Source: an uncultured Planctomycetia bacterium | GTDB taxonomy: Bacteria; Omnitrophota; Gorgyraeia; S143-82 | Assembly (NCBI GenBank): GCA_964469495.1 | Contig: CAYXYY010000011.1 | Location: 30,845-94,844 of the forward strand | Length of the DNA stretch: 64,000 nucleotides | Reading direction: 5' to 3' | Shown here: positions 1 through 64,000 of the stretch, piece after piece | Position numbering within the stretch: position 1 is the first letter of the stretch | Layout: every line of letters begins with the position of its first letter | Position numbers and translations under genes: made by a program | The notes under the pieces: generated by a model | Told to the model about the DNA's origin: nothing | The model's database searches: none | Seen by the model: only the letters and a program-made list of their open reading frames with translations

Positions 1-592
1 GTGTATTGCAAGAGAACAGACTAATGGATATGGCAGGCGCGGGGATAGGTGGGTATCTGGCGCAGGCGGATTATATTTTTCTGTGTATGTGCCGGATGTA
101 AAGATAGAAGGGTTGTCCATAAGGGTTGCCTGCGCAGTGGCAAAGGCAATAGAGGAGATTTTACAGGACAGAGTCCTGCTCAAGTGGCCAAACGATATAT
201 TTTTTTTAGAAAAGAAACTGGCAGGCATTATTATAGAGATAGTTGATAAAGATGCGATAATCGGCGTTGGGGTAAACGTTAATAATAATGTCAGTGATGT
301 TGGCCAGCCTGCTGTTTCTCTGGCTGAACTTGGAATTGAAATAACACCTGATAGATTGTTTTACAGTATATTAAAGGCCATTGTTGATTTGCCGAACATA
401 AACAAGGCCGTTGATTTCTATAATAGCAGGTTATTTGGAAAGGGGCGTCTCGTGGAGATTACAGGGCATAACGGCGAGCTGATTAAGGGCAGAATAGAAG
501 GCATAACTAGTCCAGGGGCGCTGTTAGTTGGGGGCAGGCAGGTTTTGAGCGGAAGGATTGTTGGCTGGCATGATACGAGTAATACTCTCTGA
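1..592 (+). CDS. birA: Biotin--[acetyl-CoA-carboxylase] ligase BirA, 5'-truncated by the window edge. The frame-2 reading continues upstream of the listed Met at 83.
   Basis: Frame-2 translation from nt 2 gives ...QTNGYGRRGDRWVS..., matching the BirA GRGRRGRxW adenylate-binding motif. The KWPNDIFF (KWPNDL-like) motif lies downstream. The ORF ends at 592. Confidence 0.85.
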   Translation, partial: CIAREQTNGYGRRGDRWVSGAGGLYFSVYVPDVKIEGLSIRVACAVAKAIEEILQDRVLLKWPNDIFFLEKKLAGIIIEIVDKDAIIGVGVNVNNNVSDVGQPAVSLAELGIEITPDRLFYSILKAIVDLPNINKAVDFYNSRLFGKGRLVEITGHNGELIKGRIEGITSPGALLVGGRQVLSGRIVGWHDTSNTL

Positions 593-1334
593 TTTAGATA
601 AGATAGAAGAGGGACGGATTGTTATTCGTGAAACAAAGGCCTTAAGGCACTTGCGCGTATTGCGCGCAAGACAAGGAGAGGCCTGTGAAGTGTTAAACAC
701 ACAGGGCAAGACGTGGAGCTGTTATATAGAAAAGATAGATGATAAAAATGCGGTTTTGTTGATAAACAGCGTCTTGGAACAACAGAGAAAGGCACCTGAA
801 ATCGTGATCTGCGCATCATTAGTTCCGAGTAAAAAGTTTGATGTAATTGTGGAAAAAACAGCAGAATTTGGTATAGACGGGATCTTGCCACTTGTTGCAG
901 ACAGGTCTATTGTAAGGGCTGTTGACGAAAAGCGTTATAGACGTTGGGATAAGATATGCAAAGAAACCTTAAAGCAGTGCGGGGCGCCTTTTTTGCCAAG
1001 GATATATCCTGCAAAAAGTGTTTCCGATGCAGTGGATTTTTTGATAGATAATGGTTTTGACATATATGTGTTTGCCTTGAAATTTAAAAACAAGATGCAC
1101 GTTATAGACGCATTAAAGGCGTCAAAACCAAGTGAAAAAATGGCCTTTTTTGTTGGCCCGGAAGGCGATTTTACCGATAGCGAGATAGACTATATGTTGA
1201 GGTTTAACGCGCAGGCCGCTTCATTGGGCGATAATGTGTTGAGAGTAGAGACTGCCTGCGCTTACGTGTGCGGTATAGGCGCTTATATTAAGGAGGCAAA
1301 AAGTGGCAAGTTCAACCATACTCATAGCGAGTAA
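570..1334 (+). CDS. rsmE: 16S rRNA (uracil1498-N3)-methyltransferase RsmE (SPOUT family)
   Basis: Translation MIRVILSDL...ASLVPSKKFDVIVEKTAEFGIDGILPL... has RsmE-like PUA and SPOUT segments. The ATG at 570 is preferred over the TTG at 558. Confidence 0.8.
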   Translation: MIRVILSDLDKIEEGRIVIRETKALRHLRVLRARQGEACEVLNTQGKTWSCYIEKIDDKNAVLLINSVLEQQRKAPEIVICASLVPSKKFDVIVEKTAEFGIDGILPLVADRSIVRAVDEKRYRRWDKICKETLKQCGAPFLPRIYPAKSVSDAVDFLIDNGFDIYVFALKFKNKMHVIDALKASKPSEKMAFFVGPEGDFTDSEIDYMLRFNAQAASLGDNVLRVETACAYVCGIGAYIKEAKSGKFNHTHSE

Positions 1335-1896
1335 TAATAAGAAAAAATTAAAGGAGCTGAAAGAAATACTTGGCAGAGAGTTTTCCGTGGTATCTTTAAA
1401 AGAGGCAGGTATTGAGGTTGACGTTGTTGAGGATGCAGGCACGTTTGCCGGCAATGCTATGAAAAAGGCCGTTGAGATAGCTGATTTGTCCGATATGTTG
1501 ACGTTGGCGGACGATTCCGGGTTATGTGTAAATGCACTAGGTGGAAGGCCGGGTGTTTATTCTGCCAGATATGCCGGGGAAGATAAGAATGATTACAAGA
1601 ATAATACGAAGCTGTTGTCGGATCTGGAAGGCATTGATGAGAGGAGCGCTAAATTCGTATCAGTTATATGTATAGCCTCTGCTGAGGGGGCGTTGGGGCT
1701 TTTTAGAGGAGAGGTGGAAGGCGCTATTTCGCATGAGATGAAAGGCGAAAAGGGATTTGGATATGACCCTATATTCGTGCCAAAGGGCTTTGATATTTCG
1801 TTTGCGCAGATGGACAGCCGTCAGAAAAACGCGATTAGCCACAGAAAGAAGGCCATTGAAAAGGCAGCGGATTTTTTGCGTTCCATGATTCAATGA
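1303..1896 (+). CDS. rdgB: Non-canonical purine NTP pyrophosphatase (RdgB/Ham1 family, dITP/XTP pyrophosphatase)
   Basis: The N-terminus ILIASNNKKKLKEL and FGYDPIF..SFAQM are typical of the Ham1/RdgB family. It is about 197 aa. Confidence 0.85.
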   Translation: MASSTILIASNNKKKLKELKEILGREFSVVSLKEAGIEVDVVEDAGTFAGNAMKKAVEIADLSDMLTLADDSGLCVNALGGRPGVYSARYAGEDKNDYKNNTKLLSDLEGIDERSAKFVSVICIASAEGALGLFRGEVEGAISHEMKGEKGFGYDPIFVPKGFDISFAQMDSRQKNAISHRKKAIEKAADFLRSMIQ

Positions 1897-1923
1897 TAGA
1901 AAAATCGTAAAAAAGGGTATAGA

Positions 1924-4740
1924 ATGGTTTTCAGAAAGGGCGTTTTTATGGGATCTTGTGTGAAAAACGTATTTATACATTCGTTTTGTGTTTTTTTACT
2001 CTTATGTGTTGTTCTGTTTTGCTGTTCGAACGCCTATGCATACGATAGTTTTGATAATCTCAAATACGATATAAAATTTTCTTTTTCTAATACAGGGCAC
2101 TTCATAACGGCAAAAGAAACGATTTCCTTTAATTGTGAAGCGCCTTTGTCTGAGATTCATTTACATTTTTACCCGGCGCATAAATGGTCTGATGAGGAAA
2201 AAGATGCATATGAAAAGTACGGCGGGTATTTTAATATAGATACTCCGTTTCCTGACGGTTTTGACGAAAACAAGGCAGGCGTCAATTTTGTATCTGTAAA
2301 TGGCCGCAGGGCGCAATTTTCCTTAAAAGGCAAGGATCGCACGCTGCTGGTCATTTATCCGGATGCGCCTTTGTCAGGAAGTATTGTGCTGGATATAGAT
2401 TTTGAATTTTATGTGCCCAAGCGAATAGGCCGATTTGGAAGAAACAACGGTGTCTATAGTATTTACAGGGCATATCCGATTTTAGACGTAATGAAAGACG
2501 GAAAGTGGCTTGATTATCCCGATTACTTATTGTATCAGCCTTATGTAAGCCAATCGGCATTGTACGACGTGGCGATTGAGCTCCCAGAGTCCTTTGTGCT
2601 GGCGGCTAGCGGACAGGCCGTTGCATCTGAAAAAAGGCGCGGCAGTGTTTTATACAAGATATCTTCCGATAAACCCTTAAGGGATTTTTCTTTCTTTTTC
2701 AGCAAAAAATACCGTGTCTATACCAAGAACGTTGATGGTATAGATATTAAGGTCTATTATCTGCCTTCTGCCCCTTTTGATGCCGTGATGAATATATCAA
2801 AGTTTATAGAGGATGAGCTGATGTTTTATAAGGGGTATGGGTTTGAGTATCCGTATGGGCAAATATCCGTTGTGCCTGTTTATTTAGGTTATGGAGGCAA
2901 TGAGACCTCAAACGTCGTTATGCTTGACCGCAGGGTCCTTTTTATACCGAATGTTGCCAAGAGATATCAGGAGTTTTTGGCAGTGCATGAATTTGGCCAT
3001 CAGTTTTGGTTTAATCAGGTGGGTTCCGACGAATATGCAGAGCCGTTTGTTGATGAGGCCGTAAACTCCTATTTTGTGCAAAAATATCTTGAAGAGAAGT
3101 ATGGACACAACTGCAATGTCCTGACTTGGCCATGGCCATTGGATTTGTTTATGCCGAATTTTACCTTTCTCAACGGGACAACAGTAAGGTATAGATATCT
3201 TGCAAGGCGGGGAATAGATCTTCCTGTTTTGATGCAGGCCAATAAGATGAATGAACCCGATATGATTTTTGCGTTTGCATATGGAAAAGGTGAGGCCTTA
3301 TTCGAGACGATGGAACACAGCATAGGCAAAAAGGCGACGATGTCTATCTTTAAAGACTACTTTAAAAGATATAGATTTGCAATAGCAGATGTTAACGCAT
3401 TAGAAGATGTTTTCTCCCGGCATTTGGATAACATGAAACTTGATGCCAGTGATAGATTTGCCTCAGTGTTGAGGGATAAAGGAATTGATTTTTATGCCAA
3501 GAAGACAAGAAACGGATTTCGAATATTGGAAAGATCAGAGACACTTGAACGGGTAAAGGTGCGATATCGTTTAAACAGGCAGTGGCTTATGACAGATGTG
3601 AAAAGCGGAGATGTCTTGCATGCCGATAAGATTGTTATAGACCCGGATGATGAAGTCTTAGAAACGGACGAGGCAAACAATGTGTATCCTGTTTATGATA
3701 ATGTCGATTTTAAGCTAAAACCGTTGAACCTGCCTTTTTATTCAATGGATATCTTTAATACACAAAAGAGATTGACTGCTGACGTGGGATTTAATCTTTC
3801 AGAATTTGGCCCCGGGGTGCGGTTTAATTTGCACTATCCTTTTGTATATGATCTTGCATTAGGAGGGTATATAGATACTGCGCAGGATGAGAGGTCTATA
3901 ACCTCATCTTTTAGATTGCACGGGATTGACGAGACTTTGTGGGAAATGGCCTTGGAATATGCCTATAGGGATGATTATTCAGAGTATGACGAAAACAGTG
4001 AGGAGATAAGATTGTCTTTTTCTCTGCCTTTGCAGGCTCCCAGTTTTAGGCTCGGAAAAACAGACGATTTCTTTGAGTTATATATGGCGAAAAACAGAGA
4101 ATGGTTTTCCCAGATAGATGGTATGTTCGATAAGGTGGTTTCAAGTGTTTATTACGATGTCCAAGATCTGTTCTATGTTGGGTTTGGTATCCAGCGGTCT
4201 GTGGCAGAGGACTTTCTTATAAGGGCGTACTATGAATCAGGATTTGATAAACTAGGGGCGGATTTTTCATTCAATAGACTGTATTGCGAATCCATATACG
4301 GGTTTAAGTATAGGGATCTTGATTTCTCTGCGCGCGTTGGTTTGGGCCTATCTGATGCGGATAACAAACCCATGTTTTTTGCGGGAGGCAGCAATGGATT
4401 GCGGGCATATCGCAGAAAGGCAATAAGGGGAGGGAATCTGGCCTTGTTTTCAGTGCAGGCCTTCAAAAATATTTATGAAGCGGATGATAGTCTTGCGAGG
4501 CAAAACGGATATGTATCTGTTTCACACATAAAAACAGGCGTGTTTTTTGACGTTGGCAAGGTGTGGCAGGATTCCATGTCAGAAAACAGGTGGAAGAAGG
4601 ATATTGGTATCGGATTTAGGGTAGGCCTTAATTTCGGCGCATTGGCATCAAGCGCGGATTTGCGTCTGGATTTTGCCAATTCCATTGGTGAAGATGACGA
4701 TGAGTCCCGTATTGTCATTGGTTTTGGAAGCCGTTTTTAG
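1924..4740 (+). CDS. Secreted M1-like (gluzincin) zinc metallopeptidase domain fused to a C-terminal outer-membrane beta-barrel, giving a type-V/autotransporter-like architecture
   Basis: An N-terminal signal peptide is present. HEFGHQ...(19 aa)...E has HEXXH-X18/19-E spacing like M1 aminopeptidases. The C-terminal ~350 aa are rich in alternating aromatic/hydrophobic residues and end ...RIVIGFGSRF. A terminal Phe is the OMP beta-barrel signature. Confidence 0.6.
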   Translation: MVFRKGVFMGSCVKNVFIHSFCVFLLLCVVLFCCSNAYAYDSFDNLKYDIKFSFSNTGHFITAKETISFNCEAPLSEIHLHFYPAHKWSDEEKDAYEKYGGYFNIDTPFPDGFDENKAGVNFVSVNGRRAQFSLKGKDRTLLVIYPDAPLSGSIVLDIDFEFYVPKRIGRFGRNNGVYSIYRAYPILDVMKDGKWLDYPDYLLYQPYVSQSALYDVAIELPESFVLAASGQAVASEKRRGSVLYKISSDKPLRDFSFFFSKKYRVYTKNVDGIDIKVYYLPSAPFDAVMNISKFIEDELMFYKGYGFEYPYGQISVVPVYLGYGGNETSNVVMLDRRVLFIPNVAKRYQEFLAVHEFGHQFWFNQVGSDEYAEPFVDEAVNSYFVQKYLEEKYGHNCNVLTWPWPLDLFMPNFTFLNGTTVRYRYLARRGIDLPVLMQANKMNEPDMIFAFAYGKGEALFETMEHSIGKKATMSIFKDYFKRYRFAIADVNALEDVFSRHLDNMKLDASDRFASVLRDKGIDFYAKKTRNGFRILERSETLERVKVRYRLNRQWLMTDVKSGDVLHADKIVIDPDDEVLETDEANNVYPVYDNVDFKLKPLNLPFYSMDIFNTQKRLTADVGFNLSEFGPGVRFNLHYPFVYDLALGGYIDTAQDERSITSSFRLHGIDETLWEMALEYAYRDDYSEYDENSEEIRLSFSLPLQAPSFRLGKTDDFFELYMAKNREWFSQIDGMFDKVVSSVYYDVQDLFYVGFGIQRSVAEDFLIRAYYESGFDKLGADFSFNRLYCESIYGFKYRDLDFSARVGLGLSDADNKPMFFAGGSNGLRAYRRKAIRGGNLALFSVQAFKNIYEADDSLARQNGYVSVSHIKTGVFFDVGKVWQDSMSENRWKKDIGIGFRVGLNFGALASSADLRLDFANSIGEDDDESRIVIGFGSRF

Positions 4741-4745
4741 ATCAG

Positions 4746-5480
4746 ATGAATGTATGTATTGGAACAAGCGGGTATGCTTATAAGGATTGGCTCGGTGTAT
4801 TCTATCCTGATTTTCTAAAGCCGCGCGAGTTTTTTGATTATTATTGTCAAAAGTTTACTGCAATAGAGATAAATTATACGTTTTACAGGGCCCCTTCTGA
4901 TAAATTAATTCGTTTTTTGGACCTGCACAGCCCTGAAAATTTTTGTTTTTCGTTTAAGGGGCCGCGGTATATAACCCACATCAAAAGGCTTAAGGTCGAT
5001 ACTGACTCTATAAATCGGTTTTTAGACCCTGTTTTAAAATTGGACAGAAAAATTAAGTGCATTTTGTGGCAATTGCCGCCATCTTTCAAAAAGGACTTAA
5101 GCGTTTTAAGGTCGTTTTTGGAGTTAATGTCCGGAAATTTAACAAATAGTGATATCTATAATGTCTTTGAATTTAGAAATGAAATGTGGTTTGACGATGA
5201 GGTTTATAAGATGCTGCAGGAATATAACTCTATATTGTGCTGGTATGACGGGCCTGCGGGGAAAATGCCAAAGGCGCCAATTGTTTCTCTGTGCCCTGTT
5301 GTATATGTGAGATTCCATGGATTAAAAGAGATTTATAAGGGGCGTTATCCTAAAGCTATTTTGCGTAAGTGGAAACAGGCCGTAATGGATTCTAATCCGA
5401 GAACGTGTTTTGCCTTTTTTAATAATGATTATCACGGAGACGGCGCTCTGGATGCCCTTGCATTTAAGGAGATGTTTTGA
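4746..5480 (+). CDS. DUF72 family protein (YecE-like)
   Basis: The N-terminus IGTSGYAYKDWLGVFYP matches the DUF72 signature (GTSGW..W...FYP). It is about 244 aa. Confidence 0.7.
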   Translation: MNVCIGTSGYAYKDWLGVFYPDFLKPREFFDYYCQKFTAIEINYTFYRAPSDKLIRFLDLHSPENFCFSFKGPRYITHIKRLKVDTDSINRFLDPVLKLDRKIKCILWQLPPSFKKDLSVLRSFLELMSGNLTNSDIYNVFEFRNEMWFDDEVYKMLQEYNSILCWYDGPAGKMPKAPIVSLCPVVYVRFHGLKEIYKGRYPKAILRKWKQAVMDSNPRTCFAFFNNDYHGDGALDALAFKEMF

Positions 5481-6133
5481 ATTATACAGTTATATATTCA
5501 AAACGAAGGACAATAGGCATGGAAATCAAGGACAATGGGGACTTGGTGATTAGGGCCCCATATAAGACTAAAAAAGGATATATTGAAGAGCTTGTTTTAA
5601 GGAACAGACTTTGGATAGAGAAAAAGAGAAAAGAGGTATTAAACAGGATTAGGTCCCGCCCGCCATTTTGTCAAAGAGAGGCATTGCCCTTTTTGGGAAG
5701 AGACTATCCTCTGGTGTTTAACTCAATGTCCAAAGGGGTGTATCTGTCCAATGATAAGGGTTTTATTCTGCCGAAAATAAGATGTGATGAACTGTATGAC
5801 TGCGTGAAGAAATGGTATATAGAACAGGCGAGAGAGCTTTTTTATTTCAGATGCAGATATTACATGATAAAATTTAACGCTAGATTCTTTTTCCGAATTA
5901 GCAATGCAAAAACATTGTGGGGTTCGTGCTCTTCAAAAAGCGTAATTAGTCTGGTGTGGAGATTAGTGATGGCCCCGCTTGATGTTATAGATTATGTTAT
6001 AGCGCATGAGATAGCCCATCTGAGATATAAAAGTCATTCCAAGTTATTTTGGAAGAGACTCGAGTCTATTTATCCCAATTACAGGGAAATGGACAGGTGG
6101 TTAAGAGATAAAGGTGGAGGGCTTTATTTATAA
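5477..6133 (+). CDS. YgjP-like metal-dependent hydrolase (DUF45 / M48-like, HExxH)
   Basis: A HEIAHL zinc motif lies near the C-terminus, preceded by ...WGSCS.... The length and layout fit the YgjP/DUF45 family. Confidence 0.7.
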   Translation: MNYTVIYSKRRTIGMEIKDNGDLVIRAPYKTKKGYIEELVLRNRLWIEKKRKEVLNRIRSRPPFCQREALPFLGRDYPLVFNSMSKGVYLSNDKGFILPKIRCDELYDCVKKWYIEQARELFYFRCRYYMIKFNARFFFRISNAKTLWGSCSSKSVISLVWRLVMAPLDVIDYVIAHEIAHLRYKSHSKLFWKRLESIYPNYREMDRWLRDKGGGLYL

Positions 6134-6295
6134 TTATAAAGGATGGCCGATGCGTTTATTTCGCGTTCTCTCTATCCATGGATAATTAGCCTTGCCAAAT
6201 ATATTTTGTTGTACGTGAATTTGTTCTCATGCAGTACGGTGGCTCATCTGGCGGCGGAGGACGGCAATTAATCAATTTATTTGACTATATTCATC

Positions 6296-6325
6296 AAAAA
6301 AGTTAACAAAAATAATTAACTTTTT
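6296..6325. promoter_or_regulatory. Perfect 10-bp inverted repeat AAAAAGTTAA-N9-TTAACTTTTT centred about 27 bp upstream of the hspR -35 box. It is a candidate regulator-binding site, or a weak bidirectional hairpin ending the ygjP-like gene.
   Basis: Read directly in the sequence. The arms at 6297-6306 and 6316-6325 are exact reverse complements. Confidence 0.4.
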
Positions 6326-6336
6326 GAATTTTTTGC

Positions 6337-6364
6337 TTGACAGGCAGGTGTTTTTGAGTAAAAT
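6337..6364 (+). promoter_or_regulatory. Sigma70-like promoter of the hspR-clpB...dnaJ operon: TTGACA (6337-6342), a 16-bp spacer, TAAAAT (6359-6364)
   Basis: The hexamers match consensus and the next gene starts at 6409. Confidence 0.6.
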
Positions 6365-6365
6365 A

Positions 6366-6392
6366 TTAGCAGAAAGAGTTTGAGAGTGCTAT
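6366..6392 (+). promoter_or_regulatory. Degenerate CIRCE-like element (HrcA operator geometry 9-N9-9): TTAGCAgaa-agagtttga-GAGTGCTAt
   Basis: The CIRCE consensus is TTAGCACTC-N9-GAGTGCTAA. The left arm matches 6/9 and the right arm 8/9 with exact 9-nt spacing. It sits immediately downstream of the -10 box. Confidence 0.45.
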
Positions 6393-6408
6393 TTTGAGGT
6401 GAGGTGAT

Positions 6409-6699
6409 ATGCGAAGAAAGCGATATCCTGTGTTGGAGCAGATAGATCCCGACGCACCGGTGTATGTGATTAGTGTGGTTAGCAGTATGGTTGGTCTGCC
6501 CCAGTGGACGTTAAGGGCATTGGATAGAGAAGGGATTGTATGCGCAAAGAGGAGCAATGGTTCTAATGGCAGGAGGGTGTATTGTTTTAAAGATATAAAG
6601 AAACTGGAATACGTGCGTTACCTTATGCAGGAAAGAGGGGTTAACCTTGAAGGCATAAAGGTAATTTTAGAGATAAAGGAGGATGATAGCAATGCTTAA
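6409..6699 (+). CDS. hspR: MerR-family heat-shock repressor HspR
   Basis: A 96-aa MerR-type HTH protein ([26 protein letters not shown]) sits directly upstream of and overlapping clpB. That is the classical HspR context. Confidence 0.75.
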
Positions 6700-9289
6700 T
6701 ATGGATAAATTTACTATAAAGGCCCAAGAGGCTATTCAATCTGCTTTGCAGCAGGCCCAATCCAAAGGCCATCAGGAATTGGGTGTGGAGCATCTTGCTC
6801 TTGCCCTGCTTACTCAGGAAGAGGGGATCGTGCCTGCTGTGCTTTCTAAGATGGGGATTTCTGTGAAACCTGTTGTTGCTGATGTTGATGCCCTGCTTGA
6901 GAAAAGGCCGCAGGTTCAAGGTACCGGCGGCAATGTTTATATGTCCGGTGAACTTAATACCGTGCTTGCGGATTGTGAAAAACAAGCGGCTCAATTAAAG
7001 GATTCTTATATAAGCACAGAACATTTGTTTTTGTCTTTGCTTAATTTGCCTGTTTCAAGCGGGCTTGTAAATGCATTTGCAAAGTATGGACTAAACAAAG
7101 ATGCCTTTTTAAAGGCATTGATGGATTTGCGTGGCGGGCAGAACGTATCCGACCAGAATCCTGAAGATAAGTTTGATGCTTTATCAAAATATGGCAGGGA
7201 CCTGACTGCATTGGCAAGGGCAGGCAAATTGGATCCTGTTATAGGCCGTGATGAGGAGATAAGGCGTGTGATACAGGTCTTATCCAGAAGGACAAAGAAT
7301 AATCCGGTATTGATAGGAGAACCCGGTGTTGGTAAGACGGCAATTGTGGAAGGTATTGCCCGCAGGATTGTTTCAGGAGATGTGCCAGAGGGGCTTAAAA
7401 ATAAGCGGTTAATCGCACTTGATATAGGTTCATTATTGGCTGGCGCAAAATACAGAGGTGAATTCGAGGACAGATTAAAGGCGGTATTAAAGGAGATAGA
7501 ATCCAAGGAAGGCCAAATTATACTTTTTATTGATGAAATACATACCCTTGTTGGCGCAGGGAAGGCCGATGGCGCTATAGATGCCGCCAATATGTTGAAG
7601 CCGGCTTTAGCAAGAGGAACTTTGCGTTGTATAGGCGCTACTACTTTGGATGAATATAGAAAGTATATAGAAAAGGATGCCGCTCTTGAAAGGCGGTTTC
7701 AACAGGTACTGGTAAAGGAGCCTTCAGTTGAAGATACTATTGCGATCTTAAGGGGATTGAAAGAAAGATATGAGGTGCATCACGGAGTTCGGATAAAGGA
7801 TTCTGCTTTGATTGCCGCGGCTGTGCTTTCTCATAGGTATATATCCGGCAGGTTTTTGCCTGATAAGGCAATAGATTTGATTGATGAGGCGGCTTCTAAA
7901 CTGCGTATAGAAATAGACAGCCGTCCTCAAGAGATTGATGAGCTGGAACGCAGGATCTTGCAGCTTGAAATAGAAAAACAGGCCTTGAAAAAGGAAACGG
8001 ATGCGGCATCAAAGGAGCGTTTGCAGAATATAGAAAAGGAATTGGCCCAGTTGAAAGAGCGTTCCGCCCAGTTGACTGCAAAATGGCAGGCGGAAAAGGC
8101 CATTATTATGGAAATTCGAAAGATAAAGGAAGAAATAGACGTCTTGCGCAATGAAGAGGCCTTGGCGCAAAGACGCGGGGAGCTTGAAAAGGCCGCTGAG
8201 ATTAGGTATGGGAAGATCCCTGCTCTTGAAGAGAAAATGCAACAGCAAAACAAGAGATTAGAGGAGATGAAAGAGAGTGGAAAACTCCTGCTCAAAGAAG
8301 AGGTTGATGATGAGGACATAGCTGCTATTGTTGCAAAGTGGACGGGCATTCCTGTTTCCCGTTTGATGGAAGGAGAAGCAGAGAAATTGGTGCATATGGA
8401 AGACCGCCTTAAACAGCGCATTATAGGCCAAGACGAGGCCGTTGCCCTTATATCATCTGCTATTAGGCGGGCGCGTGCCGGCATATCTGATCCAAACAGG
8501 CCGATAGGCTCTTTCTTGTTTATAGGTCCGACAGGTGTTGGAAAGACGGAGCTTGCCCGGTCTTTGGCAGACTTTTTGTTTAACGACGAGAAAGATATGA
8601 TAAGGATAGATATGTCAGAGTATATGGAAAAACATAGCGTCTCGCGGCTTATAGGAGCGCCTCCCGGTTATGTTGGATACGACGAGGGCGGCCAGCTTAC
8701 AGAACAGGTTCGCAGAAGGCCGTATTCTGTTGTATTGTTTGATGAAATTGAAAAGGCGCATCCTGACGTGTTTAATGTGCTTTTGCAGATAATGGATGAA
8801 GGCCGTTTGACAGATGGACAAGGCCATATAGTCAATTTCAAAAACACGGTTATCATTATGACGTCTAATATAGGCAGTGAGTATTTTAATGAAGATATGC
8901 CTTTGGATAAGGTGAAAGAGAATATACATCGGCAATTACGGTCTCGTTTTAAGCCTGAGTTCTTAAACAGAATAGACGAGATAGTGATATTTAATAAACT
9001 TTCGACGGAAGATATCGTTAAGATAGCCGAAATCCAGTTTGCTTATCTGCAAAAGAGGTTGTCTGATAGGAAGATAACTTTGGTAATAGACGAGGACGTT
9101 AAACGGTATATTGCCGAAGTTGGATATGATGTTAATTATGGGGCAAGGCCGCTGAAACGCGCAGTGCAGAGATTGTTGTCCGACAAACTGGCTTTGCTCA
9201 TTTTAGAGGGAAAGATAAAAGGAGGAGATCTCGTAAAGGCGACGCTTGGCCCTGACAAGGAAATAGAGTTTAGCGTTGAAAAACAATAA
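6683..9289 (+). CDS. clpB: ATP-dependent disaggregase ClpB
   Basis: It has the ClpB N-domain, two AAA+ modules ([13 protein letters not shown]...; [11 protein letters not shown]), a long coiled-coil M-domain, and is about 860 aa. Confidence 0.95.
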
Positions 9290-9299
9290 GGAGGCGAAT

Positions 9300-9632
9300 A
9301 TGTTTCAAATGGCGTTTCATTTTAAGGACATAGAATCTGATTGGGAAAACAGGCTCAAGGATATATTTGAAAAGGAAAGAGATGTTGTTATAAAGAAACA
9401 CCTTGGCCGTTTGGCGGATAAAAAGGTTTATTTTCATATAACAGTTGAGAAAAATCCGCATAAAAACGAATATATCGTTGGTATTGCCTTGTATCTGCCT
9501 TCTAAGAGTTTGTATGCCAGACGCAAGAGTAAGGCTGCGGATGTTGCGATGAATGCCGCAATAAATAGCCTTGTCAGGCAAGTGGATAAATACAGAGATA
9601 AGTTTATCCACAAGAAGGGAGCAAGGAGGTAA
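9300..9632 (+). CDS. hpf: Ribosome hibernation-promoting factor / RaiA (YfiA) family protein, short form
   Basis: The segment ...HITVEKNPHKNEYIVGIALYLPSKSLYARRKSKAADVAMNAAINSLVRQVDKYRDK... aligns with the YfiA/HPF pattern. A strong SD (AAGGAGG) lies 5 nt upstream of the ATG at 9300. The listed 9276 start lies inside clpB. Confidence 0.55.
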   Translation: MFQMAFHFKDIESDWENRLKDIFEKERDVVIKKHLGRLADKKVYFHITVEKNPHKNEYIVGIALYLPSKSLYARRKSKAADVAMNAAINSLVRQVDKYRDKFIHKKGARR

Positions 9633-9635
9633 TAG

Positions 9636-10367
9636 ATGAGTCCTAGGGAAGCAAAGGTTAAAAAAGACGAGGTTTTGGCAATGATTGTCGAGGCCTATTT
9701 TGAAACAGGTGCGCCTGTTTCCTCGATGGCTTTGGTGGAACGGGGCATGAAATGTTCCTCTGCGACTATAAGGAATATTATGGCTGAATTTATTGACGAA
9801 GGATTTCTGGCTCAGCCACATACGTCTGCTGGGCGGATTCCTACTGCCAAGGCTTATAGGTATTATTTGGATTTTCTTATGGAAAGGGCGCATGAGGATT
9901 TGGAATCTGATCTGCCGAACTTTGCTTCCCGGACGGCCTCATTAGATGGATTGATTAAACATATTGCCGATTCAGTTTCAGAGTTGATGCATCAAACCGG
10001 GATGAGCGCATTTTGGGGGCATAGAGACGTGTATCTGCATGGAAGAAACTATCTGATTGATTATTCGGAACTTCAGGATATAGACAAGCTCAGAGAGATA
10101 TTTACTTTTTTGGAGGATGAGCAATCCGTACACGAGATTTTATGGCGGGATATAAAAGACCGCGTAAATGTTTTCGTGGGCAATGAGATTGGAAGGCCGG
10201 AAGTTTCAGAGTGTTCCTTGATTATCTCTGCCTGTGACGTTGGCGATGGCAAGGAAATAAGGATAGGCATTATAGGGCCTATGAGAATGGATTATGGCCG
10301 CAACCTGAGTCTTCTGGAAAGGTTATCTGAGGAGGTGGAGGGTATATGCAAAAGAATAGCCCTATGA
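9636..10367 (+). CDS. hrcA: Heat-inducible transcription repressor HrcA (short, about 243 aa)
   Basis: The N-terminus ...SSMALVERGMKCSSATIRNIMAEFIDEGFLAQPHTSAGRIPTAKAYRYY is the diagnostic HrcA winged-helix segment. The C-terminus has ...IGIIGPMRMDYGRNLSLLE. It is followed by grpE-dnaK-dnaJ. Confidence 0.8.
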   Translation: MSPREAKVKKDEVLAMIVEAYFETGAPVSSMALVERGMKCSSATIRNIMAEFIDEGFLAQPHTSAGRIPTAKAYRYYLDFLMERAHEDLESDLPNFASRTASLDGLIKHIADSVSELMHQTGMSAFWGHRDVYLHGRNYLIDYSELQDIDKLREIFTFLEDEQSVHEILWRDIKDRVNVFVGNEIGRPEVSECSLIISACDVGDGKEIRIGIIGPMRMDYGRNLSLLERLSEEVEGICKRIAL

Positions 10368-10918
10368 AAGAAGACAAGAGAGAGGATGAAGTTGTTATGA
10401 AAAAAGATAATGAATCTGTTTCTATATCTCGCGAGGAATATGAGGAATTGTTAAAGGCCCGTGATGAGAGAAAGGAGTGGCAGGAACTTGCCGCGCGCAT
10501 AAAAGCGGATTATGAAAATGCGCGTAAACGCCTTGAGAGAGAAAAGGAAGAGTTTATAAGATTTGCGCAATATAACGTGCTTAAGGATTTGCTTTCAGTG
10601 GTGGATGACTTTGAACGGGCGCGTTCCGCGGCAGTTGAAACGCAGGACATAGAGAGTCTGGTAAAAGGTTTGGATATGATTGGAAAGGATCTTCAATCTC
10701 TTTTAAAACGCTATGGCGTTGAAGAAATAGATGCTCATGGGAGAAAATTTGACCCGGAGTTGCACGAAGCCATGTTGCAGGAGGAGACTGAAGATGCTGA
10801 GCCGTTTACTGTTTTGGAAGTTCTTCAAAAGGGATATAAGATGCACGATAAGGTCTTAAGGCCGGTTCGTGTAAAGGTTAGTGTGGCAGCTTCTGAGGAA
10901 GAAGCAGGTGAAAAATAA
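10346..10918 (+). CDS. grpE: Nucleotide exchange factor GrpE
   Basis: The coiled-coil N-terminus and C-terminal GrpE fold motifs (...FIRFAQYNVLKDLLSVVDDFERA...GVEEIDAHGRKFDPELHEAM...) sit between hrcA and dnaK. Confidence 0.9.
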   Translation: MQKNSPMKEDKREDEVVMKKDNESVSISREEYEELLKARDERKEWQELAARIKADYENARKRLEREKEEFIRFAQYNVLKDLLSVVDDFERARSAAVETQDIESLVKGLDMIGKDLQSLLKRYGVEEIDAHGRKFDPELHEAMLQEETEDAEPFTVLEVLQKGYKMHDKVLRPVRVKVSVAASEEEAGEK

Positions 10919-10952
10919 ACTTTGAGGATAATTTTTAAGGAGGTGTTGTGTT

Positions 10953-12827
10953 ATGGCAAAGGCAATAGGAATTGACTTAGGTACATCTAATTCTGCAGCA
11001 GCAATTATGGAAGGAGGACAACCCAAAATCATTCCTTCCGCAGAGGGGACAACTGTAGGTGGAGGGAAGGCTTTTCCTTCCTACGTGGCTTTTACCAAGG
11101 ATGGACAATTATTGGTTGGAGAGCCTGCAAGGCGTCAGGCGGCAATCAATCCGGAAGGGACTATAACTCGTGCAAAGAGGTATATGGGGACGGACCATAA
11201 ATTTAATATCTATGGCAAAGAATATACTCCTCAACAGATCTCTGCATTCATCTTGCAGAAAATCAAAAAGGACGCAGAGGCCTATCTTGGAGAACCTGTT
11301 ACAGAGGCGGTGATAACAGTTCCCGCTTATTTCAATGACAACCAAAGACAGGCCACTAAAGACGCGGGCGAGATAGCCGGCCTAAAGGTCCTAAGGATTA
11401 TAAACGAACCTACGGCTGCATGTCTTGCGTTTGGATTGGATAAACTTGACAAGAATTTAAAAATTCTCGTCTTTGATTTGGGCGGAGGCACGTTGGACGT
11501 TACTATAATGGAGATGTCCAATGGTGTTTTTGAGGTCCTTTCTACGAGTGGAGATACGCAGCTTGGCGGTACGGATATGGACATCGTTTTGGCAGATTAT
11601 ATTGTTGCCGAGTTTAAGAAAAAGGAAGGTGTTGATTTAAAGCAGGATAAGATGGCGTGGCAGAGGATTGTTGAGGCCGCAGAGAAGGCAAAGATAGAGC
11701 TCTCTTCAACGCTTGAAACAGATATCAATCTGCCGTTTATTACAGCAGACGCATCCGGGCCAAAGCACCTGACGATGACGATTAACAGGGCCAAATTAGA
11801 GGAATTGGTTTCTCCTATCGTTGATAGGTGTAAGGCCCCTATCGAGCGCGCTGTTAAGGATGCAGGCCTTGGGATAGACGGCATCGACAAGATTATCATG
11901 GTTGGCGGGCCTACACGTATGCCTATTGTGCAGAAGGTAGTCGAGGATTACGTCGGTAAAAAGATAGAACGCGGAATAGATCCTATGGAATGTGTTGCTA
12001 TGGGCGCGAGCATACAGGCAGCTGTTTTAAAAGGAGAGGTAAAAGACGTCTTGCTTTTGGATGTAACACCCCTATCTTTGGGTATAGAAACTATGGGAGG
12101 AGTTTTTACGAAGATAATAGAGCGCAATACCACTATACCTACTAAAAAGAGCCAGATATTTACTACCGCTGAGGATAATCAAAGCGCGGTAACCATTAGG
12201 GTTCTGCAGGGAGAAAGGCCTATGGCCAATGACAATGTGGAACTTGGCAGGTTTGATCTGGTTGGTATTCCGCCTGCTCCGCGGGGGGTCCCCAAGATAG
12301 AGGTTACGTTTGACATAGATTCCGATGGCATTGTTCATGTCTCTGCCAAAGACGTGGCAACAGGCAAGGAGCAGTCCATTAGGATTACTGCGCCGAATAA
12401 ACTCTCCAAGGAGGATATTGACCGTATGGTCAAGGAAGCTGATCAGTTTGCAGAGGCTGACAGAAAGCGCAAAGAGGAAGTTGAGTTAAAAAATCAGGCT
12501 GATCAGCTCGTTTATACTACAGAGAAGGCATTGAAAGATGTCGGAGATAAGATCAGTGCTGAAGAAAAGGCAAAGGTGGAAGGGCATCTGCTTGAACTCA
12601 AGAATGCCATAAAAGGCGGTTCCATAGATGAAATAAAACAAAAGATGGATACGCTTATGCAGGCCTCTCACAAGTTAGCTGAGGAGATGTATAAAAAGGC
12701 TCAAGCTGAGTCAGCCTCTTCTGATGCCTCCGCAGAGCCTCAAACCGGCGCAACTGCGGAAGAGACAGGCAGCAATGACTCTGAAAAGGGAGACGATGTG
12801 ATAGATGCTGAGTTTAAGGAAGAGTAA
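10953..12827 (+). CDS. dnaK: Molecular chaperone DnaK (Hsp70)
   Basis: [27 protein letters not shown] and the Hsp70 C-terminal lid are present. It is about 624 aa, with a small insertion after the first beta-hairpin ([27 protein letters not shown]). Confidence 0.97.
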
Positions 12828-12852
12828 TCTCTTTGCGGGCATTGCATAAATA

Positions 12853-12878
12853 GCAGGCGCAGTTTTCCCTGCGCCTGC
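12853..12878 (+). terminator. GC-rich 10-bp perfect hairpin (GCAGGCGCAG-ttttcc-CTGCGCCTGC) between dnaK and dnaJ with no downstream U-tract. It is probably a partial terminator or mRNA-stability hairpin setting the dnaK:dnaJ ratio.
   Basis: The inverted repeat was read directly. It lies 26 nt after the dnaK stop. Confidence 0.4.
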
Positions 12879-12903
12879 ACAATTATATTAAGGAGTTTTG
12901 TGT

Positions 12904-14055
12904 ATGGCAGAAAACAAGGATTATTACAGAATATTGGGAGTAGACAGAAACGCAACGCCTGAGCAGATAAAGGCTGCTTACAGGAAACTGGCTATGCAAT
13001 TTCATCCGGATAGAAATCCGGAAGACAAAAAAGCCGCTGAAGAAAAGTTTAAGGAGATATCAGAGGCCTATGAGGTCTTGAGCGATGAGAAAAAACGCAA
13101 ATTATATGACCAGTATGGATATGAAGCAATGAAGCAGTCTTTTGGAGAGGGCGGATTTAACTGGTCTAATTTTTCACATTATCAGGATTTAGAGGATATA
13201 TTTGGGGATTTCGGATTAGACGATTTGTTGAGAGGATTTGGTTTCGGAGATGTATTTGGCGGTTATGGCCGTTCGTCTGGCCGTAGTAGAAGGGGAAGGG
13301 ATCAGGAGATAGAGGTAAGGATTTCTTTAAAAGAGGCCTATATGGGTGTTAATAAAACAATAACAATTAGACGTACGGAAACGTGTCCTGAATGCAATGG
13401 TTCAGGAAGCGCAAAAGGAAGCGCCCCTGTTGTCTGTCCGCAATGTAAGGGCAGAGGAGCTGTTGTGCAAAGGGCAGGCTTTTTTACTATGCAGACGACT
13501 TGTCCGCGTTGCGGCGGTAAGGGACAGGTTATTAATAATCCCTGTCCAAATTGTCGAGGGACAGGCAAGGTTATGGCAACGAAGAAGATTACAGTAAAGA
13601 TCCCGGCTGGCATAGAGGATGGCACTCATCTCAGGCTTGCAGGTGAAGGTGAGCAGGTTTCCGGCGGGCGGCACGGAGATCTCTATGTATTGGTAAGGGT
13701 GATGCCGGATAAAACCTTTGCGCGCAAAGGCAAAGATATATATACGAAGGCAAAGATATCTATGTATCAGGCAGCATTGGGCACAGAGATAGAGGTGCCT
13801 ACTCTTGCTGGCAAAGTGAATATGCGTGTGCCTGCGGGAGTACAGCCCGGGGCAAAATTGCGCTTAAAGGGAAAGGGTATGCCTGTTTTGCGAGGCAGTG
13901 GTTATGGCGATGAATTTGTTGAAATAATCGTACAAGTTCCGAAAGGCTTGTCTCAGAAGGAGCGTTCATTGCTTGAACAAATAGCGCAAATGAAAGGGGA
14001 GCCCTTTCTGACAGAAGAAGGCTTAAGCGACAAAATAAAGAGATTTTTCTCTTAA
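12904..14055 (+). CDS. dnaJ: Co-chaperone DnaJ (type I, with CxxCxGxG zinc-finger repeats)
   Basis: The J-domain (YYRILGV...HPDRN), a G/F region, four CxxCxG repeats and the C-terminal domain are present. An SD (AAGGAG) lies 8 nt upstream of the ATG at 12904. Confidence 0.95.
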
Positions 14056-14066
14056 CGTAATATGAT

Positions 14067-15251
14067 ATGGCTGTTTTTTCATTCTTAACATGGAAATTCT
14101 TTACAAAGGGCCAAAAGGGATTCCTTTCCTTTATGTCTAGTATTTCTATTATAGGTGTTGCTATCGGTGTTGCTTCTCTTATTATCGTTGTCTCTGTTAT
14201 GGCGGGATTTAGCAAGGAATTAGAGCGCAAGATCTTATCAGGCAATCCGCACATAATCATAGAAACAGGCGACGTAATAGAAAATTATTCAAAACTAGTT
14301 AAAGAAATAAGAACAAAGGCGTATGTCAAAAGAGTTGCTCCAATGGTTAGTAGTCAGGTCTTTTTACAAAACGGAAATACCATATTAACCGTTTTGATGC
14401 GAGGGATTCCCAATGATAAGAACGCTATCATGGATTTTGCCTCTTTTGTAAGAACAGGAGAATTTGATTTATCAGGCAACGGGGCATTGATAGGCGAACA
14501 AATGCTTAAAGATTACGGATATGCTATTGGGGATAAAATAACCCTTCTATCTCCGATAACCAGTGAGCCGTACACATTTGAAGTAAGAGGAATTTTTAAG
14601 ACAGGCCTGTATGATTACGATGCATCTGTTGTCATCGTGGACATAAACAAGGCTTCTGAAATGTTAATTATGCCAAATAGTGCAAATATGATCGCCGTTG
14701 ACTTGACAAATCCGCACAAAGCAGAGGATGCAAAGTCAGAGCTCTTAAAGACGCTCTCGAAAGAATATCCTTTCCTGCACATTCGTACGTGGATAGAGAC
14801 TAATAAAAACCTGTTTGCCGCGTTGAAATTGGAACGATTAGTTATGTTTTTGATATTGACCCTGATAGTTATTGTCGCCTCTTTCAACATAGCCAGTTCT
14901 TTGATGGTCTTGGTTACTGAAAAAACAAGGGAAATAGGGATATTAAAGGCTTTAGGCGTGAAAGACAGGACAATATATGTGGTTTTCTTGTCAGTTGGCC
15001 TGTTAATCGGAGTTATAGGCGCCTTTATAGGCAGTGTTTTTGCGGTTATCGCTTGTGTTCTGATGGATAAATACAAATTGGTGAGCCTGCCTCCACAGAT
15101 ATATTATATAGACCACCTTCCTGTATATCTTTCATGGCATACCGTTATTATAGTATTTGGCGTCGCTGTTTTGATAAATTTGGTATCAGCCCTTTATCCT
15201 GCAAGAAGGGCAAGCCGGCTTTCGGCAATAGAGGCTATTCGTTATGAATGA
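14067..15251 (+). CDS. lolE: LolC/LolE-family (FtsX/MacB-type) ABC transporter permease. No cognate ATPase is adjacent.
   Basis: It has an N-terminal TM, a large periplasmic domain and a C-terminal FtsX-like 3-TM bundle, about 394 aa. This is the typical lipoprotein-release permease layout. Confidence 0.7.
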   Translation: MAVFSFLTWKFFTKGQKGFLSFMSSISIIGVAIGVASLIIVVSVMAGFSKELERKILSGNPHIIIETGDVIENYSKLVKEIRTKAYVKRVAPMVSSQVFLQNGNTILTVLMRGIPNDKNAIMDFASFVRTGEFDLSGNGALIGEQMLKDYGYAIGDKITLLSPITSEPYTFEVRGIFKTGLYDYDASVVIVDINKASEMLIMPNSANMIAVDLTNPHKAEDAKSELLKTLSKEYPFLHIRTWIETNKNLFAALKLERLVMFLILTLIVIVASFNIASSLMVLVTEKTREIGILKALGVKDRTIYVVFLSVGLLIGVIGAFIGSVFAVIACVLMDKYKLVSLPPQIYYIDHLPVYLSWHTVIIVFGVAVLINLVSALYPARRASRLSAIEAIRYE

Positions 15252-15373
15252 TTTTCAGACTCTATAATCATCCTGTTTTTGACATAGCAATAGAACAAGA
15301 ATAGATCCCCACCTCTTTCTCTTTTGAGGCCGAACCATGTCTGTTCCGTTTCCCAAAGGGCATGCGATCCCTA

Positions 15374-15402
15374 TTGACAAGGGACTATTGTTTATTATAA
15401 AA
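15374..15402 (+). promoter_or_regulatory. Sigma70-like promoter for tRNA-Glu: TTGACA (15374-15379), a 16-17-bp spacer, TATAAA(A)
   Basis: A consensus -35 and a near-consensus -10 sit about 20 nt upstream of the tRNA 5' end. Confidence 0.5.
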
Positions 15403-15419
15403 TACACACATAGATGTTT

Positions 15420-15494
15420 GGCCCCATCGTCTAGTTCGGCCTAGGACGCATGGTTCTCAGCCATGAAACAGGGGTTCGAATCCCCTTGGGGCTA
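15420..15494 (+). tRNA. tRNA-Glu (anticodon CUC)
   Basis: The cloverleaf folds by hand. The acceptor stem is GGCCCCA/TGGGGCT with a G1-U72 wobble. The D-arm is GTCTAGTTCGGCCTAGGAC. The anticodon stem is CATGG/CCATG with loop TTCTCAG. The T-arm is AGGGG-TTCGAAT-CCCCT. The discriminator is A and no CCA is encoded. Confidence 0.85.
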
Positions 15495-15524
15495 TTTTGA
15501 CGTGGATAAAAAAGGGGGGTGTCA

Positions 15525-16496
15525 ATGTTACGTAAGTCTTTTGTATTGTTTGTGGTTGTGTCTCTGTTTGTAGCAGGTGGTTGTAATCTGTTTTCCAAAC
15601 CGAATGACTATTCTGTTCAAGAACCCGTTAATGATGTTGAGGCAGTGGAGCCTAGTGAGCCTCAGGTTGAAGTGAGCAATATACCAGAGACGGATATTAT
15701 TGCCAAGGTGGGAAATTTCGTTATCACCAAGCAGGATTTAGCGGATTCGATAGACGTGTTAGAACAGCAATTGGGACAGAAGATAGAAAGGGATAAGATT
15801 ACGCGTCAGCAAAAGGAGATGTTGGCAGATCTGCTCGTTAGACAAAAATTGTTATATCTTGCGGCTAAAAACGAGGGGTTGGCATCTGACCCTAAAGTGA
15901 AAAGGGCGTTGCAGTTGGCAAAGGAACAGGTTTTGTCCCAAGCGCTTTTAAGTAGATATGCAGAGAGGATAAATCCTACGGATGCCGAGTTGCAGAGTTT
16001 TTATGAAGACGGGACATATCAGGGATATAAAGTAAAGGACTATTTTACTGAACAGGAAAAGAGGAGAATACAGGAAATCGCCCTTGATAGTGAGGCGGAG
16101 GCAAAACAGGTATTGGTGGATATTATGCAGGGCAATATAACATTCCGCTCAGCTGCCAGAAAGTATTCTATATTAAAATCCGCTGATAAAGGTGGAGATA
16201 TTGGTTATAAATCTGCGCAAGAGCTTTATCAGGATGGAAAACCAGATAAATACGTAAATATGGCGTTTATGATGTTGGATAAGGGGGATGTCAGCACAGT
16301 ATTTAAGGCGGATGGGAAATATTATATAATCAAAGTGGCGGGTGTGCGGCCAAAGCAGGAAAAACCGTTTTCCGAGGTCAATGACCAAGTGGAGTCATTG
16401 TATAAGATGAAAAAGCTTCAGGAGATGCAGAATGCAGCTATTGAGAGTGTAAAGAATTCAGGGATTGAAGTAAAAAAATCATATGAGAATCTATAA
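15525..16496 (+). CDS. Lipoprotein parvulin-type peptidyl-prolyl cis-trans isomerase (PrsA/SurA-like)
   Basis: It has a signal peptide with a lipobox-like ...FVAGGC. The C-terminal segment ...SAARKYSILKSADKGGDIGYKS...MAFMMLDKGDVSTVFKADGKYYIIKV matches the PpiC/rotamase domain. Confidence 0.65.
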   Translation: MLRKSFVLFVVVSLFVAGGCNLFSKPNDYSVQEPVNDVEAVEPSEPQVEVSNIPETDIIAKVGNFVITKQDLADSIDVLEQQLGQKIERDKITRQQKEMLADLLVRQKLLYLAAKNEGLASDPKVKRALQLAKEQVLSQALLSRYAERINPTDAELQSFYEDGTYQGYKVKDYFTEQEKRRIQEIALDSEAEAKQVLVDIMQGNITFRSAARKYSILKSADKGGDIGYKSAQELYQDGKPDKYVNMAFMMLDKGDVSTVFKADGKYYIIKVAGVRPKQEKPFSEVNDQVESLYKMKKLQEMQNAAIESVKNSGIEVKKSYENL

Positions 16497-16516
16497 GAGT
16501 TTATAGAAAGGAGATT

Positions 16517-17695
16517 ATGTTTAAAGATTGGCCATTACTTATCGCCATTGCATTGGCGTTCATCGCAACCTTTTCTATTTATCAGTATATGAAGACACAA
16601 CAGGAGAAAATGCAGTACCAAATAAAAGCGGCTATAGAAAAAGAAAGACAAAAATTAGAGAATGAATATAAAAAAAATATGGCCCATGTGAAAGGGCAGA
16701 GAGGTAGAGGCATAAATGTGGTTGTCGCTAAAAAAGATATTCCAGCCGGAGATGTAATTACGTCTGAAATGGTAGAATTAAGGAAAGTTCCATCATCAGT
16801 CAAAGCGCCTATGAGCGCAGGGACGTTAGATGCGGTTATAGGAAAGATGGCAAAACAGGATATCTTGGTAGGGGAACAGGTAATGCTTAACAGGGTTATT
16901 TCTCTAAAGGCTCAAAAGGGCGCTATTATCAATCCCGGGACTAGGCTTGTCACTATACAGGTGGAACAATTGGACTTGTTTAGGTTTTTAAGGCCGGGAG
17001 ACCACGTTGATATTGCCTTGATGTTCCAATTGCCGCAGTCGCAAGCGGTAACAACAGGCCTTTTCCCAGATGTCGAAATAAAGGCCATTAATGGCAGAAT
17101 CTCGTATTCTTCGCTGTTTCGAACATCTGCGCCTGCGCAGGACAAATCCAATAGAACAATTAAAAAGAGGGTCGATAATAATGCTAAAAAAACAGGGATT
17201 AGTATAGATCCTAACAAAGGGACATTGTCTTTCTCTCTGCCGCCTAAAGAGGCAGCGATTCTCTTGATGGCATCAAAACTGGGCAAGATAGAGATATATC
17301 CAAGATCTAGTCTTGATCCGGACAAGACAAAGATACCGCCGATTACTGCGGATGCTGTTTTGCAGTTCGCCCTGCCAAATATAATGGCAAAGGCCAAGAA
17401 TAATGCTGCTGTGGCGGGCCAAAAAAAGGAACAAAAGGTTGAAAAAGAACCGGAGCATGAAGCGCCAATAACCACAAGAAAGGTCAAAATAAGAAAAGGG
17501 TCTGCGGTTCAGTGGGTAGAGATTGGCGAAGAAGGTATTATCCAGGATGAGGATAAACCAAAAAAAGAGATTTCCGGGAATGTTGATAAGCAAGGGAGAG
17601 ATGGGAAGGATGCAAAGGATATAGATGAACAGAAAACGGTTGTTGATAATAGTGAGGAGGACTTACAGAAAGAAGGTGTTGTGAATGAGGTATAA
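16517..17695 (+). CDS. cpaB: Flp/Tad pilus assembly protein CpaB (RcpC), with an N-terminal TM and a SAF domain
   Basis: An N-terminal TM helix is followed by VVVAKKDIPAGDVITSEMVELRKVP...VIGKMAKQDILVGEQVM, a SAF/CpaB pattern. It sits directly upstream of a CpaC-type secretin. Confidence 0.65.
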   Translation: MFKDWPLLIAIALAFIATFSIYQYMKTQQEKMQYQIKAAIEKERQKLENEYKKNMAHVKGQRGRGINVVVAKKDIPAGDVITSEMVELRKVPSSVKAPMSAGTLDAVIGKMAKQDILVGEQVMLNRVISLKAQKGAIINPGTRLVTIQVEQLDLFRFLRPGDHVDIALMFQLPQSQAVTTGLFPDVEIKAINGRISYSSLFRTSAPAQDKSNRTIKKRVDNNAKKTGISIDPNKGTLSFSLPPKEAAILLMASKLGKIEIYPRSSLDPDKTKIPPITADAVLQFALPNIMAKAKNNAAVAGQKKEQKVEKEPEHEAPITTRKVKIRKGSAVQWVEIGEEGIIQDEDKPKKEISGNVDKQGRDGKDAKDIDEQKTVVDNSEEDLQKEGVVNEV

Positions 17696-19244
17696 TCTGT
17701 TATTTTCCGCTTTTATATTTTTAGTGTGTTTTTCTTCTCTTTCTTCTGATGCAGAGACAAATGTATATTTAAAGGCAGGCGATACAAAGGTTTTGCCGTG
17801 TCCTTCATGTCAAGAGGTCTCTATAGATAATCCTAATATCGCAGATGTTACGACTGATGGGGATTCTGTTATTGTTAGCGCTGTCAGCCCGGGTATTACT
17901 GCATTGGAATACGTCTCTGGGAGCGGGAAAAAGGATTATAAAGTAGTTGTTTGGGAAGATAACGTTCCATTTGTGGCAAATCAGGTGAGGTCTTTGCTTA
18001 AGGTTCTAAATTTATCGAATAACATTTCCGTAGGCGAAGATAAGCTGGCAGGCAAGGTTTATCTCTTGGGAGAGATATCAGGTGAAGAAAAACAAAAGGC
18101 TTTGGATAATGTGCTTCAGGCCTGTCCTTCGCCTGTAATAGTCAATCTGGTAAAAGTTAAAGACCAGCATGAGGTTATTGAAGTAAAGGTCAATGTTGCA
18201 GAGATAAGCAAGTCCGATCTGGATCAATTGGGGATAGCTTGGCCATCTTCTATATCTCTTATAGCAAGTGAAGATGTTCCCTCTGAATCAGGCGAAGAGT
18301 CCAATGGAAAGTCATTGGGCGATGCCCTTAAATTCAATAAATGGACGCGCAATGATGCTACGTGGATGCTGTCGATGTTAGAACAACAAAGCAAGGGCAA
18401 GATTTTGGCCAGTCCATCGATATTGGCAACCAGCGGCAAAGAAGCCTCTATTTTGGTTGGAGGAGAGATCCCGATTTTGATGTATGACGATGATGAACCC
18501 AAAGTCGAGTTCAGGCCATACGGCATTATTCTAAACATATTGCCGTCTATTATAGAAGGGAATAAGATAGATGTTAATTTGGAATGCGAGGTCAGTGAAA
18601 TAGACTGGACCAATTCTGTCAATGTTACATTGGCCGGAGACGACGATGACCAAAGGTTTAATGTGCCGGCCTTTACAAAGCGGAACGCCAAAACAGAGGT
18701 GATTTTAAACAACGGAGAAAGTATTATAATGGGGGGATTGTTAAAGAACACTGATACAAAAATAACATCAGGAGTGCCTGGTTTGAGTAAACTCCCTGTT
18801 TTGGGCGCTTTATTTTCCTCTAAAGATTTTCAGAAGGGTAAGACAGAGCTTATTATTACACTAACGCCCAAGATCAAGAAAGGCAATGATTCTACTCCAG
18901 CAGAAAATCTAAATCAATTGGGAGGCCTGCAAAATATAACTCTGAATAGTGATAAATCGCCGCTGCAAAGATATAAAGAGATGCTATTGAATACGATTAC
19001 CAAATCCTTTTATTACCCGGATTACGTGAAAGACAAGAAGTTGTCGGGTACTGTTTTATTAACATTACATATTGCAAGATCGGGCAGGGTGTTGGGTGTT
19101 AGAGTCAAATCGTCTTCAGGCAGCAAGGTTCTTGACAGGCTTGCAATTATGTTAATTCGAGATATTGGTTTATTTCCTCCATTTCCCGGGGATCTAAACC
19201 TAGAGGATTTGTGGATAGATATTCCTATTATATATCAGGCATGA
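17685..19244 (+). CDS. cpaC: CpaC/RcpA-type secretin with an extra C-terminal TonB_C-like domain
   Basis: It has a signal peptide, a secretin N-domain, and the secretin core (ILASPSILATSGKEASILVGGEIP...). The last ~90 aa (YPDYVKDKKLSGTVLLTLHIARSGRVLGVRVKSSSGSKVLDRLAIMLIRDIGLFPPFP) match the TonB C-terminal domain pattern. Confidence 0.75.
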   Translation: MRYNLLFSAFIFLVCFSSLSSDAETNVYLKAGDTKVLPCPSCQEVSIDNPNIADVTTDGDSVIVSAVSPGITALEYVSGSGKKDYKVVVWEDNVPFVANQVRSLLKVLNLSNNISVGEDKLAGKVYLLGEISGEEKQKALDNVLQACPSPVIVNLVKVKDQHEVIEVKVNVAEISKSDLDQLGIAWPSSISLIASEDVPSESGEESNGKSLGDALKFNKWTRNDATWMLSMLEQQSKGKILASPSILATSGKEASILVGGEIPILMYDDDEPKVEFRPYGIILNILPSIIEGNKIDVNLECEVSEIDWTNSVNVTLAGDDDDQRFNVPAFTKRNAKTEVILNNGESIIMGGLLKNTDTKITSGVPGLSKLPVLGALFSSKDFQKGKTELIITLTPKIKKGNDSTPAENLNQLGGLQNITLNSDKSPLQRYKEMLLNTITKSFYYPDYVKDKKLSGTVLLTLHIARSGRVLGVRVKSSSGSKVLDRLAIMLIRDIGLFPPFPGDLNLEDLWIDIPIIYQA

Positions 19245-19263
19245 GCTTATTTAGGGGCGCATA

Positions 19264-21474
19264 ATGGGCAGGGCAATAGTTTTTTTTAGCCCCAAAGGCG
19301 GTGTTGGAAATACCTTTCTTGCCACAAATCTTGCTATTGCTTTGCAGCAAAGGGCATATAAGGTCTTGTTGTTGGATGCGGCTTTCCCAATTGCCGGCGA
19401 TGTGGCAAGGTTGTTAAGCATATTCCCAAAACAGAGTATTCTGGATATCTTCTTCTCCGGTTATACTATCCCTTATGACAATCCGCAAATTATGTCCGAG
19501 TTCCTTGCAGATTATGTGACAAAGCATGATGTTGGTGTGGATGTCTTGCCTGCAATAATCAGCCCCGGCGAGATGAAGCATATCAGTGATATCAATCCCA
19601 GTTTATTTATGAGGAGCATTAGTGATATTTACGATTTTGTTATTGTTGATGCAGGAAAGGTCTTTTCATCTTTTTTAGTAAAGTTGTTGGACAATGCGAA
19701 CCTGGTGTTGAGTGTGGTTGTCCCGGATATACTCTCCGTTTATCAGACGAAGGCGGCATTCGGCACTTTTCAGGATCTGTTTTTCCCAAAGGAGATGTTT
19801 AAACTTATATTGAACAGGGCGGAAAGCAAAGGCGGTGTTGGCATAGCAGAAGTGAAAACCGTTTTGCCGCTGGACATTATAGCTAAAATTCCGAGTGAAG
19901 GCAGGCCGGTAGGACATTCTGTTAATTTTGGTGTGCCTGTTCTGTTGGAAGAACCGAATTCCCGCGTAAGCAGCGCAATCAGGGCATTGGCAGAGAATCT
20001 GCTGGAGCCCCATATTTACATAGATAAACTCCCTATTGATGAGTTGAAAAACAGAAGAAAGGAATCCAAACATGATGTATTGGTGTCCTTTTGGGAGGAT
20101 TACGGATTAGGCGTAGAGAAAAAACAAGTGGAGAGGATAGACGAACTTGTTCTATTAAAAAAACGGGTACATAGGAAGTTGATTGATAGGGTGGAGACAA
20201 AGAAATTTGACTTTTTTAATATGACAAGAGACGAGAGGAATAAGATAAGGCAGGATACAGAGAGGATTATAGGAGAGCTATTAAGCGAAGAGACAGGGGC
20301 ATTGGTTGATGATTATGAAAAGAGAAAAATTTTAGTCAAAGAAATAGCTGACGAGGCTCTTGGGCTCGGGCCGTTAGAGGACCTGTTAAAGGACCCGGAT
20401 ATCACGGATATTATGGTTAACAACAAGGAACAGATTTTTGTTGAAAAATTTGGAAAGCTGCAGTTAACTGACAAGAAATTTATCTCTAACGAACATGTTA
20501 TTCAAACTATAGAACGTATTATCTCTCCTCTTGGCAGGAGAATAGACGAATCAGTGCCTATGGTAGATGCAAGGCTTCCGGACGGCAGCAGGGTGAATGC
20601 CATAATACCTCCATTGGCGTTGAACGGCCCAATGCTTACGATTAGAAAGTTTGGAAGGGAGCAATTTATTGCAGATGATTTGGTAAAATTCGGGAGTATC
20701 ACACAAGATATAGCCGAATTTTTAAAGGCGTGTATTGTAAGCAGGAAAAATATCATAGTATCAGGAGGCACCGGTTCTGGTAAGACCACAGTATTGAATG
20801 CCTTTTCGCAATATATCCCGTCAAAGGAAAGGATTGTGACGATAGAGGATGCCGCTGAACTTCGTTTAAATCAAGAACATTGGATTAGGCTGGAATCAAG
20901 GCCTCCAAACATAGAAGGCAAGGGGCAGATAACTATAAGGGATTTGTTTAGGAACACGCTTCGTATGCGGCCTGACAGGATAATTATCGGTGAGTGCCGC
21001 GGACTAGAGGCATTGGATATGCTTCAGGCAATGAACACAGGCCATGACGGGTCATTGACAACTATCCACGCAAATTCAACGCAAGATGTTATCTCTAGGC
21101 TTGATTCTATGATCTTAATGAGCGGCATAGAACTGCCTGTAAGAACGATTCGTGAGATGGTTGCTTCGGCCATAGACATCATTGTGCATACGGCAAGGTT
21201 AAGCGATGGTTCAAGAAAGGTGATACAGATTACAGAGGTAATTGGCATGTCGGATGACATGATTAACCTAAATATGAAAGATATATTTGTCTTTGTTCAA
21301 AAAGGTGTGGATGAAAAGGGCAAGATCTTGGGAGAATTTTCTGCCACAGGATATATCCCGTCTTTTTATGAAGAATTGGGCCGTATGGGAATAAAGTTGA
21401 GTGAGGGGATGTTTGAGCCAAGGCAAGTATATTATGATATTGTTAAACAAGACAAAAAGCAAGAAACTCACTGA
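19264..21474 (+). CDS. cpaF: Fusion of a CpaE/TadZ-like ParA/MinD-family domain (degenerate Walker A, KGGVGNT) to a CpaF/TadA VirB11-family secretion ATPase
   Basis: The N-terminal ~250 aa have a deviant Walker A (SPKGGVGNTFLATNLA) where N replaces the usual K. The C-terminal half has Walker A GGTGSGKTT, Asp/His boxes (DRIIIGECRG, GHDGSLTTIHANS) and the CpaF signature. Confidence 0.8.
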   Translation: MGRAIVFFSPKGGVGNTFLATNLAIALQQRAYKVLLLDAAFPIAGDVARLLSIFPKQSILDIFFSGYTIPYDNPQIMSEFLADYVTKHDVGVDVLPAIISPGEMKHISDINPSLFMRSISDIYDFVIVDAGKVFSSFLVKLLDNANLVLSVVVPDILSVYQTKAAFGTFQDLFFPKEMFKLILNRAESKGGVGIAEVKTVLPLDIIAKIPSEGRPVGHSVNFGVPVLLEEPNSRVSSAIRALAENLLEPHIYIDKLPIDELKNRRKESKHDVLVSFWEDYGLGVEKKQVERIDELVLLKKRVHRKLIDRVETKKFDFFNMTRDERNKIRQDTERIIGELLSEETGALVDDYEKRKILVKEIADEALGLGPLEDLLKDPDITDIMVNNKEQIFVEKFGKLQLTDKKFISNEHVIQTIERIISPLGRRIDESVPMVDARLPDGSRVNAIIPPLALNGPMLTIRKFGREQFIADDLVKFGSITQDIAEFLKACIVSRKNIIVSGGTGSGKTTVLNAFSQYIPSKERIVTIEDAAELRLNQEHWIRLESRPPNIEGKGQITIRDLFRNTLRMRPDRIIIGECRGLEALDMLQAMNTGHDGSLTTIHANSTQDVISRLDSMILMSGIELPVRTIREMVASAIDIIVHTARLSDGSRKVIQITEVIGMSDDMINLNMKDIFVFVQKGVDEKGKILGEFSATGYIPSFYEELGRMGIKLSEGMFEPRQVYYDIVKQDKKQETH

Positions 21475-21478
21475 GAAT

Positions 21479-21772
21479 ATGTCTGTTGCCAGGACCTTCT
21501 TTCAAAAGGCAAAAGGCCTGTTAGGTTCTCTTTCTATTGCTGATGATTATGCCCTGCTTTTTGAAGCGTGCTCTTCAGTCCATATGATAGGAATGGTCTT
21601 TGCCATAGATGTGGTGTTTTTGGACAAGGGCAAAAGGGTATTAAAGGTGGTAAAGGCGCTTAACCCTTTTAGCTTTGCATTTGGCCCGAAGAGGACATTC
21701 TATACGATAGAGGCAAAGGCCGATACATTGTCTAATCAGATAGAACCGGGAGACGTATTAGAGTGGGAATAA
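21479..21772 (+). CDS. DUF192 family protein (COG1430)
   Basis: The segment ...RTFFQKAKGLLGS...HMIGMVFAIDVVFLDKG...FYTIEAKADTL...GDVLEW follows the DUF192 pattern. An ATG at 21479 is in frame. Confidence 0.6.
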   Translation: MSVARTFFQKAKGLLGSLSIADDYALLFEACSSVHMIGMVFAIDVVFLDKGKRVLKVVKALNPFSFAFGPKRTFYTIEAKADTLSNQIEPGDVLEWE

Positions 21773-23310
21773 AGCCGGCAAAGACGTTTTTGTTTTTCTG
21801 TGTTATGTTTCAATGCGCCATGGCATATGCCGGGTGGACGCAGTTGGGGCAAAGGGTATGCTCCGGCAGCATCTCGGCCATGTGCGCTTGGCATGGCGGC
21901 CTTTTGATATCATGTGATGATTATCTATATGAAAACACGGATGATATCTGGGCAAGGCGCGCGCGTATCAGGGGGCGGTTGTATGAGCCTTCACAGATTG
22001 TGCAGAGTAAATGGGGCGTGTTTGTTGCGACCAAACAGGGCATGTTTTGGGCGCAAAACCCTTCAGAAAGATTGACGAGGATCTTTAAGCCTGAGAAAAA
22101 GGCGGTTTACTCACTGGCCATTGGCAATAAGGGCTTGTTTTGCGGCACATCCCAACATGTTTTTCTTATCAGCCCTGGTGGGGAGGTCATCTCGGAATTG
22201 TTGGCCAGCAACAGCCCTGTTTTATCTATGTTGTTTGATGAAAAAACAGCTAATCTTATCTGCATAACAGAGCAGGGCATTGTGATCTATGATGTGGATA
22301 AAAGGCGGATTATTATGCATAGGGATCTGGGCAGGAATAATGAAGATGCGCGTTGGGACCCATCTGCTCATATCATAACAATAACCCGGACGGGCAGGGT
22401 TGTTTTTGCGTATAGAAACGATTTGTATGCCATAGACATAGAAAACAACGCGCTTTCTATGGTTGTCAGCCTGCCGTCGAGCGTAATGGCTATTGCGTCT
22501 GTTAAAGGCAAGGTTATAGCGGCCTGTGAAGGAAGCGTTTTTAAGATAGATGCGCTTCTTGAGCAGGCAGATAAATATCTCGTTGGGTTAGATGCAAAGA
22601 GATTTGTTGATATGGTAAAGGAAGAAAACAGGGTCTTCTTGGCTAGTGAAGATGCTGTATTTGTGTTAGATGCTGGTGAGCTGTCTTTTAAGGCGATTGA
22701 CAAGGATATAGATTTACTATACAGATACCTGTCTTTTGAGCCGGATATTATTTTACTTCAAGAAAAGGCTATGGAATATGCAGACGTGATGCCGGATAAA
22801 ATTAGGGAATGGAGGGCACTGCTTAAAAAACGCGCCCTTTTCCCGCAGGTATCGTTTGACATTGGCGGGGATAACAATAAAAGCGTTTCGGATACAGGGT
22901 CAGTGTGTTGCAGCGGTAGTTATGCGGTTGGGCCTGATGATAAGACCGTTAGCAAGAATCTGGACTGGCAGGTGAGTTTTGAATGGGACCTTGCTGACCT
23001 TATATGGGATCCCCAACACACCTCGATCGATGCCCGCTCGAAACTTACGGCTGAGCTCAGAGATGATATCTTGGACGATTTAAATCAGACGTATTATGAA
23101 CGCAGGCGCAGGCAACTAGAACTTTTATCCAATCCCCCGAGGGAATTGGATAAGGCCATTACTATTCTGTCTAAGATAGAGAGGCTGCGCGCTGACATAG
23201 ATGCGATGACAGGCGGATTTTTGAGCAGGTTTTTAAAACAGAACGGACATTACAATTGGGAAAGAGAGTTTATAAAGGAGGTATTGAGTGAAAAAAGAGT
23301 GGGAAAATAG
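21763..23310 (+). CDS. Hypothetical secreted protein (signal peptide; likely beta-propeller-like N-terminal region and a coiled-coil C-terminal region)
   Basis: It is a long ORF with an N-terminal hydrophobic signal. I recognise no motif. Confidence 0.45.
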   Translation: MGIKPAKTFLFFCVMFQCAMAYAGWTQLGQRVCSGSISAMCAWHGGLLISCDDYLYENTDDIWARRARIRGRLYEPSQIVQSKWGVFVATKQGMFWAQNPSERLTRIFKPEKKAVYSLAIGNKGLFCGTSQHVFLISPGGEVISELLASNSPVLSMLFDEKTANLICITEQGIVIYDVDKRRIIMHRDLGRNNEDARWDPSAHIITITRTGRVVFAYRNDLYAIDIENNALSMVVSLPSSVMAIASVKGKVIAACEGSVFKIDALLEQADKYLVGLDAKRFVDMVKEENRVFLASEDAVFVLDAGELSFKAIDKDIDLLYRYLSFEPDIILLQEKAMEYADVMPDKIREWRALLKKRALFPQVSFDIGGDNNKSVSDTGSVCCSGSYAVGPDDKTVSKNLDWQVSFEWDLADLIWDPQHTSIDARSKLTAELRDDILDDLNQTYYERRRRQLELLSNPPRELDKAITILSKIERLRADIDAMTGGFLSRFLKQNGHYNWEREFIKEVLSEKRVGK

Positions 23311-23935
23311 ATTGAATAAGATCCAGTCGTATTTTGTATCAGGCCTGGCAGTGGTATTCCCCATAGCGCTTACTTTTTATGCCATAGGCTTTATCTTTAA
23401 GTTCATAGACCTGATCGTCGGCAAATACATAAATTATGTCGTAAAACTCTCTTTGGGTTTTTCTATACCGGGCCTGTCTATAGTCTTGTCTATTGCCTTG
23501 TTGATACTAATGGGAATGGGCGCGAGGTATTTGTTTGCAAAGAAGGTTTTTGGATTTTTCGAAACAGTTATGGCGCGTCTGCCCCTGATTGGTAGGATAT
23601 ACAACTCAATTAAACGGGTTTCCGGTTATATATTTGAGACAAAGAGGCCTGAAGTAAAGAGTGTTGTGCTAATAGAATATCCTAGGAAAGGGATATATGC
23701 CATTGGTTTTTTGTGCCATACAAATATAGATGAGGCAAGACTAACCGGCAGAGGGAATCGTGAGTTTATGGCAGTGTTTGTGCCGACCTCGCCGACTCCG
23801 TGGAGCGGGTTCACTGAATTTATCCCTGCTGATGAGGTTGTCCCCTTGGCCATCTCCATAGAAGATGCCCTTGAGATAATCGTATCAGGCGGCGTGATGA
23901 GCCCTGATGAGTGGCAAAAAAACAAAGAGGCCTGA
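23288..23935 (+). CDS. DUF502-family membrane protein (COG2928)
   Basis: It has two N-terminal TM helices (VSGLAVVFPIALTFYAIGFIFKFIDLIVG...) and a conserved C-terminal globular part, about 215 aa. Confidence 0.55.
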   Translation: MKKEWENRLNKIQSYFVSGLAVVFPIALTFYAIGFIFKFIDLIVGKYINYVVKLSLGFSIPGLSIVLSIALLILMGMGARYLFAKKVFGFFETVMARLPLIGRIYNSIKRVSGYIFETKRPEVKSVVLIEYPRKGIYAIGFLCHTNIDEARLTGRGNREFMAVFVPTSPTPWSGFTEFIPADEVVPLAISIEDALEIIVSGGVMSPDEWQKNKEA

Positions 23936-23956
23936 TTTTTTAAACAGGCCCCTTTT
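23929..23956. terminator. Bidirectional rho-independent terminator between convergent genes: GGCCTG-loop-CAGGCC followed by CCTTTTG
   Basis: The hairpin plus T-run was read directly. Confidence 0.5.
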
Positions 23957-23982
23957 GATAAAAGCTATATAGTTTTTATGTT

Positions 23983-26900
23983 TTAATTAATGGTCTTATG
24001 GCTGTTGAAGAAGGACTCGTCGCTTGTCGTATACCATGTCTCAAAGGATGTCAATGTAAGGTCTCCGGGGGGATAATTGTTTGAATAGTCTTGGGCGATC
24101 GTTGTATAGTTTTGATAGCCGTTGTTTATGCTTCCGACCAGGTCATGATTTGAACCAAAACCACCGCCACTGCTTCCTCTCCAGTAGTCGGACCAATGCT
24201 TTGAGGTAGTCCCCTTTACATTGGGAAACATCCCTTTTTTGGTGATAGATAATCCGTTAGCTGGTTGTGAGCCATCGTTATTGAGGCGCCATGCTATGTT
24301 CTCAACTGTGATGCCTGTTGGATATCCGTCAGGCGTTATCAAAGATGCGTATATATGCATATCCCTGTCGTTATCATCAATCATAGGCATTGAACGTTTC
24401 TTTGGCCCGTCTATTGGGCTATGAGCCTTGGCAAAGCTGTCTCTGACATAATTTATAAGGCTATCCGGGTTGGTTGTATACCCAGGATATTGTTGTGGGA
24501 AATCATTAACCACATCAAAGTCATCTGAAAGTTCACAGTATTCCTTATCTACACGCTCTTTATAAGTATCTTCTTGCTCATCATAGTAATAATCATAATA
24601 TGCCTTTACAGCTGCGTCTATGACCTGAAGTTTTTCCTGTTTTACCTCCTCGCTATCAGAGGCCTTTGGCCATATATCGTCAGCGTATTTGACGTAGTCT
24701 TCAATGCCGGAATTTTTTGCATATTCGCTCAGGTATCTAAGCATTTGCGCTTTTTGCCAGCCTTCATAAAAATAAGGGTCCGCATATGCAGGCGCGTTGG
24801 CATAGGGATTTCTATCATCATAGGCAGGCAGGTTTGCATGCTTGCCCAAGAGGTATATCTCGCTATCGCTGATGATAGATGTGGGCTGCCAGTCCTGTTC
24901 ATCCTCGGCCTTGTCCTTTTGATAGTTTATATCGCCTTGAATAAACACAGGGTTTGGCGAGACGAATGTTATGCCGCCCTCTCTGGGAATAGTTTCCGCG
25001 TTTTTGATCTTCAGCGCCCGGGAAGAGTGATAATCGTGATCTTTGCTAGTAGGTTGTTCCTTGTAATTGACCCATATAATGCCGTTTGTTTGATTTATAA
25101 GGTTGATATTATTGGCAAGTTCAGCCACATCTATTGTAATGGTATCGGCATGGTATACAGTCGGCAAGGAATTGGGCCCAGCAGATTTCACGCCCGTTAT
25201 AAAGGATTCCTGCGCTATCCATGAGGGCGGTTGTATAAACATGGGGTTACCTTCATCATAAACCTTTGTGCCTTTTACGTAAACCGTCAGGTCCCCGTCG
25301 TCTTCATATCCTATCCAGATACCTCCTTCCTTTGCCTTGGAGCTAAACGTATTTTCTATCTCTACCATAGACATGTCTTTTGCGCCGGTATTCCTTTCCC
25401 TGATTTTTCCATAGAGGTTCATAGAGTTGTTATAGATATTGTTGCTAGCCAAGCTATAATTGCCCTCCAACCAGTTTCTAAACGCTTCTGCCTGGTTGGA
25501 ATAAGACGTGTTAAGGAAATTGACGTCTTTATTGTCATCCCAATGCACAGAGCCGTAATGTTGGTCTGCCGGGTCATCTCCCCTGTAGTATCCGTACTGA
25601 GCGTATTTGCGCGGGTCGTTGTAATAGTCATGCGGCATATTGTTAGGAGCTACCTTCCCCGTCCAATAGTTTGCATCACCCCAAAACCTGCGTTCGTATT
25701 CAGGGTTAAATGTCACTGTTTCTGTATGATTGGCGTCTATAGAAAATGTGTAGTTTATATCCTCCTTTACCTTTAATGTAGCGGTCTCAGCTGATTCATC
25801 CCAAGAATATTTAATAGTTATTTCAGGGGTGGGAGGTATGCCAAGGCTGGCATCGCCTGCGGCTGTGTCTATCCCGTCAAATACCTGAGCGAATATCTGA
25901 GGCTTGCCGTCAACGATTTTTACGTCATTGTTAGGGTCTTCATCGCTATTTAATGCCTCGTTTACTTTGGGGTTAGCTGTGATGTGCCATTTATCATGAA
26001 CATCTTGGTAATAAATCCGTATGTATTTTACGGGTTTTTCTTCTTGATGCGAGTCGTTCCACCAAATATCCTTTACCCCTTCATGCGAGTAGTCTCTATA
26101 GATAAACTTGGAGTAATTTGCATCCGATCCATTTTCGTTTTTAAGCCTTACCGGCGGGGCGACAGTGATATCATCGTTGATATCCTCTGTGCCATTTGTG
26201 AATACAAACCTTGCTGTATCGTATGGATCAGGATAGTTTTGGGCAAATATCCCATATGGACTTAGTCGATCATTGTACTCTCCATACCACTCAGACGATT
26301 TATCAGAAGGATACACCCCCCCAGGGTATGGAAAGGGCTCTGTTTTTGTGCTGATAGTCAAGAAGGCATACCCGTCCAATTGTTTATTGTTATAATCATA
26401 AAGATCGCACACATCTAGATAAAATGGTTCGTATTTGCCGACAGTCCTGACTTTAAAAACGCCTTCTGAGTTTGTGCTTACTAGTTTTGGGTCCTTTATT
26501 TTTGCTGGTCCATCAAATATGATGTCGCCATTGACGTATATCTTGCCAAACCCCTGGCAGTCATATGTATAATTGCTGTTACCAGGATACCAGTTGCCGT
26601 TTATGAACTTAAAATAGTTATACAGAGAGTCTGCGTTTATGCTGACTCTGACTACCTTTGTCTTGCCGTTTAGCTCTGCCTTTGACATAATCCACCTGAT
26701 AGAGCTATCATCGTCTGTCTTGTATATGCGGACCTTTATTTGGTCATTGCCAAGCGGCCGGTAAAAACCATTAGTGTCTATATCAGCGCCTGTAATAGAA
26801 GGATTTTTGGCCTTATCCGGATTACTATTTGGCATGTGGATGAATTGTCCATTTGGATTTACTCTATGCGTAAACCAGTTAAACCCGTGCATTTTTAGCT

Positions 26901-27096
26901 CAACAAAGGCGTAGTGTATGCCTCTCTCTGCCAAGTATGTGAGCTGTTGATCCTCTAAGATGTTTTCAGACATCTTTAGGTTGACTTGTTGGGTCTGTAT
27001 GATTGATACGATGCCGGCAATGACAAGCCCGTTGAGGATAAAAGACCATAATATCAGGGCCATTCCCTTGTCTTTTTTGAACCTGTTTCTCCTCAT
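23983..27096 (-). CDS. Giant (1037 aa) PilX_N/GspK-like minor (pseudo)pilin-anchored surface protein, a putative pilus-tip adhesin
   Basis: The N-terminus RRNRFKKDKG|MALILWSFILNGLVIAGIVSII is a GspK/PilX-type prepilin-like hydrophobic segment lacking Glu5. It is followed by the QQLTYLAERGIHYA PilX_N pattern. The remainder is a large N/Y/D/G-rich extracellular domain. Confidence 0.6.
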   Translation of the reverse strand: MRRNRFKKDKGMALILWSFILNGLVIAGIVSIIQTQQVNLKMSENILEDQQLTYLAERGIHYAFVELKMHGFNWFTHRVNPNGQFIHMPNSNPDKAKNPSITGADIDTNGFYRPLGNDQIKVRIYKTDDDSSIRWIMSKAELNGKTKVVRVSINADSLYNYFKFINGNWYPGNSNYTYDCQGFGKIYVNGDIIFDGPAKIKDPKLVSTNSEGVFKVRTVGKYEPFYLDVCDLYDYNNKQLDGYAFLTISTKTEPFPYPGGVYPSDKSSEWYGEYNDRLSPYGIFAQNYPDPYDTARFVFTNGTEDINDDITVAPPVRLKNENGSDANYSKFIYRDYSHEGVKDIWWNDSHQEEKPVKYIRIYYQDVHDKWHITANPKVNEALNSDEDPNNDVKIVDGKPQIFAQVFDGIDTAAGDASLGIPPTPEITIKYSWDESAETATLKVKEDINYTFSIDANHTETVTFNPEYERRFWGDANYWTGKVAPNNMPHDYYNDPRKYAQYGYYRGDDPADQHYGSVHWDDNKDVNFLNTSYSNQAEAFRNWLEGNYSLASNNIYNNSMNLYGKIRERNTGAKDMSMVEIENTFSSKAKEGGIWIGYEDDGDLTVYVKGTKVYDEGNPMFIQPPSWIAQESFITGVKSAGPNSLPTVYHADTITIDVAELANNINLINQTNGIIWVNYKEQPTSKDHDYHSSRALKIKNAETIPREGGITFVSPNPVFIQGDINYQKDKAEDEQDWQPTSIISDSEIYLLGKHANLPAYDDRNPYANAPAYADPYFYEGWQKAQMLRYLSEYAKNSGIEDYVKYADDIWPKASDSEEVKQEKLQVIDAAVKAYYDYYYDEQEDTYKERVDKEYCELSDDFDVVNDFPQQYPGYTTNPDSLINYVRDSFAKAHSPIDGPKKRSMPMIDDNDRDMHIYASLITPDGYPTGITVENIAWRLNNDGSQPANGLSITKKGMFPNVKGTTSKHWSDYWRGSSGGGFGSNHDLVGSINNGYQNYTTIAQDYSNNYPPGDLTLTSFETWYTTSDESFFNSHKTIN

Positions 27097-27243
27097 CTCA
27101 CACCCCTTTGTTTATGTATAACAATACCACATAGGCACTATATGCCTTGCTCATCTATAACTATAACCGCTTTTTGCGCATTGTCAACTTTTTAAATGGA
27201 ACTTTGGGCGGGCCGCGGGTCTGTTATTCTGTGTTTGCTATTC

Positions 27244-27272
27244 TTGGAGAAACGGTATTTTTGTAGTATAAT
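27244..27272 (+). promoter_or_regulatory. Putative sigma70 promoter for pgi: TTGGAG, a 17-bp spacer, TATAAT
   Basis: The hexamers were read directly about 40 nt upstream of the pgi start. Confidence 0.45.
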
Positions 27273-27314
27273 TCATAAGTCTTGTGTTTGGAGAAAAACC
27301 TATAGGAGGTCTGT

Positions 27315-28676
27315 ATGCGTATTGATTTTTCCAATCTCTTGTCTGTTAGGGTTGGCAGTCATGGGCTTGCCCCGGAGTTTGTTTCTGCTTATAGTGAAAA
27401 AATCGTGCCTTTTCACAACGATTTGCAGGAGAAAAGAAAGAGCGGGCAGTTGCCATTTTTTGAATTGCCTTATCAGGATGTGTCTAATGTGCTTGCATTA
27501 GCCGATGATGTCCGCAGGGATTTTGAGGCCTTTGTGGTTATTGGGATAGGCGGTTCAGGGCTTGGGAATGTGATGTTGCAGAGCGCTTTAAACGCTCTGT
27601 TTTATAACGAGCTTCCATCTGAAAAGAGAAATGGGCCTAAATTTTATGTCTTGGATAATGTGGATCCTGATAAGTTGATGGGGATTCTCTCTGTCATAGA
27701 GGTAGATAAGACGTGTTTTAATGTTATCAGCAAGTCCGGTTCAACGTCTGAAACTATGGCAAACTTCCTGATTGTCAGCAGGATTTTAAAAGAGAAGGGG
27801 TTAAACAATCCCAAGCAGGTTGTCATTACAACAGACCCAGAGAAAGGAGACCTGTTGGCAATTGCAAAAGAAAAGGGATTTAGGACGTTGGTTATTCCCC
27901 CGGGAGTTGGCGGCAGGTTTTCGGTTTTAACAGATGTGGGACTTTTCCCCGCGGCGGTTGCCGGAATTGATATCAATGCCCTGCTCGATGGCGCAAAGCA
28001 GATGGATTTGCATACGTCAAAGGCCAGTCTTGCAGAGAACCCGGCATATATGTTAGCTTTGACGCATTATCTTCTCAATGTGGATAAAGGCAAGTCTATA
28101 TCCGTGCTTATGCCGTATTCGGAGAGGTTATATCCGTTTGCGGACTGGTATAGACAGCTTTGGGCCGAGAGTCTTGGAAAAGATGGAAAGGGGCAGACCC
28201 CTGTTAAGGCATTGGGGACGGTTGACCAACATTCTCAGATACAGCTTTATAATGACGGGCCAAATGACAAGATTATTACATTTCTGGCAGTGGAGAGGTT
28301 CGCAGAGGATTTTGTCCTTACGGATGAATACCCGGGATATAAGGCGACTTCCTATTTTAACGGGCTCAAACTATCAGATGTGTTAAACAGCGCGCAGATA
28401 GGCACGACAACCGCGCTTACAAAGAAACAACGCCCAAATATGTGTATTACCATTGATTCTATTTCTGCCCAGAATATAGGGAAGTTGATATATCTCTATG
28501 AGGTTGCCACGGCGTTTAGCGGATATCTGTATGAAATAAATCCGTTTGACCAGCCCGGTGTTGAGGACGGCAAGAAGGCGATGTATGCATTGCTCGGCAG
28601 GGAAGGTTTTTCTGATCAGGCAGATGAGGTTCGAAAATACGCCTCTGCTGAGAGCGGTTTTGTATTAGAGGTTTGA
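27315..28676 (+). CDS. pgi: Glucose-6-phosphate isomerase (short bacterial/archaeal type)
   Basis: It has the VIGIGGSGLG PGI signature and the ...GGRFSVLT sugar-isomerase core, and is about 453 aa. Confidence 0.9.
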   Translation: MRIDFSNLLSVRVGSHGLAPEFVSAYSEKIVPFHNDLQEKRKSGQLPFFELPYQDVSNVLALADDVRRDFEAFVVIGIGGSGLGNVMLQSALNALFYNELPSEKRNGPKFYVLDNVDPDKLMGILSVIEVDKTCFNVISKSGSTSETMANFLIVSRILKEKGLNNPKQVVITTDPEKGDLLAIAKEKGFRTLVIPPGVGGRFSVLTDVGLFPAAVAGIDINALLDGAKQMDLHTSKASLAENPAYMLALTHYLLNVDKGKSISVLMPYSERLYPFADWYRQLWAESLGKDGKGQTPVKALGTVDQHSQIQLYNDGPNDKIITFLAVERFAEDFVLTDEYPGYKATSYFNGLKLSDVLNSAQIGTTTALTKKQRPNMCITIDSISAQNIGKLIYLYEVATAFSGYLYEINPFDQPGVEDGKKAMYALLGREGFSDQADEVRKYASAESGFVLEV

Positions 28677-28690
28677 TAAAGGAGGATTCT

Positions 28691-28771
28691 ATGTCTAAGA
28701 GAAAGAGGAAAGGCAAGTTGGGCTGGAGGTCTAAAAAGGCCAATCACGGCACAAAACCAAATAAGGGATAG
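28691..28771 (+). CDS. Small highly basic 26-aa ORF (MSKRKRKGKLGWRSKKANHGTKPNKG), possibly ribosomal protein bTHX-like
   Basis: A strong SD (AAAGGAGG) lies 6 nt upstream of the ATG. An R-x-G-K-x-(x)-W-R core resembles Thx (RRGKIWRG). Confidence 0.3.
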   Translation: MSKRKRKGKLGWRSKKANHGTKPNKG

Positions 28772-28772
28772 G

Positions 28773-30374
28773 ATGATTAAGATTGCCCTTGCTCAGATCA
28801 ATGCCGTTGTCGGCGATATCAAGGGCAATACGGGAAAAATCGTAGAGTATTGCCTTAAGGCCTCGTCAAAAGGCGCGGATATAGCGGTGTTTCCGGAGAT
28901 GTCCTTAACAGGATATCCTCCGGAGGACCTGCTTTTTAGGGATGATTTTATCGCCTCTAGTAAAAATGCCCTGCGCTTGATAGCAAAGGCCGTTAATGTC
29001 CCATATGTGGTAGTAGGACTTCCTGTAAAAAGGTCTGTGTATTTGTATAATGCAGCGGCCCTTATTAGCAGAGATGGGATATCTTTCCATTTTAAGAATG
29101 CCCTGCCTAATTATGGAGTCTTTGACGAGAAGCGCTATTTTAGCGCAGGCAACGAATTTCTGTCCTTTCATATCAAAGGCAAGTGTCTTGTTTTGAGCAT
29201 ATGTGAAGATATATGGGATAAAGAGGCGATATCTGCGATTAAAGATATTCGGCCGGATATATTGATGAATTTGTCTGCCTCGCCTTTTTTTGCAGGCAGG
29301 ATTAGGCAAAGGGTGAGCCACATCAGGTCTGTTGCAAAAAAAGTAGGCGCTGATGTTGTGTATGTTAATTTAGTTGGCGGGCAGGATGAGCTTATCTTTG
29401 ACGGCGGTTCAATGGTGGTCAGTGGCAAAGGGCTTTTGCATATAAGCCCGCAGTTTAAGGAATCCATTTCTTTTGTTTCTCTGCCGGGCAGGAAAAGGCC
29501 AAAACCTGTTGATTTTATGCCATTGGCAGAAGAGGTTTATGAGGCCTTAAAGTTGTCTTTGAGGGACTATGTAATCAAAAACGGATTTTCGTCTGTTGTT
29601 TTGGGCCTAAGCGGCGGGATAGACTCGGCCTTAACCGCAGCCATTGCCGCAGATAGCCTTGGAAGAAAGAATGTTATGGCATTGATTATGCCTTCAAGGT
29701 TTAGCTCTGATGAGACGCAGTTAGATGCAGAGTCTTTGGCAAAAAGATTGGGGATTAGGTATTATCGGATACCTATTTCACGAATATATGATACGTTTAT
29801 ACAGAGTCTTGCGCCTATTTTTAGGGATATGCCTTTTAATGTTGCTGAAGAAAATATCCAAGCAAGGATTCGCGGAACGCTTTTAATGGCGGTTTCCAAT
29901 AAGTTCGCTAGTTTGCTGATTACAACAGGCAATAAGAGTGAGATGAGTGTTGGTTATTGTACGTTATATGGTGATATGGCAGGCGGGTTTGCCCTGCTTA
30001 AAGACGTGCCAAAGACATTGGTTTATAGGCTTTCAAGGTTTTATAATAGGAAATTCCCGAGCAGGGCCATACCTGAATCTATTTTGAAACGCGCGCCTTC
30101 TGCGGAGTTAAGAGAGGGGCAGAAGGATGAGGATTCTCTCGTGCCTTATAGTGAACTTGATGCCTTGATTGAGGCCTATGTAGAGAGGCATAATCCAAAG
30201 AAAGACGTTGTTTCCCTGTTTTCAAGCCAGTCTATGGCAGAAAAGATGATAAGGCTCATTGACAGAAATGAGTATAAACGAAGACAATCACCGCCCGGCC
30301 CAAAGATCACGCCAATGGCCTTTGGCAAGGACTGGCGTATGCCTATAACCAAACAGGTAAGGCTGATTCATTGA
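28773..30374 (+). CDS. nadE: Glutamine-dependent NAD+ synthetase (N-terminal nitrilase/CN-hydrolase domain plus NAD synthetase domain)
   Basis: The CN-hydrolase domain (..VFPEMSLTGYP.. catalytic region) is followed by the PP-loop SGGIDSAL and the NAD synthase C-terminal region. It is about 533 aa. Confidence 0.9.
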   Translation: MIKIALAQINAVVGDIKGNTGKIVEYCLKASSKGADIAVFPEMSLTGYPPEDLLFRDDFIASSKNALRLIAKAVNVPYVVVGLPVKRSVYLYNAAALISRDGISFHFKNALPNYGVFDEKRYFSAGNEFLSFHIKGKCLVLSICEDIWDKEAISAIKDIRPDILMNLSASPFFAGRIRQRVSHIRSVAKKVGADVVYVNLVGGQDELIFDGGSMVVSGKGLLHISPQFKESISFVSLPGRKRPKPVDFMPLAEEVYEALKLSLRDYVIKNGFSSVVLGLSGGIDSALTAAIAADSLGRKNVMALIMPSRFSSDETQLDAESLAKRLGIRYYRIPISRIYDTFIQSLAPIFRDMPFNVAEENIQARIRGTLLMAVSNKFASLLITTGNKSEMSVGYCTLYGDMAGGFALLKDVPKTLVYRLSRFYNRKFPSRAIPESILKRAPSAELREGQKDEDSLVPYSELDALIEAYVERHNPKKDVVSLFSSQSMAEKMIRLIDRNEYKRRQSPPGPKITPMAFGKDWRMPITKQVRLIH

Positions 30375-30409
30375 TGGATAATTTTTGTAAGAGATCTTGT
30401 AGCCTGTTT

Positions 30410-31012
30410 TTAGATGTAGTTGGATAGATCAGACAGCGCAAAGTGTGGTTCGTCTATATATTGTGGCGAAATGCCAAGTTTTTTAGCCAATGTGAGTGAA
30501 TTATGCGGCGCTATTATCAGGTCTTTTTGGGATATCAGGAATTTTATTTTTGCGTTTTTTAACAAGTGGAATCCATTGAACGGTTGAGACAGGGTTTCAA
30601 GTTCGTTGATTAGAGTATGTTTGTCTTGTTTTAGGTATTGTTTTAAGCATGTCCTGGAAAATCTTTCAAACGCAGTTGGTTTGCCGTAAAAACATAGTTT
30701 ATAAAACCTGCGCATGGTTTTTTCTTTGTCCTGATGCAGTGATGCGATAAAATTGGCAACGTTGGTTCTGGGCATTTCAATGCAGGAGTTGAGTATAATT
30801 ATCTGTTTGAAAGGTATGTTTTTTTGTTTTTCCATAGATCTCTCAAATCGTTTTATGCCTAATGACCATATAAGGCAGGTGTTGTATTTGCCAAAATTAT
30901 GGACATTTTTATAGTCTATAAACTCTATAGCGTTATTGTCCACAGCATTGTTCACAGCGCATAAATCAAATGCCCAGCCATAGAAAAATATAATTCGTTT
31001 TTTATTTTTCAT
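30410..31012 (-). CDS. bioG: Putative pimeloyl-ACP methyl ester esterase BioG (DUF452-like)
   Basis: It is about 200 aa, with IIFFYGWAFD near the N-terminus and an IWSLG (GxSxG-like) nucleophile motif. It lies immediately downstream of and overlapping bioF. Confidence 0.5.
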   Translation of the reverse strand: MKNKKRIIFFYGWAFDLCAVNNAVDNNAIEFIDYKNVHNFGKYNTCLIWSLGIKRFERSMEKQKNIPFKQIIILNSCIEMPRTNVANFIASLHQDKEKTMRRFYKLCFYGKPTAFERFSRTCLKQYLKQDKHTLINELETLSQPFNGFHLLKNAKIKFLISQKDLIIAPHNSLTLAKKLGISPQYIDEPHFALSDLSNYI

Positions 31013-32111
31013 TGTTTTTTAATCGGGTGATGATATCAGCTAATTTTTGTATATCAGCTCGGCTATGCATAGCGCTTAGCGACAGCCTTATGATTGACTT
31101 GTTGGGCTCCACGGTTGGCGGCCGTATAGCAGGCGCGAATATGCCGTTTTTTCGCAAATACTTGGATGCCGATAATGCGTTTTGTGGTTGCCCGAATATC
31201 ACAGGCAAAATCTGGGAGCTGTGGCCTTTTGGGAGAAAAGGGCATAGCAGATTTATTGCAAAAGAGACATTTTTTTTGAGACGCTCTTTTTTTGTCCCCT
31301 TTATTAGAATAGGAATTTTTTTGTTTATTTCTGAGAATAACATCTCTGGCATAGCTGTTGAAAATACGAATGAACGCGCATAATTGATGAGGTATTGTAT
31401 TAGGGATTTACTGCCGCATACGTATGCTCCCCATAGTCCAAAGGCCTTTCCGAATGTGCCGACGAGGATATCTATGCCATATGTGTCAATATCCCAAACG
31501 CCTACAGAATGGGCTTCATCAATATATAACCAGCAGTTGTATTGTTTGGCAATGGTTTTTATCTCTTCTATCGGGGAGAAGTCCCCGTTCATACTAAAAA
31601 GAGATTCCGTTATGATAAGGGCGTTTCTATAATTTTTGCGATGTTTTTTAATAAGGCTTGCGAGGTGTTCTGTGGAGTTATGCCTAAAGCGGAATATCCT
31701 TGCGCCTGAAAACAATGCCCCGTCGATTATGCTTGCATGTGAAAGTTTGTCGATGAATAACGCGTCTTTTTTATCGGCAATTGCCGATATTACAGATATG
31801 TTAGCGGCATATCCGGATGAGAAAAACAGGCAGGATTCCTTTTTTCTGTAATCGGCCAATGCCTGTTCGGTTGCTTGATACATCTGCCTATTGCCGCTTA
31901 ACAGGCGCGATGCGCCGGATGCCCTTGTTTTGCAGTTGATAGGCATTTGAGCCAGACCAAGGTAATCGTTCGATGCGAAGTCAATAAGCCATTTGTTATT
32001 GGCCTTGATTTTTTGTCTGTGTTTTTCCTGAATAGGAGGGAGCTCGCGCAACAAACCAGCAGAATCGCGATGTTTTAGTTTGTCTTGTAAGAACTCGTTA
32101 AACGTATCCAT
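31002..32111 (-). CDS. bioF: 8-amino-7-oxononanoate synthase (class II aminotransferase family)
   Basis: It is about 369 aa, with ...WLIDFASNDYLGL..., a PLP-lysine region (...MNGD..), and adjacency to a BioG-like gene. Confidence 0.8.
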   Translation of the reverse strand: MDTFNEFLQDKLKHRDSAGLLRELPPIQEKHRQKIKANNKWLIDFASNDYLGLAQMPINCKTRASGASRLLSGNRQMYQATEQALADYRKKESCLFFSSGYAANISVISAIADKKDALFIDKLSHASIIDGALFSGARIFRFRHNSTEHLASLIKKHRKNYRNALIITESLFSMNGDFSPIEEIKTIAKQYNCWLYIDEAHSVGVWDIDTYGIDILVGTFGKAFGLWGAYVCGSKSLIQYLINYARSFVFSTAMPEMLFSEINKKIPILIKGTKKERLKKNVSFAINLLCPFLPKGHSSQILPVIFGQPQNALSASKYLRKNGIFAPAIRPPTVEPNKSIIRLSLSAMHSRADIQKLADIITRLKNNEK

Positions 32112-32114
32112 AAA

Positions 32115-32939
32115 TTATGTCTCTGCGCGCGACTTTACTCTGACGGTATATGTCTTGCCGTCTATTGTAAACGTTGCGGAAATGAAATCGTTTGTGTTAG
32201 CAAATGTCAGGTTTGAGACGCCGCTGGATATTACATAGGTAGTTGTCCCGATCTTTCGAACCAGTTTGTCTGCGCTTAAAAATATTTCAACCGGGCCTAT
32301 CCATTCTATTTCGCCGTCGCTGGCTATGGATTTTCTATAAAAGGATAAGTGGCTATTGCCTTCTGACAATGTAATCGTATGCGATGTGTCAGTCCCTGCC
32401 TGCCTGAATTCTTTGGATAACGTGTTAAAAATAAGCTGTCTCTGATTAGTCGTGTCCATAACAGTGCCTAACTTATTCATAATAATTTGGCCACGCAGGA
32501 AGATTACACTGACTGCCAGAAGTATTGTAATCATCATGCCCAATCCTATGAGCAGTTCTACGAGTGTCATGCCGTTTGTCTTTTGTTTTTTGTATTGCGG
32601 CAGGAGTATCATCGTAATTGTTCCCAAGAAAAGAATGGCAAAGATGACCTGCAACCAGTAAGGTATGATCATCAATTGGTGTTGTTTTTGCTTTTTGTCA
32701 GATTTGAGGTTATTTTGCGTTTGTTTTTCTGCCCTATTTTCTTTTTGTATTTTTTCTGCCCTTTCGACAAGCTCTATTTGCCTTTGTTTCATTATCTCGC
32801 GTGATTGCCTTTTTATCTCCTGCATAATCTTTTGGGCGTCTTTGATATCAGTATTTTCAGGGACAAAGGCGTTTAATTTGGCCCCGAAAAGCAGGAATGA
32901 TACGGCCAGTATGGATATAATCTTTACAGTTCTTTCCAT
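32115..32939 (-). CDS. GspJ-like pseudopilin carrying an unusual 109-aa N-terminal extension (signal peptide plus Lys/Gln-rich coiled coil). An alternative start at 32612 would give a canonical 14-aa prepilin leader.
   Basis: An internal class-III signal ...QYKKQKTNG|MTLVELLIGLGMMITILLAV has Glu5. There is no in-frame stop between the upstream extension and the pilin module. Confidence 0.5.
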   Translation of the reverse strand: MERTVKIISILAVSFLLFGAKLNAFVPENTDIKDAQKIMQEIKRQSREIMKQRQIELVERAEKIQKENRAEKQTQNNLKSDKKQKQHQLMIIPYWLQVIFAILFLGTITMILLPQYKKQKTNGMTLVELLIGLGMMITILLAVSVIFLRGQIIMNKLGTVMDTTNQRQLIFNTLSKEFRQAGTDTSHTITLSEGNSHLSFYRKSIASDGEIEWIGPVEIFLSADKLVRKIGTTTYVISSGVSNLTFANTNDFISATFTIDGKTYTVRVKSRAET

Positions 32940-34627
32940 GCAACCACCTCTGGTTCAGAAAGGTCCTTTGGCAGGTAAAAGGTATCACTGAATTGCTTTA
33001 TTCTTGGGTCGTAATTCATTGTAATGCTTCCACTGAATATGATTGCCTCGTCTCTAGAAACGATCCCTCCGTTAATCGTAAGGCTGCCGGTTCTTCCTGT
33101 AAAGGCGTGATTGGTGTACATAAATGCATCTATTCTCGTAATCTGATAATAGGGTTCTGATAGAGAGGAGAATGAATAATTATCCAAAGAACTTTCATAA
33201 TACCTTCTATTTGTTCCATCGCTTTTTTTGCCTCCATCATAATTTGTATAATTGCCGTCAAAATAGGGCAGGCCATTTTTGTAGTATTTGACATAACCGT
33301 TTGTGCTATCAGTATCATCAACAGGGTATTCCCCTGTGAAAGAAGGCTTTATATAATTCTTGACGTAATTCCAAGATGAATCCGTATAATCTCCCACGAC
33401 AACATTGCCTTTGGCCGCAAGTCCTAAAAAGTCTTTTGATTGATTCTCCTGAAGTGTCTGTTCGGGATTAGTATCCGGTTTAGGCCATACAGGTGGATCA
33501 TCGTATGTTATATTGCCCAATATGTGGACGTTTCTTCCAGCATAGATAGTGCCTTGTCCTTTTACAACGCCTTTGATTAAAACATCTCCCGTGATAACAA
33601 CAGGCCCGTTTATCTCTATAGGATTAGACGGTGTGCCAACAAGAACTATGTCGCCTTCCAATACAGCATCCACTATAACACTGCCGCCTTGTTTGATCTG
33701 CCCGCCGGCGTTTGTTACGACTGTCTTGTAATAATCCAGATCACCCAGATAGGGCATAGGAACAACCTCTTGGGCATTATATTGAGAAGATGTTCCGTCA
33801 TATCCGAACTCAAATTCATAGGTATCCAATAAACCGTTTCCATTTGTATCTTCTCCTGTGTCTAATATGCCGTTGTGGTTTAGATCTTCGCTTGGCGCTG
33901 TTGGATTGCCCGGCCGCGCAATAGACGGGGCAGTTGCAAGATAAGTTGACCAGGAGTCATATCTATTGGTACCAAGGACGTTTCCTCCTGATCCAAGAGA
34001 GGGGTTGTATGCGGCATACGCATTTCCATTTACTTTAGGGTTGTATCGAAAAGAGAAATCCCCATTGGAACGCACGTCCCCGTTTGCCGTAATAGAACTG
34101 CCCCAAAACCATCCGAAATTATTAATGAAATAGGTATAGTCAAATACCTTCGAGGCCTTTAGCCCGTATCTTATAACAGCTTGTATTGTCTTTGTCGTAG
34201 AACCGCTAGTGCCTTGAGCCTGTAATATAACATCACGTCCGTCCCCATTATCTATTCTCTGCACGTCGATTATAGATACAGTATAACTTCCAGTTGCAAG
34301 TGTGCCTGTCACAGGGAAAGAATATGGAGGAGATTCTGATAGCAGGGAATCAAACCACGAAAAAGATGAGATGCTCCATGCCCCAGTGGGGCTATAAAAA
34401 TGAGCGGAAAACAAAATCTCCAATTCCTGTTTTACCTTTTCTATCCCTGATTGAGCAGCATATATTGCCTGCAGAGATTCCTGAGATCTTAAGGTGAGTT
34501 TCGATGTGTTGTATGCCCTGATAGAGCCTGCAACCACAAGCCCTGTCAACAACAATAATATGACATAGGAGCTTATCATTATGAATCCGTTATTGTCTTG
34601 TATGTGTTTTTTGGATACCCCAAACAT
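32924..34627 (-). CDS. Large (567 aa) PilX_N/GspK-like minor pilin with a Ca-binding-like D/N/G repeat
   Basis: The N-terminus ...DNNG|FIMISSYVILLLLTGLVVAG...SQESLQAIYAAQSGIE is the PilX_N pattern. An internal DLNHNGILDTGEDTNGNGLLDTYEF resembles TSP3/EF-hand-type calcium-binding repeats. Confidence 0.6.
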   Translation of the reverse strand: MFGVSKKHIQDNNGFIMISSYVILLLLTGLVVAGSIRAYNTSKLTLRSQESLQAIYAAQSGIEKVKQELEILFSAHFYSPTGAWSISSFSWFDSLLSESPPYSFPVTGTLATGSYTVSIIDVQRIDNGDGRDVILQAQGTSGSTTKTIQAVIRYGLKASKVFDYTYFINNFGWFWGSSITANGDVRSNGDFSFRYNPKVNGNAYAAYNPSLGSGGNVLGTNRYDSWSTYLATAPSIARPGNPTAPSEDLNHNGILDTGEDTNGNGLLDTYEFEFGYDGTSSQYNAQEVVPMPYLGDLDYYKTVVTNAGGQIKQGGSVIVDAVLEGDIVLVGTPSNPIEINGPVVITGDVLIKGVVKGQGTIYAGRNVHILGNITYDDPPVWPKPDTNPEQTLQENQSKDFLGLAAKGNVVVGDYTDSSWNYVKNYIKPSFTGEYPVDDTDSTNGYVKYYKNGLPYFDGNYTNYDGGKKSDGTNRRYYESSLDNYSFSSLSEPYYQITRIDAFMYTNHAFTGRTGSLTINGGIVSRDEAIIFSGSITMNYDPRIKQFSDTFYLPKDLSEPEVVAWKEL

Positions 34628-34631
34628 TGTT

Positions 34632-35027
34632 TTAACTGCCTGCCTTTAAGAATTCAACACTCATATTAACAGGTGCACTCTTGTAATTCCACGATATTGT
34701 TGCATTTATCTTTAAAGGGTCTGCATATGCCCCGTCAGGAAAGGTTACTGATAATGACTCGTTGGGCAATGGCATTGCGAGGTTGCTTTGTGCCCACACT
34801 TGCCAGTTTGTTGAGGTTATCTCATCTGTGTTAAGCGCTTGCATCTCTTCAAGGACTATCTGGAGCTGATATATAGCTGACGCCTTTTCATTATCAAGCC
34901 CGACTAAGATGGTATTTGATATAATAGAGCCTAAAATGCCAATTAAAGCTGTTCCCAAGAAAAAGGCGGCAATCAATACCTCTAACATGCTGAATCCATT
35001 TTGCCTTTTTCCCTTTATCTGCTTCAT
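34632..35027 (-). CDS. GspI-like small pseudopilin (class III prepilin signal)
   Basis: KRQNG|FSMLEVLIAAFFLG is a canonical prepilin cleavage/methylation motif with Glu5. The protein is 131 aa. Confidence 0.6.
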   Translation of the reverse strand: MKQIKGKRQNGFSMLEVLIAAFFLGTALIGILGSIISNTILVGLDNEKASAIYQLQIVLEEMQALNTDEITSTNWQVWAQSNLAMPLPNESLSVTFPDGAYADPLKINATISWNYKSAPVNMSVEFLKAGS

Positions 35028-35113
35028 TATCCGCTCCTTAAATTCATCCTATAACGCCTTCAAAGGGCGCAAAAAAAGCGCAGGGCAAAAAATGCCCTGC
35101 GCTCAGATTCAAA

Positions 35114-35557
35114 TTATATACTTGACCAAGTTGTGCCGCAACTAGAGCCAGTATAATCTGTGCTTTCTATTGTTCCGCCTTGAGTTACCCTATAACACTT
35201 GGTACCCAAATTGCTGTTTTGTGGTGTTGCCCGAACCGTATAAGTTGTAGTTGTAGGAGTCCCAACGATGCTGATATTATATCCCGATTTTAAAATGCTG
35301 GCAGTAGTTACATTATACCTGCTTGGAAGGTATCCATTAGCGTGTAGTGTGGAGAAAAAGTTCGTTGTTGGATACTGGTCATTTGCAATGAAGTATCCTT
35401 CAGCGGCCGTTCCGATTGTCCTGATCTCTGCGAGTGCTGCCTGCTGGTTTGCTGTCCTTCTGTTTCCAAGCAAGGAAGGCAGGGATATGCCAACCAAAAC
35501 AGCTATGATCGCAACGACGATCATCATTTCAATAAGTGTAAAACCTTTGTTTTTCAT
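35114..35557 (-). CDS. gspG: Major pseudopilin GspG-type (type II secretion / T4P-like pilin)
   Basis: MKNKG|FTLIEMMIVVAIIAVL and ...ALAEIRTIGTAAEGYFIANDQYPTT match the GspG hallmark (...LDNGRYPTTEQGL...). Confidence 0.8.
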   Translation of the reverse strand: MKNKGFTLIEMMIVVAIIAVLVGISLPSLLGNRRTANQQAALAEIRTIGTAAEGYFIANDQYPTTNFFSTLHANGYLPSRYNVTTASILKSGYNISIVGTPTTTTYTVRATPQNSNLGTKCYRVTQGGTIESTDYTGSSCGTTWSSI

Positions 35558-36082
35558 CTTAACCCCCTTTGTCGTCTGTCCTTAACTTGCCCCTTTTGGC
35601 TATAAGTTAGAATAAAACCATGCTTCCCAAGGGCCCTCCTTTTTAGTATCCTCTTCCTCACCTCCTTTCTTGCCAAGTGGCAATAAAAAAACCTGTCCGG
35701 CAGCCAAAACGCCAAACAGGTTTTCTATAATAGCCGGCAACTGGCTGCCCAGTTCTTGTCCCCCCTCAGGAACAAGCCTTGGGGCCCTATAGCTTTGCGC
35801 CCCCGCCTTTCGGCGGGTTTGCCCTTTTCGGTTAGAAAAGCCATAATTTCAAAGAGCACCTTTCTTCCTGCATACATAACTATATCTTATCCCCCTGTTT
35901 TGTCAACTTTTTATTTTTGCCCCCAAACCAAAATGCATAACCATTTGTCAAAAACCCATTTATAAAGTATAGCACATGTATGGATAAAGGCAAGTTTATT
36001 TGTCTGTTGATTTTAGCGGCCATGTATGATACTTTATCCCAAGTATTTATTTGCAAATCCGTTTAAATAGGAGGTTTTTACG

Positions 36083-37288
36083 ATGAAAAGGATAGGTGTT
36101 ATTACCAGTGGGGGGGATTGTGGCGGGCTTAATGCCGTTGTGAAGGGCGTTGCGCAGATGGCAAACCATTTAGGTATTCAGTGTTTTGTTATTCCAAATG
36201 GATATGCAGGGTTATATAACCTAGTTAAATTTGATAATCTGGTTGAACTTACTCCCGACAGAGTTGATTTTGTAGATGCAAATGTTGCAGGATCTGAAGT
36301 AGGACATTCCAGGGTAAAGATAAAGAAGATAAATGACCCGAATAAGTATGAGAGGATTAAACAAGGCCTAAAGAAGTTTGGGATAGACGGTTTGGTTATA
36401 AGCGGCGGAGATGATACGGGTTCTGTCTTGGTTGATTTGAACGAACATGGCATTAAGTGCGTGCATGCGCCTAAAACGATGGATATGGACCTTCAGACCT
36501 ATTCTGTTGGCGCGGATTCAACGATAAATAGGATAGCTGAGTTTGCAGAATCCCTTAAGACAACGGGTAAAACGCATAATAGAATTATTGTCCTTGAGGT
36601 ATTCGGCAGGTATGCTGGCCATACCGCCTTTCGCGGAGGGATTGGCGCGGATGCCGATGCCATTCTTATCCCGGAGATACCTGTTGATTTCAACATTTTA
36701 TACGAACATGCAAAACAGAGGTATATGCATAGGATAGAAAACAGCGATGTTAAGGCAGGCACATATCTTATTGTTGTGGCAGAGGGCATTAGGGATGCCA
36801 GCGGATCTGAGATCGTCGATGAGAGCGCAGGCGTAGACGCCTTTGGCCATAAAAAACTAGCAGGGGCGGGCAAGTATGTTAGTCAACAGCTGACAAAGCG
36901 TTTTAAGGCTGATCCTGAGATAAAGGATTTTATGAAGAAGCAGAAGATGTATGTGGAAGGGCTCTATGAAGTGCCTGAGGTAAGAGACGTTAGGCCGGGG
37001 CATTTGGTCAGGTGCGGGCATTCCTCTGCGTATGATGTGAATTTTGGGAAAGAGGCAGGCGCTGCTGCTGTTCTGCTTTTGTCAAATGGAATTGTCGGCA
37101 TAACAGTCGTTGGCATAAAGGGCAATGAGGTTCAATATATACCTGCAAAAGAGGCCATAAAACAGCGTCATGTTGATTTGGAGATCGTTGCTTACCATGA
37201 GGCAATGGGAGTGTGTTTTGGAAGGCCTGCGCCGAAGATATCTCCAAATTTGGTTGAATTAAAGGGCGGGGTAGAGAGGTATATGTAA
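36083..37288 (+). CDS. pfkA: 6-phosphofructokinase (PFK-A family)
   Basis: MKRIGVITSGGDCGGLNAVV and ...ISGGDDTGS are PFK signatures. It is about 401 aa, with a strong SD (AGGAGG) upstream. Confidence 0.9.
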   Translation: MKRIGVITSGGDCGGLNAVVKGVAQMANHLGIQCFVIPNGYAGLYNLVKFDNLVELTPDRVDFVDANVAGSEVGHSRVKIKKINDPNKYERIKQGLKKFGIDGLVISGGDDTGSVLVDLNEHGIKCVHAPKTMDMDLQTYSVGADSTINRIAEFAESLKTTGKTHNRIIVLEVFGRYAGHTAFRGGIGADADAILIPEIPVDFNILYEHAKQRYMHRIENSDVKAGTYLIVVAEGIRDASGSEIVDESAGVDAFGHKKLAGAGKYVSQQLTKRFKADPEIKDFMKKQKMYVEGLYEVPEVRDVRPGHLVRCGHSSAYDVNFGKEAGAAAVLLLSNGIVGITVVGIKGNEVQYIPAKEAIKQRHVDLEIVAYHEAMGVCFGRPAPKISPNLVELKGGVERYM

Positions 37289-37290
37289 AA

Positions 37291-38070
37291 TCAGTTTTCT
37301 ATTGCTTTTTGGGGAAATATATTAATCGTATGGAAGATCCGGACAAAGGCCTGTCCGGATCTTTTTTTAATTTTTCCTTCAGCGCATACGTCTTGGCCTT
37401 TTAAACTGCGTATATAAGATGCCTTTTCGAATGCAATGTTGGCAGGCACTTGAATATAATTATCAATATCCCATAGCAATACATATCCTATATCAGAAAA
37501 CGCAATGTTTTCTATTTTTCCGCAGATTATTTTTACTTTACCTGTGTATTTTAACATCTGTTTTGGGGTAATGATGTTATTTTTATCTGACCATATGCCT
37601 TTTTTGCTCTTTACTGCCTGACAATGCGCTTTAAAAAGCCTTTCTGCATATTTGCCATTGGGCTGCATAAAAAACAGGTATGCAAGGCCATTTCTTAAGA
37701 GTTCTTCGTTTAGCATCTTGTCGTTAATAAAACAGTATGCAAGAATCCTATTGTATTTATCCTGCTTCTGCAGGTCTTGTTCTATTCTTAGGATTCCTGT
37801 CCTGCAGAAATTTTGTGTAAAATTTTTCGCTTCCAGAGAGTATGGTTCATCGACTTCTGTCCATTCAACGCCGTTAAATCTCCTGGTTTCAGGCGTGTCA
37901 ATACCAATCAATCGGACTCTTTTGCTTGAATAAAGCTCAAGTGTATCGCCGTCGATAACCCTCTTTATTGCTAATCCATTTTTATATCTTGCCGTGTAAT
38001 GGACGAAGGTTAACAGGCATATAAATATCGAAAAATATAGGATGTATTGTTTAATCTGTTTCTTTTTCAT
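37291..38070 (-). CDS. Membrane-anchored thermonuclease (staphylococcal nuclease / SNase-like) with a C-terminal extension
   Basis: An N-terminal TM is followed by the SNc core VIDGDTLELYSSKRVRLIGIDTPE... The protein is about 259 aa. Confidence 0.8.
   Translation of the reverse strand: MKKKQIKQYILYFSIFICLLTFVHYTARYKNGLAIKRVIDGDTLELYSSKRVRLIGIDTPETRRFNGVEWTEVDEPYSLEAKNFTQNFCRTGILRIEQDLQKQDKYNRILAYCFINDKMLNEELLRNGLAYLFFMQPNGKYAERLFKAHCQAVKSKKGIWSDKNNIITPKQMLKYTGKVKIICGKIENIAFSDIGYVLLWDIDNYIQVPANIAFEKASYIRSLKGQDVCAEGKIKKRSGQAFVRIFHTINIFPQKAIEN
37336..37368 (+). terminator. Textbook rho-independent terminator for pfkA: GATCCGGACA-aaggcc-TGTCCGGATC followed by TTTTTTT. It lies inside the 3' end of the convergent nuclease ORF.
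   Basis: A perfect 10-bp stem and a 7-T run lie about 50 nt after the pfkA stop. Confidence 0.7.
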
Positions 38071-38431
38071 TTGACGTTTGTTTTTTGTCTTGGAAAGTAT
38101 TTTCCGTGTTATCTATATCCTGTGGTTTTTGGGTCTGTGGCTCTTGAGCCTGTGGCTCTTGAGACGGGGGATATAGTATCCTTATTTCCGTCCCGCATAC
38201 CTTGATTATAAGTTGTCCGGCTTCTATCTTTTTAATTTTAATCCCTGATACAGTGCTGTTTTCAACGGGGTTTATATTGTCTATAGCCGGCCAGTGTTTT
38301 GTAAGGTCTATTTCAATGGATTTAGTTTGTTTTTGCATAGGCCTGAACGCATCACGGGACATATCAGATGCAGCGGCCGGCATTGCGGCATATGATATGC
38401 AAAGCAAAGATACGGCTAATAATTTTTTCAT
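38051..38431 (-). CDS. Small secreted or lipo- protein with a C-terminal QEPQ low-complexity tail, possibly PilP-like
   Basis: It has a signal peptide (MKKLLAVSLLCISYAAMPAAAS) and repeats QEPQAQEPQTQKPQ. It lies downstream of PilN/PilO-like genes. Confidence 0.35.
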   Translation of the reverse strand: MKKLLAVSLLCISYAAMPAAASDMSRDAFRPMQKQTKSIEIDLTKHWPAIDNINPVENSTVSGIKIKKIEAGQLIIKVCGTEIRILYPPSQEPQAQEPQTQKPQDIDNTENTFQDKKQTSNEKETD

Positions 38432-39036
38432 AGTGTTTCAATCTGTCCCTTTTCTTTTTTATATTTCAATATAACCGTCATATCTATTTCAACGAGATCG
38501 TTTTGGTTTTTCTCTGACCAGACTATTTGCATGCGGTCCAATGTGTATATTGTGCTTTTATTAAGCGCATTAAAGAAGGTTTTAAGTTTTGTATACTCTA
38601 TATATGCCTTAATCCTGACAGGAACTAGCAGAAGTGTTATTTCCCCTGCTTGTTTCTTGTTTTTGATTTGGCCTATTTTCAGGGTCACATTATTTATTTG
38701 CGCATCATTTAAAAGGGTTAATATCTTCTCAAAGACGTGGTTTGGCGCATTTAATTGGGAAATAGATAAAAACCTATTGATTTCTTCTTGTTTTTTTAGA
38801 TACATGGATAATTCTTGTCTGATTTTCGCGCTAAGGATATCGCTTTTTTGTTTAGATGTGTTATAGCTTCTTATAATATCCCTTGCGCGTTTCAGCTTAA
38901 ATATTGCCGGGCCGATATAGATAGCATTGAAGGCCAAAAATACAATGAGAGCCATATTATGCAGACTGCGGCACAATCTTCTTGCGCTGTTTTTGCCGAT
39001 AAAATATATAAGATCATCAAGATAATAATGTATCAT
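38428..39036 (-). CDS. PilO/GspM-like bitopic membrane protein (TM, coiled coil, then C-terminal domain)
   Basis: The architecture and the C-terminal pattern ...VTLKIGQIKNKKQAGEITLLLVPVRIKAYIEYTKLKTFFNALNKS resemble PilO. No recognisable catalytic motif is present. Confidence 0.35.
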   Translation of the reverse strand: MIHYYLDDLIYFIGKNSARRLCRSLHNMALIVFLAFNAIYIGPAIFKLKRARDIIRSYNTSKQKSDILSAKIRQELSMYLKKQEEINRFLSISQLNAPNHVFEKILTLLNDAQINNVTLKIGQIKNKKQAGEITLLLVPVRIKAYIEYTKLKTFFNALNKSTIYTLDRMQIVWSEKNQNDLVEIDMTVILKYKKEKGQIETL

Positions 39037-39626
39037 AGTGTTATACCTATATGTTGTTTTGGTGTAAAAACAATATGATATGAGATTGTATAGCCCTCTT
39101 CTTTACTGTTCATTTCCTTTAAAATAACATCTGAAAAATAAGACATTATACGGCTTTGTTTGATAGAACGCAGAAATTCATTTATCTGTTTTAATGTATT
39201 ATAATCCCCTTTTTCCATTTGTATGTGCAGGTGCATAATATAGGTGTTGTTTTCCTTTGCCCACAATATCTTTTGTATCCATGCATTTTCAGGCAATGCC
39301 TTTGAAAGCTCGGCCCATATCACAGACCATACATTGGAGAATTTGTGTTTGTCAATGATAGCATAATATTTATTAATATATTTTTCTCTTATATTAATCT
39401 GTTGTTCCATATAGCGCAGAAATTCCAGCCTGCTGGTAAAAACCCTGTTTAGAGAAACGAATCTCTGGATCTTCTGAGAAGGAATGTATATATATGTGTA
39501 GGAGAGTGTAGCTATGAGCAGATAGATGGAAAGGAAAGACAGTAAACTAACAAATCGTTTCCATATATCTTTTTTGTATATGGAGAATAAAGCAAAATTT
39601 GTTTTATGAAAGACTGTAAGCTGCAC
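39033..39626 (-). CDS. PilN/GspL-like bitopic membrane protein
   Basis: A short cytoplasmic N-terminus, a single TM (VSLLSFLSIYLLIATLSYTYIYI) and a ~150-aa periplasmic domain are present. It overlaps the downstream PilO-like gene by 4 nt. Confidence 0.3.
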   Translation of the reverse strand: MQLTVFHKTNFALFSIYKKDIWKRFVSLLSFLSIYLLIATLSYTYIYIPSQKIQRFVSLNRVFTSRLEFLRYMEQQINIREKYINKYYAIIDKHKFSNVWSVIWAELSKALPENAWIQKILWAKENNTYIMHLHIQMEKGDYNTLKQINEFLRSIKQSRIMSYFSDVILKEMNSKEEGYTISYHIVFTPKQHIGITL

Positions 39627-39662
39627 CTGTCCTCCTGATTTCCAACGCCCCTTGTTTATCTA

Positions 39663-40388
39663 TTATACCACAAAATTGCAAAGTTTCATTACACCTTCTA
39701 TTTCTATGCAGATTTCATCTCCTTTGTGTAATTGCCCTATTCCCGGAGGAGTTCCTGTGGAAATAATGTCCCCTTTATTTAGAGTCATTATGCGTGATAT
39801 AAAAGAAACCAATTCTTCAATGGAAAAGATCATATCAGAACTTGAACCTTCTTGAACTAATTTGCCGTTTAGATGCGCTTTGACTATTAATTCTCTATTT
39901 CCTGTGTAAGGGGCAATAAACGGGCCTATCGGACAAAACGTATCAAATGATTTTGCCCTTGTCCATTGGCCGTCTTTCTTCTGCAGGTCCCGGGCAGTGA
40001 TGTCGTTTAAACAAGTAATGCCCCAGATAACTTTATGAGCCTCTTTGGGTTCAATATCCTTGCAATGGCGGCCTATTACAACAGCGATCTCGGCTTCGTA
40101 ATCAACTCTATTGCTTTGGTGGGGAAGTTGGATGTTGTCTTTATGTCCGATCAGGCTGCTAATTGGTTTTAAAAATATCACAGGCTCGTTTGGCGCTTCC
40201 ATCTCGAGTTCATTTGCATGGCTTAAGTAATTTAGCCCTGCCAATATGATCTTTGTCGGCTGGCATGGAGGCAGTAGGTTTAGCCGATCTATCGAGCCGT
40301 GTTTATCCCCGTTGTAAGAACAAAACAACCCGTCGTCAGAAACTAGTCCCTCTATAATTGCCTTGTCTTTCAGTATTCGGCAGTGCAT
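39663..40388 (-). CDS. Fumarylacetoacetate hydrolase (FAH) family protein (2-keto-4-pentenoate hydratase / YcgM-like)
   Basis: The segment ...NYLSHANELEMEAPNEPVIFLKP...DYEAEIAVVIG... has the FAH-fold metal-binding pattern. It is about 241 aa. Confidence 0.8.
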   Translation of the reverse strand: MHCRILKDKAIIEGLVSDDGLFCSYNGDKHGSIDRLNLLPPCQPTKIILAGLNYLSHANELEMEAPNEPVIFLKPISSLIGHKDNIQLPHQSNRVDYEAEIAVVIGRHCKDIEPKEAHKVIWGITCLNDITARDLQKKDGQWTRAKSFDTFCPIGPFIAPYTGNRELIVKAHLNGKLVQEGSSSDMIFSIEELVSFISRIMTLNKGDIISTGTPPGIGQLHKGDEICIEIEGVMKLCNFVV

Positions 40389-40397
40389 TGATAATGA

Positions 40398-41045
40398 TTA
40401 AAACTTAAACGACAGACTGATGCCGATGACGTTTGTGTCTTTCCAGTAGTCTGGTTTTTTGTCCCTTTGCCACAGGTAATATGCCTTTGCGTATAGATTG
40501 TCGTTTATTTTGTTTTTAATACCAATATATAGTCTGTTTCTGTTTAGTTTTTCCTCTTCTGTATCTGTAAAGACCTCATCTGCAATAAATGGTTTGAATA
40601 TGCCTATCTGCGGGAGATTTATTGTAAGCTTATCGCGGAATCTGTAAAAGTCGTTGTTATCTTTGTGGCGAAATTCCGCCTGAACTTTATTAGACATATC
40701 AAACCCCTTAAAAAGGAATTTATACGTGGCATTTGCATAATATCTATGTTCGTATTGCCATCCCGATGATTTCTTCTCTGTAATATACCTAAAGTGAAAT
40801 CCGACTTTCCATCTATCGTCTATCTTATGAGAGATCCCGAGGTCAGAATGATGCCTATAATGTTGTTGTGCGTCATCTCCAAAACGCTCTTCATTTGTAA
40901 GTTTCATTGACCAGCTATCGTTGATTTTTCCTGATATGGATTGCGAAATCCAAAACTGGAAATCTCCATCGTCGTAGGCATACAAGACATTGGAAAAGAA
41001 AGCAACGTAGATCAATGATATGAATAATAGAATTGATTTTTTCAT
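40398..41045 (-). CDS. Small outer-membrane beta-barrel protein (DUF2490-like)
   Basis: It has a signal peptide and alternating aromatic residues, and ends ...ISLSFKF with a terminal Phe. Confidence 0.5.
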   Translation of the reverse strand: MKKSILLFISLIYVAFFSNVLYAYDDGDFQFWISQSISGKINDSWSMKLTNEERFGDDAQQHYRHHSDLGISHKIDDRWKVGFHFRYITEKKSSGWQYEHRYYANATYKFLFKGFDMSNKVQAEFRHKDNNDFYRFRDKLTINLPQIGIFKPFIADEVFTDTEEEKLNRNRLYIGIKNKINDNLYAKAYYLWQRDKKPDYWKDTNVIGISLSFKF

Positions 41046-41259
41046 ATTCCCCTCCTTTTTTATAAAGTTGATAAAGCGATTAACACCATATCTTATATTA
41101 TATTAACCTTTTCGTCAAGTCCCATAGAGTTATAAAATACCATATTGTTTGGACCATTTTCACTATGGTAGCAAAGTGATTTTTATCCGATACATATTTT
41201 ATGGTATAATTAAACCTAGATTTGGCATATTTATGTAAATTGTAAAAGGAGAACAAGAT

Positions 41260-41322
41260 ATGGACAATTTGCCAATAGGCGTTCAAGATTTTGCCAAACT
41301 AATAAAGGAGAATAGGTATTGA
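41260..41322 (+). pseudogene. Remnant of an AAA-ATPase (PF09820-like, 'predicted AAA-ATPase' N-terminal) gene. Only the first 20 codons (MDNLPIGVQDFAKLIKENRY) remain before a stop, with more decayed sequence downstream.
   Basis: A strong SD (AAAGGAGAA) precedes an ATG. The peptide matches the conserved N-terminus of the AAA-ATPase/PD-(D/E)XK family (..LPIGIQ.FEKLRE.NY.YVDKT). The surrounding 415-bp region is otherwise non-coding. Confidence 0.45.
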
Positions 41323-41461
41323 GAGAAATGCCAATACGGAGGCAGGGAGATAACGCTTGTGGAAATAATATTTGATGACGATGAGAGGAATGTTTCAAAG
41401 ATGGAGTGGGACAATGTGTAGAAGGCCTGATTTTTGAAATTATTGATATGCTGAAAAGATT

Positions 41462-42970
41462 TTGTCTGATGTCAATGAAAATTATACTACATACCAAAAA
41501 GGGAATATGAAAAGGGGATTGCGAACCTTATTGGCGATTGGGGTATTTTCTTTTATTTTCTTAACAATTGGTTTTTGCGCCGATACAACGACGTCTGGTA
41601 AAACGAAGTTTCTTGAAACGAAGTCTGTTGATAAACTAAAAGTTTTGGTTATCCCCATAGACAATAAGATTATTACGCCCGCCTTTGCTAATTTCTTTTC
41701 TGTCCAGATGCAATCTGCTGTTGGATACGACGCCATTGTGATTCTGATAGATACACCCGGTGGTTTCTTAACAGCGTGCGAGGATATGGTAAAGAAGATA
41801 TTGGATTGCCCTATTCCGGTTATCGCGTATATTTATCCGAAAGGTGCAAAGGCAGGTTCAGCAGGTGTTTTCATATCACTTGCGTGTGATTTTATTGCTA
41901 TGTCGCCAAATACGCGCATAGGTGCGGCGCACCCCATTTTGGCTGGTGTTGAAGATGATTCTGATTTTGCTTTCGCTCAGGAGCACAATGATCTTGAAAA
42001 TGCCCTGAACGAAACCGACGTGAAAAAGATATCATCCGAGCCAATTGTTTTGCCTGAATTGCCAGAAGGCCTTTCTATTATAGAAGATAGCGACAAAATA
42101 TTATCAGATAAAATCTTAAACGATACATTGGCTTTTTTCCGTTCTTATGTAAAAGAAAAACGAAAAGACATAGACATAAAAGCGGCAGAGGATTTGGTCA
42201 TAAAGAGCATGTCTCTTATAGAAGAAGAGGCTCTTCAAAAACACATCGTAGATGCAATATCCCCTGATTTGCAGGATGTTTTAGATAAAGCCGCTGTAAG
42301 CGGTGTGATACCAAAATTTAAAGATTATCAACTGACGCGCAAAAAGATGGGGCAGCTTCAGACGTTTATGTATTATATAACAAATCCTTATCTGTTATAC
42401 GTCTTGTCTTCTTTATCGGTTATTTTATTGATTTTTGAATTTACGCATCCGGGATTTGGCGTGCCAGGGATAATCGGCCTATTGGGATTAGGCGTGTGTA
42501 TGTATGGATATGGTATGCTGCCTGTTAATTATTTGGGATTATTTTTGATGATACTCGGAATCATATTTTTTATTTTAGAGGCCTTTACTCCCGGGGTTGG
42601 TATATTGGCTGCTGGTGGAGGTGTTGCCTTTTTGTGGGGATCGTTGATACTGTGGAATACGCCGGGTTCAATGTATCATCTCCCCAAGGATTTAGTTGTA
42701 TCTATAGCTGTATTTTTGGGTATTTCCATAGCAGGGATTATCTATCTTGCTATGCGGATTAAGTATAAGAGGTCAGCTGTTGGCGCGGATGCAATGATAG
42801 GTAAAGTTGCAGAGGTAATAGAAGACGTTTCTACTGACGCGGGAAGGGTTTTTATTATGGGCGAGTACTGGAATGCCGTTGGCAATGAAGGTGTAATCCC
42901 CAAAGGGAGTAAGGTTTTGGTAGATGATGTAAGAGGGTTGGTTCTGGTCGTTAAAAAAAGGGGGGAGTGA
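41462..42970 (+). CDS. nfeD: NfeD-like membrane-bound ClpP-class serine protease (stomatin operon partner). The true start is probably the ATG at 41507 (MKRGLRTLL).
   Basis: It has an N-terminal signal/TM, a ClpP/crotonase-like protease domain, a multi-TM middle region and a C-terminal OB-fold. It is followed, with a 4-nt overlap, by an SPFH protein. Confidence 0.8.
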
Positions 42971-43716
42971 TGGGTTTTTTCTTTTTCTTGTTTATCGTAT
43001 TTATGATTTATTTGTTTTCGTGTATTCGCATTTTGAAGGAATATGAAAGGGCTGTTGTCTTTACCTTGGGACGTATATTGACTGGGCCCAGAGGGCCGGG
43101 CATTATTTTTATATTTCGTCCTTTAGAGGATATGCAGGTAGTTAGTTTGCGCCTTGTCCCGCTTGATGTGCCTCCGCAGGATGTTATCACAAAGGACAAT
43201 GTATCTGTGAAGGTAAATGCAGTGCTCTATTATCGTGTGATGGATCCAATAAAGGCCGTTACAGAGGTGGAAAATTACAATTATGCCACTTCTCAGATAT
43301 CTCAGACAACACTTAGAAGTGTTATAGGCCAGGTTGAACTGGATGAATTGTTGTCTGACAGGGAAAAGATAAATACCCATCTTCAGGAAATTATCGACAA
43401 GCAAACCGATCCGTGGGGTATAAAGGTTTCAACCGTTGAAATTAAACACGTTGATTTACCGCAGGAGATGCAGAGGGCAATGGCAAGGCAGGCGGAGGCG
43501 GAAAGGGAACGACGCGGGAAGATTATCGCGGCGGAAGGCGAGTTTCAGGCTGCGGAAAAGCTCAAGGCCGCATCTGAGATGTTGGCAGACCAGCCGGTTG
43601 CTATGCAGATGAAATATCTGCAGACGTTGGTGGATATATCCACGGAAAATAGTACGACTGTTGTCTTCCCTTTGCCGATAGAGTTGTTTAAGTCTTTTCT
43701 TGGGAAACAAGAATAG
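42967..43716 (+). CDS. SPFH/Band-7 (stomatin/prohibitin-like, slipin) protein
   Basis: It has an N-terminal TM, the SPFH domain (...[30 protein letters not shown]...) and a C-terminal coiled coil ([15 protein letters not shown]). Confidence 0.85.
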
Positions 43717-43752
43717 TGTTTTTGGATATAAAAAAGGGTATATTCTTATTGT

Positions 43753-43794
43753 AAAAGGGCAGATCTCGACTGCAAAAGGGCAGATCTCGACTGC
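43753..43794 (+). repeat. Exact tandem duplication of a 21-bp unit (AAAAGGGCAGATCTCGACTGC x2). The second copy completes a terminator hairpin.
   Basis: Read directly: copy 1 is at 43753-43773 and copy 2 at 43774-43794. Confidence 0.7.
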
Positions 43795-43801
43795 CCTTTT
43801 T
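43778..43801 (+). terminator. Rho-independent terminator after the stomatin gene: GGGCAG-atctcga-CTGCCC followed by TTTTT
   Basis: The hairpin plus U-tract was read directly. Confidence 0.7.
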
Positions 43802-43877
43802 ATTCTATTCGATCTTATGGTATAATACTAATCTCAGATATGGTTGTATAGTCATTTGCCATTTTAAAGGAGTTTGT

Positions 43878-46800
43878 ATGTATCATAGCGATTTTGTGCA
43901 TCTTCATCTTCACTCTGAATACAGTTTATTAGACGGGGCGTGTCATTTAGATAGAGTTATTTCCAAGGCAGTGGAATACAAAATGCCTGCTATGGCCATA
44001 ACCGATCATGGCAATATGTTTGCTGCAATCGATTTTTACCAGAAGGCGATGAAGGCGGGTGTTAAGCCTATAATTGGAGCGGAATTATATGTTGCGCCGG
44101 GATCCAGATTTGATAAAAAGAAAGAAAACGGCAAACCCCCGGCCTTTCATATCGTGCTTTTATGCAGGAATACAGCGGGTTACAAGAACCTGCTCAAACT
44201 TACGACAGCCGGTTTTTTTGACGGATTTTATTATTACCCAAGAATCGATAAAGAGCTGTTGGCCAGACATAGTGATGGTTTAATTGCCCTTTCTGCATGT
44301 CTAAAAGGAGAAGTGGCCTATTATCTTTTAAGAGATAAAGACGATTTTGCTGAAAAGGCCCTGCAGGAATATATAGACATCTTTGGCGCGGATAATTTTT
44401 ATATAGAGATTCAGGAAAATGGCCTTTCAGAGCAGGATTACGTGAATAAGAAACTCGTTAATCTTGCAAAAAAATACGATTTAAAACCCGTTGCAACGAA
44501 TGATGTTCACTATATAGAACGCAAAGATGCCCGCGCGCATGAGGTGCTGTTGTGTATCCAGACGCAGACGACGATGCGGGACGAGAATAGAATGCGAATG
44601 TCCAGTGATATGTTCTATTTTGCCTCGGCAGACGAAATGAAGAGGCGTTTCAAGTCCTTGCCGGAGGCAGTGCAAAATACGCTTGAGGTTGCTCAAAGAT
44701 GCAATCTTGAACTAGAATTTGGAAAAAATCATTTGCCAGTGTTTACTCCTCCTAATGGCGTAAATAGCAAGGATTATCTGCTTAGTATGTGTAATGATGC
44801 CCTTCCGAAAAGATATAGCGGGGATATGTTGAAAACAGCCAAAGATCGCTTGGACTATGAAGTCAGTGTAATTGAGAGGATGGGATATATAAATTATTTC
44901 CTTATAGTGTGGGATTTTATTAGATATGCCAAGGAAAACGGTATCCCTTCCGGCCCGGGAAGGGGATCAGCGGCAGGCAGTATTGTGAGCTATCTGTTAG
45001 GGATTACCTCTATTGACCCGTTAAAGTACAATTTGCTTTTTGAACGGTTTCTTAATCCCGACAGGGTTTCTATGCCGGATATTGACATCGATTTTTGTTA
45101 TGAAAACAGGCAAAGGGTTATTGATTATGTCGTTGAGAAATACGGCAGGGATAATGTTGCGCAGATTATTACCTTTGGAACGATGAAGGCAAGGGCCGTT
45201 GTGCGCGATGTTGCAAGGGCGCTGGGTTTGCCGTATGCCTTGGCTGACAAAATCGCAAAAAAAATACCTCCGGGCGCTTCTTTGAAAGAGGCATTGAATA
45301 TGGATTCCGAACTGAATGCTATGTATGAATCTGATAGCCAGGTAAAGGACCTTTTGGATGTGGCCCAAGTATTGGAAGGGTTGACGCGCCACGCATCTAC
45401 ACATGCCGCGGGCGTTGTCATATCAGATAAACCTTTGATAGAATACACGCCTTTGTTTAAGTCTGACAATCAGGTTTCAACTGCGTATTCTATGAAACCG
45501 GTTGAAAAGATAGGCCTGTTGAAAATGGACTTTTTGGGATTAAAGACACTTACGGTAATACAACACACTATTGATATGATAAAACAGGCAACAGGCGAAG
45601 AAATAGATATGGATTCCATTCCATTAGACGACGAGGCGGCGTTTAAGCTGTTGGGCGAGGCAAAGACAAAAGGCGTTTTTCAGTTGGAGTCTTCCGGGAT
45701 GCGCGATTTGTTGGTAAGAATGCAGCCGGATAAATTTGAGGATATCATTGCCTTGCTTGCATTGTATCGTCCCGGTCCTATTGGCAGCGGCATGTTAGAC
45801 GATTTTATCGAACGGAGGAAAGGGGCTAAAGAAGTGGAATATATGCTGCCTGAATTAGAGCCGATTTTAAAAGAAACTTATGGCGTTATTTTATATCAAG
45901 AGCAGGTGATGCAGATTGCAAGTGTTATGGCGGGTTTCTCATTGGCGCAAGCGGATTTGCTCAGGCGGGCAATGGGTAAGAAAATACCCGAGGAGATGGA
46001 GAAACAACGCGAGGCATTTATCAATGGCGCGGCGAAAAAAAATATAGATAAAAAACTTGCCAAAAAGATGTTTGAGCTAATAGAATACTTTTCCGGATAC
46101 GGGTTTAATAAATCCCATTCAGCTGCATATGCCGTTGTTTCGTATCGCACAGCTTATCTAAAGGCGAATTACACTAAAGAATTTATGGCAGCGCTTTTAA
46201 CTAGTGAACACGGTAATACAGATAAAATGGTAGATTATATAAAGGATATTGAATCAATGGGCATAAAGATACTTGCTCCGGACGTTAATAAGAGCTTATA
46301 TCCATTTACAGTGGAAGAGGGTGCCGTGCGTTTTGGATTATGCGCGATAAAGAATGTCGGAGAAGGCCCGGCATCGGCGATAGTGTTGGAAAGAGAAAAG
46401 AACGGGCCGTTTAAGGATATGATGGATTTCTGCGTGCGCTTAAGCGGGAAAGTTAATAAGAAAGTGTTGGAGTACTTGATAAAATCATCTGCATTTGACG
46501 GCTTTGGCCTAAGCAGGAGAGAGATGTTTGAGCGAATAGATGATTATATACAGATAGCCGCTAAAAAGAGGCATGAGATAGATTCCGGACAGCTATCCCT
46601 TTTTGCATCCGGAGGCGCGTCTGCGCAAACGCAAGCGGATAATAACGGTAAGGTGCAGGAATGGGAGGAACATATCATATTGTTGTATGAAAAAGAGTCG
46701 TTGGGCATGTATCTGTCAGGACATCCTTTGTCTAAATATGCAGATGTCTTATTTCATTTAAATACAGCAAAGATAGAAGATGCTCTGCAATTGCCGTCGG

Positions 46801-47306
46801 AAACAAATATCTTGATTGCCGGGGTTATAGGCAGGATATCTTCCAAGATATCAAAACGCTCAAAGGAAAAAATGGCATTCTTTATGTTAGAGGATTTAAG
46901 CGCAGATATAGAGTGTTTAACGTTTCCATCGGTGTATAAGGATGTTGGCCGTCATATTTCAGAAAATAATGTTGTTATAGTAAAGGGGCGCATAGATGCC
47001 GGAGAAAACGGCGGTAAAGTGATAGTATCCAAGATATGGGATATTTCTTCCGTTGAAAATCTTATAGACGAGGTCAAAATAGATATTACATTATTGGATA
47101 AGCCTGCTGTGCGTTTGTTAAGAGATACATTGAATGGGCATAGAGGAGATGTGCCAGTGTTGTTTTATGTAAAAGGCAGGCACGAATACGTTGAATTTCA
47201 TCCCGAAAGAGATCTGTTTGTGAAACCTGATTTTAGTTTTCTGCAGGATATAGAGGATGTTATTGGAAATGAAAAAGTGATTTTAAAGATAGGCGGTATA
47301 CAATGA
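43878..47306 (+). CDS. dnaE: DNA polymerase III alpha subunit
   Basis: The PHP-domain N-terminus FVHLHLHSEYSLLDGA, the polymerase core, the OB-fold C-terminus and a length of 1142 aa identify it. Confidence 0.97.
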   Translation: MYHSDFVHLHLHSEYSLLDGACHLDRVISKAVEYKMPAMAITDHGNMFAAIDFYQKAMKAGVKPIIGAELYVAPGSRFDKKKENGKPPAFHIVLLCRNTAGYKNLLKLTTAGFFDGFYYYPRIDKELLARHSDGLIALSACLKGEVAYYLLRDKDDFAEKALQEYIDIFGADNFYIEIQENGLSEQDYVNKKLVNLAKKYDLKPVATNDVHYIERKDARAHEVLLCIQTQTTMRDENRMRMSSDMFYFASADEMKRRFKSLPEAVQNTLEVAQRCNLELEFGKNHLPVFTPPNGVNSKDYLLSMCNDALPKRYSGDMLKTAKDRLDYEVSVIERMGYINYFLIVWDFIRYAKENGIPSGPGRGSAAGSIVSYLLGITSIDPLKYNLLFERFLNPDRVSMPDIDIDFCYENRQRVIDYVVEKYGRDNVAQIITFGTMKARAVVRDVARALGLPYALADKIAKKIPPGASLKEALNMDSELNAMYESDSQVKDLLDVAQVLEGLTRHASTHAAGVVISDKPLIEYTPLFKSDNQVSTAYSMKPVEKIGLLKMDFLGLKTLTVIQHTIDMIKQATGEEIDMDSIPLDDEAAFKLLGEAKTKGVFQLESSGMRDLLVRMQPDKFEDIIALLALYRPGPIGSGMLDDFIERRKGAKEVEYMLPELEPILKETYGVILYQEQVMQIASVMAGFSLAQADLLRRAMGKKIPEEMEKQREAFINGAAKKNIDKKLAKKMFELIEYFSGYGFNKSHSAAYAVVSYRTAYLKANYTKEFMAALLTSEHGNTDKMVDYIKDIESMGIKILAPDVNKSLYPFTVEEGAVRFGLCAIKNVGEGPASAIVLEREKNGPFKDMMDFCVRLSGKVNKKVLEYLIKSSAFDGFGLSRREMFERIDDYIQIAAKKRHEIDSGQLSLFASGGASAQTQADNNGKVQEWEEHIILLYEKESLGMYLSGHPLSKYADVLFHLNTAKIEDALQLPSETNILIAGVIGRISSKISKRSKEKMAFFMLEDLSADIECLTFPSVYKDVGRHISENNVVIVKGRIDAGENGGKVIVSKIWDISSVENLIDEVKIDITLLDKPAVRLLRDTLNGHRGDVPVLFYVKGRHEYVEFHPERDLFVKPDFSFLQDIEDVIGNEKVILKIGGIQ

Positions 47307-48562
47307 AAAAGTTTATTATAAACGGCCCCGCAGAACTTTCCGGGACTATTACTATAAGCGGATCAAAGAATGCGGCCCTGCCGATATTGGCTGCCTGTTT
47401 GCTTACGGAAGAGGAGGTTGTCCTGCGTAATGTGCCCAAGTTAAAGGATATAGAAACGATGGTCAAGCTGCTACGGTGTCTTGGGGCGCAGGTGATTGAG
47501 GAGTATCCGATAATTAGAGTGCCGGCAGGCAGGAAGAAAAAATACACGGCCCCGTATAATATAGTCAAGACGATGCGCGGGTCTTTTTGTGTATTAGGCC
47601 CTTTGCTTGCGCGTTTGAAAAAGGCAAAGGTATCTTTGCCCGGAGGCTGCGTTATAGGCGTGCGTCCGGTTGATTTGCACATAAAGGGCATAAGCGCCTT
47701 GGGCGCGGATATAAAACTGGAGAATGGTTATGTATACGCCAAGGCAAAGGATCTGCGAGGAACGGACGTGTATCTGGGCGGGATGTTTGGTTCTTCTGTA
47801 TTGGCTACGGCCAATGTAATGATGTGCGCTGTGCTTGCAAAAGGCAGGACTATTATTGAGAACGCGGCTTGCGAACCGGAGATAGTTGATCTGTCCAATA
47901 TGTTGACGTCTATGGGGGCAAAGATATCGGGCGCAGGTTCTCCATGGATAGAGATAGAAGGCGTTGAAAGATTAGGGGGTGTGGATTACACGATTATCCC
48001 GGATAGGATAGAGGCCGGAACCTATATAATGGCCGGCGCGATAACCAAGTCTCAAATAAGGCTAAAAGGGATTGAGCTTCAACACCTTGGCGCGGTTTTG
48101 GATGTGTTAAAGCGTTGCGGAATTGAAGTGAAAGGTAGGAAAAACGGCCAGGTAAATGTCTCTGAAAACATAAAGGCGCAGAACATAGCTACGTTGCCTT
48201 ATCCCGGATTTCCAACGGATTTGCAGGCGCAGTTTGTTGCGCTTATGTCTGTTGCAGACGGAACGAGCGTTATAACGGAACGCATATATCCGGATAGGTT
48301 TATGCACGTCCCCGAGTTAAATAGAATGGGCGCGAACATAAAGAGGGAAGGGCCATACTGTGTTGTTCAAGGTGTAAGAGAATTAATCGGCGCTCCTGTT
48401 ATGGCATCGGATCTCAGGGCATCGGCTGCGTTGGTTATCGCGGGCTTGGCTGCAAAAGGCAGGACAGAGGTTCATAGGATTTATCACCTTGAGCGCGGAT
48501 ATGAAAATATGATAGAAAAATTACAAAAGGTTGGAGCGGACATAAAGGAGGCGTTTGACTGA
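47303..48562 (+). CDS. murA: UDP-N-acetylglucosamine 1-carboxyvinyltransferase
   Basis: The protein begins MKKFIINGPAELSGTITISGSKNAALPILAACLL..., is 419 aa, and has the EPSP-synthase fold signature. Confidence 0.95.
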   Translation: MKKFIINGPAELSGTITISGSKNAALPILAACLLTEEEVVLRNVPKLKDIETMVKLLRCLGAQVIEEYPIIRVPAGRKKKYTAPYNIVKTMRGSFCVLGPLLARLKKAKVSLPGGCVIGVRPVDLHIKGISALGADIKLENGYVYAKAKDLRGTDVYLGGMFGSSVLATANVMMCAVLAKGRTIIENAACEPEIVDLSNMLTSMGAKISGAGSPWIEIEGVERLGGVDYTIIPDRIEAGTYIMAGAITKSQIRLKGIELQHLGAVLDVLKRCGIEVKGRKNGQVNVSENIKAQNIATLPYPGFPTDLQAQFVALMSVADGTSVITERIYPDRFMHVPELNRMGANIKREGPYCVVQGVRELIGAPVMASDLRASAALVIAGLAAKGRTEVHRIYHLERGYENMIEKLQKVGADIKEAFD

Positions 48563-49515
48563 TGGTTAACAACAATACAATGGATTTATTTGGAACACAG
48601 GTTGATTTCATCCAAACGGATATCACTGGTTTAAAAATAGAGGCAATAGTAAATCCTGCAAATACAAAGTTAATAATGGGAGGAGGGGTTGCAGGCGCAA
48701 TAAAGCGAAAAGGCGGGAAAGAAATAGAAAATGAGGCAATGCATTTTGCCCCGATTGAATTAGGGCAATCCATTTTGACGCAAGCGGGAAAATTGCCTGC
48801 TAATAGTGTGATTCATACAGCGACGATGCACATGGATTTTAAGACAGATTACGATATTATTCGTAAGTGCGCTCGGTCCGTGTTTGACCTGTGTTATGAG
48901 AAAGGCATAAAAGAAGTTGCCATTCCTGTTTTAGGGGCCGGCGTAGGCGGATTAGATATTGCCATGTCGTCTAAGATAACAGCGCAGGAATTGTTCAAGG
49001 CGGTTAGGGAAAATAGGGCACCTGAAAAAGCGGTTTTCGTGTTTTATGATGATGTGGCATTATCAAAGGGATTGTCTGCGCGCAATTATCTATTGCACTT
49101 GAAAAATAAAACGATGCAAGGGCCTTTTATAACAGTAGATGCAGTTGTCTTTGATAAGTTGAATAATCCGGAGAAAGTGGTGTTGATAAAGAGAAAAAAT
49201 CCGCCTTTTGGCTGGGCCCTTCCCGGCGGGTTTTTGGATTATGGTGAAACAGTTGAAGATGCGGTTTGCAGGGAGTTAAAGGAAGAGACAGGACTAGATT
49301 ATAATTACGTCAGGCAATTGGGTGTCTATTCAGATCCTAACAGAGATGAGCGGTTCCACACGATTACAGTGGCGTTTTACGGGATATCAGAAGGAAATCC
49401 CAAGGCAGATGATGATGCCCAAGATGCGGGATGGTTTTCTTTGAAGGATTTGCCTGAAAAGATAGCGTTTGACCACAAGCAGATAATCATAGATGCATTA
49501 GAAAGGATGGAATAG
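48562..49515 (+). CDS. Macro domain (ADP-ribose binding / deacylase) fused to a NUDIX hydrolase (ADP-ribose pyrophosphatase-like)
   Basis: The N-terminal ~180 aa (IVNPANTKLIMGGGVAGAIKRKGG...IPVLGAGVGG) is a macro domain. The C-terminus has the Nudix box GGFLDYGETVEDAVCRELKEETGL. Confidence 0.75.
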   Translation: MVNNNTMDLFGTQVDFIQTDITGLKIEAIVNPANTKLIMGGGVAGAIKRKGGKEIENEAMHFAPIELGQSILTQAGKLPANSVIHTATMHMDFKTDYDIIRKCARSVFDLCYEKGIKEVAIPVLGAGVGGLDIAMSSKITAQELFKAVRENRAPEKAVFVFYDDVALSKGLSARNYLLHLKNKTMQGPFITVDAVVFDKLNNPEKVVLIKRKNPPFGWALPGGFLDYGETVEDAVCRELKEETGLDYNYVRQLGVYSDPNRDERFHTITVAFYGISEGNPKADDDAQDAGWFSLKDLPEKIAFDHKQIIIDALERME

Positions 49516-49665
49516 TGTATTTTCTAAAGATATTTGTCCTTATATTGCTTTTTTCTGTGGTTTATACATGGGCATTTTTGGCAAACGAACAAGATAAAAA
49601 GAGAAAATCCTGCAACCTGTGCGGAAAAAACTGCCGCGGAAGTTGATTTTATGTGAAAATGAGAT
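49516..49665 (+). CDS. Candidate 49-aa small membrane protein with a C-terminal Cys cluster (VYFLKIFVLILLFSVVYTWAFLANEQDKKRKSCNLCGKNCRGS), with a GTG start
   Basis: A GTG start overlaps the upstream stop and an SD-like AAGGATGG lies 7 nt upstream. One TM helix is followed by a CxxCxxxC motif. It resembles FeoB-associated Cys-rich small membrane proteins in layout only. Confidence 0.3.
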
Positions 49666-49696
49666 ATAGACAGGATATTTATGGAGAGGGAGGGAG

Positions 49697-50719
49697 ATGG
49701 ATATATGGCCGAAAATTATTTTGACTATGGTGTTTTGGGTGGCGAATATTTTTGTTTTAGAAAGCTCGGATTTTTCTACAGGCAATGAGAAAGCCATATT
49801 CCTGCACCACTCAACGGGTGGGAATTTATACTCTCAAGGGCACGTTGCCAGTTATGTATCTAACTATAATTCACAGCATAATACTAACTATGTGGTAGAG
49901 GAAAGGGCGTATCCCACGGGCCCTTATCCATGGAATAATTATCCGTATGATTGGTGGAACCTTTGGGTGACGGAGAACGAGGACGGATCCGATAGAATCC
50001 CGCCCTGTGATTCTTCTAACAGGAATATTGAATGTTTGAGTTCATTAACGCAGAATTACGACACCATCATCTTCAAGCACTGTTTTCCCGGGGCAGATGT
50101 CTTGGCAGATACAGGCAGTCCGGACGTTAGTTCCAGCAGAAAGAGTCTTGAGAATTACAATGCCCAATATCGCGCCTTGCGCAGGGAGTTTGACAAGTAT
50201 CCGAACAACCTATTTATTGCATGGACGCTTGTTCCAAGGCATAGGTTAGCCACAAATGCGGAGAATGCTGCGAGGGCAAAACAATTTGTTGATTGGGTAA
50301 AGAACGAATGGCTTACTGAGGATGGGCAATCACACCCTAATATAAAGGTGTTTGATTTTTGGGGATATGCGGCTGAGTCCAATGAGAATCCAGAGCGCGG
50401 ACAGGTCAATACCCTTAAATACGAATACGAAAGAAGCCATTCCAGCAGTGATTCACATCCCAATACATTGGCAAACGAAACAATAGGGCCCATATTTGCG
50501 CAGGCCGTAATAGACTATATGAGGGATTTCTTTTCAGAAGAAAGCTATGAAGATGAGGATATCAATCAGGATGGGAAAGTTGATGTGAGCGACGTTCAGG
50601 TAGTGGTCAACGTTATTTTGGGACATGCATCTAATAGCCGCGCAGACGTTAATAGTGATGGGAGTACCAACATAGTGGACGTACAGGTTGTGGTCAATCA
50701 AGTTATCAGCGCTGGTTAA
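49697..50719 (+). CDS. Secreted protein with a C-terminal type-I dockerin-like double Ca-binding repeat
   Basis: An N-terminal hydrophobic signal is present. The C-terminus has DINQDGKVDVSDVQVVVNVILG and DVNSDGSTNIVDVQVVVNQVISAG, two dockerin/EF-hand-like repeats (DxNxDGxV/NxxD). The catalytic N-domain is unrecognised. Confidence 0.6.
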   Translation: MDIWPKIILTMVFWVANIFVLESSDFSTGNEKAIFLHHSTGGNLYSQGHVASYVSNYNSQHNTNYVVEERAYPTGPYPWNNYPYDWWNLWVTENEDGSDRIPPCDSSNRNIECLSSLTQNYDTIIFKHCFPGADVLADTGSPDVSSSRKSLENYNAQYRALRREFDKYPNNLFIAWTLVPRHRLATNAENAARAKQFVDWVKNEWLTEDGQSHPNIKVFDFWGYAAESNENPERGQVNTLKYEYERSHSSSDSHPNTLANETIGPIFAQAVIDYMRDFFSEESYEDEDINQDGKVDVSDVQVVVNVILGHASNSRADVNSDGSTNIVDVQVVVNQVISAG

Positions 50720-50748
50720 TGTGGTTTATGTATAATTATTAGAGGTTT

Positions 50749-51051
50749 ATGATGCGGTTAATAGGCGGCGCAAGATTGGATATGATGAATTTCACGTGGC
50801 CTTTTGCCCAGTTATATGTTGAAAAAGGCCTGTTAATTTTGACTGTTAATTTCTTGTTTTGGAGAAAAGAGTATTCTTTCCTTAAGGGAGACAATATCTT
50901 AATAGAACCATTTTATTCCTTACCAATAATTGGCCGCGGAATCAAGATACATCACCAAATTAAGGGTTATCCTCATGAGGTAATTTTTTGGGTTTTTGAT
51001 GATCCGGAAAAAGTCGCGGCCAAGATCAAGGAAATAATTCGCTCCGATTAA
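50749..51051 (+). CDS. Hypothetical 100-aa protein
   Basis: This is an ORF only, with no recognisable motif. Confidence 0.3.
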   Translation: MMRLIGGARLDMMNFTWPFAQLYVEKGLLILTVNFLFWRKEYSFLKGDNILIEPFYSLPIIGRGIKIHHQIKGYPHEVIFWVFDDPEKVAAKIKEIIRSD

Positions 51052-51091
51052 TAAATGTCCTAAAAAACTAAAGATTTGCATCTAATTTGCG

Positions 51092-51152
51092 ATATGCTTA
51101 ATATGAGTGTATAACATTGCCTTGCCTATAATGGTGCAGGGGTCTGTTTTGA
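51092..51152 (+). repeat. Copy 1 of a 61/62-bp direct repeat (ATATGCTTAATATGAGTGTATAACATTGCCTTGCCTATAATGGTGCAGGGGTCTGTTTTGA) containing a consensus TATAAT
   Basis: It is identical to 57986-58047 except for one extra G in copy 2. Both copies are in the same orientation. Confidence 0.9.
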
Positions 51153-51187
51153 TGTAATTATGTTCGCGCCTGATTCTTGATCACATA

Positions 51188-51218
51188 TTGACAAAATGTA
51201 CCAAATATTGTACATTTT
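51188..51218 (+). promoter_or_regulatory. Phd/RelE promoter-operator: TTGACA (51188-51193) overlapping a perfect 9-bp palindrome AAAATGTAC-N8-GTACATTTT (51193-51218)
   Basis: The inverted repeat was read directly. It lies immediately upstream of the SD and ATG of the antitoxin gene, typical of antitoxin autoregulation sites. Confidence 0.55.
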
Positions 51219-51232
51219 ATTTGGAGGTGAAA

Positions 51233-51487
51233 ATGATGGATTATATAATGCCGATCTCAGAAGTAAGGAGTAAACTGTCTGAAATAGTTAAGAAAATATC
51301 CCGTATGAGAAAACACTTGATTATAACTAAAAATGGAAAACCTGAGGCAGTTTTACTCTCTCCGGAAGAATTGGAAACATTGGAAATCAAAGCAGATCAG
51401 GACCTGCTTCGGTCTATATTGCGGGCACAAGAGGACATTCAAAAAGGGCGACTTTATACTCACGAAGATATATTTAAAGATGTATAG
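51233..51487 (+). CDS. Type II antitoxin, Phd/YefM family
   Basis: MMDYIMPISEVRSKLSEIVKKI...HLIITKNGKPEAVLLSPEELETLE is the Phd/YefM pattern. An SD (GGAGGTG) is present. The stop overlaps the toxin start by 8 nt. Confidence 0.8.
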   Translation: MMDYIMPISEVRSKLSEIVKKISRMRKHLIITKNGKPEAVLLSPEELETLEIKADQDLLRSILRAQEDIQKGRLYTHEDIFKDV

Positions 51488-51764
51488 CATTCTCTATACA
51501 AAAGAAGCGAAGACCGCCATAGAAAAGCTGTCTATTAAAAAGAAGCGGCAAATCAAGGATGCTATTGAACGTATAGCAAGTGCCCCTAATATTGGCAAGC
51601 ATCTTACACATGAATTAAAAGGATTAATATCTTACCGTTCCGGTACCTATCGGATAATCTATCGTATAGATCATAAAAAAATTACCATTATAATATTGGC
51701 TATTGGCCATAGAAAAAATATTTATAAAGAAATACCCCGAAAATTTAATCGGAAGGACATCTGA
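51480..51764 (+). CDS. Type II toxin, RelE/ParE family
   Basis: MYSILYTKEAKTAIEKLS...GTYRIIYRIDHKKITIIILAIGHRKNIY is the RelE/ParE signature. It overlaps the antitoxin gene. Confidence 0.8.
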   Translation: MYSILYTKEAKTAIEKLSIKKKRQIKDAIERIASAPNIGKHLTHELKGLISYRSGTYRIIYRIDHKKITIIILAIGHRKNIYKEIPRKFNRKDI

Positions 51765-51862
51765 TAAGACAATGTATCTAACCTTTCCTTTTGCGCGACA
51801 AAAGGTCTGTCCAATCAATAAATGCTATGATGTTGTAGGATTTGTCCGTGAGAATACAAATC

Positions 51863-54800
51863 TTATTTTTTATTTTCAGGGGCCGTGTTGTTAGATACGT
51901 TTTCTTGAGAGATAATTGAATTATAGCTTTCAAGAAGAAGTCCTTGGGCCAATTTAAATTCAAGAATACTGATATTACAATCCGTAAGCGCAGAGTAATA
52001 AAGATAAGTGGATTTTCTCAAAGCGGATTCCGCATCCAGAACGTCATTAATTACTCCTTTGCCAACTTTGTATTTTAGTTTTTCAAGCCTTAACGTTTCT
52101 TCCGCCTCTTTTCGAGATGCCTCGGCAAGCCGCAATCTTTTCTTGGAAGAGGCAATATCCGCTAATGCTTTATTGACGTCTTTATAGATACTAAGTACGA
52201 TCTTTGACTCTTCCGCTTTTTGGGAATCATACTCTCCTTTTGCTTTTAAAATGTCTCCTTTTTTCATTCCGCTGTCAAAGATAAGGAAGCTGGCTTTTAC
52301 TCCGATCCAATATTCGCTTTGCCATCTATTGTCTCCGGGGAATTTAGAATCTCCGGAAGTTCCTGAGTATTCCCCCGCACCGGCAACAGCTCTAATTTCA
52401 GGGAAGTATGACCTTTTATATGATTTTAACCAAAAATAGGAAGATTTGAGCAAATGTCTAAAATTTTCCAAATCTTCTCTATATGCTAATGCTTTATTAA
52501 AAGCCTTTTGAATGGAAATTCCATCTAAATTTATATCAAATAAATTTAAAGTGTCATTTACATATAATTGACCTTGATATCCCATCTCCTCAGCCAAAAG
52601 CCCTAAAAGGTAAACTCTTTTACTCTCTAATTCTGCTATTTCATACTCGATTTCAGATAGGCGCACATTTATTTTTAACAAATCAATTTTAGCCGCTTTG
52701 CCTTTTTTAGAATACAACTCGGTTCTCCTCTGCAATTCTGAGATGCTTTTATGCAGTGTCTTTAAAGACTCCAGCAGTTTATCTAAAGAGATTATATTCA
52801 AGTATATATTTGAAACTGTAAAAACCACCACTTCTCTTCTTCTTTCCAAATTTTTTATAGATGATAGATATTTTTCTTTTGCTGATTTAAAGGCATAGAA
52901 GCTCTTCCCTAAGTCTGTAAGCAATAAAGATGCTTTCACTTGTCCTGAAATCAAGTTATTGTCAAACCTTTGATTATCTCCTGAAATGCCGGGTGCTACT
53001 GCATGTTTATTCTGGTAATTTGTATAAGTACAGTTTAGGCTTATTTGAGGGAGAAGGCCTGCTCTTATTTTGATATTTTCGCCTTTTGCTTTTTCTGTAT
53101 TGGCGGTTGATTTTTGAATATCAGGGCTGTTCTCAAGGGCATATTCAATAGCTGATTTTAAAGAAAATGTTTTTAGGCTAGTTGTTAAATCGTCGTTTAT
53201 TTTATTGTTTTCGTCTGCAAATAAATGTCCGCAACAAAACATAGAATATAGCCCCAGCGTTAATAGAATCACCGCAATTTTTGTTTTTTTAAATGAAAAT
53301 TTATTTTTTAAATCGTCGATGGAAGCATAAATAACAGGGATTATTATCATCGTTAGAAATGTTCCTAATATAAGGCCTGCTACTGCGACAATGCCTAACG
53401 GGCTTAAACGTTCTAATCCCACAGCCATTTCAAATACTAGGGGCGTAAGGCCTATAACAGTAGATGTGGCGGTCATAAGAATAGGCCTTGTCCTTATCTT
53501 GACTGATTGGACAATTGCATCCTCTTTGGATAAGCCATTTTTGCGGGCATGGATGATAAAATCTAAAAGTAAAATAGAATTATTCACAATTGTTCCCGAA
53601 AGAAGGATTATTCCCATAAGAGCAGGCATGCACATTGGTTTATCAAATATCAAAAGCCCCCATAGTGCCCCAATTGTTGCAAGAGGGATAGCCAGCATTA
53701 TAACTATGGGATGAGTAAAAGACTTATACATAGGCAAAATAACCACGTAAAGTAAAATTATCCCCAATATGAGCGCTTTTTTTAAACGATTTTTAGCATC
53801 CAACATATTCGCAGGGGTTCCGGACATCCTTATATTATAATCGCGCGGCAAAATCATACCTTTCTTTTTTAATTTTGTTCCGGCTGCCTTTGCGGCCTGA
53901 GCAATTGTATAGACATTGTTAACACCCGTTATATCAATTGTATTTTCTAAATCTTCGCGGGTTATAAACGGCTGAATATATGACTGCTTTATTTTGACCA
54001 GACTTCTTAGGGCGGCATCTCCATAGCGGGTAGGGATATATATGGAATCGAGTTTGGAAGGAAGATTTAAGTCTGCTTCTTTATACTCGATTCTTATAGG
54101 GATATCCAAAAAATCCTCCAGTCTCATAAAAGAGGCCAAAGCGCCTTTGGCAGCAAATTTGATATATTGGGAAACCTTTTCTGTATCTACTCCATAATAT
54201 TTGCAAAGAGAGGCATCGGGTTGAACCTCTATCTCAGGTTTGTCCATATACCAGCTTCTTCTTATGTCCACTAATCCTTTTGTCCCTTTTAGATTAGAAA
54301 GAATTTTATCTGCCATAACATTTAAGACTTTTGTGTTTTTGCCCATTAATATCAAGTCAAAAGGCGCTTTCGTCGTTGAAATAGGGGTTGCTCCGTACTC
54401 TACAACAGTAAACGACCTTATGCCTTCTATATTACGCAGTTTATTGCGCCATTCTTTCTCTATATCCCAGATAGTTTTTTTTCTTTTATCCCTTGTAACT
54501 AGATTAGCGGTTATAGATACTGTTTGAGTTGTTGTCCCGCCGCCCCCAAAACTTATTTCTCCGGGTTCAGAGCCAACGGTCGAAGATAAAGAAACAAATC
54601 CCGGTGTTTCCTTTATGAAGTTTTCAACCTTATTGAGAATGTTCTCTACTTTTTTTATGTTATAACTAGAGGGTATATCTAAAGTTATTTTTACAATTCC
54701 GGTATCCATAGGAGGCATAAGTTCGCCTACTAAAAGAGGGATAACCACTTTAATAGTAAAAACAAATGCAATAAAAACAAAAGAGAGGGTTTTGCCTTTA

Positions 54801-56392
54801 TGCCTCAATGCGATCTTTAAAATTGAGACATAAAAGTCAGATAATTTCTTTACCCAAATATCCATCCTGCTTACTAATTGCTCAACAAGGTTTTTCTTTC
54901 TCTCTTTTCTAGTCAAAACATAAGAGGAAATTAGCGGGACTATTGTCAGAGAGGCAATCAAAGACGCAAAAATAGTCGAACCTATCATAATAGACAACGG
55001 CCTTAGCACTTTTTGAGGATACCCGCCGACAAACATAACCGGTATTAAAACAATTACAGTGGTTAGTGTTCCGGCGATGTTCGCTAAAGCTACTTCGTTT
55101 GTTCCCAGCAAAGCTGCCTCATAAGGAGAAATAGTCTTATCCGTCTGAAAGCGGCGGTAGATATTCTCCAAGACAACAATAGATGCATCTACAACCATCC
55201 CCACAGCAATCATAAGCCCTGATAGGGTGACCATATTCATTGTATAATGGCTAAATTTTAAGACAATTAAGCTGAATAAAAAAGAGACGGGAATACTTAC
55301 AGAAATTATTGCGGCAGTCCTTTTATCAGCTAAGAACACAAATATAACCAAGATAGTCAAAATTATAGCTTGGATTAGAGAACCCCTCATGCCTTTAAGA
55401 TTAATATCTATTATGGGTTCTTGGTCATTGGTAATCTCAAACTTTATATCGGGATATTCTTTTTTAAATCTGGGCAGATATCTTTTAACTGCTTTTATAG
55501 TATCTAAAGTATGCCCATCTTCTGGCCTTAAAATATTAATAGCGATAGCCCTTTGGCCATTGCCGTGATAGAGGCTTCTTTGCTCTTTTATGCCCTGTGT
55601 TACATCGGCTACATCTTTAAGAAGGATATATCCCTGTTTCCTTTTTTTAAGGGGAAGATTTTTTATATGGTTTAAATTTTTAAATTCAGAAGTTGTACGT
55701 ATTAAAAATTCCTTTTCATCAGTATAAATATATCCGCCCGGAGCTGTTACATTTCTTCCTGCAACAGATGAGATTACGTCCATCAGAGTTAATCTATAAC
55801 CTTTGAGTTTATCTCTATCAATATGTATTTTAACTTCGGGCAAATATCCCCCAAAAACATCCACATCTCCAACTTCAGGAATTCTAAGGAGTTTATCTTT
55901 AATGTCATTTTCTGCTAAAAGCCGCACACTAGATAAAGTTTTTGAAGAGCCTTTTTTAGGCGAAAGAGCTAAAGTCATTGTTGCATGTGTTGCGTCAGTA
56001 ATTTTATAGATCTGAGGCGGCAGGATATCATGGGGGAGTTTTGTTTTTATTCTATCTAAAACGTTTGTTACATCTATGGCAGCTGTATCTATATTTTTAG
56101 AATAGTAGAACTCTGCCGTAACTGCCGAAACCTCATCTCTGGAAATTGATTTTACTTTTTTGATGCCCGAGATTGTATTTACTTCTTTTTCTATGATCTC
56201 TGTGATTTTATCCGATATATCTTTAGCTGAAGCGCCTGGTTCAATTGTTAGTATCAGCACTTGAGGAGGCGATGTGTTGGGAAACAAATCCACTGGAGTT
56301 TTAAAAAAGGCGATAATTCCTAAAACAAGGACTACAAGGCTGAAAGCCATTACAATATACGGATTTTTTAAAGAGATTTCAGTTAGGTTCAT
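51863..56392 (-). CDS. RND (HAE1/AcrB-like) efflux permease fused in frame, via an extra hydrophobic segment, to a TolC-like outer-membrane factor (OMF) domain. It is a single 1509-aa ORF.
   Basis: Residues 1 to about 1040 show the typical 12-TM RND layout with two large periplasmic loops. The RND part is followed by ...IDDLKNKFSFKKTKIAVILLTLGLYSMFCCGHLFADEN.., a 13th hydrophobic segment, and then SLKSAIEYALENSPDIQ..., the canonical TolC/OEP start. Two OEP repeats follow, up to ...LAQGLL. I translated the junction myself and found no stop codon. Confidence 0.85.
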   Translation of the reverse strand: MNLTEISLKNPYIVMAFSLVVLVLGIIAFFKTPVDLFPNTSPPQVLILTIEPGASAKDISDKITEIIEKEVNTISGIKKVKSISRDEVSAVTAEFYYSKNIDTAAIDVTNVLDRIKTKLPHDILPPQIYKITDATHATMTLALSPKKGSSKTLSSVRLLAENDIKDKLLRIPEVGDVDVFGGYLPEVKIHIDRDKLKGYRLTLMDVISSVAGRNVTAPGGYIYTDEKEFLIRTTSEFKNLNHIKNLPLKKRKQGYILLKDVADVTQGIKEQRSLYHGNGQRAIAINILRPEDGHTLDTIKAVKRYLPRFKKEYPDIKFEITNDQEPIIDINLKGMRGSLIQAIILTILVIFVFLADKRTAAIISVSIPVSFLFSLIVLKFSHYTMNMVTLSGLMIAVGMVVDASIVVLENIYRRFQTDKTISPYEAALLGTNEVALANIAGTLTTVIVLIPVMFVGGYPQKVLRPLSIMIGSTIFASLIASLTIVPLISSYVLTRKERKKNLVEQLVSRMDIWVKKLSDFYVSILKIALRHKGKTLSFVFIAFVFTIKVVIPLLVGELMPPMDTGIVKITLDIPSSYNIKKVENILNKVENFIKETPGFVSLSSTVGSEPGEISFGGGGTTTQTVSITANLVTRDKRKKTIWDIEKEWRNKLRNIEGIRSFTVVEYGATPISTTKAPFDLILMGKNTKVLNVMADKILSNLKGTKGLVDIRRSWYMDKPEIEVQPDASLCKYYGVDTEKVSQYIKFAAKGALASFMRLEDFLDIPIRIEYKEADLNLPSKLDSIYIPTRYGDAALRSLVKIKQSYIQPFITREDLENTIDITGVNNVYTIAQAAKAAGTKLKKKGMILPRDYNIRMSGTPANMLDAKNRLKKALILGIILLYVVILPMYKSFTHPIVIMLAIPLATIGALWGLLIFDKPMCMPALMGIILLSGTIVNNSILLLDFIIHARKNGLSKEDAIVQSVKIRTRPILMTATSTVIGLTPLVFEMAVGLERLSPLGIVAVAGLILGTFLTMIIIPVIYASIDDLKNKFSFKKTKIAVILLTLGLYSMFCCGHLFADENNKINDDLTTSLKTFSLKSAIEYALENSPDIQKSTANTEKAKGENIKIRAGLLPQISLNCTYTNYQNKHAVAPGISGDNQRFDNNLISGQVKASLLLTDLGKSFYAFKSAKEKYLSSIKNLERRREVVVFTVSNIYLNIISLDKLLESLKTLHKSISELQRRTELYSKKGKAAKIDLLKINVRLSEIEYEIAELESKRVYLLGLLAEEMGYQGQLYVNDTLNLFDINLDGISIQKAFNKALAYREDLENFRHLLKSSYFWLKSYKRSYFPEIRAVAGAGEYSGTSGDSKFPGDNRWQSEYWIGVKASFLIFDSGMKKGDILKAKGEYDSQKAEESKIVLSIYKDVNKALADIASSKKRLRLAEASRKEAEETLRLEKLKYKVGKGVINDVLDAESALRKSTYLYYSALTDCNISILEFKLAQGLLLESYNSIISQENVSNNTAPENKK

Positions 56393-57464
56393 TTTTATTC
56401 ATAACCTTAACAGGTTCTCCTTCTGTCAATTTAACCCAGGATAGATATGGGTTTTTTACTACAGCAACACCAGGAGACAAATTCTTGCATTCAACAAACA
56501 TATCGGACCTTATGCCTAAAATAACAGGGTATTTTTTTAGTTTGCCGTTTTGAACTATGAATATAAACGGCTTGAGCCCAGATTCATTTACTACTGCGCT
56601 TTTGGGAATAGCGACAACACCCTTTTTTTGTTCTGTCACAACCTTAACCGGCACAAACGCTCCGGTATAAAGTCCTTCCTTATTGTCCAGATATGCCTCA
56701 ACACGTAAAAGTTTACCCTCAGAAATAGTGGGAAAAACATTTGTTATCTTTGCCTTCGTAAAACTGTTTTTATCTTTATAGAGAATAGGCATATCTTTTT
56801 TTATAAACTGCACATCTTCCTGCGGTACATCAAAAACAAGTTTTAGCCGGCTTCTGTCTTCAATGATGAATAAAATCTTTCCTGGAGCCGCTAAATCCCC
56901 GGCATCCACAGTTCTTTTAGAAACAATACCATCATAAGGAGATTTTATTTCCGTGTAATTTAAATTTGCTTGCCAGAATTTAATGTTTTCTTTTGCATTT
57001 TCGAGTCTTGATTTTGCTTGAGCAAAAGCATTTTTTGTTCTATCCATTTCTTCTTCAGATATGGCGCCTTGCTTAAATAAATATTCGTCTCTGTTATTTT
57101 CCTTTTGCCAGTAATTAAAATTCTCTTCGGCTGCAGAGAGAACTTGTTTGGCTGAATTTAGTTTGGCTAAAATATCTCTATCGTCTAGTTTTGCCAATAA
57201 ATCCCCCTTTTTTACAATGGAGCCTTCGTCTACAAGTATTTTTTCAATAACCGCACTAACTCTGGTTGAAACTTTTGTTTCATTTATCGGAGCAATTTTT
57301 GCTAAATATCCCCTGAATTTTTCAATATCTTTTTTCTGGGAATAGAAAACTGAAACCAATACTGGTTTCTTGCCAAAGACAGGTGCGTGTGATAGCTCAA
57401 TTTTTTTCTTTAAAATAAAAAATGCGGCTAGAATTATCAATATGAGTATTACTAATTTTTTCAT
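56379..57464 (-). CDS. RND efflux membrane fusion protein (periplasmic adaptor, HlyD/AcrA family)
   Basis: It has an N-terminal TM/signal (MKKLVILILIILAAFFIL), coiled-coil hairpin, lipoyl and beta-barrel segments. It overlaps the RND gene by 14 nt. The start at 57464 forms an ATGA overlap with the padR stop. Confidence 0.8.
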   Translation of the reverse strand: MKKLVILILIILAAFFILKKKIELSHAPVFGKKPVLVSVFYSQKKDIEKFRGYLAKIAPINETKVSTRVSAVIEKILVDEGSIVKKGDLLAKLDDRDILAKLNSAKQVLSAAEENFNYWQKENNRDEYLFKQGAISEEEMDRTKNAFAQAKSRLENAKENIKFWQANLNYTEIKSPYDGIVSKRTVDAGDLAAPGKILFIIEDRSRLKLVFDVPQEDVQFIKKDMPILYKDKNSFTKAKITNVFPTISEGKLLRVEAYLDNKEGLYTGAFVPVKVVTEQKKGVVAIPKSAVVNESGLKPFIFIVQNGKLKKYPVILGIRSDMFVECKNLSPGVAVVKNPYLSWVKLTEGEPVKVMNKNEPN

Positions 57465-57850
57465 AATTTTTCTCTTTGATAAAAATCTAAAAAATTCTCT
57501 AATGCGTTTTTTCTCTCCTTGATTCTTTCGACCCATGCTTTAAGCAGTCTTCTGCCATGAGGAGTGATTTGATAGACCCTTTTTCTTCTTGAACCCTTTG
57601 TTTTCCATGAAGATTTTACAAGGAATTCTTTTTCCATCTTTCTCAATATCCGATACACTGATCCTATATCAATGTTTTTTTTATGAAAGCCAAGGAGTTT
57701 TAATTTATCGATCAATTCATAACCGTGAGACGGCTTCTTTGACAAAAACAAGAGTAGACCGGGCTGAATAAATCTTGAAACTCTACGCAGGGAAAAATTG
57801 CAGCCCTTTTCTTTTTCATCCAATTTTTCCCCTAATTCTTTTGATTTCAT
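57461..57850 (-). CDS. PadR-family transcriptional regulator, the first gene of the efflux operon
   Basis: ...PGLLLFLSKKPSHGYELIDKL...GSVYRILRKMEKEFLV...RKRVYQITPHGRRLL is the PadR wHTH signature. An SD (AGGAGA) precedes the internal ATG at 57850, which is preferred over the 57877 start. Confidence 0.75.
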   Translation of the reverse strand: MKSKELGEKLDEKEKGCNFSLRRVSRFIQPGLLLFLSKKPSHGYELIDKLKLLGFHKKNIDIGSVYRILRKMEKEFLVKSSWKTKGSRRKRVYQITPHGRRLLKAWVERIKERKNALENFLDFYQREKL

Positions 57851-57887
57851 ATCTTCTCCTATATAAGACAAAACCATATATGCTTAT

Positions 57888-57916
57888 ATCATATAATACA
57901 GCCATATTACTGTCAA
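57888..57916 (-). promoter_or_regulatory. Putative sigma70 promoter of the padR-MFP-RND/OMF operon: TTGACA (complement of 57911-57916), a 17-bp spacer, TATGAT (complement of 57888-57893)
   Basis: Hexamers from the reverse-complement reading. Confidence 0.4.
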
Positions 57917-57985
57917 GTATTTCTTAAAGATGAAATGGGAAACGGAACAGACATGGTTTTGCTGACTGTGAAAGAGGATTCCAAA

Positions 57986-58047
57986 ATATGCTTAATATGA
58001 GTGTATAACATTGCCTTGCCTATAATGGTGCAGGGGGTCTGTTTTGA
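57986..58047 (+). repeat. Copy 2 of the 61/62-bp direct repeat, about 65 nt upstream of the methylthiotransferase gene
   Basis: See copy 1. The only difference is GGGGG versus GGGG. Confidence 0.9.
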
Positions 58048-58111
58048 GGAAAGACTAGAACATTTAAAAAAACCCCTTTAAAGGCTTTATACTCTGCTAT
58101 AATATTTTCTT

Positions 58112-59212
58112 ATGCCTAAAATCTATATTAAAACTTTTGGCTGTCAGATGAACAAGCGGGATTCTGAGATCCTGGCAGGCGCTCTTATGCGCAAAGGCGC
58201 TGTTTTGGTGGATGACTGGCAGGATGCAGACGTTGTTTTGTTCAATACCTGCGCGGTGCGCAAGCATGCAGAAGACAGGGTGTTTAGTATTCTTGGGCTT
58301 ATTGCGAAAAAGACTCGCGATAGGGGAGAGAACAGAATCTTTGGCCTGCTTGGCTGTATGGCGCAGGAATGGAGGGAAAAGGCCTTTAGAAAAGCGCCGT
58401 ATCTGGATGTGGTCTGCGGCCCGAATGATTTGTTTTCATTGGTGGAGAATTTTGATTCTATTTTAGAGAAAAAACAAAAACTGTGTTTTGTTGATTCAGA
58501 GAAACGAGTTGATGAGTTTTACTCTAATGGGGCATTTTTCTCGACGAGTGATGAACATGCCTTTGTGATTATTATGGAGGGATGTAATAACTTTTGCACT
58601 TATTGCATTGTCCCTTATGTAAGGGGGCGAGAGCGCAGCAGGCCTTCAAAGGATATATTAAAGGAGATAAAGATATTGATAGATCAAGGGAAAAAGAGTT
58701 TTACCCTTTTAGGGCAGAACGTTAATTCCTATGCAGGGGATATGTCTTTTATTGAGCTTTTGGATAAGGCCTCTAATATTGACGGTGTTCAGGAACTCTC
58801 TTTTGTTACGTCTCATCCTAAAGATGCATCTCTTGAATTATTTGATCTGATGGCAAAGAAGGAAAATATAAAAAAATATTTACACCTGCCTTTTCAGTCC
58901 GGCTCAAATAGGATATTGAAATTAATGAACAGGGGGTATACTATAGAAAGATACAAAGAACTAGTTTTGGCCTATAAGGAAAAGGTAAGAAGCGGTTATT
59001 TAAGCACAGACGTTATCGTTGGGTTTCCATCAGAGACAGAGGAAGATTTTGAACAGACTAAACAGGTTTTAGAGGAGATAGATTTCGATTGCGCGTATAT
59101 TTTTAAATATTCGCCAAGGCCCTATAGCAAGGCATATGAGATGAAAGACGATGTCCCTATTAGAGAAAAGGAGCGCAGGCATAAAGTTTTGCTGGATATG
59201 GTAACTAGTTAG
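58112..59212 (+). CDS. Radical-SAM methylthiotransferase of the MiaB/RimO/MtaB family that lacks the C-terminal TRAM domain
   Basis: It has the MTTase N-domain (IKTFGCQMNKRDSE), the radical-SAM CxxxCxxC (CNNFCTYCIVP), and ends ...KERRHKVLLDMVTS. That point is about where the TRAM domain normally begins. Confidence 0.75.
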   Translation: MPKIYIKTFGCQMNKRDSEILAGALMRKGAVLVDDWQDADVVLFNTCAVRKHAEDRVFSILGLIAKKTRDRGENRIFGLLGCMAQEWREKAFRKAPYLDVVCGPNDLFSLVENFDSILEKKQKLCFVDSEKRVDEFYSNGAFFSTSDEHAFVIIMEGCNNFCTYCIVPYVRGRERSRPSKDILKEIKILIDQGKKSFTLLGQNVNSYAGDMSFIELLDKASNIDGVQELSFVTSHPKDASLELFDLMAKKENIKKYLHLPFQSGSNRILKLMNRGYTIERYKELVLAYKEKVRSGYLSTDVIVGFPSETEEDFEQTKQVLEEIDFDCAYIFKYSPRPYSKAYEMKDDVPIREKERRHKVLLDMVTS

Positions 59213-59300
59213 AATTTTTGTTAGTAAATTATGTGTTTTGGAATATAATATTGCGATAGATGTTAAATGTTTTTGTTTTCACAATCCAAAGGAGGGTGCT

Positions 59301-60290
59301 ATGGACGGAAATATTCAGGCTATAGTTGAGATTGTGGAGAAACAATCCGCTTTGGTAAAACAGATTGAGCAGGAATTGTCTAAAGTTATTGTCGGCCAGC
59401 AATATCTTATAAATAGACTGATTCTGGGGCTTATCTCAGGCGGGCATATTTTGATAGAAGGCGTGCCGGGGCTGGCTAAAACCTTGGCTGTCCGCACTCT
59501 TTCAGATGCCGTTGATTGTGATTTTAGCCGTATACAGTTTACGCCAGACCTTTTGCCTGCAGATGTCATAGGCACGCTTATATATAATCCAAAGGATTCG
59601 GATTTTATTACCAAAAAAGGGCCGGTGTTTACTAATCTGCTTCTGGCAGATGAGATAAACAGGGCGCCAGCTAAGGTGCAGAGCGCTCTGCTTGAGGCCA
59701 TGCAGGAAAAGCAGGTTACCATTGGAGATGAGACGTATAACTTGCCTGATTTGTTTATGGTTATTGCAACGCAAAATCCAATAGAACAGGAAGGCACCTA
59801 TCCATTGCCGGAGGCGCAAGTGGATCGTTTTATGCTTAAATTGAAGGTTGGTTATCCGAATAAGGCCGAAGAGATTCGCATCATAGAAAGAATGGCCGCT
59901 ATTGAACAGCCAAAGGCCTCTGTTGTTTTAAATCCGGGTCAAATATTGGGGCTTAAGAAAACGGTTTTCAGTATATATATGGATGAGAAGATAAAACATT
60001 ATATTGTTTCTATTATTGATGCAACGCGTCATCCTGATGCCTATAAATTAGAGGAAATCTCTCCTTTGATTGGATATGGCGCGTCTCCTCGCGGGACGTT
60101 AAACTTGGCTATAGGAGCAAAGGCCTATGCTTTTTTAAAACAACGCGCTTTTGTTTTGCCCGACGATGTCAAGGCTATTGCAAAGGACGTGTTAAGGCAT
60201 AGGCTGCTTTTGACCTATGAGGCCGAGGCAGAGGGAATGGACAGCGATGCTGTTATAGACAAACTCTTGGCGGAATTGCCTGTGCCGTAA
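59301..60290 (+). CDS. MoxR-family AAA+ ATPase
   Basis: ...IVGQQYLINRLILGLISGGHILIEGVPGLAKT... and ...LLADEINRAPAKVQSALLEAMQE are the MoxR signatures. An SD (AAGGAGGG) precedes the ATG at 59301. Confidence 0.85.
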   Translation: MDGNIQAIVEIVEKQSALVKQIEQELSKVIVGQQYLINRLILGLISGGHILIEGVPGLAKTLAVRTLSDAVDCDFSRIQFTPDLLPADVIGTLIYNPKDSDFITKKGPVFTNLLLADEINRAPAKVQSALLEAMQEKQVTIGDETYNLPDLFMVIATQNPIEQEGTYPLPEAQVDRFMLKLKVGYPNKAEEIRIIERMAAIEQPKASVVLNPGQILGLKKTVFSIYMDEKIKHYIVSIIDATRHPDAYKLEEISPLIGYGASPRGTLNLAIGAKAYAFLKQRAFVLPDDVKAIAKDVLRHRLLLTYEAEAEGMDSDAVIDKLLAELPVP

Positions 60291-60373
60291 TGGAAAACGT
60301 CTTTCTCTCTTGTTTATGATATTTTATTTTGATATAATTCTAAAAGGGGCGTTTTATTATAAGGAGGTGGCAC

Positions 60374-62002
60374 GTGTTAAAACTGTTTTCAAATCTTAAG
60401 ATATCCCACAAGATATTGCTTGCCAATGGATTGTTGTTTTTTAACATTATCGTTGTTGTCGGCGGCACGTTTATTGTCCTACAGATGCAAAAGTTTGACG
60501 CGGTAAAAATTAATCTTGCAGGCAGGCAGAGGATGCTGACTCAGAAGATGATGAAAGAGGCAGAAAAATTGGTAAGCGATGCAAAGGACATGGAGAAGTC
60601 TTCTCAGGATTATCAAAATCAGCAACAGGGATTGAATAAAACAGTAAAACTGTTTGACACGACGCTAAAGGCCCTTATATACGGCGGCAAGGCTGCCAAG
60701 GACCTGAAAATGACCAAATTTACCATGCTTCCTCCTTGTACGGATAAAAAGATATATAAACAGCTTAAGGTGGTAGAAAAACTCTGGGTGGGTTTTAAGT
60801 CGCATATAGATATGTTGCAAGATGATGAGGCCGATGTGGATTTATCCTTTATCAGGGGCCATAATATGAGGTTGTTGAAAGAGATGAACAAGGCCGTTGG
60901 CCTTATTCAGGCTGCTTCCAATAAAAAAATAGATATGCTCCGTGTTTTTATGCTGGTTTCATTTGTTATAAGTATACTTATATTCGGTGTTTCTTTTGCG
61001 ATATCCTCTTCTATTGTACGGCCTATTAATGAGGTCAGGGATAAGTTGGTTATTAGCGCTAAGGGCGATTTAAGCCAAAGGATTACGAATATTGATTCAA
61101 ATGACGAGATAGGGGATATGGTTAGGGCATTTAATTCCTTTATGGAGGATATAAGTAGGTTGATACAGACGGCAAAGGATAGCGCTGGTTCTGTTATTTC
61201 TTTCGCGAACACGCTTTCATCTATGGTTGATCAATTGTCTTCTTCTATAAAATCCCAGACAGGGCAAGCCAATAATATCGCCTCTGCAACGGAACAGATG
61301 AACGCAACGGTGAAGGAGATAGCAGGGGCGACCCGCGAGGCAAAAGGCAAGTCTGATGAGGCTACGGACAAGGCTATTGTCGGTGAGAGAAACGTGGATG
61401 CCTTATTGGTTGAAATGGATAATGTGGTGCGCGTTGAGCAGGCCTTTGCTGACCAGTTTAACAGGCTTAATGAGGATTCGTCTCAGGTTTCAAGTGTTAT
61501 CGTGGTTATTAATGATATCGCGGATAAAATTAATTTGCTTGCGTTGAACGCAGCTATTGAGGCGGCGCGCGCAGGAGAAGCGGGAAGAGGGTTTTCCGTT
61601 GTTGCTGAAGAAGTGCGTAAGTTAGCGGAAAAGACGAAGGATTCAACACAGGAAATCAAGTCTGTTATTACAAGCATACAAAGGGATATCTCCAATATGA
61701 GCGAGGACGTTACTAGAAACGTCGGCATTATACAGCAGACAGCGGAAAAGGCCAAAGAGGTTGGCGATGTTGTGCGCGATATACGTTCTGTTATCAACGA
61801 ATTGAATGACTTTATGAATCAGGTCGTCACAGCAACCGACGAGCAATCTATTGCCACAGAGGAGATCTCAAAGAGCATTACGCAGATATCAGGCGCGTTG
61901 AGCGAGCACTTTGAATCCATAAAGGTTATTGCAGGTGATATGGAAGGCCTTTCTCAAGCGGTTGAAGAGTTGAATGTCTTGATAAACAAATTTGCTATTT
62001 AA
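60374..62002 (+). CDS. Methyl-accepting chemotaxis protein with an N-terminal PilJ/NarX-type (nitrate/nitrite-like) periplasmic sensor
   Basis: [18 protein letters not shown] is the PilJ/NIT N-terminal motif. It has two TMs, a HAMP domain and the MCP signalling domain (...[32 protein letters not shown]...). The start is a GTG. Confidence 0.85.
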
Positions 62003-62056
62003 GGTTTTGTAAATGGCCCAATCTGGTATATAATGCCTTAAAAGCGGGAGGTATGT

Positions 62057-62494
62057 GTGGAGATTTTAGTCTTGCATGGGCCAAATCTAAATCTGTTGGG
62101 AGAAAGAGAGCCAGATGTTTATGGCGATATTTCTCTTGATAAGGTAAATGAGAGGATACAGGAAACTGCTCGCGATTTATCTATAAACGTCCATATCTTT
62201 CAATCCAACAGCGAATCCGAATTGATAGATAAAATTATAGAAAATAGGAATAAAGTTTCCGGGATTGTTATCAATCCGGGCGCTTTTACGCATTATAGTA
62301 TAGCTTTAAGGGACTGTATTGCTGGTGTTGGCCTGCCTGCGGTTGAGGTGCACATAAGCAATATTTACAACAGGGAGCCGTTTAGGCACAATTCCGTTAT
62401 TGCCCCTGTTTGTCTGGGCCAGATCACGGGTTTTTCTGTTGATAGTTATGTGTTGGGGCTGTTTGCCTTGGTTTCTCATTTGAGGGGACAATGA
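62057..62494 (+). CDS. aroQ: Type II 3-dehydroquinate dehydratase
   Basis: MEILVLHGPNLNLLGEREPDVYG...INPGAFTHYSIALRD is the AroQ signature. The protein is 145 aa. Confidence 0.9.
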   Translation: MEILVLHGPNLNLLGEREPDVYGDISLDKVNERIQETARDLSINVHIFQSNSESELIDKIIENRNKVSGIVINPGAFTHYSIALRDCIAGVGLPAVEVHISNIYNREPFRHNSVIAPVCLGQITGFSVDSYVLGLFALVSHLRGQ

Positions 62495-63018
62495 GGATAT
62501 TTTCTTTATTAATCTTGGTCGTGCTGTTTTTTCAGGGATGCGCTTATCGGCCTGTTGGAAAAGGGGTTAATTTTTCGTCTGTATATATTGCGCCTGTAAA
62601 AAACAAGATAGACGTTGCTGTTGATTACTCATCCATATCTGAACTGCAAAAATATTTCCCGGATATAGATGCGCAGATAAGGAGCAAGTTGTCTGGCAGA
62701 TTTGTCTTTGACGGCAATGTCAAGACGGTAAATAAGGATAAGGCCGACTTGATTTTGCATGTGGAACTGCTTTCGTATTATAAAACACCAATGCGTTTTT
62801 CAGAGCAAAACGAGGTGGAAGGATATCGCATAAGCGTTATTGCCAATGTCTATGGCGAAGATAGAGATGGTAAACAGGTATATGCGCCCAAACGCCTTAC
62901 AGGAGTGGCTGACTATATATTAACGGGCAGTAATGCGGTTTCAGAGTCTGATGCCGTTTTATCAGCCATAGATGATCTTGTGAAGCGTATAGTGGAGTAT
63001 GTGGTTGAGGTATGGTAA
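62491..63018 (+). CDS. Lipoprotein, possibly LPS-assembly lipoprotein LptE-like
   Basis: It has a signal peptide with a lipobox (...FFQGC|AYRPVG) and an LptE-like size and N-terminus. It is weakly supported. Confidence 0.4.
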   Translation: MRIFSLLILVVLFFQGCAYRPVGKGVNFSSVYIAPVKNKIDVAVDYSSISELQKYFPDIDAQIRSKLSGRFVFDGNVKTVNKDKADLILHVELLSYYKTPMRFSEQNEVEGYRISVIANVYGEDRDGKQVYAPKRLTGVADYILTGSNAVSESDAVLSAIDDLVKRIVEYVVEVW

Positions 63019-63665
63019 TTCTGCTCACCGGATCTGATATAGCGAAAAAACAGGCGTTTATTGAGGAGAAGAAGGGCCTGTTGGAGTCTGGATTGTGGGG
63101 ACTGAACTTTCAATCCTTTTATCCCATTGATCTTAAAGACGAGAAAGACGTTAAGAAGGCCTTTCGTTCTTTGCCTATGTCCGGCAGGGGTTTGGTTGTC
63201 TTTCAGGATATAGATAATTTGAAGAGCAAGGTTGCGAAGGCATTTGAAAATGAGCTTAAGGCCATAAAGGATTTGGAAGAGGGCCTATATGATATTGATT
63301 ATATAATAGAAGGGTCTGGCAGTTATGGGAGTTTCTCAGCCAAAGTAATACCACTGGTTGAAGAATCCTTGCGGTTTGGAGAGATAAGAGAGCCGGAAAA
63401 TATCTTTGACCTGTGCAGGCAGATAGTTTATGGGAAGATAGAAAATGCCCATAGAAAGTTCAAGGCGTTAAATATAGATTACAGGACGTTTCCTCAATTT
63501 TTGGGCAGTATGAGGGCGGTGATAGAGAGAGATAGGCGGTTGTCTTTTGCTGATAAAAACAGATGGAGCGCTATTTTGTTGGAGATAGACAGAAAATCAA
63601 AATTTCAGGGACTTTCTGCCGACGAAGCATTGGATTTTTTGCTTCTATTTCCAAGGTTAAGATGA
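63012..63665 (+). CDS. Hypothetical protein, possibly a short DNA polymerase III delta (HolA)-like protein, judged from its position after the LptE-like gene
   Basis: Only weak N-terminal resemblance exists (MVILLTGSD...). The call rests on the conserved lptE-holA synteny known from Proteobacteria. Confidence 0.25.
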   Translation: MVILLTGSDIAKKQAFIEEKKGLLESGLWGLNFQSFYPIDLKDEKDVKKAFRSLPMSGRGLVVFQDIDNLKSKVAKAFENELKAIKDLEEGLYDIDYIIEGSGSYGSFSAKVIPLVEESLRFGEIREPENIFDLCRQIVYGKIENAHRKFKALNIDYRTFPQFLGSMRAVIERDRRLSFADKNRWSAILLEIDRKSKFQGLSADEALDFLLLFPRLR

Positions 63666-63721
63666 TAAAATCAAAGTGTGTTTATTATCTAATTAAGGCC
63701 ATTTGAGAGAAAGGTTTTGTT

Positions 63722-64000
63722 TATGCGAAGCGATGAAGTCAAAAAGGGGTTAGAACGAGTTCCTCATAGGGCGTTGATGTATGCAACAGGGGTGAATAAG
63801 AGAGATTTTTCAAGGCCATTTATTGGTATAGCCAGCGCATTTTCCGATTTGATACCAGGGCACACGGATATGCGTTCTTTAGAGAGGTTTATTGAAAGAG
63901 GCATCGCGTATGCCGGAGGTGCGCCGTTTATATTTGGGATACCTGGCCTCTGTGATGGGATTGCTATGGGGCATAAAGGGATGTTCTATTCCCTGCCTTC
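63722..64000 (+). CDS. ilvD: Dihydroxy-acid dehydratase, 5' portion (the ORF runs off the window end)
   Basis: ...[35 protein letters not shown]...[17 protein letters not shown] is the IlvD/EDD N-terminal signature. Confidence 0.9.

Follow-up and report, generated by a model that had tools for sequence, protein, structure and literature searches.

How is an outer-membrane channel made and exported when its coding sequence continues, in frame, from that of its inner-membrane pump? The question is raised by a locus on the minus strand of the 64,000-nucleotide stretch of DNA that we analysed (the window). Textbook tripartite pumps are three separately made proteins, and how their numbers are matched and how the channel finds the pump are open practical questions. 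Here, ORF listing and translation revealed an uninterrupted, ATG-initiated ORF of 1509 aa (51863..56392, minus strand) that encodes, in order, a complete RND permease, a 25-residue basic and hydrophobic segment, and a complete TolC-type channel. A preliminary description of the locus had reported a single 1509-aa ORF with a complete RND transporter and a stop-free junction. Translation and domain matches bear this out, the junction DNA was read and contains no stop, nor does any other part of the ORF, and the peptides that had been quoted all lie where they were placed.

A single reading frame joins a pump and a channel

The operon and the parts of its last gene are laid out as follows.

57461..57850, minus strand: PadR-family transcriptional regulator, first gene of the operon (Pfam PadR, E 5.7e-17; gene call on contig L002)
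56379..57464, minus strand: periplasmic adaptor (MFP) gene (TIGR01730 RND_mfp; Pfam HlyD_D23 and HlyD_3; gene call on contig L002)
51863..56392, minus strand: RND permease, internal signal peptide and outer-membrane factor (OMF) channel in a single 1509-aa ORF (ORF listing, translation, Pfam)
53291..56392, minus strand: RND permease moiety, M1-F1034, 12 TM helices and two large periplasmic loops (ACR_tran, MdtB match, AF2)
53318..53404, minus strand: TM12 of the RND moiety, SPLGIVAVAGLILGTFLTMIIIPVIYASI (translation; helix 997-1031 in the model)
51866..53215, minus strand: TolC-type OMF moiety, D1060-K1509 (OEP repeats, TolC alignment, AF2, Foldseek)
51863..51865, minus strand: stop codon of the fused ORF

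The identity of the permease moiety is established by several lines of evidence. Pfam ACR_tran (PF00873) covers residues 5-1025, corresponding to profile positions 3-1020 of 1021 (E 1.1e-207), and the moiety has the full-length architecture of the HAE1-like RND superfamily, with about 1020 residues, 12 TM helices and two loops. The closest solved structure is MdtB (9lyq_B, E 2e-101). An AF2 model (mean pLDDT 83.7, pTM 0.79) reproduces the full RND secondary-structure pattern, including the expected helices and periplasmic beta-alpha-beta subdomains. None of the NCBIfam multidrug RND subfamilies matched above its curated cut-off, the best being NF033617 RND_permease_2 (613 bits vs 1250).

An AcrB-type proton relay (TM4 D407/D408, TM10 K940, TM11 R971) was not found in the RND moiety. 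At what we take to be the equivalent positions, assigned by eye from the AcrB motifs, the window has V-D402-A-S in TM4 and V-N937-N938..D944 in TM10; of the relay residues, the first Asp and the TM11 Arg (R969) alone are retained. In TM4 this clade therefore carries D-A where AcrB has D-D, and in TM10 an Asn replaces the Lys at the K940 position. Because the variant is invariant among 119 clade members, fused and unfused, it represents a conserved alternative and not decay.

The fold of the channel moiety is also established. It contains two stretches of Pfam OEP (PF02321; E 1.1e-44), the tandem repeats that give the tunnel and beta-barrel protomer of the OMF family (TC 1.B.17), and its sequence aligns end to end with residues 8-410 of E. 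coli TolC. In the AF2 model (pLDDT 86, pTM 0.77) a helix, a beta-hairpin and long helices all occur twice. Foldseek matched the model to TolC (1ek9) with an E value of 8e-20 and a TM-score of 0.81; TM-scores ranged from 0.79 to 0.83 for TolC and from 0.72 to 0.79 for OprM and CusC, and CmeC and MtrE also match. The full TolC/OEP domain recognised in the preliminary description is thus present. The best NCBIfam OMF match was TolC type TIGR01844, at 92 bits under a cut-off of 225, and the lipobox Cys of the NodT/OprM lipoprotein subfamily was not detected: the linker alignment contains neither an L-[AS]-[GA]-C motif nor a conserved Cys.

The adaptor gene adjacent to the fusion, as in tripartite RND systems generally, scores 205 bits against TIGR01730 RND_mfp, above the cut-off of 94.9. 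Its overlap with the PadR gene is 4 nt and that with the fused gene 14 nt; the PadR start is that of the 129-aa version called on the identical contig L002, and the ORF could be extended to 57877. An RND permease, an MFP adaptor just upstream, a TolC/OprM-fold channel and a transcriptional repressor gene in front are also the components of AcrAB-TolC, MexAB-OprM and MdtABC-TolC. In these canonical pumps, however, the permease and channel are two genes, whereas separate pump and channel polypeptides were not found at the gene level here: a single ORF, conserved in 74 database clusters, joins the two through an internal signal peptide. The regulator gene in front of the pump varies, being PadR in the window and TetR in the fused locus L016.

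Relatives with and without the fusion

The preliminary description had proposed comparing the junction with those of related genomes. The closest unfused relative (L001, GCA_053989715.1), whose RND moiety is 75% identical to that of the window, carries a PadR-MFP-RND (1039 aa)-OMF (463 aa) operon with the same gene order and regulator. Unlike the window it has two genes: the RND stop overlaps the OMF start (ATGA), and a GAGGGG Shine-Dalgarno sequence precedes the ATG. The L001 OMF begins with MKKRIEALFVFVFIFSVYGFA followed by EEQRHSFGLKEAIEYALKNSPDIK, with the predicted cleavage site between MKKRIEALFVFVFIFSVYGFA and EE; its signal peptide and the start of the mature protein line up colinearly with FKKTKIAVILLTLGLYSMFCCGHLFA, followed by DEN..SLKSAIEYALENSPDIQ, in the window. 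Missing from the window, relative to L001, are the final ~6 codons of the RND part along with the stop codon, the Shine-Dalgarno sequence and the OMF start Met, whose position is taken by Phe1034. At the junction, TM12 (...IIIPVIYASI) and a tail (DDLKNKFSF) are followed by KKTKIAVILLTLGLYSMFCCGHLFA (nt 53290..53216) and then by DENNK... (from nt 53215). The 13th hydrophobic segment noted earlier is real, and colinearity with the unfused relative identifies it as the channel's own signal peptide.

A search of protein databases for RND-OEP fusions, also suggested at the outset, found the same architecture in 74 of the best 120 database clusters, at identities of 42-79%. These include the finished genomes of Deferrisoma camini (4.24 Mb) and Desulfuromonas sp. 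AOP6 (3.27 Mb), together with MAGs from Omnitrophota, Acidobacteriota, Riflebacteria and Thermodesulfobacteriota, and among GTDB species genomes at least 11, spread over several phyla, carry the fusion. These data bear on the proposal that a stop/start pair was lost through an indel in sequencing or assembly, or through a new mutation. Three observations would suit such an accident: the DNA at the junction is rich in A/T and contains homopolymer runs, some relatives are unfused and have an ATGA overlap, and in one relative, L006, the gene is frameshifted at another place. Against it, an identical protein is recorded on a second contig (L002; 29.6 kb, ENA assembly ERZ27262694) besides the 97-kb one, and the fusion is common to 74 clusters down to 42% identity, finished genomes included. 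Unfusing the gene would also take more than one change, as the frames differ in L001 and both the Met codon and the Shine-Dalgarno sequence are absent from the window. The chance of an artefact is negligible, and we reject it for practical purposes; the very recent stop/start loss suggested at first is refuted by the same distribution.

The locus had also been called unusual. That is true of the literature that could be searched, in which a pump-channel fusion with a built-in signal is undescribed. In the databases, by contrast, such proteins are already common but misnamed: the NCBI names seen for these ~1500-aa fusions are just 'efflux RND transporter permease subunit'.

The linker retains the features of a cleavable signal peptide

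Two further features were assigned within the junction.

53216..53290, minus strand: internal signal-peptide-like segment, K1035-A1059 (colinear with the unfused OMF signal peptide; n/h/c layout conserved)
53213..53218, minus strand: predicted signal peptidase I site between A1059 and D1060, L-F-A before D (conservation of Ala at -1 in the family)

Signal peptides were scored with a home-made rule set rather than SignalP. By these rules the window segment has the properties of a Sec-type signal peptide (basic n-region, h-region of ~7-15 residues, polar c-region, small residues at -3 and -1), with KKTK as n-region, IAVILLTLGLYSMFC as h-region and CGHLFA, followed by D, as c-region. Across 74 fused homologues (42-79% identity) the linker sequence drifts, and the n/h/c layout is kept in 73 of them, with a median net charge of +3 in the n-region. 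A small-x-small cleavage site is present in the same proportion (73/74); its -1 residue is Ala in 70 of the 73 predicted sites and its -3 residue V, A or S in 62, and the -1 Ala is the sole linker residue conserved at 90% or above (alignment A1). As a control, a stringent A-x-A rule was satisfied by 79% of the linker hydrophobic segments, compared with 20% of 788 RND TM helices from the same proteins. Compared statistically with 124 unfused OMF relatives, the linkers resemble their N-terminal signal peptides (h+c length 21 vs 19, peak hydropathy 3.03 vs 2.87), and Ala at -1 is found in 96% of the former vs 75% of the latter. Against cleavage, the window site itself has Leu at -3, a permitted but suboptimal residue, and the h-region of the window segment, with ~15 residues, lies at the top of the length range of cleavable signals.

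Could the channel be produced mainly from an internal start, with the read-through fusion as a by-product? The segment had been said to have no start codon of its own. Strictly, an in-frame GTG (V1041) and ATG (M1051) do exist in the window linker, as internal initiation would require, but neither appears usable. Both lie inside the hydrophobic core, where initiation would yield a product lacking the n-region and most of the h-region, and neither is preceded by a Shine-Dalgarno-like sequence such as the GAGGGG ahead of the L001 ATG; they would therefore give no exportable channel. Thus no separately translated OMF with an N-terminal Sec signal peptide was found: the segment is internal (residues 1035-1059) and without a usable start codon. 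Nor was a conserved in-frame start codon with a Shine-Dalgarno sequence found in the linkers of 11 fused loci. No start position is conserved among them, and L003 has no start codon in its first 40 linker codons. The channel can therefore be made only via the fusion, and we regard internal initiation as highly improbable.

In favour of an uncleaved product, the ORF is continuous and the fusion conserved. The linker would then serve permanently as a 13th TM anchor, with one polypeptide extending from the inner membrane to the outer-membrane beta-barrel. The uncharged h+c stretch of the fused linkers (median 21 aa) is slightly longer than that of the unfused OMF signal peptides (19 aa), and three close relatives (P0005-P0007) have Lys-rich spacers of 55-81 residues after the hydrophobic segment, both of which would suit an anchor. 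However, an anchor needs neither Ala at -1 nor a small residue at -3, yet these are kept in 73/74 homologues while the segment drifts. Distance is a second obstacle. A median of 9 residues (18 in the window) separates the predicted site from the first OMF motif conserved in the family, and 9 residues span at most ~32 Å when extended. The modelled OMF N-terminus lies ~34 helical residues (~50 Å) beneath the barrel, in a helical tunnel of 67 residues (~100 Å), and in AcrAB-TolC assemblies (e.g. 5ng5) the tunnel tip itself is far above the inner membrane, which also counts against a tether. Finally, a separate MFP gene is retained. The tethered polypeptide between the two membranes, one of the readings first proposed, is thus disfavoured because so few residues separate the site from the channel fold, and we consider it very unlikely. 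That some members, for example those with the long Lys-rich spacers, remain uncleaved as 13-TM pumps covalently tethered to an outer-membrane barrel also has only a small probability. When the RND moiety was modelled together with TM13, the extra helix had a pLDDT of ~50, against an average of 84 for the RND body, a difference that may partly stem from poor alignment of the truncated C-terminus in alignment A3; such a model gives, as a slight indication, no sign of TM13 as an integrated part of the RND fold.

A probable polyprotein precursor

We propose that the gene encodes a polyprotein precursor from which two parts of a tripartite RND efflux pump, ordinary in other respects, are made. Signal peptidase I probably cuts this precursor, freeing the channel and leaving a 13-TM pump. 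This cut, after L-F-A and before D-E, had been among the readings first proposed; homology to the unfused orthologue and adherence to the -3/-1 rule in 73/74 homologues favour it, as a predicted cleavage. The RND moiety would be inserted co-translationally, with TM12 ending in the cytoplasm, as we presume by homology with AcrB topology. The next 25 residues, formerly the N-terminal Sec signal peptide of the channel gene, would insert as a 13th span, N-terminus in and C-terminus out, and start translocation of the 450-residue channel domain to the periplasm. Cleavage behind A1059 would give a mature TolC-like protein beginning DENNK. Its N-terminus would fall where that of mature TolC does, query residue 48 being aligned with TolC residue 8. 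The released channel would presumably be passed on by chaperones and BAM as usual, reach the outer membrane and trimerise, while in the pump the signal peptide would stay on as a 13th helix at the C-terminus.

The adaptor, encoded by its own gene, would bridge pump and channel. The MFP gene also precedes the fusion in the distant fused loci L014 and L016, and the system therefore still needs a periplasmic bridge. The likely benefit of such a precursor would be obligatory 1:1 synthesis and co-localised export, pump stoichiometry being RND3:OMF3, and the fusion may be regarded as a hardened version of the translational coupling that the unfused orthologue has through its ATGA overlap. Against the proposal, few cases are known in bacteria in which signal peptidase cuts after as many as 12 TM helices; the one known to us is FbcH, taken up below.

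Discussion

FbcH of Bradyrhizobium japonicum, a cytochrome b/c1 precursor, is a polyprotein processed at an internal signal peptide. Viral glycoprotein precursors such as bunyavirus Gn/Gc are cut by host signal peptidase (PMC7926653). In both cases, as proposed here, a membrane protein is followed by an n/h/c signal whose cleavage separates two functional proteins. The fused gene of the window differs in that its predicted released product is an outer-membrane channel that must still cross the periplasm, and its partner is a 12-TM transporter. According to Nilsson, Whitley and von Heijne, a signal with a short hydrophobic core tends to be cleaved rather than to act as an anchor (PMC2120157). 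Fusions that fix partner stoichiometry in RND-type machines include fused dimeric adaptors (DSY0927; PMC4446572) and fused SecDF (PMC8277102); these join same-compartment partners and are uncleaved, and neither links an inner-membrane to an outer-membrane component.

Since the fusions are named only as permeases, OMFs may be missed in genome surveys of Omnitrophota, Desulfuromonadales and other groups. Encoding pump and channel as one chain with an export signal provides a genetic system with strict 1:1 synthesis. If the proposed processing is correct, an outer-membrane protein would be launched via the co-translational route of an inner-membrane protein, and an RND transporter would gain a 13th helix and a periplasmic C-terminus.

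Results

One reading frame for pump and channel

Nucleotides 51863..56392 (minus strand) form a single unbroken ORF of 1509 codons, as seen in both the ORF listing and the translation. Residues 5-1025 match the Pfam RND permease domain ACR_tran from profile position 3 to 1020 of 1021 (E = 1e-207), defining a full-length AcrB-type RND permease, and the C-terminal third carries two OEP repeats (E = 1e-44), the Pfam domain of TolC-type channels (OMFs). Read in frame, the junction DNA runs from the end of TM12 (...PVIYASI) through DDLKNKFSF and KKTKIAVILLTLGLYSMFCCGHLFA into DENNKINDDLTTSLKTFSLKSAIEYALENSPDIQ.... A translation check placed the parts as follows.

53290..53216, minus strand: basic plus hydrophobic segment
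53218..53213, minus strand: Ala-Asp pair, A1059 and D1060
ending at 51866, minus strand: channel part of the fused ORF

With ORF, junction and coordinates re-translated, the RND-OMF fusion is real and lies where the preliminary description had put it. The G+C content of the fused ORF is 36.2%, compared with 41.2% in the whole 64-kb window.

In a sequence alignment, E. coli TolC matches the channel part from end to end; mature TolC residue 8 stands opposite residue 48 of a 474-aa query that begins at protein residue 1036. An AlphaFold2 model built from 18 homologues (pLDDT 86, pTM 0.77) contains, twice over, a helix, a beta-hairpin, a 67-residue helix and a further helix. Foldseek matched it to TolC (1ek9; E = 8e-20, TM 0.81) and also to OprM, CusC, CmeC, MtrE and VceC. 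Alignment, model and matches therefore dispose of the objection, raised at the outset, that the C-terminal region might not be an OEP fold. The N-terminal part was modelled as a complete RND fold (pLDDT 83.7, pTM 0.79), with MdtB as its nearest solved relative. In this model, which includes the segment after TM12, the extra (13th) helix had a pLDDT of about 50 versus 84 in the RND body, at an end where the alignment is imperfect, so nothing in this model points to an integrated structural element of the pump, an observation that weighs little either way.

Throughout the RND clade to which the protein belongs (74 fused and 45 unfused proteins), TM4 invariantly has one Asp, in the motif V-D-A-S versus V-D-D-A in AcrB. 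In TM10, Asn replaces Lys at the AcrB K940 position, and an Asp of the same helix is also invariant. The pattern suggests a conserved charge relay that differs from AcrB's; the candidate residues in the fused protein, matched to AcrB numbering by eye, are D402/A403, N937/N938/D944 and R967/R969. Unlike this clade, P0183 (1527 aa), a member of a more distant fused family whose linker ends ...LLTGASGFA/LE (here and below, slashes mark predicted cleavage sites), retains the canonical D-D and Lys.

Distribution and history of the fusion

An identical protein is encoded by a second contig, part of an ENA assembly. In a protein search, 74 of the best 120 clusters were 1470-1578 aa long and contained both Pfam domains, at identities from 79% down to 42%. 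Some of these come from genomes that are complete or nearly so: Deferrisoma camini (WP_025323174.1, 4.24-Mb contig), Desulfuromonas sp. AOP6 (WP_155877529.1, 3.27 Mb), Desulfuromonas sp. KJ2020 and Pontiellaceae B1224. GTDB species genomes were scanned with a pattern designed from an 8-sequence alignment, the 18-sequence one having proved too diverse for that purpose; intact fused ORFs occur in Omnitrophota MAGs (three), Desulfuromonadaceae (two), Riflebacteria (one), Thermodesulfobacteriota (one) and unclassified MAGs (three), together with two cut off at a contig end, one each from Omnitrophota and Acidobacteriota. A contig scan with the OMF sequence of one protein alone found no relative. 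A search of representatives of 50%-identity clusters gave mostly ordinary OMFs, along with about 10 clusters of fused proteins or of fragments of them; because lengths accompany the best 150 matches only, it provides no size for the fused family. The nearest relatives of the window's protein are from Omnitrophota and unclassified MAGs, and judged by these nearest loci the window itself probably derives from that group. In one Planctomycetia MAG (CAYXBX010000048.1), the junction is intact and the RND half has a frameshift between TM8 and TM9 (about 3780-3860), the result of faulty assembly or the mark of a pseudogene. The preliminary description had allowed for an artefact or a very recent loss of the stop/start pair. 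Against the identical second contig, the 74 clusters reaching down to 42% identity, the finished genomes and the several GTDB groups, that explanation has virtually no probability left: the fused architecture is real and old.

A neighbor-joining tree of the RND halves, computed without support values and serving only to show how fused and unfused proteins interleave, places the window's protein in a fused clade of 18, with two unfused proteins (P0019 and P0020) nested within; the other fused clade, of 56 members, is sister to 42 unfused proteins. Because this interleaving needs at least four changes between the fused and unfused states, fusion and fission have, on this unsupported tree, both occurred; the fused state has nonetheless been maintained through deep divergence. 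Gene order is OMF-adaptor-RND in the unfused sister clade and adaptor-RND-OMF in the fused clades and in L001, the closest unfused orthologous operon. The latter is the sole order that permits this fusion.

The linker and its unfused counterpart

L001 (GCA_053989715.1), with 75% identity in the RND moiety, carries the window's PadR-adaptor-RND-OMF operon in unfused form. Its OMF start codon is overlapped by the RND stop (ATGA) and preceded by GAGGGG, and its OMF begins MKKRIEALFVFVFIFSVYGFA/EEQRHSFGLKEAIEYALKNSPDIK. This start is colinear, residue for residue, with F1034-KKTKIAVILLTLGLYSMFCCGHLFA/DEN...SLKSAIEYALENSPDIQ of the window, and because of that colinearity the "13th hydrophobic segment" of the preliminary description is, at the level of sequence, the channel's own Sec signal peptide. 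Relative to L001, the window lacks the end of the RND gene (about six codons and the stop) as well as the Shine-Dalgarno sequence and Met codon of the OMF gene.

No part of the chain is less conserved than the linker across the 74 fused proteins, but the linker's layout is kept, with a basic n-region followed by an uncharged stretch (median 21 residues). All but one of the 74 have a small-x-small site; its -1 residue is Ala in 70 of these 73, and its -3 residue is V, A or S in 62. In an 18-sequence alignment with a mean column identity of 45%, only the -1 Ala among the linker positions reaches 90% conservation. A stringent A-x-A rule, applied as a control, was satisfied by 79% of the linker hydrophobic segments versus 20% of 788 RND TM helices from the same proteins. 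Preservation of this -3/-1 pattern would not be expected of a plain membrane anchor. By the traits scored, the linkers also resemble the true signal peptides at the N-termini of 124 unfused OMF relatives.

Signal-peptide traits of fused linkers and of 124 unfused OMF relatives
Trait: fused linkers; unfused OMF signal peptides
h+c length, median aa: 21; 19
Peak hydropathy: 3.03; 2.87
n-region net charge: +3; +2
Ala at -1: 96%; 75%

Lipoprotein processing by signal peptidase II, considered on account of a Cys-Cys in the window linker, was rejected because a lipobox is missing and the Cys residues are not conserved.

The channel could instead be made by internal translation initiation within the fused ORF. 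Across 11 fused loci, a conserved in-frame start codon in the linker is absent, and one locus has none whatever. The window does have a GTG and an ATG, but both lie inside the hydrophobic core without a Shine-Dalgarno-like motif, and we regard such initiation as very improbable.

Were the segment left uncleaved, it would permanently tether the pump to the outer-membrane channel. The distance from the predicted cleavage site to the first conserved OMF motif, obtained for all but 7 of the 74 fused proteins, has a median of 9 residues (range 5-81) and is 18 in the window. In the channel model, 34 residues (about 50 A) make up the first OMF helices, which rise to the barrel, and the tunnel helices span 67 residues (about 100 A), which would place the OMF N-terminus about midway along the tunnel. 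Solved AcrAB-TolC assemblies (e.g. 5ng5) have the RND headpiece and adaptor hairpins between the tunnel tip and the inner membrane. By this geometry, 9-18 extended residues (about 30-65 A) would be too short for the gap. Both the window and distant fused loci, moreover, retain a separate adaptor gene, and a permanent tether seems quite unlikely.

Three close fused relatives of 68-71% identity (P0005, P0006 and P0007) have Lys/Glu/Pro-rich low-complexity inserts of 55-81 residues between the predicted cleavage site and the OMF fold, an interval of 8-10 residues in most family members; after cleavage, the insert would extend the mature channel at its N-terminus.

Neighboring genes

Upstream of the fused gene, on the same strand, lie the adaptor gene (TIGR01730 above cut-off) and a PadR regulator gene, all overlapping. 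Other features of the window are:

51333..51764, within a region of about 51230..51764, plus strand: ParE-family toxin (Pfam ParE_toxin/ParE-like_toxin), by the 3' end of the fused gene
49697..50719, plus strand: 340-aa protein whose sole Pfam match is a type I dockerin domain at its C-terminus (E = 5e-8)
35732..35832, minus strand: c-di-GMP-I-GGC riboswitch aptamer (Rfam RF03167; 67 bits, above the gathering score of 59)
35114..35557, minus strand: type IV pilin-like gene (N_methyl and ComP_DUS matches)

Gene calls of the identical second contig place a Phd/YefM antitoxin beside the toxin; the efflux operon is therefore followed directly, on the other strand, by a type II toxin-antitoxin pair. 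The dockerin protein gene is unexpected beside housekeeping genes (DnaE, an EPSP-synthase-family enzyme and Macro-NUDIX). The aptamer is directly upstream of the pilin-like gene.

Discussion

Of the three fates first proposed for the fusion, a recent loss of stop and start is all but refuted, a permanent tether is disfavored, and the processed precursor is preferred: signal peptidase I probably splits the chain into a pump and a free channel. TM12 of AcrB ends on the cytoplasmic side of the membrane. The RND half would likewise be inserted co-translationally, ending with TM12 in the cytoplasm. The KKTK n-region would remain inside while the h-region crossed the membrane and set off the translocation of the channel domain, in the way that the two periplasmic loops of the pump itself, each of about 300 residues, are translocated. 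Signal peptidase I would cleave after A1059, and the freed channel would follow the usual route to the outer membrane, the signal peptide staying on the pump as its 13th helix, so that the pump's C-terminus would be periplasmic.

By analogy, the nearest mechanistic precedents would be polyproteins split at internal signal peptides. Bradyrhizobium japonicum FbcH, the cytochrome b/c1 precursor, is reportedly one; viral glycoprotein precursors are others (PMC7926653). Full-text literature searches and reviews, as far as their text was accessible, contained no description of a natural RND-OMF fusion, and the fusions mentioned in those portions of the reviews were fused dimeric adaptors and fused SecDF only; the architecture is apparently undescribed in the literature. 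Databases already contain many members, some under the JGI name 'AcrB/outer membrane protein TolC'. Fused proteins of about 1480 aa (WP_025323174.1, WP_155877529.1, WP_253959710.1 and MDF7800069.1) are called only 'efflux RND transporter permease subunit' by NCBI, so their TolC-like half is invisible to name-based surveys.

In function, the system belongs with the tripartite RND efflux systems, the difference being that pump and channel are encoded as one precursor. The likeliest outcome of its processing would be a conventional pump.
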